NCBI GenBank assembly: GCA_048013815.1 | Contig: CM106586.1 | Coordinates: forward strand, 22,878,001-22,942,000 | DNA: 64,000 nt | Source of the DNA: Setoptus koraiensis | Lineage: Eukaryota; Animalia; Arthropoda | Direction: 5' to 3' | In this document: positions 1 through 64,000 of the stretch, piece after piece | How the letters are laid out: each line of letters opens with the position of its first letter | Position numbering within the stretch: the stretch's first letter is position 1 | Translations under genes and position numbers: made by a program | Notes under the pieces: model-generated | Database searches by the model: none | Told to the model about the DNA's origin: nothing | The model's input: only the letters and a program-made list of their open reading frames with translations

Positions 1-440
1 ACTGGGAGTGTGGAAATTTACATCTGGTTACTATTTGAACAGGGTTCCGATAAAAAGAGCGCTATATACTCTCGTTGGAATTGTCACACAACCTGCCGTC
101 TAATATGCATTATTTAGAATTGGTCATATGTCTTTATATGAAGTAATAATTGTCTATATAAACAGCATGATGATGCATGGATGTGCGCCAAATGTCCACT
201 CACAACACACATATCACAATCTCACAAGCCAAACAGCACACAACGCAAATCGAACAAGCTCACAGCTAATGCTGATTAACCACTCTTGATTCTGGAAATG
301 TTAGAGATTAACCTTTATGTATCCCTTATACGCATTGCTTAGACGCTCCGGTATATAAACGGAGCGCACACTTTAAATAAACCAGATTCTTGTGGGGGGG
401 TAAGGGAATGGGGGGGGGGGGGGGGAGTAGAAAAGATTGT

Positions 441-477
<37 letters not shown>

Positions 478-754
478 ATATAATAAAAAATATTATATTT
501 CAGGGGGGATCAGTAAAAGAATATAATAAATTTTTAAATAAATATGAGAATATTTAATTTAAGGGATTGGGGAGATTATGGATAGATATTATATATAATA
601 AAAAAAAATAGTTAATTATCTGAAATTTAATAAAGATTGGAGAGAAATTGTGTGAATATATATAGGGGGGGGGATATAATTATGTGGTAAGTAAGAAATA
701 GTAGGAAATTAGATGAATTGAAATGAAGGAAAATATAAAAAGTAAATAGATTGG

Positions 755-1254
755 NNNNNNNNNNNNNNNNNNNNNNNNNNNNNNNNNNNNNNNNNNNNNN
801 NNNNNNNNNNNNNNNNNNNNNNNNNNNNNNNNNNNNNNNNNNNNNNNNNNNNNNNNNNNNNNNNNNNNNNNNNNNNNNNNNNNNNNNNNNNNNNNNNNNN
901 NNNNNNNNNNNNNNNNNNNNNNNNNNNNNNNNNNNNNNNNNNNNNNNNNNNNNNNNNNNNNNNNNNNNNNNNNNNNNNNNNNNNNNNNNNNNNNNNNNNN
1001 NNNNNNNNNNNNNNNNNNNNNNNNNNNNNNNNNNNNNNNNNNNNNNNNNNNNNNNNNNNNNNNNNNNNNNNNNNNNNNNNNNNNNNNNNNNNNNNNNNNN
1101 NNNNNNNNNNNNNNNNNNNNNNNNNNNNNNNNNNNNNNNNNNNNNNNNNNNNNNNNNNNNNNNNNNNNNNNNNNNNNNNNNNNNNNNNNNNNNNNNNNNN
1201 NNNNNNNNNNNNNNNNNNNNNNNNNNNNNNNNNNNNNNNNNNNNNNNNNNNNNN
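755..1254. other. Assembly gap (500 N)
   Basis: Run of exactly 500 N. It is the same size as the second gap, so it is a placeholder and not a size estimate. Confidence 0.99.
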
Positions 1255-1255
1255 T

Positions 1256-1927
<672 letters not shown>

Positions 1928-2273
1928 ATTGAGTCGAAATTTTCAATTATCGCTACTAGGATTATTACTACCTTACAGAAAAGAAATTTAAACGAGATAA
2001 ATAAAGCGGCACCACGATGGAGTAAGAAGTTATATATCATAAACGACAGTTTAAATCGAATAGGAGCATTGATTATCATTAAGTAACAAAAACAGCAAAA
2101 CAAAATAAAAACATGTTTCACCCCAAAACTAGTGGCAGAAAAATTTCAAAATTGTAGATTATACAACTCAAACACAACACAAATACGTATGTATTTATTA
2201 TAATATATATGTATATGTAAATGATGACTCGCATCCAACCCAAATAAAAGCTTACCATTAAGAAAAGAACTTC

Positions 2274-2723
2274 CTAATAGGCCACTCTTTTAATCAGTAG
2301 GTATATCTGTTTGTCTAATTCAAATCCGTGTAGATTGTTAGGATCCCCTTGTAGCCTCATCAATAGTCCACCAAATGAAGCAAAAGCGGCCAATCTTGTA
2401 GCATCGCTAGAGGCTTCGTCACCTTCTATCCTGTAAATTCTACCATTCATTATGTAATCAAAGTTATCAGCACGTGGTGATAATTGTAGCCTGGGTGTCC
2501 ACTCTGTATCATCGGTGTAAACATCCTCTGTTAAGGATGTGGTGATGGCCAATCGGAATTTCTCACCTAAACCTATGGGGTAGATTTGAGTGTTGAGATC
2601 TAATATGAGATCCATCTTGAAAGACTCACTCTCGCAATGGAATCTGCTAACCCGGTCGAATCGCTTGCCTTCTGGATCAATATCCTTCACATCAAAAATG
2701 TCCTCAAAAAGTAAAGTTGCCAT
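2274..2723 (-). CDS. POLR2H: RNA polymerase I/II/III shared subunit RPB8 (RPABC3), intronless, 149 aa
   Basis: [27 protein letters not shown]...[18 protein letters not shown] matches RPB8. The ATG at 2723 aligns with the conserved N-terminus and is preferred over the track start at 2795. Confidence 0.96.
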
Positions 2724-3872
2724 ACCGAACTGTATATGAGTTGGAAACTTTTTGGAATCGGTGGTGAAATCTGCAGTGTCTTGATGCCTGTCCAATGAAA
2801 TGCCCTGAACGCTGTCTTTGCAATTGCTTCTCGATCAATATACAGACTGTATAACAGAGAGGAGTCGTAGTGTGTATGTTGCAAAAATGCTGATTGGTAA
2901 AAAGCACAAAGTGTGCATTAGAAAGCTTTTGCGCATGGCACAGAGCGCGTGTACAATGGTTTCTATACTGAATCTTGCAGCTCACGGACAGTCATGACAT
3001 ATTCTGTGCTTGTGCTCAGCACCCTAATATTGTTCGGTGTGGGTCAAATTAAACTAAAAACAGCGCGCATTTCAAACAGGAAAAAGATGCCAGTGATCGA
3101 GGGAGGGGGGAGAGTCCATCTCGGCGGTGACCTCCCACCTTCTCGCCCTCCTTTGCAAACGGGGTTCTCCCCGCTGACTAATGAGGACCAACTATTTACG
3201 TTCACTTTAATTTTATGTGATTTGATTGATTTGATCTATACTGTATCTACATCGTCGCACCCATCAATTCATCTCTTTCTCGCTCAAAGTCAAAAAGTCC
3301 CTTCCCGTGAGGTCCCAATTTGCGAACGGTGAGGAGGACATATAGCTCTCCCTCGCAGCTTCCTATTTTTAATCTGGCAGGTCCTCATTACCTTTCTGAA
3401 AATCTGCAGTAAAAGCCGGGAAGTCCAAGCGCGGGAGAGGCCGTCTCCCCACATCACCCAATCACTAAAAGATGACGCATTGACCATGGATTATGTCGAG
3501 CTTCACCAATAACATGCGTGCACCGTCAGTCGGGTCACACAAGGTAGGCGTGTGAACCGTCTGTGCCCGCAGCGGCTGTGACCACGAATACGGGATGTTG
3601 CGAAGCTAAACTGACAGTTATTTTAGGCAGTGTAGATCATACTAATGAATTATGTGATATCAATTTGTACTTATTTATTTTTTTCTTTTTCTCAATTTTC
3701 AACAGTTTTTCGCTACATACACATCAATTTATTCACCACGGATTGGAGAACATACAGATTTTAAATACTAATTTATTTTGATTCAGCAAGCATACAACAA
3801 CATTGACCAGCACCCATAAATCAAAACTATCTACAACTAACTAACCATTCACGACACACATATATTCACATA

Positions 3873-4517
3873 ATGCACTTGTCTAGTTATTACTCTAATT
3901 GTAAGAGTACCAATACCTGGACAGAAAAAGTAAATTTAATTGGAGAGAAAGTACTCAAACCTAGGATAAATTTTTGTGAATATTGCAATAAACCCATTCT
4001 TGTTTATGGTCGGCTCATTCCGTGTAAACATGTGTTTTGTTATGGTTGTGCAAATCTTTGCATAGCGGCAGCAACAACCAACAACAACCAATCTACTCCA
4101 AACACTAATGTTAGCAACAACAATCCTAACCAAAACAATGAATCCACAAACAACGCATCCTCAAATCCTAACATCCCCAATCAAAACACATGTCATAGGT
4201 GCGGCGGAAAGGCTTTAAGAATTGAGAGGAATGCTCTTGGCTCAGTTTTTGTATGTCAAGTCACCAATTGTCGAAGGACCTATCTAAGTGCCAGAGATCT
4301 TCAAGCGCATGTTACTCACAGACACAATAAGAATAGTAATCACAACACTGGTAATAGGAATAACGGAACAGGCCTATCAGCAGCCATTTCATCATCGCCC
4401 TTCATCTCGACGTCCTCGTTGAATCATCTCAGAGAACGAGAGCGTGATAGTAAAGAATATCATCGGCAGTCCTTACAGAGAGCGGCTCAATGGGCCGAAG
4501 CCAGTTTTAACAAATAA
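3873..4517 (+). CDS. CBLL1: Hakai-like RING/C2H2 E3 ligase (m6A writer-complex accessory subunit), 214 aa
   Basis: [26 protein letters not shown] ... CHRC...RIE...LGSVFVC...[19 protein letters not shown] is the Hakai RING plus HYB/C2H2 signature. Confidence 0.92.
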
Positions 4518-4788
4518 TATCTATTTTGAAAAAATTATCAACTGAAATTAATCTCAATCACTTCAAATCAAATATAGATAAATTGAAAAGTATCCAAAGT
4601 GTATATTAGAGGCAGCATATATTAATAAATTATCTGTCATGAGATGTTTGGAATGAATCGAGCTTTAATATAATCTATCCATGAAGCACCCTAATCTTGA
4701 GGAGCGCATGGCCGAACCAATTCTAACATCAAACTGTGATCGGCTGATCGATTGATTTTCTCATTGTCTCGTTCTTCTTTTGTTCGTC

Positions 4789-7700
4789 TTATGACAGTAG
4801 ACCTCTCTTCCAAGTTGGTTTACCGCCCGTGTTTTCTTTATTATTACTTCCGAGACTTCTCAAGGATTTTTCTTTTTGTTTCAACTTTTCCTTCTGACTC
4901 TCTCGTTGCTTCTTCTCTAGTATTTTCTTTTCTTTCTCAATTTCGGCCCTCATTTCTCTAATCTTCTTTTTAAGTAGATTTCTGTCATTTGAGTTGAGAA
5001 CACCCAAGCCTTTTAAGACAGTGCTATCTAGATTAATCAGAGACTGCCCATTGACGTTGCGGTCCTCAAATTTTGATATATATTGATCCAGTCCCAACGC
5101 GAGTAACCAAGTGCTGACTTGAGTGGTTGTCCATTCCGATACTAAACGCAATAAAATAATTAAAATAAGAAGCAAAGTTAGAAAAGAATAAACTTATAGG
5201 TATAGGGAATGAGAGGTATCGTCATATAATAGTTACCTGGCTTCTCATGCCACTCAACTGTTTCATATGGAACTTGAATATTGCTGACCGGAACGAAATT
5301 TGATGAGCTAGCCGAAGAAATTGGCAGATTGGATCGCTGTTGACTAAGTTGTGACTTAGAGCTTGATGCGCTAATTGTTAAGTTTGTATCACCCATAGGT
5401 AGATTACTACTTGTTGAGGCGCCCATAGGTCCTACAAAAGATAAACTATTGAGTGAAGCCGAGGAGGTATAGGAATTCACTGAATCTGGCGGAGATGGCT
5501 GGTGTAATGAGAGGCGATTATGAGCGATTTTAGATATATTTGAGCTGTTTATCATTATGGGCGCTTGGCTATGGCGATTGCTTGACTGTACAATGGACAC
5601 ATTTGTTTGTTGTTGTTGCTTTGTTGTTGGACAAATTGTCGAATCAATTTGACGTTGGTCATATTGGTTGTTACCATTTGATGCACTCATTGTTGAGGCT
5701 ATAGAGGACATCCGTTGGATCACATTAAATTTAGTTGGATTTTGTTGCAGTTGTGTTGTTGGGATGGCTGTGGTTGCATGTTGCAACAGATTATTTTGAC
5801 TATCAGTAGTGATCTGATGATGATCAGTTAATATATTATCACTTATTAGACTCAATGAAGTAGGTTCAAAGGAGTTTGAAATGACCTCATGATCATTATT
5901 ATTATTGTGTCCCAACCCATCACTAGTCAGTAGATTAATTGAATGATGATTCATATTATCATCAAGCTGACTCGTCATGATATGATGATCTGAGAGCCGA
6001 GATCCAGTTGGTTGTTGTTGCATTGCCATGTCCTCCATTCCTACCATAGTTGAGCAACTTGTTGTACCCTGAAGTGATTTGGCCGTCTGGTCGAACACGT
6101 CAGGAATATTGATATGCTGTCTGAGTATATTTAGAACACGTTGTCGTATCTCAGGATTTCCTGTTTTTTTATTATAATCGCTTAGAACGGCTCTCAGGCA
6201 GCTTTGTGCCCCAAACGAAGTGTTCGTTTCGGCGACGGATTGATATGGATTATTTGGTGTGGCTATAGGTGTTCGATTCGCACCTGAATTTGATTTATTC
6301 TGTTCCATTTGTTCTAGTTTTGAGCTAAGAGAAGCAACAAAAGAGCTCAGTTCATTTTCTATTTCGTCAATTTTTTGTTGATAAATCTGTTCGCGTCGAC
6401 TAAAACTTTGTTCTCTCAACTGCATCTCTTTAATAATCTTCTTCGCCCGGTGATATTTCTTTTCCAAGAGTTGACTTGAATCTTTAAATTCATTCAATTT
6501 GGCAACATGCTGATCTGACTCGTCTTTAATCGCTTGCATACGTTGACCTAGATTAGCTATTTCCTCTTTATTAGCGCTTATTGTTTCGTCCATAGATTTT
6601 ATTTGGATTGCATGATCACTTTTTGCGCAATCAAGATCTTTAACTACTTGATAGTACTGTCCTTGGAGGTCGCGCATATTCTGTTCGAGAATTTGCTTCA
6701 TTTTGGCCTCCTGCTCTAGGAACTCAATTCGAAGCTTCCTGGAATCATCTTCAGACATAACGTGAGGTTGTTGTAGTCGCTGATGTTGTTGGTCATCCTC
6801 ATTAGATTGCTTATCAAAACCTATAAGATTTTTCGTACAGGGGAAGAACATGGACATTATTGGTGATTAGAAAATCAAGAAACTCATGAGAGTGGGTAGA
6901 GGCACAGTAATAAGCAAGCAATTGTGCAGATTAGTTCAGAGCAATTTTTTTATTCAAGATCAAGTTCGAAAAAGATGTAGAGGATAGACTAAAGATAGAC
7001 AGTTCTAGGTGAATGAATAATGAACGCCCCCACTAATTCAGTTGTTCTGTCAGTTGATTTTGTTACAGATGACGATCATGGGAAACGATGGTTTCGTTAG
7101 AGGCTTAGTATATGTTTCGTATCACACGATAGGCAGGGCCAGTTTCAGGGAGAGAAAAAACACAATATGAGGATAGCAAATGGAATAGAACGATCTACAT
7201 AGAAGTAGTTTGGACGTTATCAAACTCAAGCTATTCCACTATCAGATACACCTAAACTTGAGGTCGCGTCGTATGTGATGCGACATATAGATGAGAGATG
7301 GACCATTTCCGATATACATGTAAACATCGACATAAAAACAGGAGTAAGATTGATACATTTACTAGACTTCGGAAAGTATTTTATGATTGATGCAACTGAG
7401 TTGTCGAGATTGGGTTAGCATAGTTGATTCATCTGTGAATCTGAGATGCAGCAAATGAAGTATAGTCGAAGGACATGACAGCATAAATTGCACCATGGCC
7501 ACCGATGATGACAACAATCGGTGGCATTGTAGAATGCAAATTATATTCACTTCAACTAGACAGTTTCCAACTCTTATGGTCATAATGTCCATCGATGTTG
7601 TTGTACAATTGACTCAAGACAGACTAAAAATAGAGTGTCAGAATTACCGCTTTAGAGCACAATAGTCCTCCACGCGCATCTGATACAACGCCTCCACTAA

Positions 7701-10700
7701 TTTGAGTCACAATTTGGTCTAATCAGTAAAGTGACTTGCTGAGGGAGTCAATCAAAACAATAGTTGTTAATACACTTTCACCCATCTACTGAATCTATTC
7801 TTGACTGATAACAAAGATAACAATATCAACACTTTGCGTGTGTCCAATCTATCTTGGTACCACTGTAACGAAATGAGGATACCCACTAATAAAGGTCAAT
7901 ATGTGAGCGTGATCAAAAACAAAAAGATGTAGCTCGCTAGAGAACACACAGCAAACAAGTGTCTCTTGTATTTAGAATAATTGTGCGTGTGTGTGTAATA
8001 AGGGTAGTGCCAAGTTTAGATTGAGCAACGACAACTGTTAAACAAATTTTCTTTACACTTATTGCAGATGCACTTGTTGCTTTCATTAGGAACACCACCA
8101 CCACCACTACCATCATCAACAACAAACAAACAAACAGACAAATCGGGCCAACTGACTGGCTTGTTCAACTAGAGCTCGACTCAAAAGAGATAGTAATCTG
8201 CGATCATTCGGAAAGTTGTGGCCGCCCACGTATTGTAGGCGGCAAGTAGCAACAACTTCTTTCAACCTCTCTGTTCTGGCAGCTTGGCAGAGTTTAGATC
8301 GTGGTCGGTGTTAGTAGTACGTAGTGTGGTAGTTAATATTATCATAAAATTGACTGAGTATTATAACTAGTAGACTTAAACTATTAACTGCTTAACCCAT
8401 TCTCTCTGTCATCCTTTTAAGGAGACGCAGATGACTAAGACATGAACGATTAGGGTAGAGAAAAAAATGTGATATCATGCTTAAATTCAATAACTGTCTA
8501 AAAGAGAAAGTTTTTGCTTTTTAGCAAACACAACGAATGTTCAACCGAACGAGCTGGTCTAAGTCTACGGTCTAGTCATAACAACATATGTTCAATGTGT
8601 GAGTTTCTTAACTGCGCGATCTTGAAAACCACACTATTCACCCCAGTAGCGAGTGGTAATAATTAGTTAGAATTGTTGCTGAACAAATAAGCACCAATTC
8701 GAAAGAAGTTTGAGTTCAACAAAAATGTCTGCCTGCCTCCTTTGTAGGAGAAGTCAATCAAAACCGCAATCTCTTCTACCTCTTGTATCTCTTTCAATGT
8801 TCCTCATCTCTTGAAACAATTTCGGCCATTCATTTCTCTCATCTAATCTGTTTAGTATTCAAAATAATTGTCGTTCGAAGCTGAGAATGAAAAAATCATT
8901 GCAAATACCTCAATAATACACACAGATGTGACACAAAGTAGATGGTCATCAATGTATGCATTGTGTGCAATCCAAAATGAAAAACATCTATAAAGAATCA
9001 GTTCTCATTAACAATAGTAAATCAGAACCTCATAGAACAAGTTGTAATTAATCATCAACTCACACGATTAGTAAAGATAGGGATGCCAAATTGCACAGCA
9101 AATTCCTTAGAAAAAAATGCAACCACCCCATGATATGTTTCGAGACCATCAGAGAGAACATGCCGATAAATCACAGTTCGATCGAGATTCACACACAATA
9201 GCTCAAAAGCAAAAAGTTTCAAAAATTGCCAAAACATGTTTACTAGCCGATAAGACTACGAAGACTGAGAAGATGGTAAGTGGTACTAGTGAATCGGAAT
9301 CGATCCCTAATCACTAAAACATTTCGTGTGTATCGCGTATGCAAATATATTAATCATGAAGTTCTATCTTTTTTTTTGCACTAAATTTATAAACAAAACA
9401 ACAATCTCTAGCAGCCTTCCGATCTCGTTTCTCACAACACTCACAAAGAGGCCCTGTTGAGATGGGCACAAACAACCACTGAAGGATACTTCGACGTAAA
9501 AGTGACCAACATGACCTCTAGCTGGAGAGATGGTCTTGCGTTCAATTCAATCATTCATCGCAACAGACCTGACCTGATTGACTACCGAGCTTGCCGAAAT
9601 CATACGGCTAGAGAAAATCTAGAGAGTGCTTTTCATGTAGCTCAACACCAACTGGGTATTAAACGCCTTTTAGAGCCTCAAGATGTTGATTTGTCTCGAC
9701 CAGACGAGAAATCAATGATTGCCTACTTGGGTCAACTTTATCGACTCTTTCCAAAGCCACCATCATCAACATCGTGTAACAGTCTATTATTAGATGATAA
9801 CGATGATGGAAAAATCAAGCGTATCGGTGAATCCAACAAAAAGCACACTGCTAGTCGATTATTAAATTGCATCAAGGAGTCAACAGTTAAACTTGATACA
9901 ACAAACAGATTGATAGTCACGATAAGTAAATCGCTACAACCGATTTGCATGCTGTTAGCATTACTTTTTCTAACGATAACTCCGTGTGCAGTAACGGCCA
10001 TTGATCAAATCAATTCAACAGCGCCCAGCTCTCCCGATGCCAACAACAACAGACTTAGCTTAGAGGATGCCGTTAACTTGCCAACAATTCATACAATCAA
10101 TAACAACAACAACAATAGTCCTATTGATACAACGAATTCAACTAGCATAGACGCCATTGTTAATTCGGCTTTTGACGACGTTAACACAACCACCAACAGC
10201 AACGATAAAAATAACACTAATAATAACAATGATGTTCCATCATACTTGACTCCATTTGCTGGACTAAGCCCAATGAACACGGGAATTAATTCAGATATAC
10301 CTCCGCCTGAGGATAAGCAAAGAACTCTGGAAGTTGTTAGACAGGCGCACCAAAACCTATTAGAGCCAGTGATAAAGACAAACAAGTCCAGCTCCTTCCT
10401 ATCTTGTGAAACAGGCGAAATGATAGTTAAAATAAATTTCACTGAACCATTCCGTGGAGTAGCCTATGCAGATTATGATCGTTCATCGCCATGCAAATTT
10501 TTCGGCGATGGCGGCGACTATTATGAGTTACGTTTACCTTTGAAAGGCTGCGGAACTAAACAAGAAGCGCCAAGATTGTTTTTAAATAACATTATAGTTA
10601 GATATCATCGTCTGTTAGAGCTGGAAGAGGACGAAATCAAAACAATTGTGTGCCGTTATCCACCACCCCAGGCACCGCCACCACCCCCTCCACCGGTGGG

Positions 10701-13700
10701 TCCACCCGAGAGAATGTAAGTGTTTATGCATGGCAATGCAGCCTGTTTCAGGTGAATTCAACATGCTATTCAGCATTCGACAATTACAAACAATAGAATG
10801 ATTCAATGCTAGTTGATAAATTAGTTGATTAGCATCATCATGAAGAGAGCCTGTTCCGAGTGAAGCAGCAACAATTAGTTCGCATGACTTAATGATCCAG
10901 ATGTCAATTCTTTCTTTAGGTGACTTGATGCACCACAAGTTGCATCTAAACTTGATATTATCGAGAGTCTAAGATCAAGATAATGTGAAAAAGATTGTGA
11001 GTGATCCATGTGAGCTATGCGTGTTCTAGTAGCGTGATAGTTCTATGATCTCATCATTTGGTATATTTGTTTGCCATTTGCATTTTCTGTCTGTAGATTA
11101 GCACGACTGACCATAGGTGTAGATTAGTATTCTCCTCAAATGGCCTATTGAATATGGGATCAGTCATTGGCTCGAGTCTATGTCACTCCACTAAGTTTTT
11201 TGATGATGATCAGAAGATTGCGAGCATAGATTCTTTCGCTGAATCGTATGTAAATAGGCAAACATGTATCCTAGATAGGACATATGATGATAATCTGTTG
11301 ATGATGCTTGGCTGTTTGCACCGAGCATGTAATCACATTGTTATGTGGCTAACAACAAGTTACCACTCAAATAGGACAAAAAAGTTTACTATTCTCGAGA
11401 TCCCATATAAGCTTGACCGCCGATGGTGCGTAGAAGAAAGTGGAAACAAGATCATCAACTTGAATGATTACCATCATTGTCCCCCGGACGCGTTTGACAT
11501 AATCATGACTAGACACGATTGGTGTGTGAGTAAAACCGCTGATATAGTTGGCAAGATTCTAACATTCACATTACTCTCACACTTGTCAGTCATTCAGAGT
11601 CTCCTAGTTTTCTAGGAGAATGATATTAACTTGATAATTGTCCATGTTAAACGCAGACAAGTTTAGGAAGCTGGCATCGCGGTCTCCTCTAAATTATGAG
11701 TTCATTATGAAGAGGGCGAGCTTGACCATTGACCAGATGGAGTTAACTTGAATTGTAGGAGTTAACAACAATTAACGTATATTTAATTGTATCCCACTTA
11801 GTTTGATGATAATCACTGCATAGGGACAATCATGAGTTAACAACAACTGCCTTCAGTGCAGTCTCATGAAATTGCTTAGAATAATAATTATATCTGCTAA
11901 TTTCAATTTTCTTCCTATTCTATGATGACAGTATTGATGCACCACCTGAGCCGGCCAAATTAACACAGTATGAACCGTTGGTCATTATTGCGGGCCTGCT
12001 ATTTTTCACTCTCATGATGCTGGGACTGGGCACGGGCTCCTATCTGGTTAAGAGGCGTAATATCAAACCTGTACACACTCCATTGCCACCGCCTCCATTA
12101 ATGGGCCAAACTGATCATGAGACCTATCTGGACAATCAATCGATAATAACCACTCAAGATATTGACATTATAAACAAAAACACTCTATTCTATGCTCAAC
12201 CTCATCTTGATACTCAATACTTGGATGAAACATTCGTGACTACAACTCATGAAATAGACACTCATGATGATATTACACATCACACTGATACAAAGTATTT
12301 TAGACCATTAGATGTGGGCACACAAGATTTAGAAGACACTTATATCACGAATCACGAAGAAACAACTACAAAAGATGTAAACACTTTGACAAAGTTGACA
12401 CCTATGCCCAAATATTTGGTCAAAAACATTGAAGACACATTTATAACAAAGGTGGACGAGATAGACGAAACAGAGCACTTTAGTACTTTGCACAGGAAAA
12501 AAATTAAAAAACAACAGCCACAGCAAGTTACCTTAAGCAGAACTATGGTAGATGAAACAAAGAGAATAACGGATGATATTACAACTCTTAGTGATACAAT
12601 AACAAGACTAGAGAATATACCCAAACCTATAAAACCTGTATTAACAACTACCGATCAATTTAAACATTTACAAACTATTGTAGATATATTCAAGGAAACT
12701 CACTCTACTGAAGAAACAACAACAACAACTTTTGAACAATCTAGTAGTAGTAATTATGATTCTAGTGTTACAAGAAATAATGTAACTGATGGTCTGAGAA
12801 AGAGATTTGGGCCAAAAATAAGCAGAATGCCCCATTACGATAGAACAACATTGCGTACCCTTTTGATAGAAGATGAAGCATTTAGGTCGCTAGTTATGGA
12901 GACTAGCGATGATCATACTTTAATACCCAGCATCAGACAAAATCCAGATTACACCAATAAATTGACAATAGACACATGGAATCTATTTGAGGAGATAATT
13001 GAGGAGACCTGCTATACACTTAAACATTATCGCCATCATGATACCAGGCTGGAGGAAATGACTTATCACGAGGAGTCCAAAGCTCAAATCTACGAGCGAA
13101 TTGGACAGCAGCAACATTATTATAATTATGATCATGTCAAACAACTACCACCATATGATCATGTCGCAGATCCGGATTTTGATTCGAGAACTTATACCAA
13201 ATCAAGTGGTGAGTCCGAGTCACGCGAAAGCTTATCTCCAGAGCCGTTGAGAAGAATAAAAGGAAGACGTGAAGAGCGACCGACTTATACTTCGTCATCT
13301 AGTGTGCTGAAATACGAACAGCAAAATATTGATAGATTCAAGAAACCTAGCGCCTCGATACCCTCGTTACTTTCAGATCCTGACTTTCAGCCACAAACAT
13401 TTGATGGCGATAACAGTGATGAAGCCTCTATTCCAGACTATGGTGATAATTTGTTTGATGAACCGGCATCATTAAATTCAATTGTGCAGCACCACCAGCC
13501 AACATCGAAAGAAATGTACAGTTATCGCAACAAGGCGTATGTGAATGAAGAGCGACAATATATGGCATCGCCAACAACATCTCACAATAATCATAATGGA
13601 TCAGATAATTATTCTTCTAGACATAAAAGCTCCCATGAATTTCGTGATGAATCACTCGAGCCTACGTTTAGACATCATGCTGATGATAGAGACATCACAA

Positions 13701-16700
13701 CTAACTGGAATGTGCACCAAGAAGCAGTTATCATGGATCCTGATCAGTATGATAATGAAGATAGCTTCCCAGTTTACACTAGATCTGAGGATCAGGACAG
13801 CCCTCATAGAAGCCACAAGAGTAAGAAGTCTTCTTCTGACAGAAGAAGAAATCATCAAAGATGAAATCAATATAACAGAGAGACAGAGAGAGACAGAGAG
13901 ATGTACAGAATAAGAAACCAATCTAATGTACATATAACTGAACATAAATATCATCTTCATCATTACTACCATTGAAGCTATTTGCTGCCATTAGTAAAAT
14001 GAATAATAAAAAAGAGCTGTGTCTCAACTAATTTTTTCAACCATTAACAACAGTATTCCAAACAAAAGTCTATTTGATTGAAAGAGCGAAAGAAAGAAAG
14101 GATAGTCCTCCACAGGACATTATGAGAAAAAGTTTTGAGAGGATTCAATTCCAGCTCACTGAAAACCAGTTGAGCTAGTTGAGTTCTTTGTGGAGAGTCT
14201 ACTTACCATTAACAAACTGTTTTGATACAGAGCTAGCAGGTGATTTTTCTGATGAGTGCATGTTGTTGTTCCCATTATGAAGATGGTAATTTTGTTGTTG
14301 CTGAACCTGATTGTGATCAGGTTGTTCGTCTCCGTCGCTAGAAGCTCCGCCCTCTTGTTCCATAAGTTTCTCTAGCTCATATTCGGCCGAAGCTGTTACA
14401 GGATCTACATCATCATTCCTTCTATCATAGTCTTCAACGGCATGAGTACTGAATATTTTTATTGGATCATGACTGAACTTAACGGCCTTGTGTTTCGCAG
14501 GCGATGATGTTTGCCTTTGCTCTTGATGTTGTCGGTCATTGTCGAGGCACGCGCTTTTTGAAGAAGCCCATCTGTTAGTATTTGACTGATACCGATTATC
14601 ACACCATAATGATTGCTCTTCATCTTCATCATCTGTAGGTGGTAGACCAGATACTTCAGTGTAATAATGTCCATCGGAAAGAATGTGATATTCAACATTA
14701 TCGACTACGACACTACCGCATTCAGTTAGAGCGCCATCAGTTACAAGTGAAGAAGATTTTGTACCCTCACTATTGTATCCAGATAGTTTTTCTAACTGTT
14801 GATGGCTTGAATCTGCACCATCCTCTCCTCTATTCGACTGACCACAACCATCATGATTAACTGCAGGTTCGCAGCTTTTTGAACTCTGTGAGTTCGAACT
14901 ACTTGAGGTATCCTCGCTAGCTAAGCTATGATCATTAGAGCTAGTTGTAGCAGCTTGTTGTCGGACAGTACCATTATTACTGCAGTTGTTATTCGCGTCA
15001 TTAAGTATATCATGTTTCTTATCTTGTGTACACGAAAGTTGTTGTAGCTGTTGCTTCTCTTGCTCATTAACCCACATCTTGCTATTTTTTAGTGTCGATG
15101 GAGTCGTTGATAAACCGGCTTCGTCTTCTATTTTGCAATGCTTCAACTGAATTGCAATATCAACATCACTTTCATCCTGTTTACATTGACTGTCTGCTAG
15201 ACTAGTTGAATTTCTAACTGCAACTTTATTGTTGTGATCCTCTTTGCTATTTAGCCTAGATGCATCAGACTCTACTGAAGTGGCAGTGGATGTAGTGGAT
15301 TTTTTAAAGCCTCTATTGTGAACAGTTACAGTAAAATCTTTAGGCATGGTTGTCGGAGAATCAGCATAATTGTTTTCCAAATCTGTCTGCTCTTTTGTAG
15401 ATTTGTTAGTTTCCAGCGATTCATGGAAATTCGCCTCGGGAGTTGACCAAGATTTCCTACTCAATAACTTTTGTGCCTCCTCTTCTGTCATCATCTCAAC
15501 GTCCTGAAAACATTTGTCGAAGTCTAACGTATCAGGAATTCCACTAATGTCACAGCTGCTCAAGTCTTGTATGTCATTTTCGTGTCCGTTTCTTGTGGTC
15601 AGATCTTGTTGAGCATCATCGGCGATCTTGAGCACTATCTTATCGATAAGATCTTTCGTAGGAGGCAAATTGTTGGTAGATTTAGACAAATCTGCTTCGG
15701 TTTGTTGTTCAGACAAAACAGTTACATTACATCCCTTGTCATTTGTAAGATTTCTAGTCGCTAGTTTGCTGTTTGTGGCAGGGTTTCTTGATGAGGCGTT
15801 AGAATTTTGGCTAGTTACACCGCTTCTAGGCACTGGACGTGGATGTGGTGTCGATTGAGGTGATCTAACTGCTGACATAGATACCTGTGTTTGCTTCAAA
15901 GAAGCTGTAGTTTCATTGGCATTGGTCGTATTATTGTCACTGACTGAATTTGATTTATTGCCTCTGATGCCGACATTACTGCCGACATTAGATGGCGCTG
16001 AATGAGCCGGGGCCATTCTTGAGGATGGTAAACTGGATGATGCATTCGATCTGGCGTTAGACGAGGAGAATGTACGAGAAGGTGACTTGTTGCTCGTTGG
16101 GGATGTATTTGTCATACAACTTGTGTTAATATTATCAGTAGAATTATTTATATGTGAGCTATTCCCGGAGCGTGACACAGGTTGTGCATATCGACCACGC
16201 ACGTTGCTAGGCGGGGATATTTTTGTGCTAGTTTTTGATGCACCATTTGATGAGGCAGTGACAGTTGATTTGTTTGTATCATTACTAGATAAGCGTTCGA
16301 ACACAGCCTTGGCACTGTTGAATCTTGACACTCTACTGGCCGTCCTATTAAGGCCTCTGCCGCTGGTAGCTAAACTTGTGTTAGAGGATGTGTTAGAGGA
16401 TCCAGTGCGATCAATAGATGGTGATCGCCTGCTATTACTTTTGTTGATTTCTTTTGTCGGAGTTGTCCTCGTTGAATCATTCTCGTTGGGGCTCGACATC
16501 TTTGCACCTTGATTCGATGTTAGAGACGCACCTCTTTGTGAAGTTGGCGGATTCGATCGCAATCTGTTTGACGAAGTTGCCATTTGTTTCACAGGTGTTC
16601 TATTTGGACTGTTCTTCACCTGGGATGAAGAGGATATCAAGGGAGAAGAGAGGTTCTTACTGGGCAAGCTATTAGCTTTTGTTTTCTTCTGCGTGTTTGT

Positions 16701-17534
16701 TACCACAACAATTGCTGCTGATGATTGACCAGAGGAAGATAATGAATTTGATGATGTCGATGACGATAATGATGAAGAGGAGGCTGATGATCTGATAGTA
16801 ATAGAGTGTGGTGAAATCTTTTTTGGAGTATCGCCATCATTTTGCCTCCTTGAATCTGCCGAGGGTTCATTTGTTTGACCGCTGGCAGTCCAGTTATTGA
16901 GGCTGAGTGATGAATTAGTTAATTGACTTGAGGACGGTTCTGAAGGTCTACGCTTTGTAACCGAGTTTGAAGTAGTTGATGATGATAGTGCGGATGAATG
17001 ATTTGTACTAATGGTTCGCGCTGACTGAATCCTCGATTGTTGTTGTACAAAAGATGATTTGGCCGGACTAGTAGTAGCACTACCACTATTAGTTTGCATG
17101 TTATTTCCTGATATTGCACGTTGCTGACTGTTACCATTTAAAAAAGATGTCGATGCAGAGATAGGTTTCCCATTTGTGCCTTTAATAGCAGACTGAACTT
17201 TAATTGAGGAATTAGGATTAAGCGATTGAAATATATTTGCAATAGCGCTAACCTTGGTGCCAAGACGTCTAGCCGAGTTACTACTGCTGCATGTATTAAT
17301 TGGATTCTTGCATTTTTTATTGCTATTGATTAGTGTCGATGATTTGTGTTTAATATTTATCTGTTTCTTATCTAAAATAATGATGTCATCTACTATATTC
17401 TGGTTAGTATCAGTTGAGCCGTCTGCATGAATTTGTTCAATTAGATCATTTTGATCAGTTTTGTTTGATTCGCAAACTTCTTGTTCATCTATTTGGTCTG
17501 AATTAGCATTAGCTTTGTCATAGCTCGAGGCCAT
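4789..17534 (-). CDS. Spn: Neurabin/Spinophilin-like PP1 regulatory subunit; exons 17534-14207, 6820-5237, 5141-4789 (about 1754 aa)
   Basis: Contains actin-binding-like [13 protein letters not shown], RVxF-type KAVKF followed by [29 protein letters not shown], a coiled coil [20 protein letters not shown] and a C-terminal SAM ([18 protein letters not shown]...). Both GT-AG introns (14206-6821, 5236-5142) are phase 1-1, and the summed length of 5265 nt is divisible by 3. Confidence 0.88.
9117..13864 (+). CDS. Nested gene: Shot-type CH2 fragment fused to a Papillote-like ZP-N transmembrane protein; exons 9117-9275, 9412(or 9415)-10715, 11932-13864 (about 1131 aa)
   Basis: Donor ATG|GTAAGT at 9276 joins a TAG/CAG tandem acceptor (phase 0). 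Donor AT|GTAAGT at 10716 joins acceptor ACAG at 11931 (phase 2). Domains in order: CH2 ([29 protein letters not shown]), hydrophobic segment [22 protein letters not shown] ([30 protein letters not shown]), polyPro, TM ([18 protein letters not shown], then KRR), long Thr/Asp/His-rich tail. Exon 1 is the least certain part. Confidence 0.78.
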
Positions 17535-18662
17535 TGTGAATGTATTCCAGATCGATTACGAAAGTGACCTCTCATTTTGAGTTGGACACTGTAAATTGCT
17601 TAGCTTGTTTAGTGAAGCAATCAATTGTGTTAGTAGTTGCTTATTGATTTCCGCTCCTCGTGACATATAAAATAGTATGCATATATAACAATTGTATAGT
17701 CTACTTTAGCAGCATTTAAATTTGATTAGAAAAAATATTATGTTGATTGTATCGTAAAAGAATATTGGCTGACAGTTATGTAAGGTGCACAGTTAAAAAC
17801 TTTGTAACTGTGTCTAGATGAACGGTTTAATATCGTTGACTTAAAATCAATAGCTGTGACATAAATTAAGTGCAACACAGTTGAATGTTGCAAAACAAAA
17901 GAAGAGGAATATAAATTTCGGTGAATACAGTTGTGATAATCTATGCCTGCATTGCTGTTATAAGCTGTAAGATACACCTCGTTGCTGTTGGTTCGATATT
18001 ACTATTGAACAGCTGAATGCTTTCTTGATATTTTCCTTCTGTTATCAACATTTTGAGTACATTTATTCACACATGTGATGATATAATAAATCTTATTGGA
18101 GAGTGAGAGACCAGTTATTATTATTCACAATAGTAATCAACTATCAAGTTGTGTGCATATGTGGCTGTGACACATTGACTGACTGACTGATTATTATCAT
18201 TAATTAAAATTTTGCTCAAGATTGTAATGACCTAGACTGTATGATATCACAGAGACAACTATAATGCTATTATTTGTTGGTTTGGTGATCTTTGATGTTA
18301 TCAACCGCAATCGGTTTACTATGTTATGTGATTGCTGTCAGTGGTGAATAGTATCGGCGCAAACAAGTAAATGGTTGCTGTTACTTATTTTGAAAATTGG
18401 ACTTTCCTCAAACTGATAATCGGGCTTATGATGCAATGTATATCTCGCATAGATATAAATATATATCTCTGTATATAACATTCCTTATACTATACAGCGT
18501 TAATATTAATATTATTCTTATGGTGATAGCTAGAAGTGTGACGGCTTTTTTCTTGGCCTCTCTCCTTACTCGAAGCTCATTCTTAGTGGACGGCCGAGTT
18601 TGGTCCAAGCCCATCGTTTTTTCTTTCTTTCTTCGTTCTTTTGCTTATTTATTATGGTGTGA

Positions 18663-18746
18663 GTGTGTGTGTGTGTGTGTGTTTGTTTGTGTGTGTGTGC
18701 GTGTGTGTGTGTCTGTGTGTGTGTGCGTGTGTGTGCCTGTGTGTGT
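18663..18746. repeat. Imperfect (GT)n microsatellite
   Basis: Directly visible dinucleotide run. Confidence 0.95.
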
Positions 18747-18905
18747 ATTAGTTAATGGAGTGATTGCACAAGTGGTAGTGGCAGTGGTGGTGGCGCTGGT
18801 TGTTGTATGCGTGTATGTTTCGACCTCGATTAGAGAGTTCTATTTCTCGACGGTTCTCTCTCCGGAGAGCAAGGGAGATAATCTTGCCTGTATGTGTGCA
18901 TTTGT

Positions 18906-19405
18906 NNNNNNNNNNNNNNNNNNNNNNNNNNNNNNNNNNNNNNNNNNNNNNNNNNNNNNNNNNNNNNNNNNNNNNNNNNNNNNNNNNNNNNNNNNNNNNN
19001 NNNNNNNNNNNNNNNNNNNNNNNNNNNNNNNNNNNNNNNNNNNNNNNNNNNNNNNNNNNNNNNNNNNNNNNNNNNNNNNNNNNNNNNNNNNNNNNNNNNN
19101 NNNNNNNNNNNNNNNNNNNNNNNNNNNNNNNNNNNNNNNNNNNNNNNNNNNNNNNNNNNNNNNNNNNNNNNNNNNNNNNNNNNNNNNNNNNNNNNNNNNN
19201 NNNNNNNNNNNNNNNNNNNNNNNNNNNNNNNNNNNNNNNNNNNNNNNNNNNNNNNNNNNNNNNNNNNNNNNNNNNNNNNNNNNNNNNNNNNNNNNNNNNN
19301 NNNNNNNNNNNNNNNNNNNNNNNNNNNNNNNNNNNNNNNNNNNNNNNNNNNNNNNNNNNNNNNNNNNNNNNNNNNNNNNNNNNNNNNNNNNNNNNNNNNN
19401 NNNNN
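18906..19405. other. Assembly gap (500 N)
   Basis: Run of exactly 500 N. Confidence 0.99.
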
Positions 19406-19781
19406 GTTAGAGGATGCGCGAAGCCACTAATAAACAATGCTTGCTGTTACTGGTTGGACATCTATTGAAAAGTGTGGCGTTCGATGGCGCAGGCAGACTA
19501 GTTTGCACATAATGTCCCGTTGTGTCGCACAGTGCGTGTGTGTGCTTTATGGTAAGACCGTTGAGGGTAGACTCTTGCACTGCCCCGCAGCTTGCGCAAG
19601 CTCGGCACCGCCGAGTCTATAGTAGATGGAGAGAGTTATTTCCATTTATGACACCAATGGAAGTGCAGTCATAAATGCAATGTGTGTGTGTGTTTGTTTG
19701 TGCAGTTGCATCAGACGAACGCGCCCAATGTGTATTCTAGCGTGTGTTTGTGTGCATAAATTGATTCTCTTTTCGGTGCCA

Positions 19782-19783
<2 letters not shown>

Positions 19784-19839
<56 letters not shown>

Positions 19840-19857
19840 TGTGCGTGTGTGTGTGCG
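19784..19857. repeat. (GT)n microsatellite
   Basis: Directly visible dinucleotide run. Confidence 0.95.
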
Positions 19858-21501
19858 TTTGTGCGTTGCATCATATAGAGTGGACGGGCTCGAAAATACG
19901 ATCTATCTGAAACGCTCTATGCACCATACCTTTCGCACATACTCTTGCAGCGTGTGCTCTAGGGGCCGCGCACAGAATTGGCCCCAAAATTGTGCGAAGT
20001 GTTGTTGCTGGCTGGCGAGCAGAACAAAGTTGGACCTGCCGCATTCGACGATTCGCTCGCTCCCTCTGGCGATCTTGCCATGAATGTCTGGTCGAAACGA
20101 GAGGCCGTGTCCCAGACAGTTATAGATGTGAGGCCACGTTTCTTCTCGACTTATTGCAAATCAGTCGCATCGACGTTGCACACAATTTTCTGTCTGTGCC
20201 TGATTTGATTTGCTCAAAATTCACACTCTCTCAGTATAGAGCTGGCCGATTTCTTTTTCTCTCTCTCTCTCTCTCTGTTTGCTCGATTCTGTCAGCTCAG
20301 CTCGCGAACCGCCAACTATTCAGGGGTATTTGTGCCATATGAATTATATGAAGTATCCGATAAAATTCACTCTCAGCTCCGTCTAAGTTTGTGCGTGTGC
20401 GTGTGTGTGTGTGCGCAAAAGAAGCCCATGTGCGGTCCGGTCCCCTCAAACTAGAATATCTGTGGCTGAAATGTGTGTGCAATACTGCGCAAAAGATACG
20501 AAAGATCGTTCATGCGCGTCTGGCCTATCTATATCCGTTATATTATAGAGAGCGGCCGCTATGGATAGGCCGCTTCTTCTGTGTGTAGCTTTGCTCACAG
20601 TGTGCATGTGTATGTGTGTGTGTGTCTTGACAAAGAATAACCAACCTATCGCCTCTTTCGCCACACACACACACACAGCCTGTGTCACACAAGCCCGTAC
20701 AAATTCGCCGGAATTCGGGATGCTGCTTGTGTTCATGCGTTTGACGTAGATGACATAGTGCCATTATGTCGTTTTCTGCATAAAGTCTGCCTCTCTCTCT
20801 CTCTGGCTGGGCATTGTGTCATGCGAACCCTCATTAAGCAACTGTTTCTATTTTGAGCCACCAACTATACGTTGTGCGGCCAAACCATTGTGTGCCGACA
20901 CAATTAACCGGGCACGCTGTGGCACAAGCGGCTAGAGAGCGACAGACTGTTGTTGCCGAAGCGGTTGGCTCGGTTGACCAATTTGAGCATACTGACGGTG
21001 AGTGTGCAGTGCATAACTGTTTAAGTGGAAACGTTAGGCGCGCATACACCGACACAATGTGGCCGCTAAAGGACCCCACCATTTGTCGTCTGTTGATGAC
21101 TGAAAAACCAAGAATTCAAATAGATCATATACCACGTACCACGGACCTGTTTCATACGGCTCTAAATTCTGAGCTCTGTACTCAACCTGGCGACAAAGCG
21201 TGTTGTACATGTATTTGTATGAGCAGTGTGTTTGTGTATGGCGATGTTCATGGCGGCGTTCGCGACAAGCGGGACACGCCAGTAAACAGATTGAAAGTCA
21301 GACACAGTGACTGGATTTTCCATGATGATCAATGATAGATTGCCTTTGCCTCAACCTCAAGACAAACAGATTATACCTCGACATCAAAGCACCCCCTCCA
21401 CCTCGACACACAATACTCACAAGCACCCGTTGCTTGTTAATTTAGGTAGCGAACTAGACCATGTATCGCAACTTCATCCAAAATTCCACACACACTTCCC
21501 T

Positions 21502-21516
21502 ACACACACACACACA

Positions 21517-21554
<38 letters not shown>

Positions 21555-21558
21555 CACA

Positions 21559-21591
<33 letters not shown>
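21502..21591. repeat. (CA)n microsatellite
   Basis: Directly visible dinucleotide run with a few interruptions. Confidence 0.95.
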
Positions 21592-21592
<1 letters not shown>

Positions 21593-22276
21593 ATGAGAAA
21601 TAATAGGGCTGACTACACCTATTGACTTGGCATGACTGCTATATATCAGTTATTAGTGTGATAAGTTTTATATAGTAGGTAGAGAACATCATAGAGAGGA
21701 CTCTAGTGTTGATTTATACGAGTAATTATAACATGTTATATTAACATATAATGATGTTGCAGACACTCTAAAATGGTATCATATCTGCACTAGTAATTAA
21801 CCTGGTTTAGTGGACAATAGTGCTTGTTATGTCGTAAGGGTACCCTCAATATGTGGTCAGATGTGATCACAATAGTTAGAATCATATATTTCGTTATGAC
21901 CAGCACAAAGTGTCGTCTTTGTAATGATCGTCTGTTGTGCATCAATATGTGCGATATTGGTTTGCACGTATTGCGTAATATATGTTGTTGTGATTGTGAT
22001 TTAGTCGGAGTAGTTTGTAATTCCACCCAACACACTCACGCACACACACACTCACACACATGAACACACGCACACACACTAACACATAGATATATATGCC
22101 GGTTATACTGCACACCATGGTCCCTTGCCAATTGACTAGCATCGCCAGTACTACTTCTAATACTAATCGTTATATATTGTTGTGGATAAAGACAAAGCCT
22201 GCTAGCTACAAATTTGGCATACGCAATGTTTTATGTTACATCATGAATGAAAACAAGTGAAAATTGTGCGTGTGTG

Positions 22277-22316
<40 letters not shown>

Positions 22317-25300
22317 ACGGCGAGGCGAGGGGAAGGGAGATTTGATTCCATTAGGATGATCCAGAGAACACACATAGTTCAGCGCTCAAATTTGTTTATT
22401 GTGTATGTGGTTAGTTTGAGTTTATTTGTACTGGGTAAGTTTTTACCAAAGTGAAAGGTATGGCACAGTCAAGTAGTACCCGTTGGAAAAATTCCAAGTG
22501 AGTTATGGTTACACAAGCACCCCACAAGTTTGCCCAGTACAAAATAGCACACACAAACACGTGCACGGAGAGCCGAGATAAGGTTCGAACAAACAACAAC
22601 AAAATTGTTGTATAGGTGCTGGGCTCTTGGGCCGCCTAATTTTGGATTGATGACAGTGACGCTCGTTGAGAGCAAGAGAAAATGAGCTATATGAGCCAAC
22701 CACTCACATGTTGTTATACACATATCTGGTGTCGTTTGTACACAACATCCGGATGAGATCAGCCAAACAAATACAACAATTGTTACTAGAACCATTGAAA
22801 GCCAACTGGCCCCAGTTCGGTCAAGTGTCCTCTGGTCTTGTTTCGCGGTCGTTGAAGGCGTCGCTTATTATACTATATAAACATTGTGTGTCTGTATGTC
22901 AGATGAATGGCAATTCTATCGGACATCATCAGTGGGAGAGTAATGATGAATGATGATGACACCAATGATTATTGCTGACTTGAAACTCATCAGTTTAATT
23001 CTGTTCATATGATTAAACCCGTTCGCCGTTTGATTAAATTGAGGCGCAATTGGGCGCGTGGCGGCCTCTTTGCCCACGCACAATCTTAACCATGTCGTCT
23101 AACTTGTCAATAAATCTAATGCCAAAGATGACAATCATACATACATGTAATCGTGACATTACATCACAAACACACACACGCGCACACATTTTACACTGAA
23201 ATGAATAATCTCATTTGTAATAAGCTCGCTCTCTCTATAAACGTATCATATAACCAAGTTGTGTTGCCATGGTGCAATACTGCAAGCTCACTCTATATCT
23301 GACCTCAATCGAACTACTACTACTAGCCCATTGAGATTGCTGCTCTATCCTGGCCGGTCCTCGAGTCGCTGTGACAAATAGACAGGTGCTAGATGCTGCA
23401 TGGGCAGGCCCCAAACCGCTACTGGCGCGAGTCGGTGCAATGGATTACGTAACTAGAGCAGCAGCAACTGCAGCGCCATCTGACATCCGCCGCTTTAAAT
23501 GTGTTTGGCCAGCTAGCAGTTGTTTGGTTGGTTATGTGTATTTATGACAGTGAATATGGTTACAACACGGAGCCCACGCAAATACACACGATTACAAAAT
23601 GCGCTAGCGTTTGAATGCGAAGCGTTCACAGTCTTGTTTTCTTTATATAGTACATGTACGCTGTCTGTATTGATATAATACGTGACTGTACGTGTTATTA
23701 TACTCTACTTCTACCAACAACAACATACAGTACGGCATCAATACCGCCTATCATGAATATATATATATATACATATATACGCCTTCATCTCTAGCAACAA
23801 TACCATGGCAGTGTTTCACATAAATTTCACTAACACTCTTATGTCGCTGTTGCTGGCCGGGTTGGCCAGCGTGGTGGTTTATTGTAAGCTATACTAACAA
23901 CTAACAGGCTATTGTGCTGTTGTGTGATATGGTGTGCTAGTAGCCGGGCAAGATTGGACATTCAATAATACCGTTCAATTCCTTTCAGCTAGTTAGCGAT
24001 ACACAAGGCCAGCCTGCTCCTACAATTGAGTGGCAATAAACGCCAATCAATTTAGCTTGTAGTGGAAGGAGAGGAGTCCCGCACAACAGATATGGTAGTT
24101 GTGTGATCGATTGTGTAAACAGCTTGTTGGTTTTGTTGTAAACTTACAAACTTTGGGCCATCATTGCCATTGACGTATGTATTTGTTCAAACAAACCAAC
24201 ACATTAGTGTTAATGTACGCTTTGATGACGTAATGCCTCGCCGTATTGCTTGATGGAACAATAGGAATTTCATAGACAAACAACAACGAACTGGCTATTG
24301 AGGCATTTCTTTTTGTCCCAATCAACCATAGTTCATCATATCAATGAATGGGAGAGAGAGGGGGGGGCACATGGACGAGCAAAATGGAAGATAAAACAAC
24401 ATTCAATCTTATAGTGTGCTCTATGACGAATACATTTATACCTGTGCGATTCTTTATGAGTGTGTTCACAAGCTACTGAACTCACGACACTTAATCTACA
24501 ATGGAATCAATCTATTTGAATGCATTAGTTTTTTAATTTGTCATTCAAAGTTCTTTTGCCCAATCGTGTACTGGTTAATGTACTGGTGACACTCGATCAC
24601 GATGTACCCGACATACTGATTGCATACAAAACTGAAACGAAACAAATAATTGAGTCCAGACAATGTAAGAGCAAGTGTGTCAATATCGAACCATGGCTAC
24701 CATTTTGGGGCCAGATTAAACAAGTCAATAGAGCAATTTGCTCGGTAGAATCGTTGTATCTGCATGATAAGTAGCTCCAGATTTATAAAAAGAAATGACT
24801 TTTTTTCCAAATTTAAATATAGTATAAAGTCAATGGACGATCAACGAGAACATTCGATCAATTTTTGTTGACATGACGCGTCATGACGCAGATGGTTAGG
24901 GCATCTCTCACCGAAGGCGTGAATAATATGCTTCATGTCAATATTATAATATCTAAGATAAATATCTCGTTGTTTATGGTTCATCATTCCGAATAGTAGG
25001 AAGAATTCTCGGATTTTCCTTTATCTTTTTTATAGTTTTTTATAACTACAAATAAACTGGTGTAAACTTGAATATATCAACGCATATAGTACAACGCAGA
25101 CGCAGAGATTAGGTGTAATATGATTACAAATACGAGCGACTTGGTGTTTTGTTAGCGTAAGAATTTTCGACAATCCATTTCACTCTTCTAAGTTTGAGTG
25201 GTTCGATTATTTACTCAACACTCTGGGCTCGAGGCTAGTTCTGAAGCCCACAGTTTGTTTTTGAGACCGTTGCCTTAGAATGCGCGCGCGTGTAGTCGAG

Positions 25301-27865
25301 TGCCTCTTGTCCAATTCTATTCGAACCTCAATTTTTTTACCTAGGTTGTAGTATTACATGCATTATTAGCTGTTGTGCATGATCATGCCTAGTTGATTCA
25401 AAACGACTATAGCTAAACTATCGAAAATCTGGCTGACGATTGAGAGACATCCGCTGGTTCGGATTCAAGAAATGACCATTTCGGCATCTTAAAATATCGC
25501 AGAAGCGAAAAAATGATATTCTTTAGTTGTCATCTCGCTTTCATAATACATTCAGCTTCTTAATACATCAGCTCAGGTTTCTACTAGGAGTGTTTTGCAA
25601 CGAGATGTAACAACTGAATTTGTAAATCTCACTTGACTTGGGAAAGGAAAATATGTCAACGGAAGAAGTCAACTGTAGATGCGTAACAGAGGCATCCTCT
25701 GTTGTACTAACAATTCTCCACTACTAAAGCTAACAATTGTAGGCCAATTAAATGTCATTATAAAGACGAGAGAAATAATAAGAATGCACACAATAATCGT
25801 CTATTCGCATTGCTATAAACTTGATACTGTTTATCACTGCAATCTTACCCAATCGAACAGACAATATTTAGTCAATGAACAGAAGTCGAGCCGTGCACGC
25901 GTTTGTTGAACGACTTCGATTCGATTCCGACTTGTCAATTAATGGTTAGTGTTCTTGTCGACTATTGACCATCACAGTGCCTAGTATATACTCAGATAGG
26001 TGAGGCCGATCCACTGAAATATCGATAGGTCCCCATGCGAAAGTATCGAAAGTGATCTGGGTTCGTTTTAGTTGGTTGAACCCAGAGAGTAGAACTGGGT
26101 GTGCGTGTGTGTGTGTCAGAGAGAGAGGCGGGGGGGGGGAAAGCCTGCACTTTACGCAACTTGAGCTTTATGAATTGTGTTAAATGAGCCTTTGAATTGA
26201 CAAGGGTGGCAGCGGTTAATCTTGAACGAACACAAAGTACATAACAGGGCGCGTGTAAATAGTAAGTGTGATACCGAGAGACACTTTGACCAACCTGATT
26301 GCGCAAGTAATGACCATTGGGAAGTGATTGGAAAGTGGCCAGTATATGAGCAAAAGAAGAGGGCACGTTCTTCTGAGTAGCTAGCGATAACTTACAAGCT
26401 ACACACGTGTGCAAGAACGATATTAGGCAAACTAGCTTCGGAGAGAGAGAGAGAGAGAGAGGGAGATGTTGTTAGCGGGCGCACGTTGCGGAGCTTGTTA
26501 AGAGCACTATTATACAACTCTTGATCATTCCTGGTTGTAGGCCTTGCTCAGTCAAGGCAGGGATAAACATAACTATTTACTTCACCATTAGTAGCGGTGA
26601 CTAACCAAGCGTGGACACACTTACTTATATAACTCAACAGTTTGTTGCACGGTTACACCGACAAGCCGGTTCATACACTACCTTTTCTGGGAAGGCTTCT
26701 GGGTCGTAGCAACCTATCAGCCTGTCTATCTGTTTGTCTTGCGTTGGAGAATGAATATTGTTCGTGCGAGTCTCCGCAAAATTGTTTCAATCATTACGAA
26801 CACATCACAACAATAGGCGGCACTAACAATAACGTGCGCTGGCTCACCATCACATTTATCTGCACATGGTCTTGATACATCGCACAACACATAAAATGGG
26901 ACTAGCGGTCAATATTTAAGTATAATATAAATGTAATGATTGCGTAACCACCAACGTTGCAGTTAGCGGGGGGAACGGCTTTTAGTTCTAGATAGTCGCG
27001 CCACTGGTGTCGGTTTAGCTAACTGAAAAGACTCACAGTTTGTGTGTCAGGCACCACAATTCGGACATCCTTTATACAATGCGCATTTTTGCTTATGCCT
27101 GTCCGATCGCTTTTTATTCCTCCGACAGGGGCGCAGACGGCGCGGTAGATTGCATGACGAATGCATCTAGAGTGATTCGTTAAAGGATTTGTGCGCCCAC
27201 GCATGGACTATGAGGGGAAAAGCGAATGAGATTTTTACACGCAAAGGGGGGTCGCGCTTTCGAAACTCCCATGAAGGAACGTGAGCAATTCCCGTCTCGC
27301 GCAACAATGTGCACTATGTGTAGCGCGTTGCGACCTAGCGACCAGCGCGTGAGAGTGGTGCAAACGCGGAGCAACAAACAAGGAGAGTTCACTGTAGTGC
27401 ACACACACACGCACACACACACACACACACACACTCCTAAGCTTAGCAACATTACCAGACAGAGAGAGTGTGTGTGTGTGTGTGTGTGTTTGTGTCACAA
27501 TGCACAGACTCGTTAGTTGGTTGGCGCAAGCAAATCGGGTGGTGCTAAAACTGGTGCTGGTGCTCGTGTAAGCGGCGCCTCTGTATTCACCACAATCCAA
27601 CTTACACACGCACATAGCGACGCTCACTGATGCTGTGTGTGTTGTCGTTGGAATGCCAAGTCCATGCTGAGGCCCAGCTCCATTTCATCAAGCAAAGGAG
27701 ATCATCTTGTGTCTAGTGCGCACATCTTGGCACCTATTGTGCGCACACGCTCATGCAAACGGACTAACTAACGAACGGGCAAGTATAGTTGCGTAATATT
27801 CTTTGACAATCGGGCACACGCACACGCACACAAACGGTACTCGCACTGAGTCTGACAGTGTGTGT

Positions 27866-27903
<38 letters not shown>

Positions 27904-28151
27904 CAATAAAGAAATAGGAGGAGAAGCTGAACATGCATAGCAGTAACGTATGGCAGCCGCTACTAGCTACTTGCGTGCTGTTGGTTGCGGTAGTGATGGT
28001 GCTGCTGCTGCTATTGCCGTAAATGAGACATGAAGAAGCGAACGACGACGTACAAAACTGACGCACACACACACAAACACACTAGAACACACACACACAC
28101 AGACGCGCACACACACATACTAGCACTAACACTGGTACAAAACACACGCAC

Positions 28152-28189
<38 letters not shown>

Positions 28190-28469
28190 GGACTCGCATA
28201 GAGCAGGGCCGTGGTGGTGCTAGTAGTGCTGCTGTTGATGTTGCAGTTGTTCACGATAATGATGATGGTGGTGACGATGATCGGAAAGAAAGGAATGTTT
28301 TGCTAGCTTGTTAGATCATAGGGTGAAAAAGATACTGTTATTAGAGAACTTTATCATTAGGAATTTTAGGATCTCATTCACCTCATTAGTAAATATCTAA
28401 CCAGATATCCAACCCTCATTTATATCAGCAGCAAACACACGAGCATACATATTTGATTGTGTCTATATA

Positions 28470-28536
28470 CGTATACCTACACATATTTATATATACTCAA
28501 ATATATATAAATATATACATACACATATATATACAT

Positions 28537-28584
<48 letters not shown>

Positions 28585-28662
28585 ATATTTACATTTAATA
28601 TATACATATTTTATATGTGTATATACACACACACACACACTCACATAAGACACACACACACA
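28470..28662. repeat. Compound (TA)n/(CA)n microsatellite
   Basis: Directly visible. Confidence 0.95.
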
Positions 28663-29502
28663 CTCATCTACTCATTATTCAACGATCTATGCAGATTGTA
28701 ATTTCTGTAATTATTAATCAATTGTAAGCAAACACACTAACATCAACAATATTATTACCGACTCAAATTATTATTACTATCACCTCAATTAACATATTAT
28801 TATCAGCGCGGAGTGAAACGGAAACCAAAAATATTCAATTTTATCACAAACTATTCACTTCCATTAATATTAGTGCTAGATCCACGTAACACTAATGAGA
28901 GCAACTATTATTATTACCTATATTATTACCAATACGGAAAAATTCGTCACGAAAAGGAATAGGAAACACTAGTAGCACACACGCTAGAAATTTATACCCT
29001 TATTTGCAACCGCCGATTATCGTCACTATCGCCATTACTGAACCTAATTATAAGAGAACAAACAAGTATTACCGTATTCCTCTTTAGCATTTATCGGAAT
29101 TTGAAAAGTTTTCCTAACCAATGAAATAGAATTATCATATTTATTATTACCACTATTATCACGTAGAAACATACAACAGTATCATATTTTGAATCAATAA
29201 GTTATCAACAGGACATTCATCGATAAACAAGAGAATTCTTATCGGCGAGCCTTCTTCAACATCCACCAATCGTCTATCCAAGAATTCACATTTCCCGCTC
29301 AAATCGACCAAGATAGCATGCGCAAGAAGATATTTTCGCGTTCGAGCTAGTTTTTACTTTCCCTGTAAATGAATTAACAAATTTATATATAAATATATAT
29401 ATAGTATATTTATCTATATATATATCCATATATATATATATACACACACACCTACACACATCTATATATATATAAATCAAAGTTTAGAAGAAACCATTCA
29501 AT

Positions 29503-30522
29503 ATGAACAACGAGCCTCTGAATCAAGAGGCCGAAAGGCTAAAAAATATCATCCGCGATGCTCGTAAAAGCGCCAATGATATCAATTTAATTCAGGCCAC
29601 CGCCAATATGGAACCAGTAGGTAGGATTCAAATGAGAGCAAGAAGAACACTTAGGGGTCACCTGGCCAAAATATATGCCATGCACTGGGGAGTGGATTCA
29701 AGATATTTAGTTTCAGCGTCACAAGATGGTAAATTAATCGTTTGGGATGCCTACACAACAAACAAAGTACACGCCATTCCTCTAAGATCATCATGGGTTA
29801 TGACCTGTGCCTATGCTCCTAGCGGGTCATTTGTGGCATGCGGTGGTCTAGACAACATCTGCTCCATTTATAGTCTTAAGACGCGAGAAGGTAATGTTCG
29901 CGTTAGTAGGGAATTAGCTGGTCACACAGGATATTTATCATGCTGCCGATTTATAGACGACAACCAGATAGTTACATCCTCTGGTGATATGACGTGCGCG
30001 TTATGGGACATAGAAACCGGTCAACAGATAACATCATTTACGGGTCATACAGGTGACGTAATGTCCTTATCGTTATCGCCAGACGCTAGGACGTTTGTTT
30101 CTGGAGCGTGTGACGCATCAGCCAAATTATGGGACATTAGAGATGGTATATGTAAGCAAACTTTTCCTGGTCATGAGAGCGATATAAATGCAGTGACATT
30201 TTTCCCAAATGGTTACGCGTTTGGAACTGGATCTGATGATGCAACGTGTCGATTGTTCGACATTCGAGCCGATCAAGAATTGGCTCTTTACTCGCACGAT
30301 AATATTATATGCGGTATTACATCTGTAGCATTTTCAAAGAGTGGCCGGCTATTATTGGCCGGTTACGACGATTTTAACTGTAATATATGGGATTCTATGA
30401 AGGCCGAAAGAGCAGGAGTGTTAGCTGGTCACGACAACCGAGTGAGTTGTTTGGGTGTTACGGACGATGGAATGGCCGTAGCAACAGGATCTTGGGATAG
30501 TTTCTTGAAAATATGGAATTGA
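29503..30522 (+). CDS. GNB1: Heterotrimeric G protein beta subunit (Gbeta13F/GNB1 type), intronless, 339 aa
   Basis: N-terminal coiled coil, then [15 protein letters not shown] and seven WD40 repeats, ending [11 protein letters not shown]. Confidence 0.97.
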
Positions 30523-30960
30523 TCAAAGATACATAATAAAGACAATATAGACACCACTTATTCACCCTAAATCACACAACAGAAGCAAGAGTTTTTTCAA
30601 GATTAACAAACAAAATTATTGTATAAATTATATATGCTTGATTGCATTTATGATTATGTAAAGTAACATATATATATATATCATATATATTCAATATATA
30701 TGTATATCTGTATAATATATATATATAAAAATATATATATATAAATTTTCAGCAGATAACATTTCACGCATTTGAATAATCAACAATGTGGATTTTTACT
30801 TCAACCCTTTTCCTAGTTAACGTCCTCTTCTAGTGACTGAGTAACTATAACTTTTGTAGATACTTTTCATAAATATAAGATTTCCCATTCGTGAATTGGC
30901 TGGCAGCATTTCTGTGTTTTCTCACTCTACGAGGTATTGTCCACGAGATGTTTTCTTTTC

Positions 30961-31825
30961 TTATCCGTGATGTTTCTTCTTTTTGTCATACTGGTTTGGT
31001 GATGGATAGTAAGAGTATTAGTAAGATTACATAGTGGAAAGTTTGTGTCTGTATTTTTTTTTTCTGATACTTACATGGTTGTAGTCCCACAAGTGAACAC
31101 CCTTGCCCTTTTTGTCGTGCCATTTTACCTTTGTTCTGAAATGATTGAGCGAACGAATGATTGATACGAGTTGGAGCTTGTTAGTATGGACCATTTTGTT
31201 TGAGTGTTATCAAAATGATTTTAGTGCAGTTGTATTCTTACTTGAAATGGGGTCCTTTTCCGTGCTCATGTCTTTCGACTGCATTAGTGTTGGAGCAATA
31301 CATTCAATTATATCAGATGTGATTAGTCAGAGATTCTCAATTCACATTGTTGAGTTGAGAGATTTACTATCTTGACTTACTTGTATGCTTATGATTGCCT
31401 CTTTTGTAACCGAATTTCCACGCCTTTTTGTGTGGAACCTCACGATACTCATAGTATTTTCCATGCGGTTGATGATGCTTATGATGATGACCAGCGGCCG
31501 CACTTAAATCACCTGCCTGATGATGACTGGCCGAAGTTTGCAAAGAGACCTGCGAAGGAGATTGGCTGATAGGTCCACTCCTTGCTGGTGATAGGTATGA
31601 TTGTGATTGATAGACATTAGAAGCTAGTTGTTGTTGTGGGATCATTGACATGGGCACCATTTGATTGTTGTTCATTGATGGACTTGTGCTTAGATCTGTC
31701 GATTTTCCATCTGAGCTCTTTGATATTGTTGCTGTTAGTTTGTTGTTAGTTTTTGTTGCTGATACTGATAATGCGACCAACAATATTGTGGCCAATATTA
31801 GCGTTAACTGGAGTAGAAAGAACAT
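30961..31825 (-). CDS. Uncharacterised secreted His/Lys-rich protein; exons 31825-31381, 31278-31242, 31135-31075, 30990-30961 (190 aa)
   Basis: Signal peptide MFFLLQLTLILATILLVALSVSA. Three GT-AG introns (102, 106, 84 nt) with matching phases 1, 2, 0 give a continuous C-terminus: KKAWKFGYKRGNHKHTIERHEHGKGPHFKTKVKWHDKKGKGVHLWDYNHYDKKKKHHG-stop. Confidence 0.8.
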
Positions 31826-32336
31826 ATTTAATGAGTTTTCATTAGAAGTGAGAATAATAAAAGATAAGATGATTTTCTTATAGTTTCTGGCATATTTCTC
31901 AATCTCACCTGCCTAGCTGAAGGCATCATGAAAATTTTCATATATATAAATAAATCACTATGTTGTTTAGAGTTGCTGTTGTAACTACTGATGAAATACT
32001 AGACAATTTGAGGATGTTGATTCATCGTCATCCATACACAAAAGAATTATTCGACTTGCATTATACTACCTTTATATATGACCTATAAGATGTTATCAAT
32101 AAGCAAGAATTTATTATATAACCGCCCCACAGATAAGCACAGTTTCAGAAGAAACGGCGATGATGATTCTAATTTAATTAGTTGCTTGTTGTCGAGTGTT
32201 TAGATAGAAGAAATAGTGAACAACAAGTAGTTCTTCTGCAAATATTGGAGGTGTGTCTAACTAGTGCATTGTGTGTTATGGTCAGCGAAATACATTACTG
32301 TATGATTATTGAATTAGAATTCTTTGGTGAGAAAGT

Positions 32337-32489
<153 letters not shown>

Positions 32490-33440
32490 GGGAGAATACG
32501 ATCGGTAGTTGATAGATAATACTTAAGTAGCAGTAGCAGTAGTTCTAGTTCTAGTGCTAGTGATTGGTGCTGTTGAATAGTAGCGAAGGTAACAGTGAAT
32601 TATAGATGATGGCTGTGAACATTCGAACTTGTGATCTTTTCAAGTGTAAAACGTCAAGTTTTTCTCCCCACTTTCAATGTGATCTATTAGATCGAGAAAT
32701 CGTGAAGTAGTTGGTACCTTATTGTTGGGGATTGGTACGAAATGGAGAATTAATCTCTTCTCTTCTTTTCTCTCCCTCTCTCTTTCCGTCACTGCTAACT
32801 CTATCTGGGTTTGATCCAGATGTACCAGTTTCAAACAGAGTGAGAGCACTTGAATTAGTTAATTCTATAGTTTTGCGATGTCTTCTCAAGTGATAATGAG
32901 TTTCAAGTTGTCATCTGACATAATTTGGATTGTGTCGAGTAACATCCAAGCTATCAAACTAAACTAGTAGTTTTTATTGTTGTTCCTGAACTACTGTTCG
33001 TGAACAAAATCATGATCATTGCTTGTAGATACCAACGGACATATAGAAGATTCAATCTCCTAGATTATACCCTTTACAATTTGCCGCCACCATTGTCATA
33101 GTGTCGTCTCACTCACAATAGATAATGTGCCTATGTGTAACAAAAAGATTTTTAATGAGAAAAAAAAGGAAATAATGATAGCTTTCAATTGAAGGTGATT
33201 TGGCAGACCGAAGTTAGTGTAGCCGCTGATGCTCAGTGTGGTGCATGCGTCAAACTAACTTTACAACAAGGTGAATATAAAGGAATAAAAAAAAGTAGCC
33301 GATACAACCGACCAATTACTATCCACTATACTAGTATGGTAGTTAAGGCATACAGTAACTACAGAGTAAAAGATTCTGAAACTGAGGGATGTTATGTGAG
33401 ATTGTCACAAAAAAGATGTGGTCAACAGTGATAGTTTAGT

Positions 33441-36400
33441 TTATTCAATGTCTATCTTGACAAGTAAAGCGGATAGTTCCATTTCTTCGCTGTATTCGTT
33501 CATTAAAGGAACACTCTTGATACCTTTCTTACATAAGCAACTAACTGGATATGTCCCATGACCGAGAAATCGTGCATCTCCGAAAACATCTTCGTCGTAA
33601 ACTACAATTCGTAAAAAGGCCAGATCTTTACAATGTATGATAAAGCTGAATGTCTCATTCCATACTGGGTTCAATCCGTTATCTCTAATTGTGTTGGTTT
33701 TACGTTTTGTTTGATCAGCGTCGATACCAGCAATCTCAATCTCTACATAAGGACTTACATAACCCCGACTAGTGTCTCTACCGAGATGCCGTCCAGATAT
33801 AATGGTCAAGGTCAAGGATATTGTAGGACGATCAATAGTTGTCGGGTCATAAGGATCGAATTTTATCGATGATTGGGGTCGATCAAACATGAAATCTGGT
33901 CTAAGAACGTAACCACTAGATTGATTTTGACGAAATTTAGCTTGATTGATTTGCATTGCCCTATCTGGTGTCTGATAATTGAGAGCTGCCATCTGAACAC
34001 CACAATTCCAAAATCTTATTGGATCAAAGTTCGACGATTTCGCTCTTAGACCCTTCGGATAAACCCTAGTAAACTGCTTTTGGTGATATCGTAACATGTA
34101 GTTGCATTCTGTGGGTGATATCCATTTTTCTGCTTTATGCTCGGCGAACGATGACATTTCAGAGAAGTTTCCTATTTTTTCTTTGGCAAATGGCACCGAA
34201 CGACAGTAAACTATTAGATTAGATAATTCTTTAGCGATTCGCATCGTCCTCTCTAATTTTTGACTCTTGAAATTTTTATCACTTGCTGCCTGTGCCAACC
34301 TTCTGATCACATCGATCCATTCTTGTCGTTCTTCTCGCTTTGACGCAGCTACCTCCAAAATATTCAAAGTATTCGATATTGTGGGCGAAGCTATACTAAA
34401 CACAAATCTATCACTGTTTGACTTAGAATTGACAACTTCTACTTGCGTAGAGGCATGGATATCTATACTATTCCACTTTATACCATCATCTGATTGAAAA
34501 GTATCCATACTATCTTGAGAGTTAGAGTCGCTCCAGTCTTGATCGAACGCTTTCTCAAATAGTTTTCGATTAAGTGATCCTAACAAGAAGAAAAAAAAAC
34601 AATTATAGTTGAATAACCGGCAATTGTTAGATTTCTAGATCCGAATGATTCGAGTTGAGAATTGAGTTTTTAACGTATGTATTAGCAATATACAGGCTAT
34701 ACTTAACAGTCTTGATCTTCATCAACCATTAAACTCACCTGTATAATCTAAACTCCTATGTTTACTACAGTTCCACCAGTTGCAACTATGATTGTGAGGT
34801 CTGCTCGTCCTCGGCCTTCCATCAGAACCAGCCATTGAGAGAAATTCGTCGTCAATTTCTAGATATTGATAAGCATCTGCATTCGTGTTAAGGGTTTGCG
34901 CTTTGATTGGGCACAAAAATGAGCCTGGATCTTGGTTTGAACATAACAGTGAGTAACATAACTTGAGCAAAGTAACTTTAGGTGTACTCGACATAAATTT
35001 CATGACAGAACCAACCATATGACTGGGGCTAGCTTCCATTGATGTTTTTTTGTGTTGCGACAAAGTTGTGGGGATTATAAAAAGTTTCTCAATCAGTTCC
35101 TTGGAGATCGGATGCTTGAGTTTGGTGCGCCGATAGAGATTATTCTTCTTATAATGATCAACTAATTCCACTAGAGTATTAAATTTATCAAACATACCAA
35201 CTAAATAAGCATTACGTTCTAACTTGATCCTGCAATGCCTAATTAACTGGCCACTGACGAAAGACAATGAGTAGTAGTCTTTTTCTGTTTCCGAAACTCT
35301 CACCAAAAATGCACCACTGATGCGAAACTTTCTTAGAATTTCTTCGGCATCAACACGGCTCATATCACCAAAAAACCAATCTTTACTCATGTGAGCGCTT
35401 TTGAGCAGATTCTGTTGAGTGATGGGTTCTTTTAAATTTTGAGCAATACCGTGAGCGCGCATTGTGTTTGCCTGATAATAAGCAATCAAAGCACTTATAC
35501 TATCAAAGGTAATTTGTTTTGAAAGATAAAACCTTGTCCGCCCCGAACTGTTTGTTAGGCTATTGATTTTTAAGTGATGAATTCTACCTTGATGCAGAAA
35601 TGATATCGAGTAGTCTTCGGCAAAAGTATCGCTTCTTCGGACCAAAAAAGTACCATCGCCCATGTGAGCATGTTCTTCCAAGAGTAACTTTTCAGCTTCG
35701 CACCTATTCTTCACTATCTCACCCTCAAACCAAGTTACAATTGATCTTTTAGGGTTGACAATATCATCTTCGTCCTTATTTCCAGGCAAAGAAAAATCTC
35801 CAGAGTCATTACTCTGCTGATGTTGTAACTTCTTATGTGCCATGAGAGTTAAAACTTCATCAGAGGCTTCCTCCTCGGGTTCAGCATTGGCTTGATTATT
35901 CTCTATATCTTCTATATAAAATAACTTATCCTGACTTAGAATGAAAAATTTCGAAGACCAATCATCTTCGAAGTTTTCGTGCTGAATGGATAAGAAACCT
36001 TTCTTAATAAATCCATTCGAATCATCAGACATAAACTCAGTTTGAATTCCCTTATTGAGACTCTGACCATTTATACCAGTGAGCTCCAATGACAGAGAGT
36101 CATCATCGGGTAACTTTTTATGCTTGATAATAATTTTACCTCTTAGTTCCTGAGGTGAAGGCATGTTTACTAGGGATGGCTCCAGTTGACCTTTCACTAA
36201 CATGTTTTGGAAGATGGAGGTGAATGCTTCCGCCATCTTCCGTTGTTGGTCTAAAGAACAGTGATTTTCAACGGACAAGATTACAGGATATGTGCTAGCT
36301 TCAAAGGCATGATCACGAATAGTCATGAGGACGTCGCAGAATTTGATTTTAGTTGTGGCAGTGTGGCCATGATAAATTATAGGCATACCATCGGGGCCAT

Positions 36401-37613
36401 CCCAGCAGTCGATCTCGATGCACCTACAACCCATGCGGAGGGCGCGAGCATATGCATCGCTCGATGATTGGCTCATTATTTGATCTCCTGTTAGATAAGT
36501 GTTATGAGATGATGCAATCCAATAATGACTTAGTGGCCTGGACATGTCATCTTGCATTTCGTCATTCATTCGATCCCAAATAGAGTTTTCGACTGAATAG
36601 AGAAAATCTATAAATTCCGACTCAGTTATTGTAAAATCTTTCAGGGAAAAATCGTAAGATCCACATAATGATTGTTTGGCCAACGAGAAATAATATAGTA
36701 GGTCTTGGTCGTTTAAAGAGTTAAGTCCGTTTTCTTGTTTCAGGAAGTTGTGAACGTCGATGAAGGTCAATCCACCAGAATAAGCTCCTTCATAGTTTCT
36801 ACTACTTAATGAGTTATTATTTGATACTAATATTTCAGGTAAAGCTTTCATTATATCATTAGTACACAATTCAACTAGGCGATGATGTAGATTACAAAAT
36901 AATTCAAAGTCGATCCATTGATCAGATCGATGGTTGAAGCCAGACTCTAATGAGGCAAGTTGTTCACGTATTTGTCTTGTTGGTATTTTGAAATTGAGCC
37001 TCGATAAGAAACTCTTGAGATCTTTGACAGTAATACGCAAACTATCTATAGTGTAGGCACGATTAGTGTGAGTACGATTGTTTATGATTGGACTGTTTGA
37101 TGACTGAGGATTACTTGTCAGATATTGAGAGGAGCATGATGCGATTATCTGGAATTGCTTTGTTAACCAGCGATTCACCTTGACAGGATATATCATCGAG
37201 GACACGATCTTACTAACTAAAAGTTTGACCCTCTCAACCCATATTTTTCTTTCTTTTTCACAACTTGCGACGCAAGCTAGTTCTTTGAGGACAAATTTAT
37301 CGCCATATAGTACCATGAAGCATTGCTGGTCTTCCCACTTGGAGCTTTCTTCAGGTAATTGTTCAAAAATCGAGTGTGATTTGCCATACCGTACTTCTTT
37401 TATGAGTCGCAAATCTATGCGTCCCTCTATATTGTTCCAATCAAAAGTTGCTTGAGGTGTAAGCTGCTTCGACCAAATTATCTCTCCTGTTTCTAAACTG
37501 ATATAAAATATCCGTCTGTCTGGTCTTACTTTTCTATGCCATCTGACTAGATTAATTCCTCTCTCGAGAGAGTCGTCAATAGTGATGTTTCTGATAGTTT
37601 CGATACGTGTCAT
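33441..37613 (-). CDS. sl: Phospholipase C-gamma (small wing orthologue); exons 37613-34739, 34579-33441 (about 1337 aa)
   Basis: Domain order PH, EF, X-box (PLSHYWIASSHNTYLTGDQ..GCRCIEIDCWDG), split PH, two SH2 (FLVRRS, FLVRVS), Y-box (ELSNLIVYC..RVYPKG..SSNFDP..QMAALNYQT), C2. One phase 1-1 intron, 34738-34580. The start could extend upstream. Confidence 0.93.
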
Positions 37614-39522
37614 CCCGAATGGTTTCTCGATAATATACAAAGTTAATTGCAGTATATAAATATGTCTGATTATTCAAGCGATATTAATATCATGTTCAGA
37701 AATATGTGGATTTGCAGTAAATTGTTAAATTGATGCTTAGAAGATAATATGAATTTAACTAAAGCTTTTGAACAATTTTGGTGAGTATTTACAATAATAA
37801 TATTAAATAGTTTACGATCTTGGATTTCGTTTTCTGAAGTTAAGTATTCAGGATACTCCAAATATACTTCTTTAAGGGTAAAGATGCCCCAAGTAAAAGT
37901 GACGAACTATTGGATCATCCTCCCGATACATTGCTATAGGCACCAGTTGACATCAACTGCCGGTAGCTTGATTTAAAGCGCATAAAAAGTTGATAGATTG
38001 TTCGTGTCGTGTGAAGGTCTAATTACATATAAATACGTGTAGTTTTTATGGTGCTTGTTAACGAGTTACGAACAAAAAATTGGGATTTTCTTAATTATAT
38101 CTAATAGTAATCAAAGCTGCAGTATGAGGTGGCTTGTTTTAGTTTCGCACCCCAATGTGATATTTAATGAAACTTGTGCAGTATGTTGATTAAAGTTTGA
38201 GAAAATTTTGAGTTGAGAGTTTATCCCATAAATTATCTTATTTGCAATCTAGATCATCCAATTAGAGTTCATGATGGATATTAGTCATTCGCGCTTCTTG
38301 TTCAGCGCTCGATTGTTCAAAAAGTGGATGGTGAATATTTCAACAATTGTTCTTATTGGTAGAACCTCGCTGATGGCTACTAGGCTCTCAACTCGGAAGT
38401 TGTAGTTTCTTGTTTTGTTGACTGAGTATTATTACTTTGCTGCGCTTTAGTTGATATCAGCTGGTATATATTAGCCACCTGTTCATCTTTGCCTGGAGTG
38501 TTGACAATGATATTGAATTTTGTTTTCTTTGCAGGCGATCGCTAAAGAAGGTTACAGTTGAGGTGATAGATGCTAATGGCCCAAAGATAATGATCAATGG
38601 CCTAATTCTCTTCCGTCTTGCGTTCCCTTTCAACAACAAAATGTTGACTTTGGGCTGAACTTTGAATTGATATAAATCTAACACAGAACAACTAACATTA
38701 CTACCAACGATGATATTCAGCTATTCGATGTTGCCTGCTGGCTAGATTGCGTCTGCCAGTAAGTATGTATTCTCAATCGAAGTGGGCAATAGGTAAATAG
38801 AATAAAAAGTTGCCTTGGTGGCTCAATGTTATATAACAAAATGGTTGTCGACTTGATGGATAAAGTTGAACTAAATAGTGGCGGCAGCAGTGGCATCTTC
38901 GTTATCTAACCATAGTTGAGCCATTTTCTCCAATGGCCAGACGGGCTCAAGTAAATATCACGATATATAAACAAGAACCATTGTAGATTACTAATCAAGA
39001 GAGTTTCATCTGTTGCTTGAGTCTAAGCTAGTTAGTCAAAGTAATGCTGTTGGCGCTGTTGCTGGTGCTGCTGTTTATGTGGTTATTAATGCTTCAAGTT
39101 TTACCAAGATCATTTTTTCAAGTCTATGCTGAATACAAGTGTATTTCGTTTCGCAACAAGTATATTAATGTGGTGTGATGCTTAGATGCGGTCGCGTATG
39201 GCATTTACTTTTCGATCTCATGGCTGTCAAGGCATTGATGAATCGCCATCATTCGTCGTCGTCGTCGTCGTTGTCGTCGTTCAAGTAAAGACAAGATTAG
39301 TAGTATGGTTATTTAGTAAGTAAAAATTTGATCGTTCGCAGACTTCTCTAGAGTATTTGTTGTTACTCATGTGCATCAACTGTAGCAAGTGTTAGATCTG
39401 TTGATCGCCATCATATGAATACATTATTATTATTGTTTGTTATTATAGTTGTCTATTATGTAATAGTATAGTGGTTGTTCTTTCCTCTTTTTACTCTTTT
39501 CCTTCTCCCTCTCCATCTCTTC

Positions 39523-39525
<3 letters not shown>

Positions 39526-39561
<36 letters not shown>

Positions 39562-39563
39562 TC
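39526..39563. repeat. (CT)n microsatellite
   Basis: Directly visible. Confidence 0.9.
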
Positions 39564-42500
39564 TCACCCTGTCTACTTTGATGTTTTCCCCTTGTATGAG
39601 TGTGTTTGTTTTTTTCTAGTGCATACAGAGTTTACAACTTATCTTGTTACTTTCTTGTAGTATTGGTATTATGATAATTTTTGTTGCCATCCCCCTCTAG
39701 TTTCGGCATGTGTTCAGTATGTATATTTGTGAGATCGAGAACATCATGCGGACCTTCAGCTTCAGGGATGTATTGCATAGACAAACAAGCGAACATATTC
39801 ATGCACAGAGACACGCACTGAGAACGACCATCAATTACCATCACTTACCTCAAAACTGTTTTTTGTTATGCTGTAGCTAGCTGACTAACTATCTGGTAGT
39901 ATATGTAAAGTTATTAATGTCCTTACAACACTGATAGTGCTGATATAGTTAGTGTGCCTACTAGTGTCACACCGACAACAGCACTTCTATTCCTGTTGTT
40001 TGTAATACTTGCATAACTGACCATGCAATTGGGGTTTCAACGCGGTGCGAAATGGAGGACATCTTGGCTAGGCTTGGCTCGTCTCATCGGCGGTATTGTT
40101 GTTGCCTCAACAATAGTGGTGTTAGATAAAGATATATATATATATATATATATGTTATGTAATGATATTATCGATTTTGAATTCAATGCCTTTCATTGTA
40201 TCTAGTGTTGTAATAACAACTGTTGCAATGTGTAATATTTTTAATGACAAGTTCAACCAAATGTTATACAATCAACTGTTGCCGTACAGCCGTTAGTAAA
40301 GTAGAGAACGAAACCAGAACTAGAATCGATCAATAACAGTGTGTGTGCGCTTATTTCATGGTTGGCAACAGCATGGACGCGGTAGAACAGTCGTTGGGCG
40401 AACGAATGAGTGAGAGTGTGTGAGGGAGAGAGACAACAACAAACGAGAACAAGAAGCAAACAAGGAACGAGCATTCAATTACTGTGTACAAAAGAAAACT
40501 CGGTCCGACGAGCAAATCGATCATCAATTGGACAAACTAGAATTCCCGTTGTTGAACAACAGTCGTCGTTATGAACACAGCACTGCTACAGAACAACCAC
40601 GCACTGCAAGCACACATAAATGTACGGGGAAATTCTCTCACCTGACGACTGACCAAAACGACGACGTCACTTGTGGCTGTTGCTCTGTCGACAAACCCAG
40701 AGATGCGTGTGTGTGCGAAAGCGCGCGTGAATTTCCCCCTCCTCTCTCTCTCTGCACAACAAGGCCGTTGGATTGTGCTTGGTCGAACGTTGCCGTTGAA
40801 CACCCCAAAACAACAGACAATCTCTCTATTTAGAGTAAAATCACAATTAACGGGTAACGATGGGGAAATTTTGAGCCAGGAAAAAGAGGGATCGCAGATG
40901 CAAAACTAACTTTCAATCTTCGTTTTATTTTATTATTCTTCTCTCATAATTTATTCATGCCGGTATGGAACTTTTGGATTATTTTTTCCGCGTTTTAGTT
41001 TCATAACACTATGGTGATCGTAGCCGGTGATCAAATCGGCATTACCAAATACTTCAATACATCGACTAGGTCATCCACCGCCGATGTATTCTATCTACAC
41101 AAGATCATGCAAAATTGCCTCATAATCTTGTCGGCAAAACCACGGGTTTATTCGGGGGAAGTTTGTTGTAGTGAGATAATGGATAATGCAAAATTAGTGC
41201 GAAAATTGTTCATATGCTGGCTTGTCGTGGCTGGGTGAGGTAACAGCAATGTTCTCATTTCTTTTCAGGCAGATAGTTGTGCCTAACTTTAGTAATTTCC
41301 TTTCGTCATATTATTTATTTGGCTAGAAACTCGACAGGTTCCATTATGCGGATGCAAGAAGCTCAATCACAAACCAATGAAGGTCGGCCGAGTATGCAAC
41401 AAACATTAAATCAAGACAGACTTGTACCAGCACTGAGGGAAGGAGGAGTGGGTTTCTTCGGCTCGTAACATCAAGATTACAGGTGTGTGTTTATTTTCGT
41501 CTAGTCAAGAAGCCAAAAAGTTTAACATGGTCGAAATGGTTATGTCTATTACGTTCAGATAGATTTACGCTTTCAAATACGGTAGGTACTACAGAAAAGA
41601 AATATTGAAGGCAATATTTTTAATTTGCGAGCAAGTTATCTGTCACTGTTACATTGTATGGAAAGGCTTGATCTTGAGGGTTGTCAATCTGTTATTATTC
41701 AGGCTTCCTTGCAAGTCAATCCAATATCAATTTCGAACTGTCCTTGATTGTATTGAGATCTTTTATTACTTACGCAATCAAACTACTGCTAATGCATAAA
41801 GGCCGGTATTGTTCACAGTGTGAACTCCCAATTTTGTTCAAGAAAGCTAACCATGCTCAAGAATAGAAACTGCGATTTTTTTCTTTTTCCGTAAATTTCC
41901 AAGCATCTCTCTCTAATCAAGAGAGATTATTTGAGAAGTGCGAACCTAGATGTTATGCGATGAGGCGATAGATACAAATAAAAGACGAGGAAAACGTAGA
42001 AATGCTGAAGATTATTCGAAAAAAAAACGAATGAGGCGAATTTTCTGACCAGTTTTCAGATGACAAATGAGGAATGAAGCAAAATCAAATAATTGAAACC
42101 ATCTCAACTATCTTTTTCGACAATTCACCTAGACAATCTTGATTCAAAAAAAATTTAACTAACTAATCGGTTCGCACAGTTCGAAGCGATCCTCGATAAA
42201 ATGTCGAAGAATTAAGTTGCATGCTGAGGAACACGAGTTCACCACGACAACCGCCGCGCAGGGTTGCGCAATGCGCATGTCGTTATTTTGCATCCATGAT
42301 GTAGATCCAAACGGCAGTATTTTTACTTTGTGGCTGTGTACATTTTTTTATAAAACTGCTGTTGATATCGATTCGTTCTACAATCATTTCTTTCCGATTA
42401 CATTATTATCGTTATTAAAATCGACAGTTATCATGGATGACATCAACATTGTTACTACATCGGCATTATTATGTCTAGAATGTTGACAGAATTAAAATTC

Positions 42501-42777
42501 TTATCAATCGACATATCAGGACTACCACCGATTCAAATAAGATTTAGAACTGAATATTATCTCTTATTCAATTGTCGATAAAAGCGTTAGGCACTGCCTC
42601 GTAACAAAGCATTAAAATAATAACACGGTGGACAGTCATGTTCACTATCAATGGCATATCACCTAAATCGACCTCTATAAAACTCATCTACTACTGATTG
42701 AAAATACCATACTGTCTGGTTGGCATTTTTATTTATTGAGATTCATCTATTTAGTTGGTAGAGCACGAAAAGCCACA

Positions 42778-44515
42778 ATGGAATCGGAGGCCCCTAGTTC
42801 AGTGCCCAAAATGTCGGGATTGGTAAGTTTCGTGTTAAGTTTGGAGAATTTCAGAGAATTTGAGATCGATATTGCACCTGCTCATTGATGAATGACGTGC
42901 TTTTTTTTCTATATCTTTCTTCTAGGTCGGCATGATCTATCTATTTAATTTGATAGTGGGCACTGGAGCGCTAACATTGCCATCAGCGTTTGCTGATTGT
43001 GGTTGGTTAGTGAGTACAATAGTCATTACTCTAATCTGTTTCACTAGCTATATGACTGCTACATTCGTAATCGAGTGCATGTCCATAGCGAATGCTTTGA
43101 CAAAAGTCTCCAAGAGACGCCTCGTAAAGACAGACTTTATGGCTGATATTGACGTTGACGATGGTAGCCGACAAATGGTAACTGGATTCCTGAATGAAAA
43201 CGATCCTCTACTAGAGGACGATGCCACTCAAAGACTACAAGAATCTCAAACAATAGCTGCAAGAAATTCTAGTCAACAAGCTGAAGATGAACGACGCGAT
43301 CTGTTCGAGCTTACTCAAGTCATCGAATGCGGTCGACTAGCTAAACTTTTCTTCAAGAGAAAGGGTGCGACATTCTTCTACATATGTTTGTGCATTTATC
43401 TATATGGCGATATCACAATATACTCTGTAGCCATCTCGAAATCTATCAGAGATGTGATTTGCGCACAACCTTCTCAACAGAATGCGACACATGGATTAGT
43501 TCTACAACCGTCAGCAACTAATTTATCATCCGGAACAATATTTGATCTTCTAGCAGACAAGCAAGAATCTGCATGTTGGCCAGATTCAAGTGGAAGTCAA
43601 TCTCAATATACCAGAAACTTCATTTACAGAGCCAGCGTCTTTGCTGTTCTTTTCGGCTGTGGACCATTTGTCTTCTTTAACGTTCAAAAAACCAAATACC
43701 TACAGATATTCACATCAATTTATCGTTGGTTCGCATTCCTTACTATGATCATCTTAGCCTCGGTAGCACTAGCTACAGGAAAGGCTAAAGGCACTCCAAA
43801 ACTGTCAAATATCGACGGAATACCCAGTTTATTTGGTGTCTCCGTATATGCCTTCATGTGTCATCATTCCATCCCCTCATTGATAACACCAATCAAAAAC
43901 AAGGCTAATATCTATAGAATGATCCTGATAGATTACATCTTGATACTCTCATTTTATTTATTATTATCTCTGACTGGAGTATTCACTTTTGAGCACGTCA
44001 AGGATGTTTATACGTTAAACTTTTTACCCGACACAGGCGTAAACAGTAGCTCACACGCAAGCCCAATAGAATCTGTACCGATATTACAATACATTCTTCC
44101 TGTATTCCCTATATTTGTGTTGGCAACGAATTTCCCCATCATCGCCATCACATTGACAAATAACCTCAGAACACTATTCTCGTCAATAAGTAACACAAGT
44201 GGTCCTAGATCATTCACCAGCCGTGTTATAGTCCCATTGATCGCTATAACACCGCCAATTATATTATCGATATTCTTACAAGATTTGGAAAAAATAATGG
44301 GTGTTGTAGGATCCTACTCAGGATTAGCTATTCAATGGATGATACCAGCTTTGATGGTTCGTTATGCAAGAAAACATGTCTATTCCGAAAAAGCAAGGGG
44401 AAGAAACTTCCTCTCTTCACCGTTTAGATCGAATGTATGGACTCATCTTGTAGTCATATGGACTACGCTTTGTTTGATATTCGTAACTATGGATCATTTG
44501 AAAAATTACTTCTAA
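42778..44515 (+). CDS. TMEM104: TMEM104-like amino-acid transporter family membrane protein; exons 42778-42822, 42926-44515 (544 aa)
   Basis: VGMIYLFNLIVGTGALTLPSAFA..GWLVS..FVIECM..ANA, YAFMCHHSIPSL and multiple TM helices. Phase-0 intron 42823-42925. Confidence 0.9.
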
Positions 44516-44739
44516 ACTCTAAGAAACTAATAAATCAATGTGACTGATATTCTGGAAAAATCTGTGGATTAAATCTGATCATTTAAATAACACTCTTGAT
44601 ACTCATTTCGAAAAGCCTATGCTGATAGGATGTGCTCGTCGGCTTAAAAGTAAATTCAAACAATCAGTATAGTAGATACAGATCTAAGTGTTCGGTTCCA
44701 AATCAGTAACAAATAAATTCTATTTGGAATTGTTGATAT

Positions 44740-46494
44740 TTAGGCTTCTACAATTAGACGTTCATAATGAGTCATTATTTCTGTTTCTGGAAGATGTAGC
44801 GAAAATCCTAATGCAACTATCACTCCGAATTCCATTGTAATAAGGTCTTTTCGTTTCAATCTAAAACTAGTTTCAATATCCTCTATCAATGATTTCAATG
44901 TCGGTCCTTTGACGTCATTCAATTTCGAGGATATGAGTAATGATGCTCCTGCACAAAGTTTTCTATTTTGTTTGTTAATCAAATGTTTTAAACATAGTTT
45001 CTCAAAGTAGACATAAGATTGAGCTATTATGAGATAATCTAACTGGTGATCGATGCGCCCAATCTTATACATTTCTCGTTTCAAGCTCCTCAGTTTACTC
45101 AAAGTCAATTGCATTTGAGGGAATCGTTCACGGAACTTCTCATTCAACTCTTTCTTCATGTCAGATGGTCTAACATAATCTATTATTGATGTTATGTAAG
45201 ACGAGAATGCTAGTATCGTACTATGCTTGCCAGCAATTAATTCTGGGTCATCCAGAAGATTGGCATGATAATCAGACTGGTGGCGTTGTGAACACAAGGC
45301 CAAGTTGTTGAAGTTGTTGTTGTCTATTGTTGGAGCTTGCCCGATGGCAACTTTCTTATAGCATCCACAATTATAAATTGACTGACTGGCTGATAATGGT
45401 AAATAATGTGACTGTGGCCTCAACGCTATATGATAGGCGTCTTGCGCTTTGTGAAAACTGTAACAGTTCTCATTGAGTTCCTCTTTTATAGTATCAACAA
45501 TAGGATAGGGACCACTTAAACCCGTGAGAGCACGATTTGTGTTGACACCGCCAGTAAATATTTGCCTGTAAGATATATCTTGGGATCCTGGTCGTTCAAG
45601 ACCCATTATTGCAAACAGGTCACTAGGGTCGTAATCCGTTCCTCGATCAGAACTTGTAGCTAAAGACTGGAAATTTTTTGTTGAAGAACCACCAGTGTTT
45701 CCTCTTCTAGATTCATAACGAGTGGGGTCTTTTGAAAATTTAGTTCGACTCAAAGATGAAAAAACAGCTACCGGGGCTCGTTTTCCCATGACAAGAACTA
45801 TACGTTTGTCGCGAATCTTCTCTCTAGCTTTTGTCTGATCATCTACCAGCTTACTATTGATTGAACCAACTGAGACGGATTAAATGCAAAAATATGTAAT
45901 GTAAAAATTTAATATACGAGAAAAAAATATTTATGTTTTGTCATTAGAGTTAAGTCCACTCACCAATACTTTCAGAACTGCCGTAGTTCTTGCTTGATTT
46001 TCTACTGCTGAATGAAGACAATCTTGATCTTCTTTCGCCATCTCGAGACAGTAGACTTTTACCTCTAGTTCTCTTAATAACATCCTGATTAGTTCTGTTG
46101 TACAAAGGTTCAGACACTAGCTCGTCAGAATTTTTACTGCTTGAAGAATCTGCTGAATGAAAATGGTTGTAACAAGAGTTACATATTCCAAGAGACCGGG
46201 TATGGATCAATAATAATGTCATCCGCTTTTCTGTCTTAAAGATAAATAGTTTCACAATGATTACTCACCTGAATCTCGGCTTTTGTCAGAGCCATTCGGT
46301 TCACAAGGATGCCTTCTTTTATTGCCTCTCACATTCTTGTGTTTGTCCTTATTTGCTGCTATGCTATTGTCATCACATCCAATTATTGGGCCCAATTTTG
46401 TATCTCTGTATGAGCCATCCAGGGAAATATTTGTTAGGAATGCTATCGCAGCTAGGCGCCTTCGAGCTCTTTGTCTTCGTAAAATTTGTGCCAT
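44740..46494 (-). CDS. CABLES1: CDK5 and ABL1 enzyme substrate (Cables); exons 46494-46269, 46152-45964, 45869-44740 (514 aa)
   Basis: N-terminal RRRLAAIAFLTNISLDG and C-terminal cyclin-like LLDDPELIAGKH..KKELNEKFRERFPQMQLTLSKLRSLKREM. Both introns are phase 1-1; total 1545 nt. The exon 2 acceptor is a NAGNAG (46152 or 46149). Confidence 0.9.
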
Positions 46495-47813
46495 CCAACT
46501 ATAGAGAGCCTGATGATCTCCCTGACTATCCCTTTAGAAATCGATTGATTTTGTAAGTTATACTCCGAGATATCTATCTGTAAGTAAATAATGTGAATCT
46601 CTGTGTCTGGGTAGGCAATAAGATGGAAAATATTTTAAAATTCTTCTGATTTTTCTTCAAACAATAGATATGGATATCTGCAAAAAAACCTTTCTGTTAT
46701 ACCGCTGTTTTTTACAACAAATTATTAAAATGTAGACGCATGATTCTCCAGATAGTAAAGCTTCTAGCACAGTGAAATGCGGTCATATCTATGAGCGCGC
46801 GTATAGGGTCAATATCTGAGATATCGAATATTCGATTTTCGAATATTTTGAAAATATTGTTGTCACACGTTCACCTACTGTGAGTGGAATTCAACTTCTG
46901 CAGTGTGCACTAGAATAGAACAGATGTTGAGAATAAGCTCTGAACATGCTCCATCTCAAAACTGTGCCACCATAGATACTTTGCTCTTACAACTCTTGTT
47001 AGATTAGATTGTACTTGATTTGAAATAAATAAACAACTGGATTCAACAACAGATAGATTAACTATCATAGATGAGGCCCAGTTGATGTTGGTGTATCTTT
47101 GTGTTTTGTTCGTTTTGATTCAAGTGGATCAATTGTGATCTAGGTCAAAAATATCTAGCAGAGATAACAGTTGTTGGGGCCGAAAGATAGAATAACACTC
47201 ATCATCATGGTCAATCAAGCGTGAAAACTGTCCTGAGAGCTAGATTGCTGTATCTATTTGCATTTGCCTATCAGGTGATTTGTAGTTCCGTCAACTTCAA
47301 CACTGCTTTAGGACCAGTCGACACTAGTTTAGTAATTAAGTCTTATGTGTGATTAAGTTAATCAGAGAGTAAGCTGAAGCGCTCGCTCATAAATATCATA
47401 TCCTTCAACAAATAAGTGGAATCTGTGCACAAAGTCATATGTTTCAGCAAAATAAAGAATTGACTGAACTGACGCACTTAGACCAGTCAATTTTTTGTGA
47501 CGACGAAATGAATTTATTATTATTATCCCAATCAAATCCATAAAAATTGTTATTATATTAGATCTACCATTTATAATTTGAGTTTTGCGTCAATCTATTG
47601 TTAAATCTTTGTTTATCTCTGGTGTATCGCAATCGATTTGATTCATCAATGATCTTTTTGATATTCATGGAAAGAAATATTAATCGTTGAGGAATCGAAT
47701 GATAATGATCTCACCTGAAAAGATCAACAGCAATAAGATAAAAAATGAATGTGGCCATTCATAAAAATTAGCAATATATTGATTGATTATAACCAAAACA
47801 ACAAAGGATAAAC

Positions 47814-50800
47814 ATGGCCAGTAATCAAAATCAATCTACAGACTCTCCTGTGAGAATTTACGGATGCAATGAATCTAATCATGTTAGTAATTATGTACAA
47901 ACAAAACATCTCTTCTTTGCACATCTAAACTTTATCCATTTATGATTAACGAGTTGGTATACTATCGATCACAAACTCTGAATCACAGGAACTAGAGTTT
48001 AGGCTTTTACGCCTTAGAGTCATAGCAGGTCACAAATTAGCCAAGAAAGATATATTCGGAGCCAGCGATCCTTACGTAAAGTAAGCTTGAATACCCACCA
48101 TCCTCCGAGTTCGACCCATCTTGTTTTACCTCGATGATCTAATAAATCAAAAATGTCTCCAAATGTCTAATGCACCCTCATCGTGGTGATACAGGATAGA
48201 TCTGATCAACTCCCAGGATAACTCTGTGATTGATTCCATTTACACAAAGACAAAGAAACGAGTAAGCTGACTTTCATAACTCTCTATCAATGGCGCACCA
48301 CAATAGTTACTATACATTATTACTCACACTCATATGCAATACTCATTCTCATCAATATTTGTGTCGAATTGATTTGCCATGCGTAGACATTGAACCCTGT
48401 CTGGGATGAGGAATTTATTCTCAGGTATGTCGGACGAATGATGTTTTTTAATGCTAATACAGTAAATAGCTTTACCTACGGACTGACAGTATATGTTTAT
48501 CACTCCTATTTCCCTATCCCAACAATAGAATTGTACCTGATAAGCACCATCTTGCCTTGGAAGTTTACGACGAAAATAAAGTAACTCGTGATGATTTTCT
48601 TGGATTGGTAGAACTACCTCTAGTAAATATACCATCAGAAAGAACACACAAAACAATCAGCCATAGATATTACATACTCAGGCCAAGATCGTCAAAATCA
48701 AAAGTCAAAGGGCATTTGCAATTATACCATGCTTATATTATACCTAACGATCGAGATTTAATTGAAAATTCATCGATGATTGAGACTGAGCCTGGATGGG
48801 AATTGGTGGAGTCGGAAAATTCTAATGGTCAACAAAATATAGATACTCCTTTGCTAGGCGCAAGAATTAGCAGTATAAGTAACTCTCGATCTTTCGATGA
48901 GTCCAACACCAATCAACTTAGCTTACCTGAAGGTTGGGAAGAGCGTCAGGACGCCAACGGGAGGATTTACTATGTGAATCATATTGCTCGGACGACACAT
49001 TGGGAACGTCCTACAATAAATGCTAACCAAGATACTTCACAAGAGACTGAGCGTAGAAGAGATGCAAACATGGCTCACGCTGTCGACTTTTTTAGTCGCA
49101 TGCACATAGGTAGTGACCAAGACACTCTAGATGCATTCCCAAACCTGGATCAAAACTGTGCAGCAAATCATGCATCGGTCTCAAATACTATTGGTGCAAA
49201 TAGTTCAGGCCTGCCAAAATTAGAAGACATTAACCATAAAGATTCAGTTACTGTGATATCGAGTGATTCAATCGGCGAATCTGGAATAGATGTTGAAGGA
49301 GCAGGATCCGCGGAACAAGGAGATGGTAGCGAAAACAACGAATCAGCTACAGCTCCATCCAATTCTACTGAAGCCCCCAGCGGTCAAGTGCCCCAAGCCG
49401 ATACTATAGATTCCGCATCTACACTTGATGCGTTTACTGGCAACTCTTCGACTCAATTGGCAACAACAGTATCCAGAAAATCTCTTTCCAGCACAGAGCC
49501 TGCTATGCCCGAAGGGTGGTCCATGCAAATAGCCCCGAACGGACGTGTATTCTTTATCGATCATTGCAGCAAAACGACGACTTGGTACGACCCAAGAACT
49601 GGTAAACCTAGTCATGTTCCTAAGCAGGAAGATATACCAAATAGGCCTAGAAACACTTATGTAGACGACTTAGGTCCTCTCCCAGATGGATGGGAAGAGC
49701 GAGTTCACTCTGATGGAAGGATATTCTTCATAGACCACAACAATAAGACTACTCAATGGGAAGATCCTAGACTAAACAATCCAAATATTGCCGGGCAGGC
49801 TGTTCCTTACTCCAGAGATTATAGAAGAAAATATGAATATCTACAAATGAAATTACCAAGGCCAACTTCCGTCCCAACCAAATTAGAGATAAAGATATCC
49901 CGCAGCAATATCTTCGAAGATTCTTACAGAACAATATCCAGTGTTTCTAGGTGTGAATTGCTACGCACTAAGTTATGGATCGAGTTTGATGGAGAAGAAG
50001 TTCTAGACTACGGAGGTGCTTCTCGAGAATGGTTTTACTTATTATCGAAAGAAATGTTCAATCCTTACTATGGTCTTTTTGAGTACTCTGCTGCTGATAA
50101 CTATACACTCCAAATCAATCCATGCTCCGGTCTATGTAATGAAGATCATCTATCGTATTTAAAATTCATTGGACGCGTGGCGGCCATGGCAGTTTATCAT
50201 GGCAAGTTGCTGGATGCATTCTTCATCCGACCATTTTATAAAATGATGTTGAAAAAACCTATCCAATTGAAAGATATGGAAAGTGTCGACATGGAATATT
50301 ACAATTCACTTCGTTGGATCATGGAGAATGACCCAAAAGAACTTGATTTATACTTCACAGTCGATGAAGATTTTCTTGGTCAAATGCAACAAAGGGATCT
50401 AAAACCAAACGGATCTGAGCTACCTGTCACGAATGATAACAAGCAAGAATACATTGAGTAAGTTATTTACTACCGTTCTTGTTCTTTTGGAACTCTCGAC
50501 TCTAATTTCAAATTTCAATCTTTAATCAAAATCATATTTCATAACTTTAACCAATTATCGAAAATTAGCCTGGTAATAGAATGGAGATTCGTCTCTAGAG
50601 TGCAACAACAAATGAGTGCTTTCTTGGAGGGATTCGACGAAGTTCTACCTTTGAATCTAATTAAGGTTTTCGATGAAAATGAATTGGAGCTACTCATGTG
50701 TGGCATAGGAGAGATTGACGTTCGTGATTGGAAGAGACATACTGTCTACAAAAGTGGATACCACGCCAATCACATAGTTATACAATGGTTTTGGCGTGTT

Positions 50801-51070
50801 GTCCTCTCTTTCAGCAATGAGATGAGATCACGATTGTTGCAATTCGTCACAGGAACTTCAAGAGTGCCCATGAATGGATTCAAAGAGCTGTATGGTTCCA
50901 ATGGTCTACAATCGTTCACGATAGAGAGATGGGGAACGCCGGAAAACTTGCCTAGATCACACACATGTTTTAACAGAATCGACCTACCTTCATACGAGAC
51001 ATATCAAGATTTGCGTAGCAAGCTAATCAAGGCTATTGAAGGTTCGGAATCTTTCTCTGGAGTCGACTAG
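47814..51070 (+). CDS. NEDD4: Nedd4 HECT E3 ligase (C2, three WW, HECT); exons 47814-47882, 47989-48080, 48195-48261, 48387-48424, 48529-50457, 50569-51070 (898 aa)
   Basis: The spliced C2 reads [48 protein letters not shown]. Three WW domains follow, then a HECT with [14 protein letters not shown]. All five introns are GT-AG with consistent phases. Confidence 0.94.
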
Positions 51071-51314
51071 TCTTGAAAATTATAATAAAATGTTCACTCA
51101 GCATCCGCCTGAGTTTTCTTTTTTCAACTAGCAGCCCGTTGTGGTGATGCCTTTTTATTTTCTTATAATTAAGTGTGAGTCTTTGTGCTTAAACTTTGCT
51201 TGTATGTTTGATGTTGATGTATGTGTGTTTTGTTTTGCTTTTGAAATTGTGGTGTGATCTATAAGCTTTGTTTTTGTTTTATTCGTGCTTCCCAAAAAAC
51301 GTTGGAAGTTTGAA

Positions 51315-51893
51315 TTAAAGTAAATTACATTTGCCTCTTTTCTTCCTTTTGACCGCCAAGGATGCCCTTGTGGCTGTCTCGAAAACCTCTCTAACACCAT
51401 CTTTTGTCTTAGCTGAACACTCCAGATATCCATAAGCGTTAATCTTCTCAGCAATCGCACGTCCCTCCTCTGTAGTGACTGGCTTTTGTTTCATTTTGGC
51501 CAATTCATTAATTGTATTAGTATCTTCCCTAAGATCTTTTTTGTTACCCACTAAAATAATTGGTACATTTGGACAAAAGTGTCTAACTTCTGGCGTCCAT
51601 TTTTCTGGTACGTTCTCTAACGAGTCAGGGCTGTCTATGGAGAAGCACATTAGTATGACATCTGTGTCTGGGTATGACAATGGCCGTAACCTGTCGTAGT
51701 CCTCTTGTCCAGCTGTGTCCCATAATGCTAGCTCTACCTGTCTGCTATCGACCTCTATATCTGCAACATAATTTTCAAACACAGTAGGTACATATACTTC
51801 TGGAAATTGATCCTTGCTAAATACAATAAGGAGGCATGTTTTACCACAGGCACCGTCTCCTACAATGACAAGCTTTTTGCGTATGGCTGCCAT
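51315..51893 (-). CDS. Rho1: Rho1/RhoA GTPase, copy A, intronless, 192 aa
   Basis: [60 protein letters not shown]..; polybasic region plus CAAX (CNLL). Confidence 0.98.
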
Positions 51894-52389
51894 GGCTGTT
51901 CAGTATTTTTAATGATACAATAATGTTAATAATAATGATGATTTTGTAGATATATATTTGTATAAATAGATAAAGGGTGACCGCAAAAATAATTTTTATT
52001 TGAACTGAAAAGGCTGTGTCAGCTTCCATAGTACATTTTCTATGGGGTGGATTTCGACTTCGCCGATGCACTGTGGAAGCTAGCCTAAAATCGGGTGTGC
52101 TGCACGATTGTGCGCAGATAGCGGTGCGGTTCTAGCGCGCTATCTCCCGTATTGGGAGCAGCACAATCGTGCAGCACAATTGTGCAGCACACATTTGACG
52201 CAAGTTCCACAGTGCATCGGCGAAGTCGAAATCCATTCCATAGAGAATGCACCGTGGAAGCTGACACAGCCTTTTTAGTTCAAATAAAAATTATTTTTGC
52301 GGTCACCCTTTATCTATTTATACAAATATATATCTACAAAATCATCATTATTATTAACATTATTGTATCATTAAAAATACTGAACAGCC

Positions 52390-52968
52390 ATGGCAGCCAT
52401 ACGCAAAAAGCTTGTCATTGTAGGAGACGGTGCCTGTGGTAAAACATGCCTCCTTATTGTATTTAGCAAGGATCAATTTCCAGAAGTATATGTACCTACT
52501 GTGTTTGAAAATTATGTTGCAGATATAGAGGTCGATAGCAGACAGGTAGAGCTAGCATTATGGGACACAGCTGGACAAGAGGACTACGACAGGTTACGGC
52601 CATTGTCATACCCAGACACAGATGTCATACTAATGTGCTTCTCCATAGACAGCCCTGACTCGTTAGAGAACGTACCAGAAAAATGGACGCCAGAAGTTAG
52701 ACACTTTTGTCCAAATGTACCAATTATTTTAGTGGGTAACAAAAAAGATCTTAGGGAAGATACTAATACAATTAATGAATTGGCCAAAATGAAACAAAAG
52801 CCAGTCACTACAGAGGAGGGACGTGCGATTGCTGAGAAGATTAACGCTTATGGATATCTGGAGTGTTCAGCTAAGACAAAAGATGGTGTTAGAGAGGTTT
52901 TCGAGACAGCCACAAGGGCATCCTTGGCGGTCAAAAGGAAGAAAAGAGGCAAATGTAATTTACTTTAA
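52390..52968 (+). CDS. Rho1: Rho1/RhoA GTPase, copy B, identical protein
   Basis: Same 192-aa translation as 51315-51893, on the opposite strand. Confidence 0.98.
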
Positions 52969-53289
52969 TTCAAACTTCCAACGTTTTTTGGGAAGCACGA
53001 ATAAAACAAAAACAAAGCTTATAGATCACACCACAATTTCAAAAGCAAAACAAAACACACATACATCAACATCAAACATACAAGCAAAGTTTAAGCACAA
53101 AGACTCACACTTAATTATAAGAAAATAAAAAGGCATCACCACAACGGGCTGCTAGTTGAAAAAAAAAAGAAATTTCAATTGCAGTAGAATGCGACAGAAG
53201 TGCGAAAACATTTTATCATTAAAAAACTTTTTCAAAGAATTTACAGATATTCATTAATTACACCCTGTGCTATCTGAATAAATAATGCT

Positions 53290-54734
53290 CTAAGGTAATA
53301 TGCCGTTCGCATCAACCATCTTGAATGTTACGATTTGTCTGAACACATAATCCAATATCTCCCTAGGTGACTCAATCTTGTTATCAGGGACTTTGGTTAT
53401 GGCAGCAAACTCGTGGATCAATGCTTCCAATAGTTTTTCGTCTTGTGAGGCTCCATCTACCAGTGTTGCCGCTGCCTCAATGAATTTTATTCGTATTGGC
53501 ATAAACTCAGAATCTAAATCATAGAATTCCAACCTTGGACCAGGTGGCGCTCTCAATAGGGGTCCGCTAGCTGCAGGTTTCAGTTTAGGCATGGGGCTTT
53601 TAAACTCGGGACGAATTAAAGTTAATTTTTCGTGAGGAATTTCCAAATGTTCATAAGCTGCCAGTATCTGAGGTAGATTTACGCTATCTGTAGTGAATAG
53701 TTTCTCCTCTACTAACGACTGTACATTATCGGGAACCGGCTCAGAGTCTTGAAAACATGACAAAGGTAGCTCGGAAAGATAATTCAAATCCGGTGTTCGG
53801 CAATAGTCGTCCAATTCAGCGGTCTTAGCATCATATATATTGAGTTTGAAGTCGTCATTGACAAGGAATTTCAACATCACAATTGCGAATAGCATGTTTT
53901 CTTCTCTAACTATATATTCATCGTGGAAAAACAACGTTGAACCAAACACAACAAGTCTTGAGACAAAGTTGGTGTCCACGAAAAAAGAGCAAATAGCCTG
54001 ATTCACCGGATATGCAAACTTAGATGAGGTCATTGCCACTATTGATGGGCGTTCAACAGTCAAAGTTGCTCCGTAGGGGTACAGAATTTGTATATCATCA
54101 AAATCAGACTCATTTTTTTCGCCTGATATGAACAGATCTTTACTGACATCAGTTGGTAGATCTAATTTCTCCAATACTTTAGCTTTCTCTTCAAGGATAC
54201 CTCTATTTGTCACACCATTCTTGATTAGGACCTCTTTTGGATGGTTAAATTTAAACTTATTTGTCCTGATGACGCAATCAGTGTTTATTGTTACCCCGTA
54301 CGCTTGTGTGAGATCATTGATATTTGATGAAGGCATCTTATCATCGTTGCTTGAAACTGTAATGAGAATCCTCCCACCATCTTTGATATATTTTCCTAAA
54401 ACTTCTAACTGATGATTGAGATGACCGATGTTAGATATAGAAACTTTCATAGTGATGAGTTCAACCGATAATAGACAGTATTGATTAGTTTGCGCCTTAC
54501 CTCTACAGTCGAGTAGTCAATGTTAGCCGCGAACAATAGCAGAACACTTTTAGCCTTGTCGTAGTTACCTAATCCAGCTTCAGTGAGACCATCAGTCAAG
54601 TTGACTACTCTCCATCTATTTAACTTAACTTTTCGTTTGAATGTTCTTATTAAATCCTGGTTCAAGACACTTGATTCATGATGTTTTGAGGCATCAATGA
54701 TTAAAGTGTAACCAGCATTCGAATTACTCATCAT
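53290..54734 (-). CDS. IFT52: Intraflagellar transport protein 52; exons 54734-54501, 54408-53290 (450 aa)
   Basis: The spliced junction YSTVE|LEVLGKYIKDGG matches the GIFT domain. Also HPKEVLIKNGVTNR, LYPYGATL and the C-terminal PPGPRLEFYDLD. 92-nt phase-0 intron. Confidence 0.88.
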
Positions 54735-55088
54735 AGCTCGACAAATGCAAACGTCATTATAATACTAGGTTGCTGAAAACCAATTTGATCGACTCGACCA
54801 AATCTTCACAATTAATACACAGAATATTTATGAGCACTGAGTTTTTGTGTCACTCGTAACTAATAGCAACATGAAACTAATGACAATCGCGGGCACGGGG
54901 CCCTGTAGTTGAACTAAGCGCTCCCAAACCAAACATGCGCTCGAATCACATAACACAGCTGAACTAATCCGAGCACTATCTTGATGGATGTGGGTCGATC
55001 ATTTAGTTGATCAACCGTATAATTCTTCAATATATTACGGTTTTCATATCATTATTACATCGCTGAACAAATAGTGAACTATTCAAAA

Positions 55089-55922
55089 ATGATTCCGATT
55101 AAATCTGCTCTAGCAATGCTGCTGTGGGGCGGCCGTCACAATAGATTTAGTACAGCCTTGGAATCAATGAAATCTTACTCAAAAGATGAAACTGAGGACA
55201 ATTCCAGCATTGTCAGCGTTGAAAATCCATTACAATCGAACTACGAAGAAGAGCGCATTGACGAAGATTTATCACCAAATAATTTAAAACTTATTATAAT
55301 AATAAGTGGCAAACGGGAATCCGGCAAAGATCACATTTCCACTTTAATAACTAATTATGTTGGTTATAGCCATATGAAACACTTAGCCGTTCTCCGTATC
55401 TCCGGACCAATCAAGCGACAATTCGCCAGGTCTAACACACTTGATTTCGAACGATTACTAGATGTCACAGGTTATAAGGAACAGTACCGCCTATTAATGA
55501 TGGAATGGAGTGAAAACTATCGCGAAAAGGTGGGTTGGCACTGTTTTCTAAGGACCGCTATTATGGAGCAAGGAGCCAAATATAAGTCTATTTGGTTACT
55601 AGCTGATGCCCGCCGAACGTGCGATTTCGATTACTTTGAAGATAATCCAGCTTTTGAAAACGTAAAAATCATTAAGATACGAGTTCAGGCTACTGAAGAG
55701 TCTAGGATATCACGAGGTTGGGTTTTTGACGATCGAATTGACAGGCAACCTACAGAATGCGGTCTAGATGATTATAAAGATTGGACTTATATCATTGATA
55801 ACGATGACGACGATGATAGAAAACTTTTACAAGAATCATTACAACCCGTATATGATGAGGTTGATCGAGTGATTGAAGAAATTGATAGAGAACAATCTGA
55901 AGATATGTTAAAGTATGATTAA
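55089..55922 (+). CDS. PMVK: Phosphomevalonate kinase (animal type), intronless, about 277 aa from the first ATG
   Basis: IIISGKRESGKD P-loop, SGPIK, YKEQYR, DARR, RGWVF, TECGLD. The start is uncertain because of the N-terminal extension. Confidence 0.9.
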   Translation: MIPIKSALAMLLWGGRHNRFSTALESMKSYSKDETEDNSSIVSVENPLQSNYEEERIDEDLSPNNLKLIIIISGKRESGKDHISTLITNYVGYSHMKHLAVLRISGPIKRQFARSNTLDFERLLDVTGYKEQYRLLMMEWSENYREKVGWHCFLRTAIMEQGAKYKSIWLLADARRTCDFDYFEDNPAFENVKIIKIRVQATEESRISRGWVFDDRIDRQPTECGLDDYKDWTYIIDNDDDDDRKLLQESLQPVYDEVDRVIEEIDREQSEDMLKYD

Positions 55923-56099
55923 TGAGGCTATTCTCTCCAGAGTGAGTCAAATAAGAGTATGTTCACCTGGGTTGAATACAGTTTAATTGTTTCTCCCTCT
56001 TTGTACATAATTTAAAATGGAGCATCGAACGTCATCTGATGTTTTGCGATCAATCGATTCAAAAGCCAGAAACCACCATTTGTATACTTAGCTCTTATG

Positions 56100-57269
56100 C
56101 TACTGTTCATTGTAAAGGATTTTGGAAACAAACTTCGGCAGAATGAAGGCAGAGTGGTGAATCTCCTTAGAGTAATATTTTAGATTAAGTTTTTCTTCGT
56201 CCAATATATGGCGAGGTTCTTTGAAATCAATAGATTTCTCTTTAGAGCAAATGAGGAACCCTATCTGGCCACTGGGATAAGTGCACGTCATGGTGGAAGC
56301 GTAGGCCACTGATTCAAATAACGACCTATTTACTTCAAGTAGACTTTTGATGAATTCCAAATCGAACCATATTGATTCAGCTTGACAACAAATAATACCT
56401 CCTGCACGTAATTTCTTATACAATAGCTCGTAGTAGGATCGTTGGAATAAACAAGCCGCCGGGCCTTGAGGATCAGAGGAATCTGTTATTATTACATCGA
56501 AAGAGCTATCGTCAAGCTCTTGCAAATATTTAAGGCCGTCATCGATAATAAGCTTCATTTTGGGGTTGTCGTAAGATGCCGCCATTGATGGGAAATATAT
56601 CTTCGATAGTTCTACGACACGTTCGTCGATCTCACACTGGACCACCTCTTCGACCAATGGATGCTTTAAGACCTCCCTGGCAACTCCTCCGTCTCCACCT
56701 CCAATGATCTAGTTTTAGATAAATCAAATTGTGTAATCGATTATTTAAGACTTCATTCGCATAGTAGAGGAACTACTAATGAAGTACATCTATTTATGAT
56801 ATTTACCAAGACCTTCTTCGGGTCTGCATGGCTGTTCAAGGGCAAGAATGCTATCATTTCTTGATAGGAAAACTCATCCATATCGGTACACTGTATAGCA
56901 TCATCAAGTGCCAAGCACCGACCAAACAGCTCACTTTTTGTTTTTATCATGACACAAGAGATGAAAGAATAACATTAATGGAAAGAGATCAAAATTAAAA
57001 ACATATTTTGTCTAAGATAACCTAGTGTTGGTGGGATTCAGAAAACGATCCAGACAGTGTGTAGAGCAGACCCTAATATGCTATTTCTACTGTCTACCTG
57101 TTCCATGATACAAAAAAAAACTATCAAACTAGTACCTTTCAAATATGAGGATTTTTTGGAACTTGGAAGTTTCCTCATGAAGTTTTTTCTTAGTGAGAAT
57201 AGATAGGGCAACATTTTGGCCCTTTGGTGCCCCTATCTCTGTGAACCATCCTTGTTTGTGGGCGTCCAT
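56100..57269 (-). CDS. SRM: Spermidine synthase; exons 57269-57136, 56933-56807, 56708-56100 (289 aa)
   Basis: [57 protein letters not shown]. Phases 2 and 0 are consistent. The first acceptor is an A-rich AAG. Confidence 0.93.
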
Positions 57270-57651
57270 AATTATGGATATATTTAATAGATGTTTATTG
57301 TTGATTCAATAGACTGTGGGCGGTATACTAAATAAAAAAGATGCTTGGAGTTTATCCTTTAGAATTGATATTTATACTACTCAGAGATTACTATTCTCAA
57401 TTCTTCCTACTCACTAAATAGATAACATGTAGATGGATATATATAAAGAGTTTTCTTCAGTGACAGTCATATGGAATTGATCAAGATCAGTCATACAATC
57501 ATAGATTTACAGAACAATAGTCGATAGCAATATTAGTCACACACAACAGTGTGAGACGTGCATGATGATTGGTCTATGAGGCAAATATTTATTTTTGTTT
57601 ATCTTATCAATACATGTACACAAGGAAATTGATGGAACAGCCTAAGCTTAA

Positions 57652-58107
57652 TTATTTGGATGATTTCGGCAACTTTTTGTATATATCGCCCAAGGCTTTT
57701 TGAAAATGCTCTTCCACATTGGCTCTATTTTTAGACACTAATAGTTTGTTGTAATCTTTACCCAACGATCGTCGGAAATGTTCATCTATATCGGAATCGG
57801 ACTGGTGAGTCTGTATATGTGGTAATTGTTGCATTTGAGGTAGAATAAGACCCTTGTTACTCTTGCTCATATCAAGTGGTTGATCTGCTGTGGTAAAACT
57901 GTTTCCGATCCGAGAAGAAAGTTGCCCACCAGTATTATCTTGTGGGATCTGATGAGGAAGGATATAGGATGATATTGCTGAATGACCATTGCTGTAATCG
58001 TCTCTGCTGCTACTTATAGCAAGGTGTTCAATTTGGAATGGTGTCCTATGGGGATTAATAGTTGTAGCATTTTTAGCTTTACCGTTAGCAGGATTTGAAG
58101 ATTGCAT
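57652..58107 (-). CDS. VGLL4: Vestigial-like 4 / Tgi (two Tondu motifs); 5' end uncertain
   Basis: Tandem TDU motifs IDEHFRRSLGKDY and VEEHFQKALGD, plus PLDMS (PxDLS-like CtBP motif). A possible acceptor at 58046 means an upstream exon cannot be excluded. Confidence 0.85.
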   Translation of the reverse strand: MQSSNPANGKAKNATTINPHRTPFQIEHLAISSSRDDYSNGHSAISSYILPHQIPQDNTGGQLSSRIGNSFTTADQPLDMSKSNKGLILPQMQQLPHIQTHQSDSDIDEHFRRSLGKDYNKLLVSKNRANVEEHFQKALGDIYKKLPKSSK

Positions 58108-58133
58108 TTTGGTTCAGGTTTTGATAGATAACA

Positions 58134-58206
58134 TGTGTGTGTGTGTGTCGTGTGTGTGTGTGTGTCAGTGTGTAAGTTGTGTGTGTGTGTGTCAGTGTGT
58201 AAGTTG
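58134..58206. repeat. (GT)n tract containing a roughly 27-bp duplicated unit (gtgtgtgtgtcagtgtgtaagttgt x2)
   Basis: Directly visible. Confidence 0.85.
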
Positions 58207-58572
58207 TGTTTGGTGGTGGTATATGTAATATAAGTGTGTGGATATATTACATATGTTGTACATATATACATATATATGTATACATATATATATATATGTA
58301 CGTTTATAATTTGTTTATATTAGCTCTAAACAATCTAGCTCAAAGATCAATTGTTTTTGAGATTGGTGCTGATTTGTGTGTGCGTGTGTGTGTGTGTGTG
58401 CGTGTGTGTGTGTTGTTCAGTGTCTGTATGTCTGTGTGCCTCTTATTTTTCTCCTTGCCTTTCCTTTCTTCAGGATAAACGTATATACCGTGTGTGTTGA
58501 AATTCTCGAATTGTACCGATAACATCGGTTCAACAATGCTGCTTGTTGAACATCCATATGCACACATCCACT

Positions 58573-58574
<2 letters not shown>

Positions 58575-58629
<55 letters not shown>

Positions 58630-58640
58630 ACACACACGCA
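58575..58640. repeat. (CA)n microsatellite
   Basis: Directly visible. Confidence 0.95.
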
Positions 58641-60074
58641 CATTGGGCCGCACCGTGTGTGTGTGCGTAACGCGCACAAACACACCTTCGGGTATGCCTG
58701 ACAAGGGGAAACTGTCCGGTGTTTACTATATAACAAGCTAGCAGTGAAATGAAGGCGCACATAATTGCACCTTAGAGAGTACTGGCGCAATTCGCGCTCG
58801 CTATTCACACATAGCAGCATGAGAAAAATATCGCCGGACAACTGTAATTCGGTAGGAATGTGCACTAACTTTGTACTCTATTGAGCTACAATATTCAAAT
58901 TTAAAGAATCATGGTTATTTTTCTTCTTCGTTTTTTTTTGTTTTTGCTGATAAATATTTAGCCCGTCGGTATGCGGACGTGGATCGGCGCTCACTGGATG
59001 GAGCATTGAAATTGTTACACAGACCTCTTCCGTTTTCAACTCTGTAACAAGTCCAATGAAAACATACCTGCCAGCCCGAGATGTGGTCAACCGGTAACTG
59101 AGTAGCCTCTTAGGTTCAGCGCTCGAGGTGTAAACTCACCCTCCCCCGATCGTTGCCAAATATCGTCCAAATGAAACAATACAGTTTCACTATCTTCATT
59201 TTACAGGTTATGCAAGAAAGACTTGTAACTAGTGCATCATATGTTCACGATAACTAGAGGGAGAAAAGGGCAGTTTACCCGGGACATAGTGCTTTGTTCG
59301 TCCGGTGTGGTTGCGGTAACCATAGTTTGGCCGCCAATTCAAGGAACGTGCAAGCACTTTGTCTCTGCTGGTGAACCGCTGCACTCACAAGGCACACTAA
59401 AAAACGTGCTCATGGCCGGCAATGTGCTCAACACAGACAGGCACTTAAAACAACGGGCTACGTGGTACTGGATCAGCGCTCCTTCCGACATGGATTGGTA
59501 CACAAGAGAGAATAGATCAAAAATTCATCGATATGAAATGGAAGAGCTCAGAAATTGTAACTTGGCACAGCATTTCCATAAAGAACTCACTTTTCTCCTC
59601 GGTAAAGCTTGATGTGTGCTCGAAAATATAAACTCATGATGTCCATAAGTCTTGATCGATTCGATGCTACATCAGAACTGGTTTATTCACTGCTCACTGT
59701 ATCCATTCTTTTAAAAACAAAGCACTCGTAGCACTGACATAATCGAAAACACTTACTCAGCATAACTTGTTGTTCACGAACGAGTCCCAGGGTTCAAATA
59801 GATTTCGTTCATGTTCGTTCAAACACTCATACGACCGGAAAACTTAGGAGGCTAGCGTTGGAAACTGATGCGATTGGTCAAGGTTACCAATCGTCATTAG
59901 CGTGTCTGTAATATCTTGCTGGCTCGTCATGATGAATTTGTAAAGGTGAATTCCGTCTCAAGTGTTTACTGCTGGCGCCTTGTGATTGTAGTGGATGTGA
60001 GGTGTCAATAGATGGCGCCGACTATAGGCATTGTTCTGTGCAATACATCATATTCTTGTGAACCTTTCGATATA

Positions 60075-60320
60075 CGGGGTGCGATCTCACTTCTTTTATA
60101 CTTTTTGTGCACACGCACACAGACCTTCTTGTGCGTTGCCTGTGTGGATGAAAAGCACAAAACACTCACTTATTATTTTGCGCCTGCAATGTTGAATACA
60201 CTTTTCGCACGACATCCAGATGGCTTGCACAAAATCGACCAAAATACGCACAAACACGATTTACAGCTTTGTGTGTACAAAAGCTCGCACAGAAAGTATA
60301 AAAGAAGTGATAACACCCAG
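60075..60320. mobile_element. 246-bp MITE-like insertion, Tc1/mariner style (TA target)
   Basis: Perfect 18-bp inverted repeat at 60087-60104 / 60293-60310, extended by CGGGGTG...CACCCAG ends. Flanked by TA on the left and CA on the right. The paralogous Fip1 promoter (63497-63518) shows the empty site. No coding capacity. Confidence 0.72.
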
Positions 60321-60528
60321 CAAATACACCGTGAGCATAGCCGCTTCATTTCACCACCGGGGTTTACCTTTTCTTAACTTGGTTGACGAAGAATTAATTT
60401 GCTAATATTTTTTGCTAAAGCCTACCCAGAGAAGTTAACTCTAGCTGAGAGGACATCACTACAGAGCCACCCTATATTTATGGTGGTTTATTATATTAGA
60501 TACATTTGCACAATTAAAAGATATCAGC

Positions 60529-63319
60529 ATGGAGGAGGTGGCACAGTCCAGTGAAATGGAAGAGGTAGCACCGCCCAATGCAGTGGAAGAAGACGTTCCT
60601 CAAAATAATGAAGCACCAATGGATGACGAGGAGCATTTCGACGAGGAAGAGGATGATGACGACGACGACGATGATGATACTCAAGGTACTATGGGTGATG
60701 TATCCTCTGGCACACAAAGATATGATATGGACGAGGGTCCGCAAAATCTTGCAGTACAAAATAATAGCTTTAATGGACGTGAAGATGAAGATGGAGATAA
60801 TTTCGAAGGGGAACAACAAGTTGAAAGTGGTCAGAACGAAGTAAATGGAATGGCAAATGCCACCTTCCATGGTAGTCAATATGCGGTCAATGTCGGAAGG
60901 AAGCCAACTTTTGGTCAATCCTGTAGCTTGAGAACTCTTTTACAAGATGGCATACTGCATGCCGGTGAAAAAGTTTTATCCATTGATTACATGGTAAGTC
61001 ACATGCTTTTGTTGACTTTATTCTGTGGAGCTCTGACTTGACCCTCTAAGATACTATAAAAATCTGTTTTTATTTACAGGGCACAACATTTCGCGGTGAC
61101 CTAAGAAGTGATGGCACCATTATGATGCGAGGCCCCGATAACGCGCCGCATGTTTATGCAACCCCGTCAGCTTGGGTAAGTAATTTGCACTATTTCTTCA
61201 AATTATTCAAATTCAACTAGTGTTAAGATAATCTCGGGTTCATTAGCTACAGAAAAGTCGTGTCAACCGTACCGGTATTTCGTGACAATTGCGTCTCGAG
61301 CTGTCAACGTACGAGCATCATTCGGAAAGTCGTAGGTCTGATGCACGCCCCTGCTTTGGTACACCCACCCTGCTAGGTGCAATCTTGCTGCATGTCAAGA
61401 ATCACATAAATAATTCCTGATGATCTGGCTTGATACAGTGCATCGCGCTTCAAGACCATCGAGCGTAGATTGATTCTGATGATTATTCTTATAGCTACAG
61501 GATGAAAATAATATATTTATTATGTAACATTTAAACTAGATTTAATATTAATTGATTTATTGTCATAATTGAATTATGCAAATTTTAATTCAATGACCTT
61601 ACTTAGGCCAATCACTGCTGCAAAATTATAAACCCTGAAAACAAACCGGGTTCGGCATGGTCATCTATAAGATTTCGTGGAAAAAGATTGGATTCATATA
61701 AACTAAAATGGTATCGAGCTCAAAAGAAACCAGTATCAACAAATGATAGCGGGCAGTTTCCAGTATTACAGTATAACGATAATATCAACACAATCAATAA
61801 TAGCAACAACATCAATATTTTGAATAATAATATCAACAGTAATATTATTAATAATAATCTGTTGCTACAACAAAGACGAATGCAATTGACTCAGCAACGA
61901 GCGGCTGTAAATAACGCCTACAACGCTACCAGAGGCAGGCCTCCAGTTATTAATAATTCTGGTAATAAATTTTCTGTCCTACAACAATTGCGTCCAACCA
62001 TGAATAACAATCAACAGGGAAGACAGAAGCTTCATACACATAATCCAAACGTCGGCAACAATGGTCATTCTTTGATGATGCCCTTATACGAGCCTCCATT
62101 TAGAAATAAAAAATTAATTGAATCTATACTCCTAGGAAACAATATGGACCGCGACTGTAGGGATCTGGTCGCAAAATCTCTTGACAATTCGGAAGATCCC
62201 TCAGGCCCTCGTAAGAATATTATCAGTTACGAGATGCTTGGAACTCGTGGTAGCAAGATCACACTCAATCCAAATGTTATGATCAAGTGTGTGCCTTTCA
62301 CAGCTATTGATCGTATACAGCCCTTCAATGTTACCATTTCTACGAATGCTTTACTCCTTATAGATTTCCACAGTCATATTGTAAAAGGTGAAGTTGCTGG
62401 GTACCTCGCCGGAACTTGGGATCTTAACACCCACAATTTGACCATATCACAAGCATTTCCATGTAGGGCAAAAATTAATGATGAAGCAACCGCTAAATCG
62501 GTCGAAGAAGAAATCCGTGCTGAGATTGAGAAAAGAAAGTTGACTGTTGTTGGTTGGTATCACAGTCACCAAGGAAAATACTCTAATCATCCGACTTTAA
62601 AAGATATCCAAAGCCAGATTGATTATCAGATAACCATGAAGGAATCAATAAATGGCTACTCACCCTGTATCGGTCTTATATGTTGTCCACATGACGCCAG
62701 AACTAAAGGCGACGTGTCACCTACCTTCCAAATGTATTGGGTCATGCCGCCACCCGAACACTTACCCAATCTCTACGGTAGACCAATGCAGATGGTTTAC
62801 TCAGTGACCAGAGATCTCTTTTTAACGCAAGACTTGTTGCTGGAGATGAGACTTTTAGCAAACCATTATGGTGATGCCTCAGAAATGGTTGATTTTAAAG
62901 CAAATTTCATCTTTGACAGCGACATCACCAATCTTGATAAGCTCAGTGGATCAATCAGACCAAAACTACCCAAAGACTTACAGGAAAGCGAATACCCGGA
63001 CGAACCAGCTATCTGGAAGGCTGCCGTGGAGCATTTCTGGAAATTTCTGAAGAATCTAGTTGTGGATCATTCAGAACTCCCCGAGCAGTCAGGCTCTGGA
63101 ACTGACGATGAGGCCAAGCCTGTAGTGAATGAAGAAAAGCCAGTTGTAAGTGAAGAAGAGCCTGTTGTAAATGAAGAAAAGCCAGTTGTAAGTGAAGAGG
63201 AACCGGTTGTAAGTGAAGAGGAGCCCATGGAAGGTGAAGAGGAGGCAGTGGTGAGTGAAGAAAAGCCAGTGATAGATGAAGAAAAGCCTGTAGCGAATGA
63301 AGCCGAAGCTACCAACTGA
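60529..63319 (+). CDS. MPND: MPND (RAMA plus MPN/JAMM-like domain) with a Fip1-derived acidic N-terminus; exons 60529-60993, 61080-61175, 61607-63319 (757 aa)
   Basis: The spliced RAMA domain reads SLRTLLQDGIL..VLSIDYM|GTTFRGDLRSDG..TPSAW|ANHC..INP..WSSIRFRGKRLDSYKLKW. The MPN reads LLIDFHSH..EVAGYLAG..AFPC..VGWYHSH..CIGLI. Both introns are phase 0. Confidence 0.9.
63116..63304 (+). repeat. Coding minisatellite: nine 21-bp units encoding (K/E)PVV(N/S)EE
   Basis: KPVVNEE KPVVSEE EPVVNEE KPVVSEE EPVVSEE EPMEGEE EAVVSEE KPVIDEE KPVANEA at the MPND C-terminus. Confidence 0.9.
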
Positions 63320-63689
63320 AGATTTTTTCCTGGGACAAGTCTATAGTTTTTACAATCAGGAAGGACTATTTTCTCTTCCACTACTTGTTATTACGACCTC
63401 TCTCACTGTCAAGCATCAGAATATTTTTCGCAGAAACCGAGACACTTGTCGTTTCAAATTTCGCGCTGTATTCTACGCATGCTCTTGTAAACCTTTCGAT
63501 ATAAATAAATCGTGAGCACAATCGCTCCGATTCACCACCGAAATGTTCCTTTTCTTAACTTGGTCTACCGAGAATTAAATTGCTTACACTTGCTGCTCAT
63601 GGTAAAATTCCACAAGGCTACCATCTATTTGTGTATATTCTGTTGGTAATTTAAGTTACATATTGGTTGCACAATTAAAATATATCAGC

Positions 63690-64000
63690 ATGGAGGAGGT
63701 GGCACAGTCCAGTGAAATGGAAGAGGTAGCACCGCCCAGCGCAGTGGAAGAAGAAGTTCCTCAAAATACTGAAGCACCGATAGATGACGAGGAGCACTTC
63801 GACGAGGAGGAAGATGATGATGATGACGATGATGATGATATTCAAGTTACTATTGGTGATGTATCTTCAGTCACACAGAGCAATCTTAGAATTAAGCAAC
63901 GCCAAACACCTCAAATTACTAAACCAAAGTCAGGTATAGCTCTTGAAAGCACTGGAGACTTTCAAGGTAAACCAATAATCGATGTGAACCTAGATCAATT
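63690..64000 (+). CDS. FIP1L1: Pre-mRNA 3'-end processing factor Fip1, 3'-partial (runs off the window)
   Basis: Manual translation (absent from the ORF track): MEEVAQ...DDDDDDDDDIQVTIGDVSS...KSGIALESTGDFQGKPIIDVNLDQ. This aligns with recalled human FIP1L1 DDVHVTIGDI and [23 protein letters not shown], which lie just before the Fip1 core motif. The core itself is outside the window. Confidence 0.8.
   Translation, partial: MEEVAQSSEMEEVAPPSAVEEEVPQNTEAPIDDEEHFDEEEDDDDDDDDDIQVTIGDVSSVTQSNLRIKQRQTPQITKPKSGIALESTGDFQGKPIIDVNLDQ

Follow-up and report, generated by a model that had tools for sequence, protein, structure and literature searches.

Does a single gene of Setoptus koraiensis, a mite with a small genome, encode both a calponin-homology (CH) domain of spectraplakin type and the ZP-N protein Papillote (Pot), which serves cuticle adhesion, and what kind of protein would such a gene produce? 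The question was raised by a prediction, made from sequence alone, that Shot and Papillote have been joined in a 64-kb window of this genome (64,000 nucleotides of contig CM106586.1; all coordinates below refer to this window). We find that the chimeric gene is real, that it is expressed, selected and lineage-specific, and that it has a new domain architecture.

The gene lies on the forward strand. Exon 1 (9117-9275), present in an RNA contig, provides a 53-codon lead that ends in ATG followed by GTAAGT; its ATG at 9117 is kept in the one relative that shares the fusion (L001). Intron 1 (9276-9411; 136 nt, GT..AG, phase 0) is found at the position of the CH1/CH2 linker, as in mite spectraplakin genes. 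From 9412 to 10719 the forward strand is a single open frame, and the exon at 9412-10715 codes for the second CH domain (CH2), a single plakin helix left as a remnant, a hydrophobic segment and a ZP-N domain with four cysteines. The open frame and a Pfam CH match thus bear out the uninterrupted exon that had been described from CH2 through the hydrophobic segment to ZP-N. Intron 2 (10716-11931; 1216 nt, GT..AG, phase 2) is followed by exon 3 (11932-13864, stop codon at 13862-13864), which encodes the end of the stalk, a transmembrane (TM) helix (11978-12046) and a cytoplasmic tail of ~605 aa with repeated acidic T/I-rich motifs. The spliced coding sequence is 3396 nt long (1131 aa) and its sole stop is terminal.

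RNA contigs of run X4 contain both splices, 9275^9412 and 10715^11932, each of them GT..AG. One of these contigs joins 9128-9274 to 9411-9700 and skips 136 nt, exactly as the original prediction had placed the splice, so that the CH2 exon is directly seen to be transcribed and spliced. Joining 10715 to 11932 restores, across the exon boundary, sequence that other mites conserve, and exon 3 is represented by contigs at 11932-12181 and 12842-13987. A phase-matched exon with a TM and a tail of roughly 600 aa had been anticipated; it is indeed joined in the RNA, but it starts at 11932 and not at the ORF start at 11978. The RNA run is shallow and probably derives from a host-plant sample. No RNA contig covers 9701-10680, so CH2 and ZP-N on one transcript are not directly seen and the expected RNA continuity between them did not materialise in these contigs. 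Contig depth, a weak measure, is 6.8 over exon 1-CH2 and 2.9-6.1 over the 3' exon. The CH2-pot junction itself is spanned without mismatch by independent contigs of runs X1 and X2/X3, and 9412-9950 contains no consensus donor in either species.

An intact CH2-type domain is encoded at 9439-9753 (+). Exon residues 10-114 match Pfam CH with E=4.6e-23 and 81.9 bits, far above the cut-off of 26; the domain thus belongs to the calponin-homology superfamily (PF00307) above the gathering threshold, and AF2 models its fold with pLDDT 88-94. In the PDB it matches only second CH domains of tandem ABDs, with E values of about 1e-33 to 1e-30 for beta-spectrin, plectin and MACF1 CH2, and every column that is invariant among spectraplakin CH2s is retained. 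The affinity had been assigned to spectraplakins rather than spectrin, and this holds: the proteins that match CH2 best come from mites and carry CH, spectrin, EF-hand and GAS2 domains, as is the case for the two nearest (P0077 and P0075), and the homology continues past CH2. The following stretch (9754-9906, +) comprises a disordered linker with lineage-specific insertions and then the first plakin-domain helix. Alignment with spectraplakins (P0041, P0074, P0075, P0077) extends to about exon residue 165, and the suspected decayed start of the plakin region is therefore real. Upstream, the 3' end of exon 1 aligns weakly (E=0.01, one pairwise comparison) to the pre-CH2 exon of two mite spectraplakin loci, and the alignment ends at the same exon boundary; at loci L002 and L011, too, the exon that contains CH2 begins a short way upstream of the domain. 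A spectraplakin origin of the lead exon is thereby weakly supported.

The rest of a spectraplakin is missing. Searches by tblastn with the CH1 of four proteins gave no match in the 64-kb window or in L001; neither the large ORFs of the window nor tblastn queries with P0075 and P0077 yielded plakin or spectrin sequence; and spectrin repeats, EF-hands, GAS2 and C-tail are absent from the gene and from the 64-kb window. The N-terminus is therefore of the CH2-only C type, with no tandem CH1-CH2, and only the first plakin helix remains of the plakin domain and spectrin rod. A spectraplakin-type CH2 has been joined to Papillote as originally proposed, but what was captured is not Shot as a whole; it is a fragment of ~230 aa made up of the lead exon, CH2 and one helix.

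Between the end of the spectraplakin homology and the pot Met lie 42 nt (9907-9948, +) that appear to be the former pot 5'UTR and now form 14 codons joining the two parts; the fusion joint probably lies ~42 nt upstream of the pot ATG, in frame. The hydrophobic segment (9949-9999, +; residues 233-249 of 1131) corresponds to the signal peptide of ancestral pot, which has become internal. The Met at this point opens the signal peptide in every other pot homologue; in Drosophila Pot that peptide occupies residues 1-32 (PMC1479692). The RNA-supported frame thus has no N-terminal signal peptide; one would be present only in a hypothetical transcript starting near 9900. The segment has a 19-residue Kyte-Doolittle mean of 2.29, its N-side flank carries a charge of +1 and its C-side flank one of -2, and in the AF2 model a single long helix extends from the plakin remnant across it. 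The segment also retains an h-region of ~10 residues, Pro at -6 and Val/Ala at -3/-1. A short h-region with Pro at -6 and V/A at -3/-1 is typical of cleaved signals under the von Heijne rules. Judged by such sequence rules only, cleavage by signal peptidase is slightly favoured over an uncut product.

The remainder of the protein is Papillote. An Asn-rich spacer (10000-10398, +), predicted to be extracellular, holds most of the N-X-S/T sequons, of which there are seven in residues 251-500 versus two in the first 228. It is followed by the ZP-N domain (10399-10659, +) with its four conserved cysteines and by a Pro-rich stalk (10660-10715). The profile match that had been called for is sub-threshold (Cuticlin-N/ZP-N, CUT_N; exon residues 330-416, E=0.018), and members of the Papillote family score near the ZP-N/CUT_N cut-offs. 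The ZP-N call stands on other evidence: C57, C86, C105 and C139 are invariant across 28 homologues, as the four cysteines of a Papillote ZP-N should be; a Foldseek search with the AF2 model of the domain (pLDDT 67) returned uromodulin ZP filaments among its matches (probability 0.98-1.0); and Papillote is described as a ZP-N-only protein (PMC1479692). In agreement with that description no ZP-C is present, and ZP-N leads through the stalk to a single TM (residues 504-526; Kyte-Doolittle mean 2.35, C-side flank charge +4) and the long tail. The spliced product has no further Pfam domains. Among the homologues of this part, some from ticks, insects and crustaceans bear the name Papillote or pot (NCBI, UniRef), and best matches and gene neighbourhood together identify it as the Papillote orthologue. 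A SAM gene (-), pot (+) and a PDZ_5 gene (-) follow one another here, and the same order is common to four other mite loci.

The fusion is confined to a narrow lineage in the sequences searched. Only L001, which is 84% identical, has CH2 and pot together, with the same exon/intron layout; CH2 is absent at pot in five other mite loci, and none lies within 10 kb upstream of pot in four other mites. It is not a common annotated isoform of pot, since none of 133 pot homologues carries a CH domain. In the other direction, pot sequence is absent from the best 150 CH2 relatives except for the ORF of the sister species, and we found no paper that combines CH2 or spectraplakin with Papillote terms. The original claim that no described protein has this architecture is thus upheld, and the combination of CH2 with ZP-N appears to be new.

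Purifying selection was estimated from a single species pair, the present gene and L001. In this comparison dN/dS is 0.17 for CH2 (p=1.4e-8), 0.013 for ZP-N and 0.27 for the Asn-rich spacer; exon 1 is neutral at about 1.0, and its two indels, of 3 and 18 nt, both preserve the frame. All exonic indels (13/13) are multiples of three, as against 12/34 in introns; this includes exon 3 (6/6) and exon 1 with the linker (4/4). Intron 1 is about 60% identical to its counterpart and has indels of lengths not divisible by three, and intron 2 is 40-64% identical, with 11/30 of its indels multiples of three. Frame and splice sites have thus been kept in two lineages at dS of about 0.4-0.56. Disabling changes, which would have spoken against a functional CH2, are absent from it. 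At the level of coding sequence CH2 is shown to be under purifying selection, a pattern that gene conversion by an unseen parental spectraplakin gene could mimic.

A second kind of constraint is seen at the junction. By sliding identity, the most conserved block of the 9.7-kb syntenic locus is at 9856-9975 (unstranded; 97% identical), straddling the fusion junction and the pot ATG; it contains an exact run of 83 nt (9887-9969), of which 62 nt precede the ATG and the other 21 nt begin with it. The block has fewer synonymous changes than the remainder of the exon (p=1.2e-4), and its dN equals dS; over the linker and signal-peptide codons dN is likewise about equal to dS, with strong depletion of synonymous change. 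The block lacks a codon-like pattern, gives no signal of RNA folding (z -0.8 and -1.2) and matches nothing in Rfam. With conservation of this kind over the pot ATG, a canonical pot transcript could also be made separately, and there is a hint that the block may be an internal promoter, a 5'UTR or some other nucleotide-level element for a shorter pot mRNA.

We consider the best explanation, and a rather probable one, to be a lineage-specific chimeric gene in which a spectraplakin 5' module was inserted ahead of papillote. Spectraplakin origin is indicated by the spectraplakin-like best relatives of CH2, the homology past CH2 and the matching positions of the intron and lead exon; the captured module probably consisted of the lead exon, its intron and the region from CH2 to the first plakin helix. 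A Shot/MACF1-like genomic piece would have been inserted between the SAM-domain gene and papillote. Translation would start in exon 1 and yield a precursor whose CH2 folds in the cytosol, while the former signal peptide would act as an internal ER-targeting signal with its N side cytosolic. A topology modelled from hydropathy, the charges of the flanks and the places of the sequons would have the glycosylated spacer and ZP-N facing the apical extracellular matrix and the second TM returning the tail to the cytosol. Such a precursor could remain uncut and pass the membrane twice, which would keep CH2 at the membrane beneath ZP-N, or signal peptidase could cut after the retained V-T-A site to give canonical Pot and a separate CH2 fragment, membrane-anchored and then possibly released. 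A CH2 by itself binds actin weakly if at all. Whether or not the precursor is cut, selection on the CH2 of this gene more likely favours regulatory or protein-protein binding at the apical membrane than a strong anchorage to F-actin.

Where functional Pot comes from can be read differently. The block at the pot ATG may be the pot core promoter and 5'UTR, most functional Pot then being made from a short canonical mRNA, while an upstream spectraplakin-derived promoter adds a minor CH2-Pot isoform or mainly a regulatory leader. The nucleotide-level conservation of the block, the cleavable features of the signal peptide and the neutral exon 1 favour such a dual-promoter locus, with which the hole in the RNA contigs is also compatible. 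However, the dN/dS of CH2 shows the upstream ORF to be translated and of consequence, the indels of exon 1 and the linker all stay in frame, and RNA depth over exon 1-CH2, weak as the measure is, at least equals that over the 3' exon. We regard two promoters as possible though doubtful, and they are compatible with the chimeric isoform also being real. If instead the signal peptide has turned into an uncleaved signal anchor, the product would be a two-pass apical protein in which a Shot-derived CH2, covalently coupled to extracellular ZP-N, binds the cytoskeleton beneath the matrix. The hydropathy of the segment equals that of the true TM, its flank charges favour N-in, AF2 models a continuous helix, CH2 is under selection, and Pot and Shot share attachment cells in Drosophila. 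Nevertheless a single-chain tether of this kind seems unlikely: a lone CH2 is not Shot and would hardly bind actin, Shot acts in tendon cells without need for its ABD, and the segment looks like a cleaved signal. Were the product uncleaved, it would be a natural 'Rosetta-stone' fusion, suggesting that the spectraplakin C-type N-terminus normally works at Pot-containing apical attachment sites, and one polypeptide would replace a multi-protein cuticle-cytoskeleton link in a miniaturised mite.

Two further readings deny the chimera a function or an existence. A duplicated spectraplakin fragment upstream of pot could be a decaying relic, open by chance and of no protein function; the linker and exon 1 are indeed free of protein-level constraint, and the prior for landing in frame is only about 1 in 3. 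This reading is largely refuted, and we give it very little credence, by the constraint on CH2, its complete set of invariant residues and modelled fold (pLDDT about 90), its splicing and expression, and the upkeep of frame and splice sites in two lineages. Close gene spacing in eriophyoid genomes can produce apparent chimeric transcripts (PMC7738191), and a Shot exon with pot nested in its intron might look similar. An assembly or annotation artefact, or such nesting, is the most improbable of the readings and is ruled out: the same junction occurs in three independent assemblies and in a second species, the chimera is an uninterrupted ORF within one exon and not a transcript contig, no donor site follows CH2, and the 64-kb window and L001 hold no coding sequence for CH1, spectrin, EF-hand or GAS2.

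The preferred reading, a chimeric gene, can be set against known systems. Papillote (Drosophila CG2467) and its arthropod orthologues share the four-Cys ZP-N-only ectodomain, Pro-rich stalk, single TM and long tail. In the 133 homologues, however, the signal peptide is N-terminal or nearly so and the ZP-N region starts at a median of residue 46, whereas here 232 residues (lead, CH2 and linker) precede the signal sequence. Spectraplakin C-type N-termini (Shot-C, MACF1/dystonin type 3) also splice an alternative lead exon to CH2 without CH1 and have the same type of CH2 sequence and first plakin helix; a disputed TM-bearing lead sequence is mentioned for one dystonin isoform (bioRxiv 10.1101/122010). 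Unlike the C-type spectraplakins, the present gene has no plakin domain, spectrin rod, EF-hands, GAS2 or C-tail, and since everything after the helix is missing the fusion cannot cross-link actin and microtubules as Shot does. Nesprins run from CH-CH to a KASH TM. They and the dystonin TM isoform resemble the fusion in combining cytosolic CH, a membrane span and a lumenal or extracellular interaction module, but theirs are tandem CH1-CH2, long spectrin rods and a short lumenal KASH peptide, in place of a single CH2, no rod and an extracellular ZP-N domain of the polymerisation type. In type II and internal signal-anchor proteins, and in polyproteins with internal cleaved signals, the first hydrophobic targeting sequence likewise comes after a cytosolic N-terminal domain that is folded; the difference here is that a signal peptide of the cleavable type, N-terminal until recently, has become internal through gene fusion.

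The gene at 9117-13864 (+) is a real, expressed, selectively maintained and lineage-specific chimera, in which a spectraplakin-type CH2 domain precedes the ZP-N protein Papillote (Pot). It is transcribed and spliced. The coding sequence comprises 9117-9275, 9412-10715 and 11932-13864, or 1131 codons with one terminal stop, and its junctions are supported by RNA. Contigs of sequencing run X4 behave as RNA, since they carry spliced joints and an adaptor tail. One of them (9128-9274 plus 9411-9700) joins 9274/5 to 9411/2 across a GT..AG intron, exactly at the 9275/9412 splice of the original prediction. A further GT..AG joint links 10715 to 11932, and other RNA contigs lie over 11932-12181 and 12842-13987. 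The predicted third exon is present, but its real start is 46 nt before the ORF start that had been used; the join of exons 2 and 3 restores the stalk-TM sequence, a stretch that is intron-free in other mites. The stretch 9701-10680 has no RNA contig, so the two domains are not seen directly on one RNA. A second gap of 660 nt (12182-12841) falls within exon 3, which argues that the run is simply shallow. The DNA junction between CH2 and pot is solid, being spanned by contigs of runs X1 and X2/X3 with zero mismatch. Neither species has, within 9412-9950, a donor-like site as good as the two real donors, which are both GTAAGT.

Two single-base A>G differences, at 11159 in intron 2 (window versus X2/X3 contigs) and at 13007 in exon 3 (window versus X4), are probably strain polymorphisms. 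In one X1 contig, 13963 is followed by 24 other letters and then by 13025, and run X1 has several loose ends at 10117-10119 and 12729; cross-matches of low-complexity or repeat sequence look a likelier source of these than rearrangements.

The frame is open on the + strand from 9412 to 10719. The Pfam calponin-homology domain occupies residues 10-114 of the 9412 exon (E=4.6e-23, well over threshold), and the only solved structures that match it are second CH domains of tandem actin-binding domains. All columns invariant among spectraplakin CH2 domains are retained. The CH2 and ZP-N halves were modelled separately, with a pLDDT of 88-94 for CH2. The Pfam match to Cuticlin-N/ZP-N at exon residues 330-416 is weak, and members of the pot family score near threshold for ZP-N/CUT_N. 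The ZP-N assignment is supported by four cysteines invariant in 28 homologues and by Foldseek matches of the AF2 model (pLDDT 67), including many uromodulin ZP filaments, at probability 0.98-1.0. The two domains are separated by a hydrophobic segment at 9949-9999, whose 19-residue Kyte-Doolittle mean (2.29) is close to that of the downstream TM (2.35). The earlier observation of a single exon running from CH2 to ZP-N is thus confirmed. The ZP-N assignment also draws on the literature, in which Drosophila Papillote, of 963 aa with a signal peptide at 1-32, is listed as a ZP-N-only protein (PMC1479692).

The arrangement is conserved in two lineages. The 9.8-kb contig L001 of a relative is collinear with 7982-17679 and has in common with it the lead exon, donor, acceptor, CH2-to-ZP-N exon, intron 2, tail exon and the convergent PDZ_5 gene. 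Its product, P0001, is 84% identical and is the only database protein with both the CH2 and pot parts. Neutral divergence between the two loci is substantial (introns ~40-64% identical, dS ~0.4-0.56). By the Nei-Gojobori method on this one species pair, CH2 is under selection, with a dN/dS of 0.17 (28 synonymous versus 22 non-synonymous differences; Fisher p=1.4e-8); the values are 0.27 for the Asn-rich spacer, 0.013 for ZP-N and ~1.0 for exon 1. The linker and signal peptide give ~0.9-1.1 at a dS of only 0.08-0.11. All 13 indels in the three exons, four of which fall in exon 1 and the CH2-linker part, are multiples of three, versus 12 of 34 in introns. The dN/dS values, the in-frame indels and the lack of an internal donor together point to a translated CH2 whose sequence matters, with nothing to halt translation on its way into pot. 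The lead-exon ORF of L001 reaches 48 codons further 5', to an ATG at L001:1011 (L001:1011-1154 versus window 8977-9051). From the window counterpart, the ATG at 8977, only an out-of-frame uORF of 24 codons can be read before TAA 9049-9051, which leaves 9117 (L001:1155) as the conserved start.

The nearest relatives of the CH2 domain (59-66%) are small mite spectraplakins of ~1,200-1,260 aa, which start at CH2 and continue with spectrin repeats, EF-hands and GAS2. In three mite loci (L002:1448-5167, L011:4001-7771 and L012:2275-5898) such a compact spectraplakin is one long exon that starts at CH2, without CH1 in that exon, followed by a few spectrin repeats and EF-hands; a GAS2 match was recorded for L002 and L011 and not for L012. 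L002 and L011 have a separate lead exon with the conserved terminal motif K-T-T-T-I-x-x-G-x-x-E-K. The CH2 exon of the chimera opens at the CH1/CH2 linker, the same place as in the mite spectraplakin genes, and spectraplakin homology runs past CH2 through the first plakin-domain helix, stopping ~14 codons before the pot Met. BLASTP of window exon 1 against the spectraplakin lead exons found nothing. The end of the longer L001 lead exon aligns weakly to the exon before CH2 in two spectraplakin loci, at the exact equivalent exon end, and this positionally consistent match, confined to the sister species, is suggestive of a spectraplakin origin for the lead exon. Spectraplakin "C-type" isoforms use an alternative promoter and join a lead sequence to CH2, skipping CH1 (bioRxiv 10.1101/122010). 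In the simplest history, a genomic, intron-containing copy of a C-type-like 5' module would have landed in frame in the 5' region of pot.

Coding sequence for CH1, spectrin, EF-hand or GAS2 is absent from the 64-kb window and from L001, which indicates a captured fragment, not Shot itself. The original prediction that Shot and Papillote have been joined is therefore upheld in part: the architecture, expression and selection stand, as do the spectraplakin and Papillote origins, but whole Shot is replaced by a fragment from CH2 to the first plakin helix. A Shot exon with pot nested in its intron is ruled out by the same absence over 64 kb, by the lack of a donor after CH2 and by flanking genes that are unrelated and on both strands. 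A retrocopy is ruled out by the intron kept before CH2 at the spectraplakin position.

The pot part is a Papillote orthologue; among its homologues are tick, insect and crustacean proteins that carry the name pot or papillote. It lies in a conserved neighbourhood, with a SAM-domain gene at 4789-6857 (-) upstream and, at 14199-17534 (-), an intronless 1111-aa ORF, rich in Ser/Asn/Thr, with a C-terminal PDZ_5 domain. This order and orientation is the same in four other mite contigs, and the PDZ_5 gene is the convergent neighbour of pot in every mite locus examined. CH2 is absent from the 10 kb upstream of pot in the four syntenic mite loci and in a further locus, L005. The pot ORF of four other mites (L007-L010) is only ~415-460 aa, with a short tail, and its 3' end overlaps that of the convergent PDZ_5 gene by ~85-145 nt; the window tail is ~605 aa, and the two stops (13864 and 14199) are 335 nt apart.

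The combination of CH2, internal signal, ZP-N and TM was not found elsewhere in the searches made. Of 133 pot homologues, 87 exceed 700 aa and come from mites, ticks, spiders, horseshoe crabs, crustaceans and insects; in the whole set only P0001 has CH2, so the chimera is not a common annotated pot isoform. One pot homologue, P0251, with ZP-N from residue 424, has an N-terminal extension without CH or any other domain. Conversely, the best 150 CH2 relatives from 1.84 billion representatives include pot sequence in P0001 only. A metagenome scan for further fused loci yielded four pot loci, none with CH2; a search for partial proteins that run from CH2 into the signal peptide, such as RNA-derived ORFs or further species might give, found none, and no paper in the literature searched pairs "calponin homology" with ZP-N or papillote. 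Sequence words of the locus do occur in phyllosphere metagenomes, which fits an eriophyoid mite. Genomes of these mites are ~32-35 Mb in two chromosomes, with very little space between genes and introns lost on a massive scale (PMC11879100, PMC7738191).

Within the syntenic 9.7 kb, conservation peaks at 9856-9975, where the two species are 97% identical and the 83 nt of 9887-9969 match exactly; this block covers the last spectraplakin-derived helix, the presumed former pot 5'UTR and the first seven signal-peptide codons. The few substitutions in it are non-synonymous, and silent ones are scarcer than in the remainder of the exon (p=1.2e-4), so the constraint acts on nucleotides, not codons. 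Structured RNA is not supported there (fold z-scores -0.8 and -1.2), nor is there an Rfam match. TATA-like and Inr-like strings were spotted by eye; their spacing is atypical and they are not counted as evidence. The most economical reading is a surviving pot core promoter, 5'UTR or start context, in which case the locus may also yield a shorter, canonical pot mRNA beside the chimeric one. That an internal pot promoter actually gives such a second mRNA is suggested by the nucleotide-level constraint around the pot ATG, but we consider it somewhat improbable. The RNA depths (6.8 over exon 1-CH2 versus 2.9-6.1 downstream) lend no support to a dominant internal promoter, although contig depth is a poor measure. 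Dual promoters are compatible with the chimera also being functional. A second, non-coding block at 8178-8720, ~400-900 bp upstream of exon 1, is ~85-94% identical to the relative, a level above that of the CH2 coding sequence. None of its frames holds an ORF and its mismatches are not 3-periodic (18/18/22); it has a GC-rich inverted repeat near 8225-8247, no Rfam match and zero RNA contig depth over 8400-8720. It could serve the chimeric gene as promoter or enhancer, or be an unannotated ncRNA.

Translation would begin in exon 1, at the conserved ATG 9117 or at the exon 1-terminal ATG of both species; CH2 would then take up its fold on the cytosolic side, with the former signal peptide serving as an internal targeting signal. 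An N-in orientation is favoured by the charges flanking the hydrophobic segment (+1 N-terminal to it, -2 C-terminal to it). Of the nine N-X-S/T sequons that precede the TM, seven fall in the predicted ectodomain, and the C-side flank of the TM has a charge of +4. By these features both termini are predicted to be cytosolic, and the spacer and ZP-N extracellular. The single-chain tether from cuticle to cytoskeleton originally proposed would have this topology with the segment uncleaved; we regard it as unlikely, since published work speaks against a strong actin tether. In both species the segment has a short h-region (~10 residues), with Pro at position -6 and Val/Ala at -3/-1, and by the classical (-3,-1) rule and the length of the h-region it is predicted to be cleaved by signal peptidase. 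If cleaved, the gene would act like a small polyprotein, giving canonical Pot and a CH2 fragment.

The fusion partners derive from proteins that act in the same Drosophila epidermal attachment cells, which leads to the hypothesis that a CH2-only spectraplakin N-terminus may act at the apical, Pot-bearing membrane. For Shot, the role of such an N-terminus "has never been addressed", according to a review. Through the fusion, a signal that had been N-terminal became internal; the locus offers a natural experiment on the conversion of signal peptides into signal anchors or into sites of internal cleavage. Evidence-backed young chimeras in which a cytosolic domain precedes a signal peptide seem uncommon. 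The fusion event itself is of a known kind; the resulting architecture is new.

What the first reader, a model, noticed from the sequence alone, without database searches (positions are those of the whole stretch)
60054..64000. MPND is a chimera that captured the promoter and first 63 codons of neighbouring Fip1
Seen: 60529-60717 and 63690-63878 encode 63 aa with 55 identities. The upstream regions share ordered blocks (TCTTGTRAACCTTTCGATATA, CGTGAGCA, TTCACCACCG, CCTTTTCTTAACTTGGT, TTGCACAATTAAAAKATATCAGCATG). Known: the acidic run followed by V(H/Q)VTIGD is a conserved Fip1 N-terminal feature, not an MPND feature. This sets the direction as Fip1 to MPND. Three of the 8 changes hit that motif (IQVTIGD to TQGTMGD), suggesting relaxed selection in the copy. 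Inference: a local partial duplication gave MPND a housekeeping promoter and an acidic N-terminus. By analogy with the yeast Fip1 acidic segment that binds Pap1, the captured piece may once have linked a RAMA/MPN protein to 3'-end processing.
Basis: partly seen in the sequence, partly recalled or inferred. Interest (0 to 1): 0.75.

Follow-up and report, generated by a model that had tools for sequence, protein, structure and literature searches.

The report
Mite MPND gene borrowed Fip1's start
In this eriophyoid-type mite the MPND gene (RAMA + MPN domains) has replaced its own beginning with a copy of the upstream DNA and first 63 codons of its neighbour Fip1. It is a real, young, transcribed hybrid gene of a well-known evolutionary kind, and the borrowed peptide now looks mostly like a passenger.

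Summary

- **Repeat:** window 60506-60719 and 63667-63880 are 91% identical. They give 63 codons with 55 identical residues, and this pair is the only such match in the 48.7-Mb genome. Ordered blocks in the 5' flanks are shared too.
- **Downstream gene:** it is a bona fide Fip1 (Pfam Fip1 motif, E 6.5e-25).
- **Direction:** the D-run + VQVTIGD motif is present in 10 of 11 Fip1 N-termini compared (mites, spiders, a scorpion, insects). It is absent from about 30 eriophyoid MPND orthologues.
- **Sister species:** a contig with about 87% DNA identity has the same MPND-Fip1 order. Its MPND starts with an unrelated 59-residue acidic leader and becomes collinear with ours at the repeat boundary (60718-60727).
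- **Selection:** polarised by that species, 7 of 8 residue changes fell on the MPND copy and none on Fip1. Three hit the strand that docks poly(A) polymerase in human FIP1.
- **Expression:** spliced RNA-like contigs confirm both introns and cover the copy from at least codon 17. The transcription start site is unresolved.
- **MPND body:** it is under strong purifying selection (omega 0.05).

Promoter use is inferred. A present link to 3'-end processing is unlikely. The scan has noted similar 5'-capture chimeras elsewhere in this genome.

The parts
60049..60074 (+). Copy A, distal upstream block (CTTGTGAACCTTTCGATATA core), duplicated from the Fip1 5' flank; left edge of the duplication at about 60044-60049
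   Evidence: D9, 88% to 63478-63503; the block occurs only twice in the genome; also present upstream of the sister species' Fip1
60076..60320 (.). MITE-like insertion that splits the copied flank in copy A (24-nt terminal inverted repeats 60087-60110 / 60287-60310)
   Evidence: Absent from copy B and from the sister species' Fip1 flank; inverted repeat 96% complementary; 21 further matches at 73-90% (the longer ones 73-84%) elsewhere in the genome
60322..60528 (+). Copy A, proximal upstream blocks and presumed 5' leader (CGTGAGCA, TTCACCACCG, CCTTTTCTTAACTTGG, TTGCACAATTAAAA.ATATCAGC)
   Evidence: D5, 76%; closer to the sister species' Fip1 flank than copy B is
60529..60717 (+). Copy A, 63 captured Fip1 codons, now the start of the MPND open reading frame; docking-strand motif degraded to TQGTMGD
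60718..60727 (+). In-frame junction between Fip1-derived and native MPND sequence (at most 1-2 nt of microhomology)
   Evidence: The sister contig L011 becomes collinear with the window from here
60529..60993 (+). MPND exon 1 (155 codons; the RAMA domain starts at residue 123)
   Evidence: Open frame; Pfam RAMA; splice joint in an RNA-like contig
60994..61079 (+). MPND intron 1 (86 nt, GT..AG)
   Evidence: Joint in run X5
61080..61175 (+). MPND exon 2 (32 codons, middle of RAMA)
61176..61606 (+). MPND intron 2 (431 nt, GT..AG)
   Evidence: Joint in run X6
61607..63319 (+). MPND exon 3 (570 codons + stop; end of RAMA, JAB/MPN domain, C-terminal 7-residue repeats at 63077-63307)
   Evidence: Pfam JAB E 1.1e-8; orthologues; only copy in the genome; omega 0.05 against the sister species
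63474..63689 (+). Copy B: the Fip1 gene's own 5' flank and leader, parent of copy A (blocks at 63478-63503 and 63503-63597)
   Evidence: RNA-like contigs cover 63608-63689
63690..64000 (+). Fip1 coding sequence. The first 63 codons (63690-63878) are copy B. The single-exon ORF runs past the window end to window-equivalent 65006 (L009:690-2006, 438 residues)

Best explanation
A roughly 400-bp piece of the Fip1 gene was duplicated about 3.16 kb upstream. It comprises about 215 bp of 5' flank and leader plus the first 63 codons (parent: 63474-63880). The copy was joined in frame to the neighbouring MPND gene, where it replaced MPND's own promoter region, leader and first ~59 codons. This happened in this mite's lineage at about the time it split from its closest sampled relative, or soon after. 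The geometry (5' end of the downstream gene fused to the body of the upstream gene on the same strand) is what a tandem duplication spanning 'rest of MPND + Fip1 5' end' produces. I therefore favour tandem duplication followed by loss of the redundant intact MPND copy (inferred). A direct replacement is nearly as likely. Shown: the hybrid is the genome's only MPND, its body is under strong purifying selection, and it is spliced and transcribed through at least codons 17-63 of the captured part. Inferred: transcription now starts from the copied Fip1-type flank, later split by a MITE, and translation starts at the copied AUG in a good context (A at -3, G at +4). The captured peptide replaces one acidic disordered leader with another. 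It evolves with much weaker constraint than either parent and has lost the hydrophobic residues of the poly(A)-polymerase docking strand. It most likely serves as a start and spacer, not as a functional Fip1 module.
For: Duplication real and unique. Parent is Fip1: Pfam Fip1 motif E 6.5e-25; PDB FIP1 chains 7zyh_B and 7k95_B; D-run + VQVTIGD present in 10 of the 11 Fip1 N-termini aligned, from mites, spiders, a scorpion and insects (one insect variant reads VNVVIGE; the Dinothrombium sequence lacks this stretch) (A2). MPND orthologues lack it: about 30 eriophyoid proteins plus Tetranychus, Brevipalpus, Dinothrombium and Halotydeus. Sister species contig L011: same MPND-Fip1 order, ~87% DNA identity. 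Its MPND begins with an unrelated 59-residue acidic leader with in-frame stops upstream, and collinearity with the window starts at 60718-60727. That ancestral 5' piece has no match in this genome. Polarised changes: 7 of 8 replacements on the MPND copy and 0 on Fip1; synonymous 3 vs 7; Fisher p = 0.0098. Age: A-B dS 0.41 vs species dS 0.32-0.35 for MPND. MPND functional: omega 0.05 (exon 3) and 0.055 (native part of exon 1); single copy. Expression: runs X5 and X6 give GT..AG joints at exactly 60994-61079 and 61176-61606 and no cover of introns or upstream intergenic DNA. Their contigs 12 and 20 match 60685-60803 with no mismatch and run on into the D-run. X5 contig 17 carries three listed MPND-type letters at codons 17 and 22, and its total of six mismatches equals the six MPND-type differences expected over codons 17-31. 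Docking strand: human FIP1 80-113 suffices for PAPOA binding, residues 96-99 form the strand, and D94R V98R abolishes binding (PMC11182016). A mammalian FIP1 shows 96-99 = VHVT, so the mite Fip1 has IQVT and the copy has TQGT. Known mechanism: tandem duplications that ignore gene boundaries join the 5' end of one gene to the 3' end of another (PMC5460883).
Against: The transcription start of the hybrid is not mapped. No RNA-like contig was laid on 59501-60682. The only contig with MPND-type letters in codons 17-31 is joined to the Fip1-type leader. This is most simply an assembler chimera across the 57-nt identical stretch, but it leaves promoter use and use of the copied AUG unproven. X5 and X6 are not recorded as RNA; that is inferred from the splicing pattern. 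No remnant of a first MPND copy was found, so the tandem-duplication step is inferred from geometry only. The sister contig stops 53 nt upstream of its MPND start, so the ancestral promoter is unseen. With three sequences and few sites, duplication just before the species split followed by reciprocal loss cannot be excluded.
Confidence: 0.85

Rival explanations
1. The captured piece works only as promoter and 5' leader. MPND transcripts start inside or after the copied start region, or ribosomes use a later AUG (Met67, which is also present in the sister species), so the 63 Fip1-derived codons are not part of the protein.
For: No RNA-like contig covers the copy-A leader and codons 1-16. The captured codons evolve at roughly omega 0.5 against 0.05 for the adjoining native MPND codons. 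An in-frame Met lies just after the junction and is conserved in the sister species.
Against: The frame has stayed open for 63 codons over a dS of about 0.4 with no stop or frameshift. MPND-type letters of codons 17-31 are present in an RNA-like run. The copied AUG keeps its context and the first 49 coding nt are identical in both copies. Scanning ribosomes would meet this AUG first if it is in the mRNA.
Confidence: 0.15
2. The captured Fip1 leader is functional. It tethers, or once tethered, the RAMA/MPN protein to poly(A) polymerase and so to 3'-end processing. Alternatively its docking-strand changes were selected to stop a harmful titration of the polymerase.
For: At birth the piece held the D-run and the strand equivalent to human FIP1 96-99, most of the minimal PAPOA-binding peptide 80-113. 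Three of 8 replacements fall in the 7-residue motif (binomial p = 0.05).
Against: The strand now reads T-Q-G-T-M instead of I-Q-V-T-I, and the residue equivalent to human V98 is Gly. The replacement/synonymous pattern on the copy fits relaxed constraint. The piece ends about 5 residues short of the human minimal peptide.
Confidence: 0.07
3. The similarity is kept up, or was reset, by gene conversion between the two copies, so the apparent age (about the species split) underestimates an older duplication.
For: A 57-nt stretch around the start codon (60521-60577 = 63682-63738) is identical in both copies, while about 4.4 lineage-specific changes are expected in its 49 coding nt (my Poisson estimate p about 0.01, from the counts). 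A=B but not the relative at several sites there. Another scan note reports homogenised repeat arms 8 kb away (s1-307646, untested).
Against: The sister species lacks the hybrid and has the ancestral-type MPND start, which caps the age unless there was reciprocal loss. The rest of the copy has diverged evenly (9 vs 8 lineage-specific changes). Constraint on the initiation region could give the same identical run.
Confidence: 0.1
4. Assembly artefact, or the opposite direction of transfer (MPND to Fip1).
For: Short-read DNA contigs of run X3 break inside the identical 57-mer and cannot phase the two copies.
Against: The copies differ at 9% of sites and by a MITE, so they are not a collapsed or duplicated read pile. 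Both are present without mismatch in an independent DNA run, and MPND-specific junction sequence is found in RNA-like contigs. The motif is present in 10 of the 11 Fip1 N-termini aligned and absent from all MPND orthologues seen.
Confidence: 0.02

Closest known systems
Chimeric genes made by tandem duplications that ignore gene boundaries (Drosophila yakuba/simulans surveys; PMC5460883, PMC4069613)
   Same: The 5' end (flank + first codons) of one gene is joined in frame to the body of its same-strand neighbour. The parent stays intact, the event is young and lineage-specific, and the hybrid is transcribed.
   Different: Here the hybrid is fixed as the only MPND copy and the original 5' end is gone, so it replaces an essential-looking gene's start rather than adding a spare gene. 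The tandem intermediate is not observed.
Fip1 / FIP1L1 N-terminal region (acidic run + poly(A)-polymerase docking strand; PMC11182016, PMC9512404)
   Same: The captured piece is homologous to the D-rich run plus the VHVT/VQVT strand that docks on the polymerase RNA-binding domain.
   Different: The copy lacks the Fip1 core that binds CPSF30. It ends a few residues short of the human minimal peptide and has T, G and M at the three hydrophobic strand positions. It is not a Fip1 family member.
MPND (RAMA + MPN/JAMM domain protein) of arthropods
   Same: RAMA and JAB/MPN domains, 51-72% identity to eriophyoid MPND orthologues, 96% to the sister species, single copy.
   Different: The first 63 residues are of Fip1 origin. 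All other MPNDs seen have unrelated, variable acidic leaders.
Other 5'-capture chimeras noted by this scan in the same genome (e.g. CISD3 with SCOT leader, LRPPRC with STOML2 front end, PABP cassette)
   Same: Promoter region plus first codons of a nearby gene copied onto another gene's body.
   Different: Those are unchecked notes on other loci. Several are inverted copies or carry targeting signals. None involves Fip1 or MPND.

Membership tests
Fip1 (Pfam PF05182), downstream gene | Conserved Fip1 motif (KPWR.PGAD..DYFNYGF) that binds CPSF30/Yth1 | tested here: met
   Residues 98-140 of the 438-residue ORF, E 6.5e-25, 86.8 bits against a cut-off of 22.7; aligns to PDB 7zyh_B and 7k95_B
Fip1 (Pfam PF05182), downstream gene | N-terminal acidic run followed by V(Q/H)VTIGD | tested here: met
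   DDDDDDDDDIQVTIGD; the same block is present in 10 of the 11 aligned Fip1 N-termini from mites, spiders, a scorpion and insects (A2) and in a mammalian FIP1
Fip1 (Pfam PF05182), downstream gene | N-terminal WLYG helix that binds CstF77 in human FIP1 (PMC9512404) | tested here: not met
   Absent from this mite's Fip1 and from the sister species'; present in the spider, scorpion, insect and oribatid sequences of A2. This is a lineage variation, not a reason to doubt orthology.
MPND (RAMA + MPN), upstream gene | RAMA domain (PF18755) | tested here: inconclusive
The domain is split by two introns. The pieces score E 0.0017 and 0.0023, below the cut-off. Orthologues with the same sequence carry PF18755.
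MPND (RAMA + MPN), upstream gene | JAB/MPN domain (PF01398) and orthology to annotated MPND | tested here: met
   E 1.1e-8, 35.3 bits against a cut-off of 22.5; best named hits are MPN domain-containing proteins of Aceria tosichella, Dinothrombium and Tetranychus
Chimeric gene by partial duplication of a neighbour's 5' end | Identifiable parent segment, copied with its flank, joined in frame to the recipient | tested here: met
Chimeric gene by partial duplication of a neighbour's 5' end | Absent in sister and outgroup species, with the ancestral state visible | tested here: met
   L011; about 30 eriophyoid orthologues
Chimeric gene by partial duplication of a neighbour's 5' end | Transcript that spans the junction | tested here: met
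   X5 contig 12 and X6 contig 20 cover 60685-60803 without mismatch and run on upstream; both introns are spliced. The RNA nature of the runs is inferred from splicing.
Chimeric gene by partial duplication of a neighbour's 5' end | The captured flank acts as the promoter | not testable with these tools
Functional poly(A)-polymerase docking peptide of Fip1, in the MPND copy | Hydrophobic strand equivalent to human FIP1 96-99 (V98 essential together with D94) | tested here: not met
   The copy reads T-Q-G-T-M-G-D and the V98 equivalent is Gly; all three changes arose on the copy's lineage

The most novel reading that the evidence does not exclude
At its birth the hybrid carried almost the whole poly(A)-polymerase docking peptide of Fip1. 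This put a chromatin-associated RAMA/MPN protein in contact with the 3'-end machinery. Either a weakened tether persists, or the three strand-breaking substitutions (I51T, V53G, I55M) were selected to end a harmful titration of the polymerase. That would be a caught-in-the-act example of a new protein link made and then dismantled.
Probability: 0.07. Interest if true: 0.7.

Novelty: new member of a known kind. Interest (0 to 1): 0.42.

Why it matters
This is an unusually clean natural example of 5'-end replacement:

- the parent, the recipient, the breakpoints (to within a few bases) and the ancestral state in a sister species are all visible;
- the event can be dated to about the species split;
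- the hybrid is the only copy of a conserved gene.

It shows that a gene under strong constraint can change its promoter region and its first ~60 codons in one step, provided the swapped leader has similar physical character (acidic, disordered). It also gives a natural experiment on how quickly an orphaned short linear motif, the Fip1 docking strand, decays.

If the scan's many other notes of neighbour-derived front ends in this genome hold up, 5'-end capture may be a notable mode of gene evolution in these very compact mite genomes. That wider point was not tested here.

Tried and rejected
- **Second MPND copy or decayed remnant.** One would be expected after a tandem duplication. Only one match was found in the genome, and the repeat finder showed nothing further in 58000-64000.
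- **Remnant of the ancestral MPND 5' piece.** blastn and tblastn of the sister species' first 223 nt / 62 codons against the window gave only chance hits, and there was no match genome-wide.
- **Synteny in a distant eriophyoid (90-kb contig).** MPND is not next to Fip1 there, so the adjacency is not ancient and gives no further polarity.
- **Outgroup MPND leaders vs our leader and the sister's leader.** Only compositional similarity among acidic, low-complexity stretches; no use for polarity.
- **Exon-1 protein search.** Found only the sister species' exon 1, so no further close relatives to refine the date.
- **PDB sequence search with the Fip1 N-terminus.** Only the CPSF30-binding core matched. 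No solved Fip1-polymerase peptide was retrieved, so the docking-strand mapping rests on PMC11182016 plus a mammalian FIP1 sequence.
- **Complex prediction was not run.** The mite poly(A) polymerase RNA-binding domain is split by an intron (L019:406-2115, with the next exon starting somewhere within 2353-2718), and joined models are not to be built. A failed job would also have carried no weight.
- **Joined 757-residue MPND model.**
- **Bacterial-type promoter/terminator scan.** Irrelevant for a eukaryote; ignored.
- **** was an empty script.

Full report
**1. The observation**

- At the DNA level, 60506-60719 and 63667-63880 are 91% identical over 214 nt.
- Upstream, two more blocks follow in the same order: 60322-60416 vs 63503-63597 (76%) and 60049-60074 vs 63478-63503 (88%).
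- In the 48.7-Mb genome the 214-nt segment has only these two copies.
- The 20-nt distal block occurs exactly twice.
- Synonymous sites and non-coding flanks are shared, so this is common descent, not convergence of acidic low-complexity sequence.
- An independent DNA run (X3) contains both copies without mismatch.

**2. The two genes**

*Fip1 (downstream).*
- The downstream frame runs uninterrupted from 63690 to window-equivalent 65006 (L009:690-2006, 438 residues).
- It carries the Fip1 motif (PF05182, E 6.5e-25).
- It aligns to the solved human FIP1 core (7zyh_B, 7k95_B).
- It ends in the usual Arg/Asp/Glu-rich tail. It is Fip1.

*MPND (upstream).*
- Exon 1 is 60529-60993, exon 2 is 61080-61175 and exon 3 is 61607-63319.
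- Both GT..AG introns (86 and 431 nt) are confirmed by spliced contigs of runs X5 and X6.
- Exons 1-2 and the start of exon 3 give RAMA. Exon 3 gives JAB/MPN.
- The best named relatives are MPN domain-containing proteins of Aceria tosichella and other mites, which also places the organism among eriophyoid mites.
- It is the only MPND in the genome.
- The joined model was not built, searched or folded.

**3. Direction**

- An alignment of Fip1 N-termini from mites, spiders, a scorpion and insects shows the D-run followed by VQVTIGD(I/V) in 10 of 11, at the same distance from the Fip1 core. One insect variant reads VNVVIGE, and the Dinothrombium sequence lacks this stretch (A2).
- A mammalian FIP1 has DDEDDVHVTIGD.
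- None of about 30 eriophyoid MPND orthologues, nor those of Tetranychus, Brevipalpus, Dinothrombium or Halotydeus, has anything like it. Their leaders are variable, acidic and unrelated.
- The segment is therefore Fip1's, and MPND is the recipient.

**4. The sister species**

- One Logan contig (L011, 8.6 kb) comes from a close relative, with about 87% DNA identity and 96% protein identity in MPND exon 3.
- It has the same order: MPND, Fip1, then a trypsin gene on the other strand.
- Its Fip1 starts MEEVAQSNEMEEV... and keeps IQVTIGD.
- Its MPND starts with an unrelated 59-residue acidic leader (MADESDEIGSS...), with in-frame stops just upstream.
- DNA collinearity with the window begins at 60718. 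The shared protein sequence (DMDEGPQNLAVQN...) begins two codons later.
- The junction is in frame and has at most 1-2 nt of microhomology.
- The relative's first 223 nt have no counterpart in the window or the genome. The old MPND start was therefore replaced, not merely preceded.

**5. Polarised changes and dating**

With the relative's Fip1 as outgroup:

| Measure | MPND copy (A) | Fip1 (B) |
|---|---|---|
| Residue changes (of 8; one ambiguous) | 7 | 0 |
| Synonymous changes | 3 | 7 |

- Fisher p = 0.0098 for this table.
- This gives roughly omega 0.5 for the copy and near 0 for the parent (my estimate from those counts and the site numbers).
- Total lineage-specific changes are even (9 vs 8).
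- A-B dS is 0.41, against 0.32-0.35 between the species for MPND.
- The duplication is therefore about as old as the split, with wide error.
- It is absent in the relative. It arose just after the split, or just before it with reciprocal loss.
- The MPND body is strongly constrained: omega 0.05 in exon 3 and 0.055 in the native part of exon 1.
- The hybrid is thus a working gene, and the captured 63 codons are its least constrained part.

**6. Expression**

- Runs X5 and X6 are not recorded as RNA. They behave as RNA: their contigs skip exactly the two introns, and they do not cover introns or the upstream intergenic DNA.
- X5 contig 12 and X6 contig 20 match 60685-60803 without mismatch. They therefore span the junction and the TQGTMGD codons, and they run on into the D-run, which the tool masks as a repeat.
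- X5 contig 17 was laid on the Fip1 copy (63608-63795).
  - The tool lists MPND-type letters in it at 63739, 63740 and 63755.
  - Its total of six mismatches equals the six differences that separate the copies in that range. The other three lie too near the contig end to be listed.
  - Words unique to codons 17-31 of the MPND copy are therefore present in that run.
  - The same contig has the Fip1-type leader. With 57 identical bases (60521-60577 = 63682-63738) and 31-mer assembly, a chimeric path is the simplest reading, but a real recombinant is not excluded.
- The exact start site, and hence use of the copied promoter and AUG, remains inferred.

**7. The flank**

- Copy A has a 246-nt extra piece between the distal and proximal blocks.
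  - It has 24-nt terminal inverted repeats.
  - It has 21 further matches at 73-90% (the longer ones 73-84%) across the genome.
  - It is absent from copy B and from the relative.
  - It is a MITE that landed in the copied flank.
- In the well-aligned block 60322-60400, copy A differs from the relative's Fip1 flank at 3 lineage-specific sites and copy B at 14 (binomial p = 0.013).
- The middle of copy B's leader is barely alignable to either.
- The copy at MPND has therefore kept the ancestral Fip1 flank better than the Fip1 gene itself. I have no firm explanation for this.

**8. What the captured peptide can do**

- In human FIP1, residues 80-113 suffice to bind poly(A) polymerase alpha.
- Residues 96-99 pair as a beta-strand with the polymerase RNA-binding domain, and D94R V98R abolishes binding (PMC11182016).
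- The aspartate-rich run upstream also contributes (PMC9512404).
- In a mammalian FIP1, residues 96-99 are VHVT. That human numbering is the same is my own knowledge.
- The mite Fip1 has IQVT there. At birth the hybrid therefore carried the D-run and the strand, ending about five residues short of the human minimal peptide.
- Today the copy reads TQGTMGD. The V98 equivalent is Gly, and both flanking Ile residues are changed, all on the copy's lineage.
- Three of 8 changes in 7 of 63 positions is borderline (p = 0.05).
- I read this as decay of an orphaned motif. Selection against polymerase titration is possible but unsupported.
- The old and new leaders are both strongly acidic: 21 of 59 vs 27 of 65 Asp/Glu. 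This probably made the swap tolerable.

**9. Mechanism of origin**

- The donor is the downstream same-strand neighbour, and the copy spacing is 3161 nt. That is the structure made by a tandem duplication from inside MPND exon 1 to Fip1 codon 63. It yields intact MPND, then the Fip1-5'::MPND hybrid, then intact Fip1.
- This is the well-documented route in Drosophila (PMC5460883).
- It avoids a loss-of-function intermediate. It does require later deletion of the first MPND copy, of which no trace remains.
- A one-step replacement by template switching fits equally few events.
- I favour the tandem route at about 55:45.

**10. Comparison and verdict**

- This is a new member of a known kind: a young chimeric gene made by partial duplication with 5'-end capture.
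- Unusually, it has become the sole copy of a conserved gene, and its ancestral state is preserved in a sister species.
- It is not a Fip1 family member, and there is no evidence that it works like one.
- Other agents of this scan have noted several neighbour-derived front ends elsewhere in this genome. I did not test those; they suggest a census is worthwhile.
- Interest is moderate.

Noticed in passing
window 60076-60320: MITE-like element (24-nt terminal inverted repeats, 21 further matches at 73-90% in the genome, the longer ones 73-84%) inserted into the copied Fip1 flank of MPND, between the distal and proximal conserved blocks.
   Followed up: partly
window 63503-63689 vs 60322-60528 vs L011:3060-3265: The Fip1 gene's own flank and leader (copy B) has diverged much more from the sister species' Fip1 flank than the copy at MPND has: 14 vs 3 lineage-specific changes in a 79-nt block, and the middle of copy B's leader is barely alignable. 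Unexplained.
   Followed up: partly
L010:4108-4295 (window 63608-63795), run X5 contig 17: An RNA-like contig joins the Fip1-type leader to MPND-type codons 17-31. It is either a 31-mer assembly chimera across the 57-nt identical stretch or a real recombinant or converted allele in that strain.
   Followed up: no
window 60521-60577 = 63682-63738: 57 identical bases around the start codon inside otherwise 9% diverged copies. This could be a gene-conversion tract or constraint on the initiation region.
   Followed up: partly
L010:2650-4187 (window 62150-63687), run X6 contig 23: One RNA-like contig runs from MPND exon 3 through the whole 370-nt spacer to the Fip1 start codon. The MPND 3' UTR and the Fip1 leader abut or overlap, or there is read-through.
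   Followed up: no
L009:690-1150 and alignment A2: This mite's Fip1, and the sister species', lack the N-terminal WLYG helix that binds CstF77 in human FIP1 and is present in spider, scorpion, insect and oribatid Fip1.
   Followed up: no
window 63077-63307: The C-terminus of MPND ends in about 10 tandem 21-nt units coding (E/K)EKPVV(S/N)-type heptads. Present in variant form in the sister species, not in more distant orthologues.
   Followed up: no
window 62560-62610 and orthologues P0122-P0153: Eriophyoid MPNDs read HSHQGKYSNHPT(I/L)KD at the JAMM site, one residue longer between the His pair and the Ser/Thr than in Tetranychus (HSHPKTAPQPTIRD). Whether the metalloprotease site is intact is open.
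   Followed up: no
window 58134-58650: Long (TG)n and (AC)n microsatellites in inverted arrangement in the ~2-kb gene-free stretch upstream of the hybrid gene.
   Followed up: no
same genome, other loci (scan notes): 22 notes in this genome mention chimeras. Several describe a gene whose front end is a copy of a neighbour's promoter and first codons (SCOT to CISD3, STOML2 to LRPPRC, a PABP cassette, LMBRD1 to PPCS, Dorsal to ETS). This may be a genome-wide tendency.
   Followed up: no
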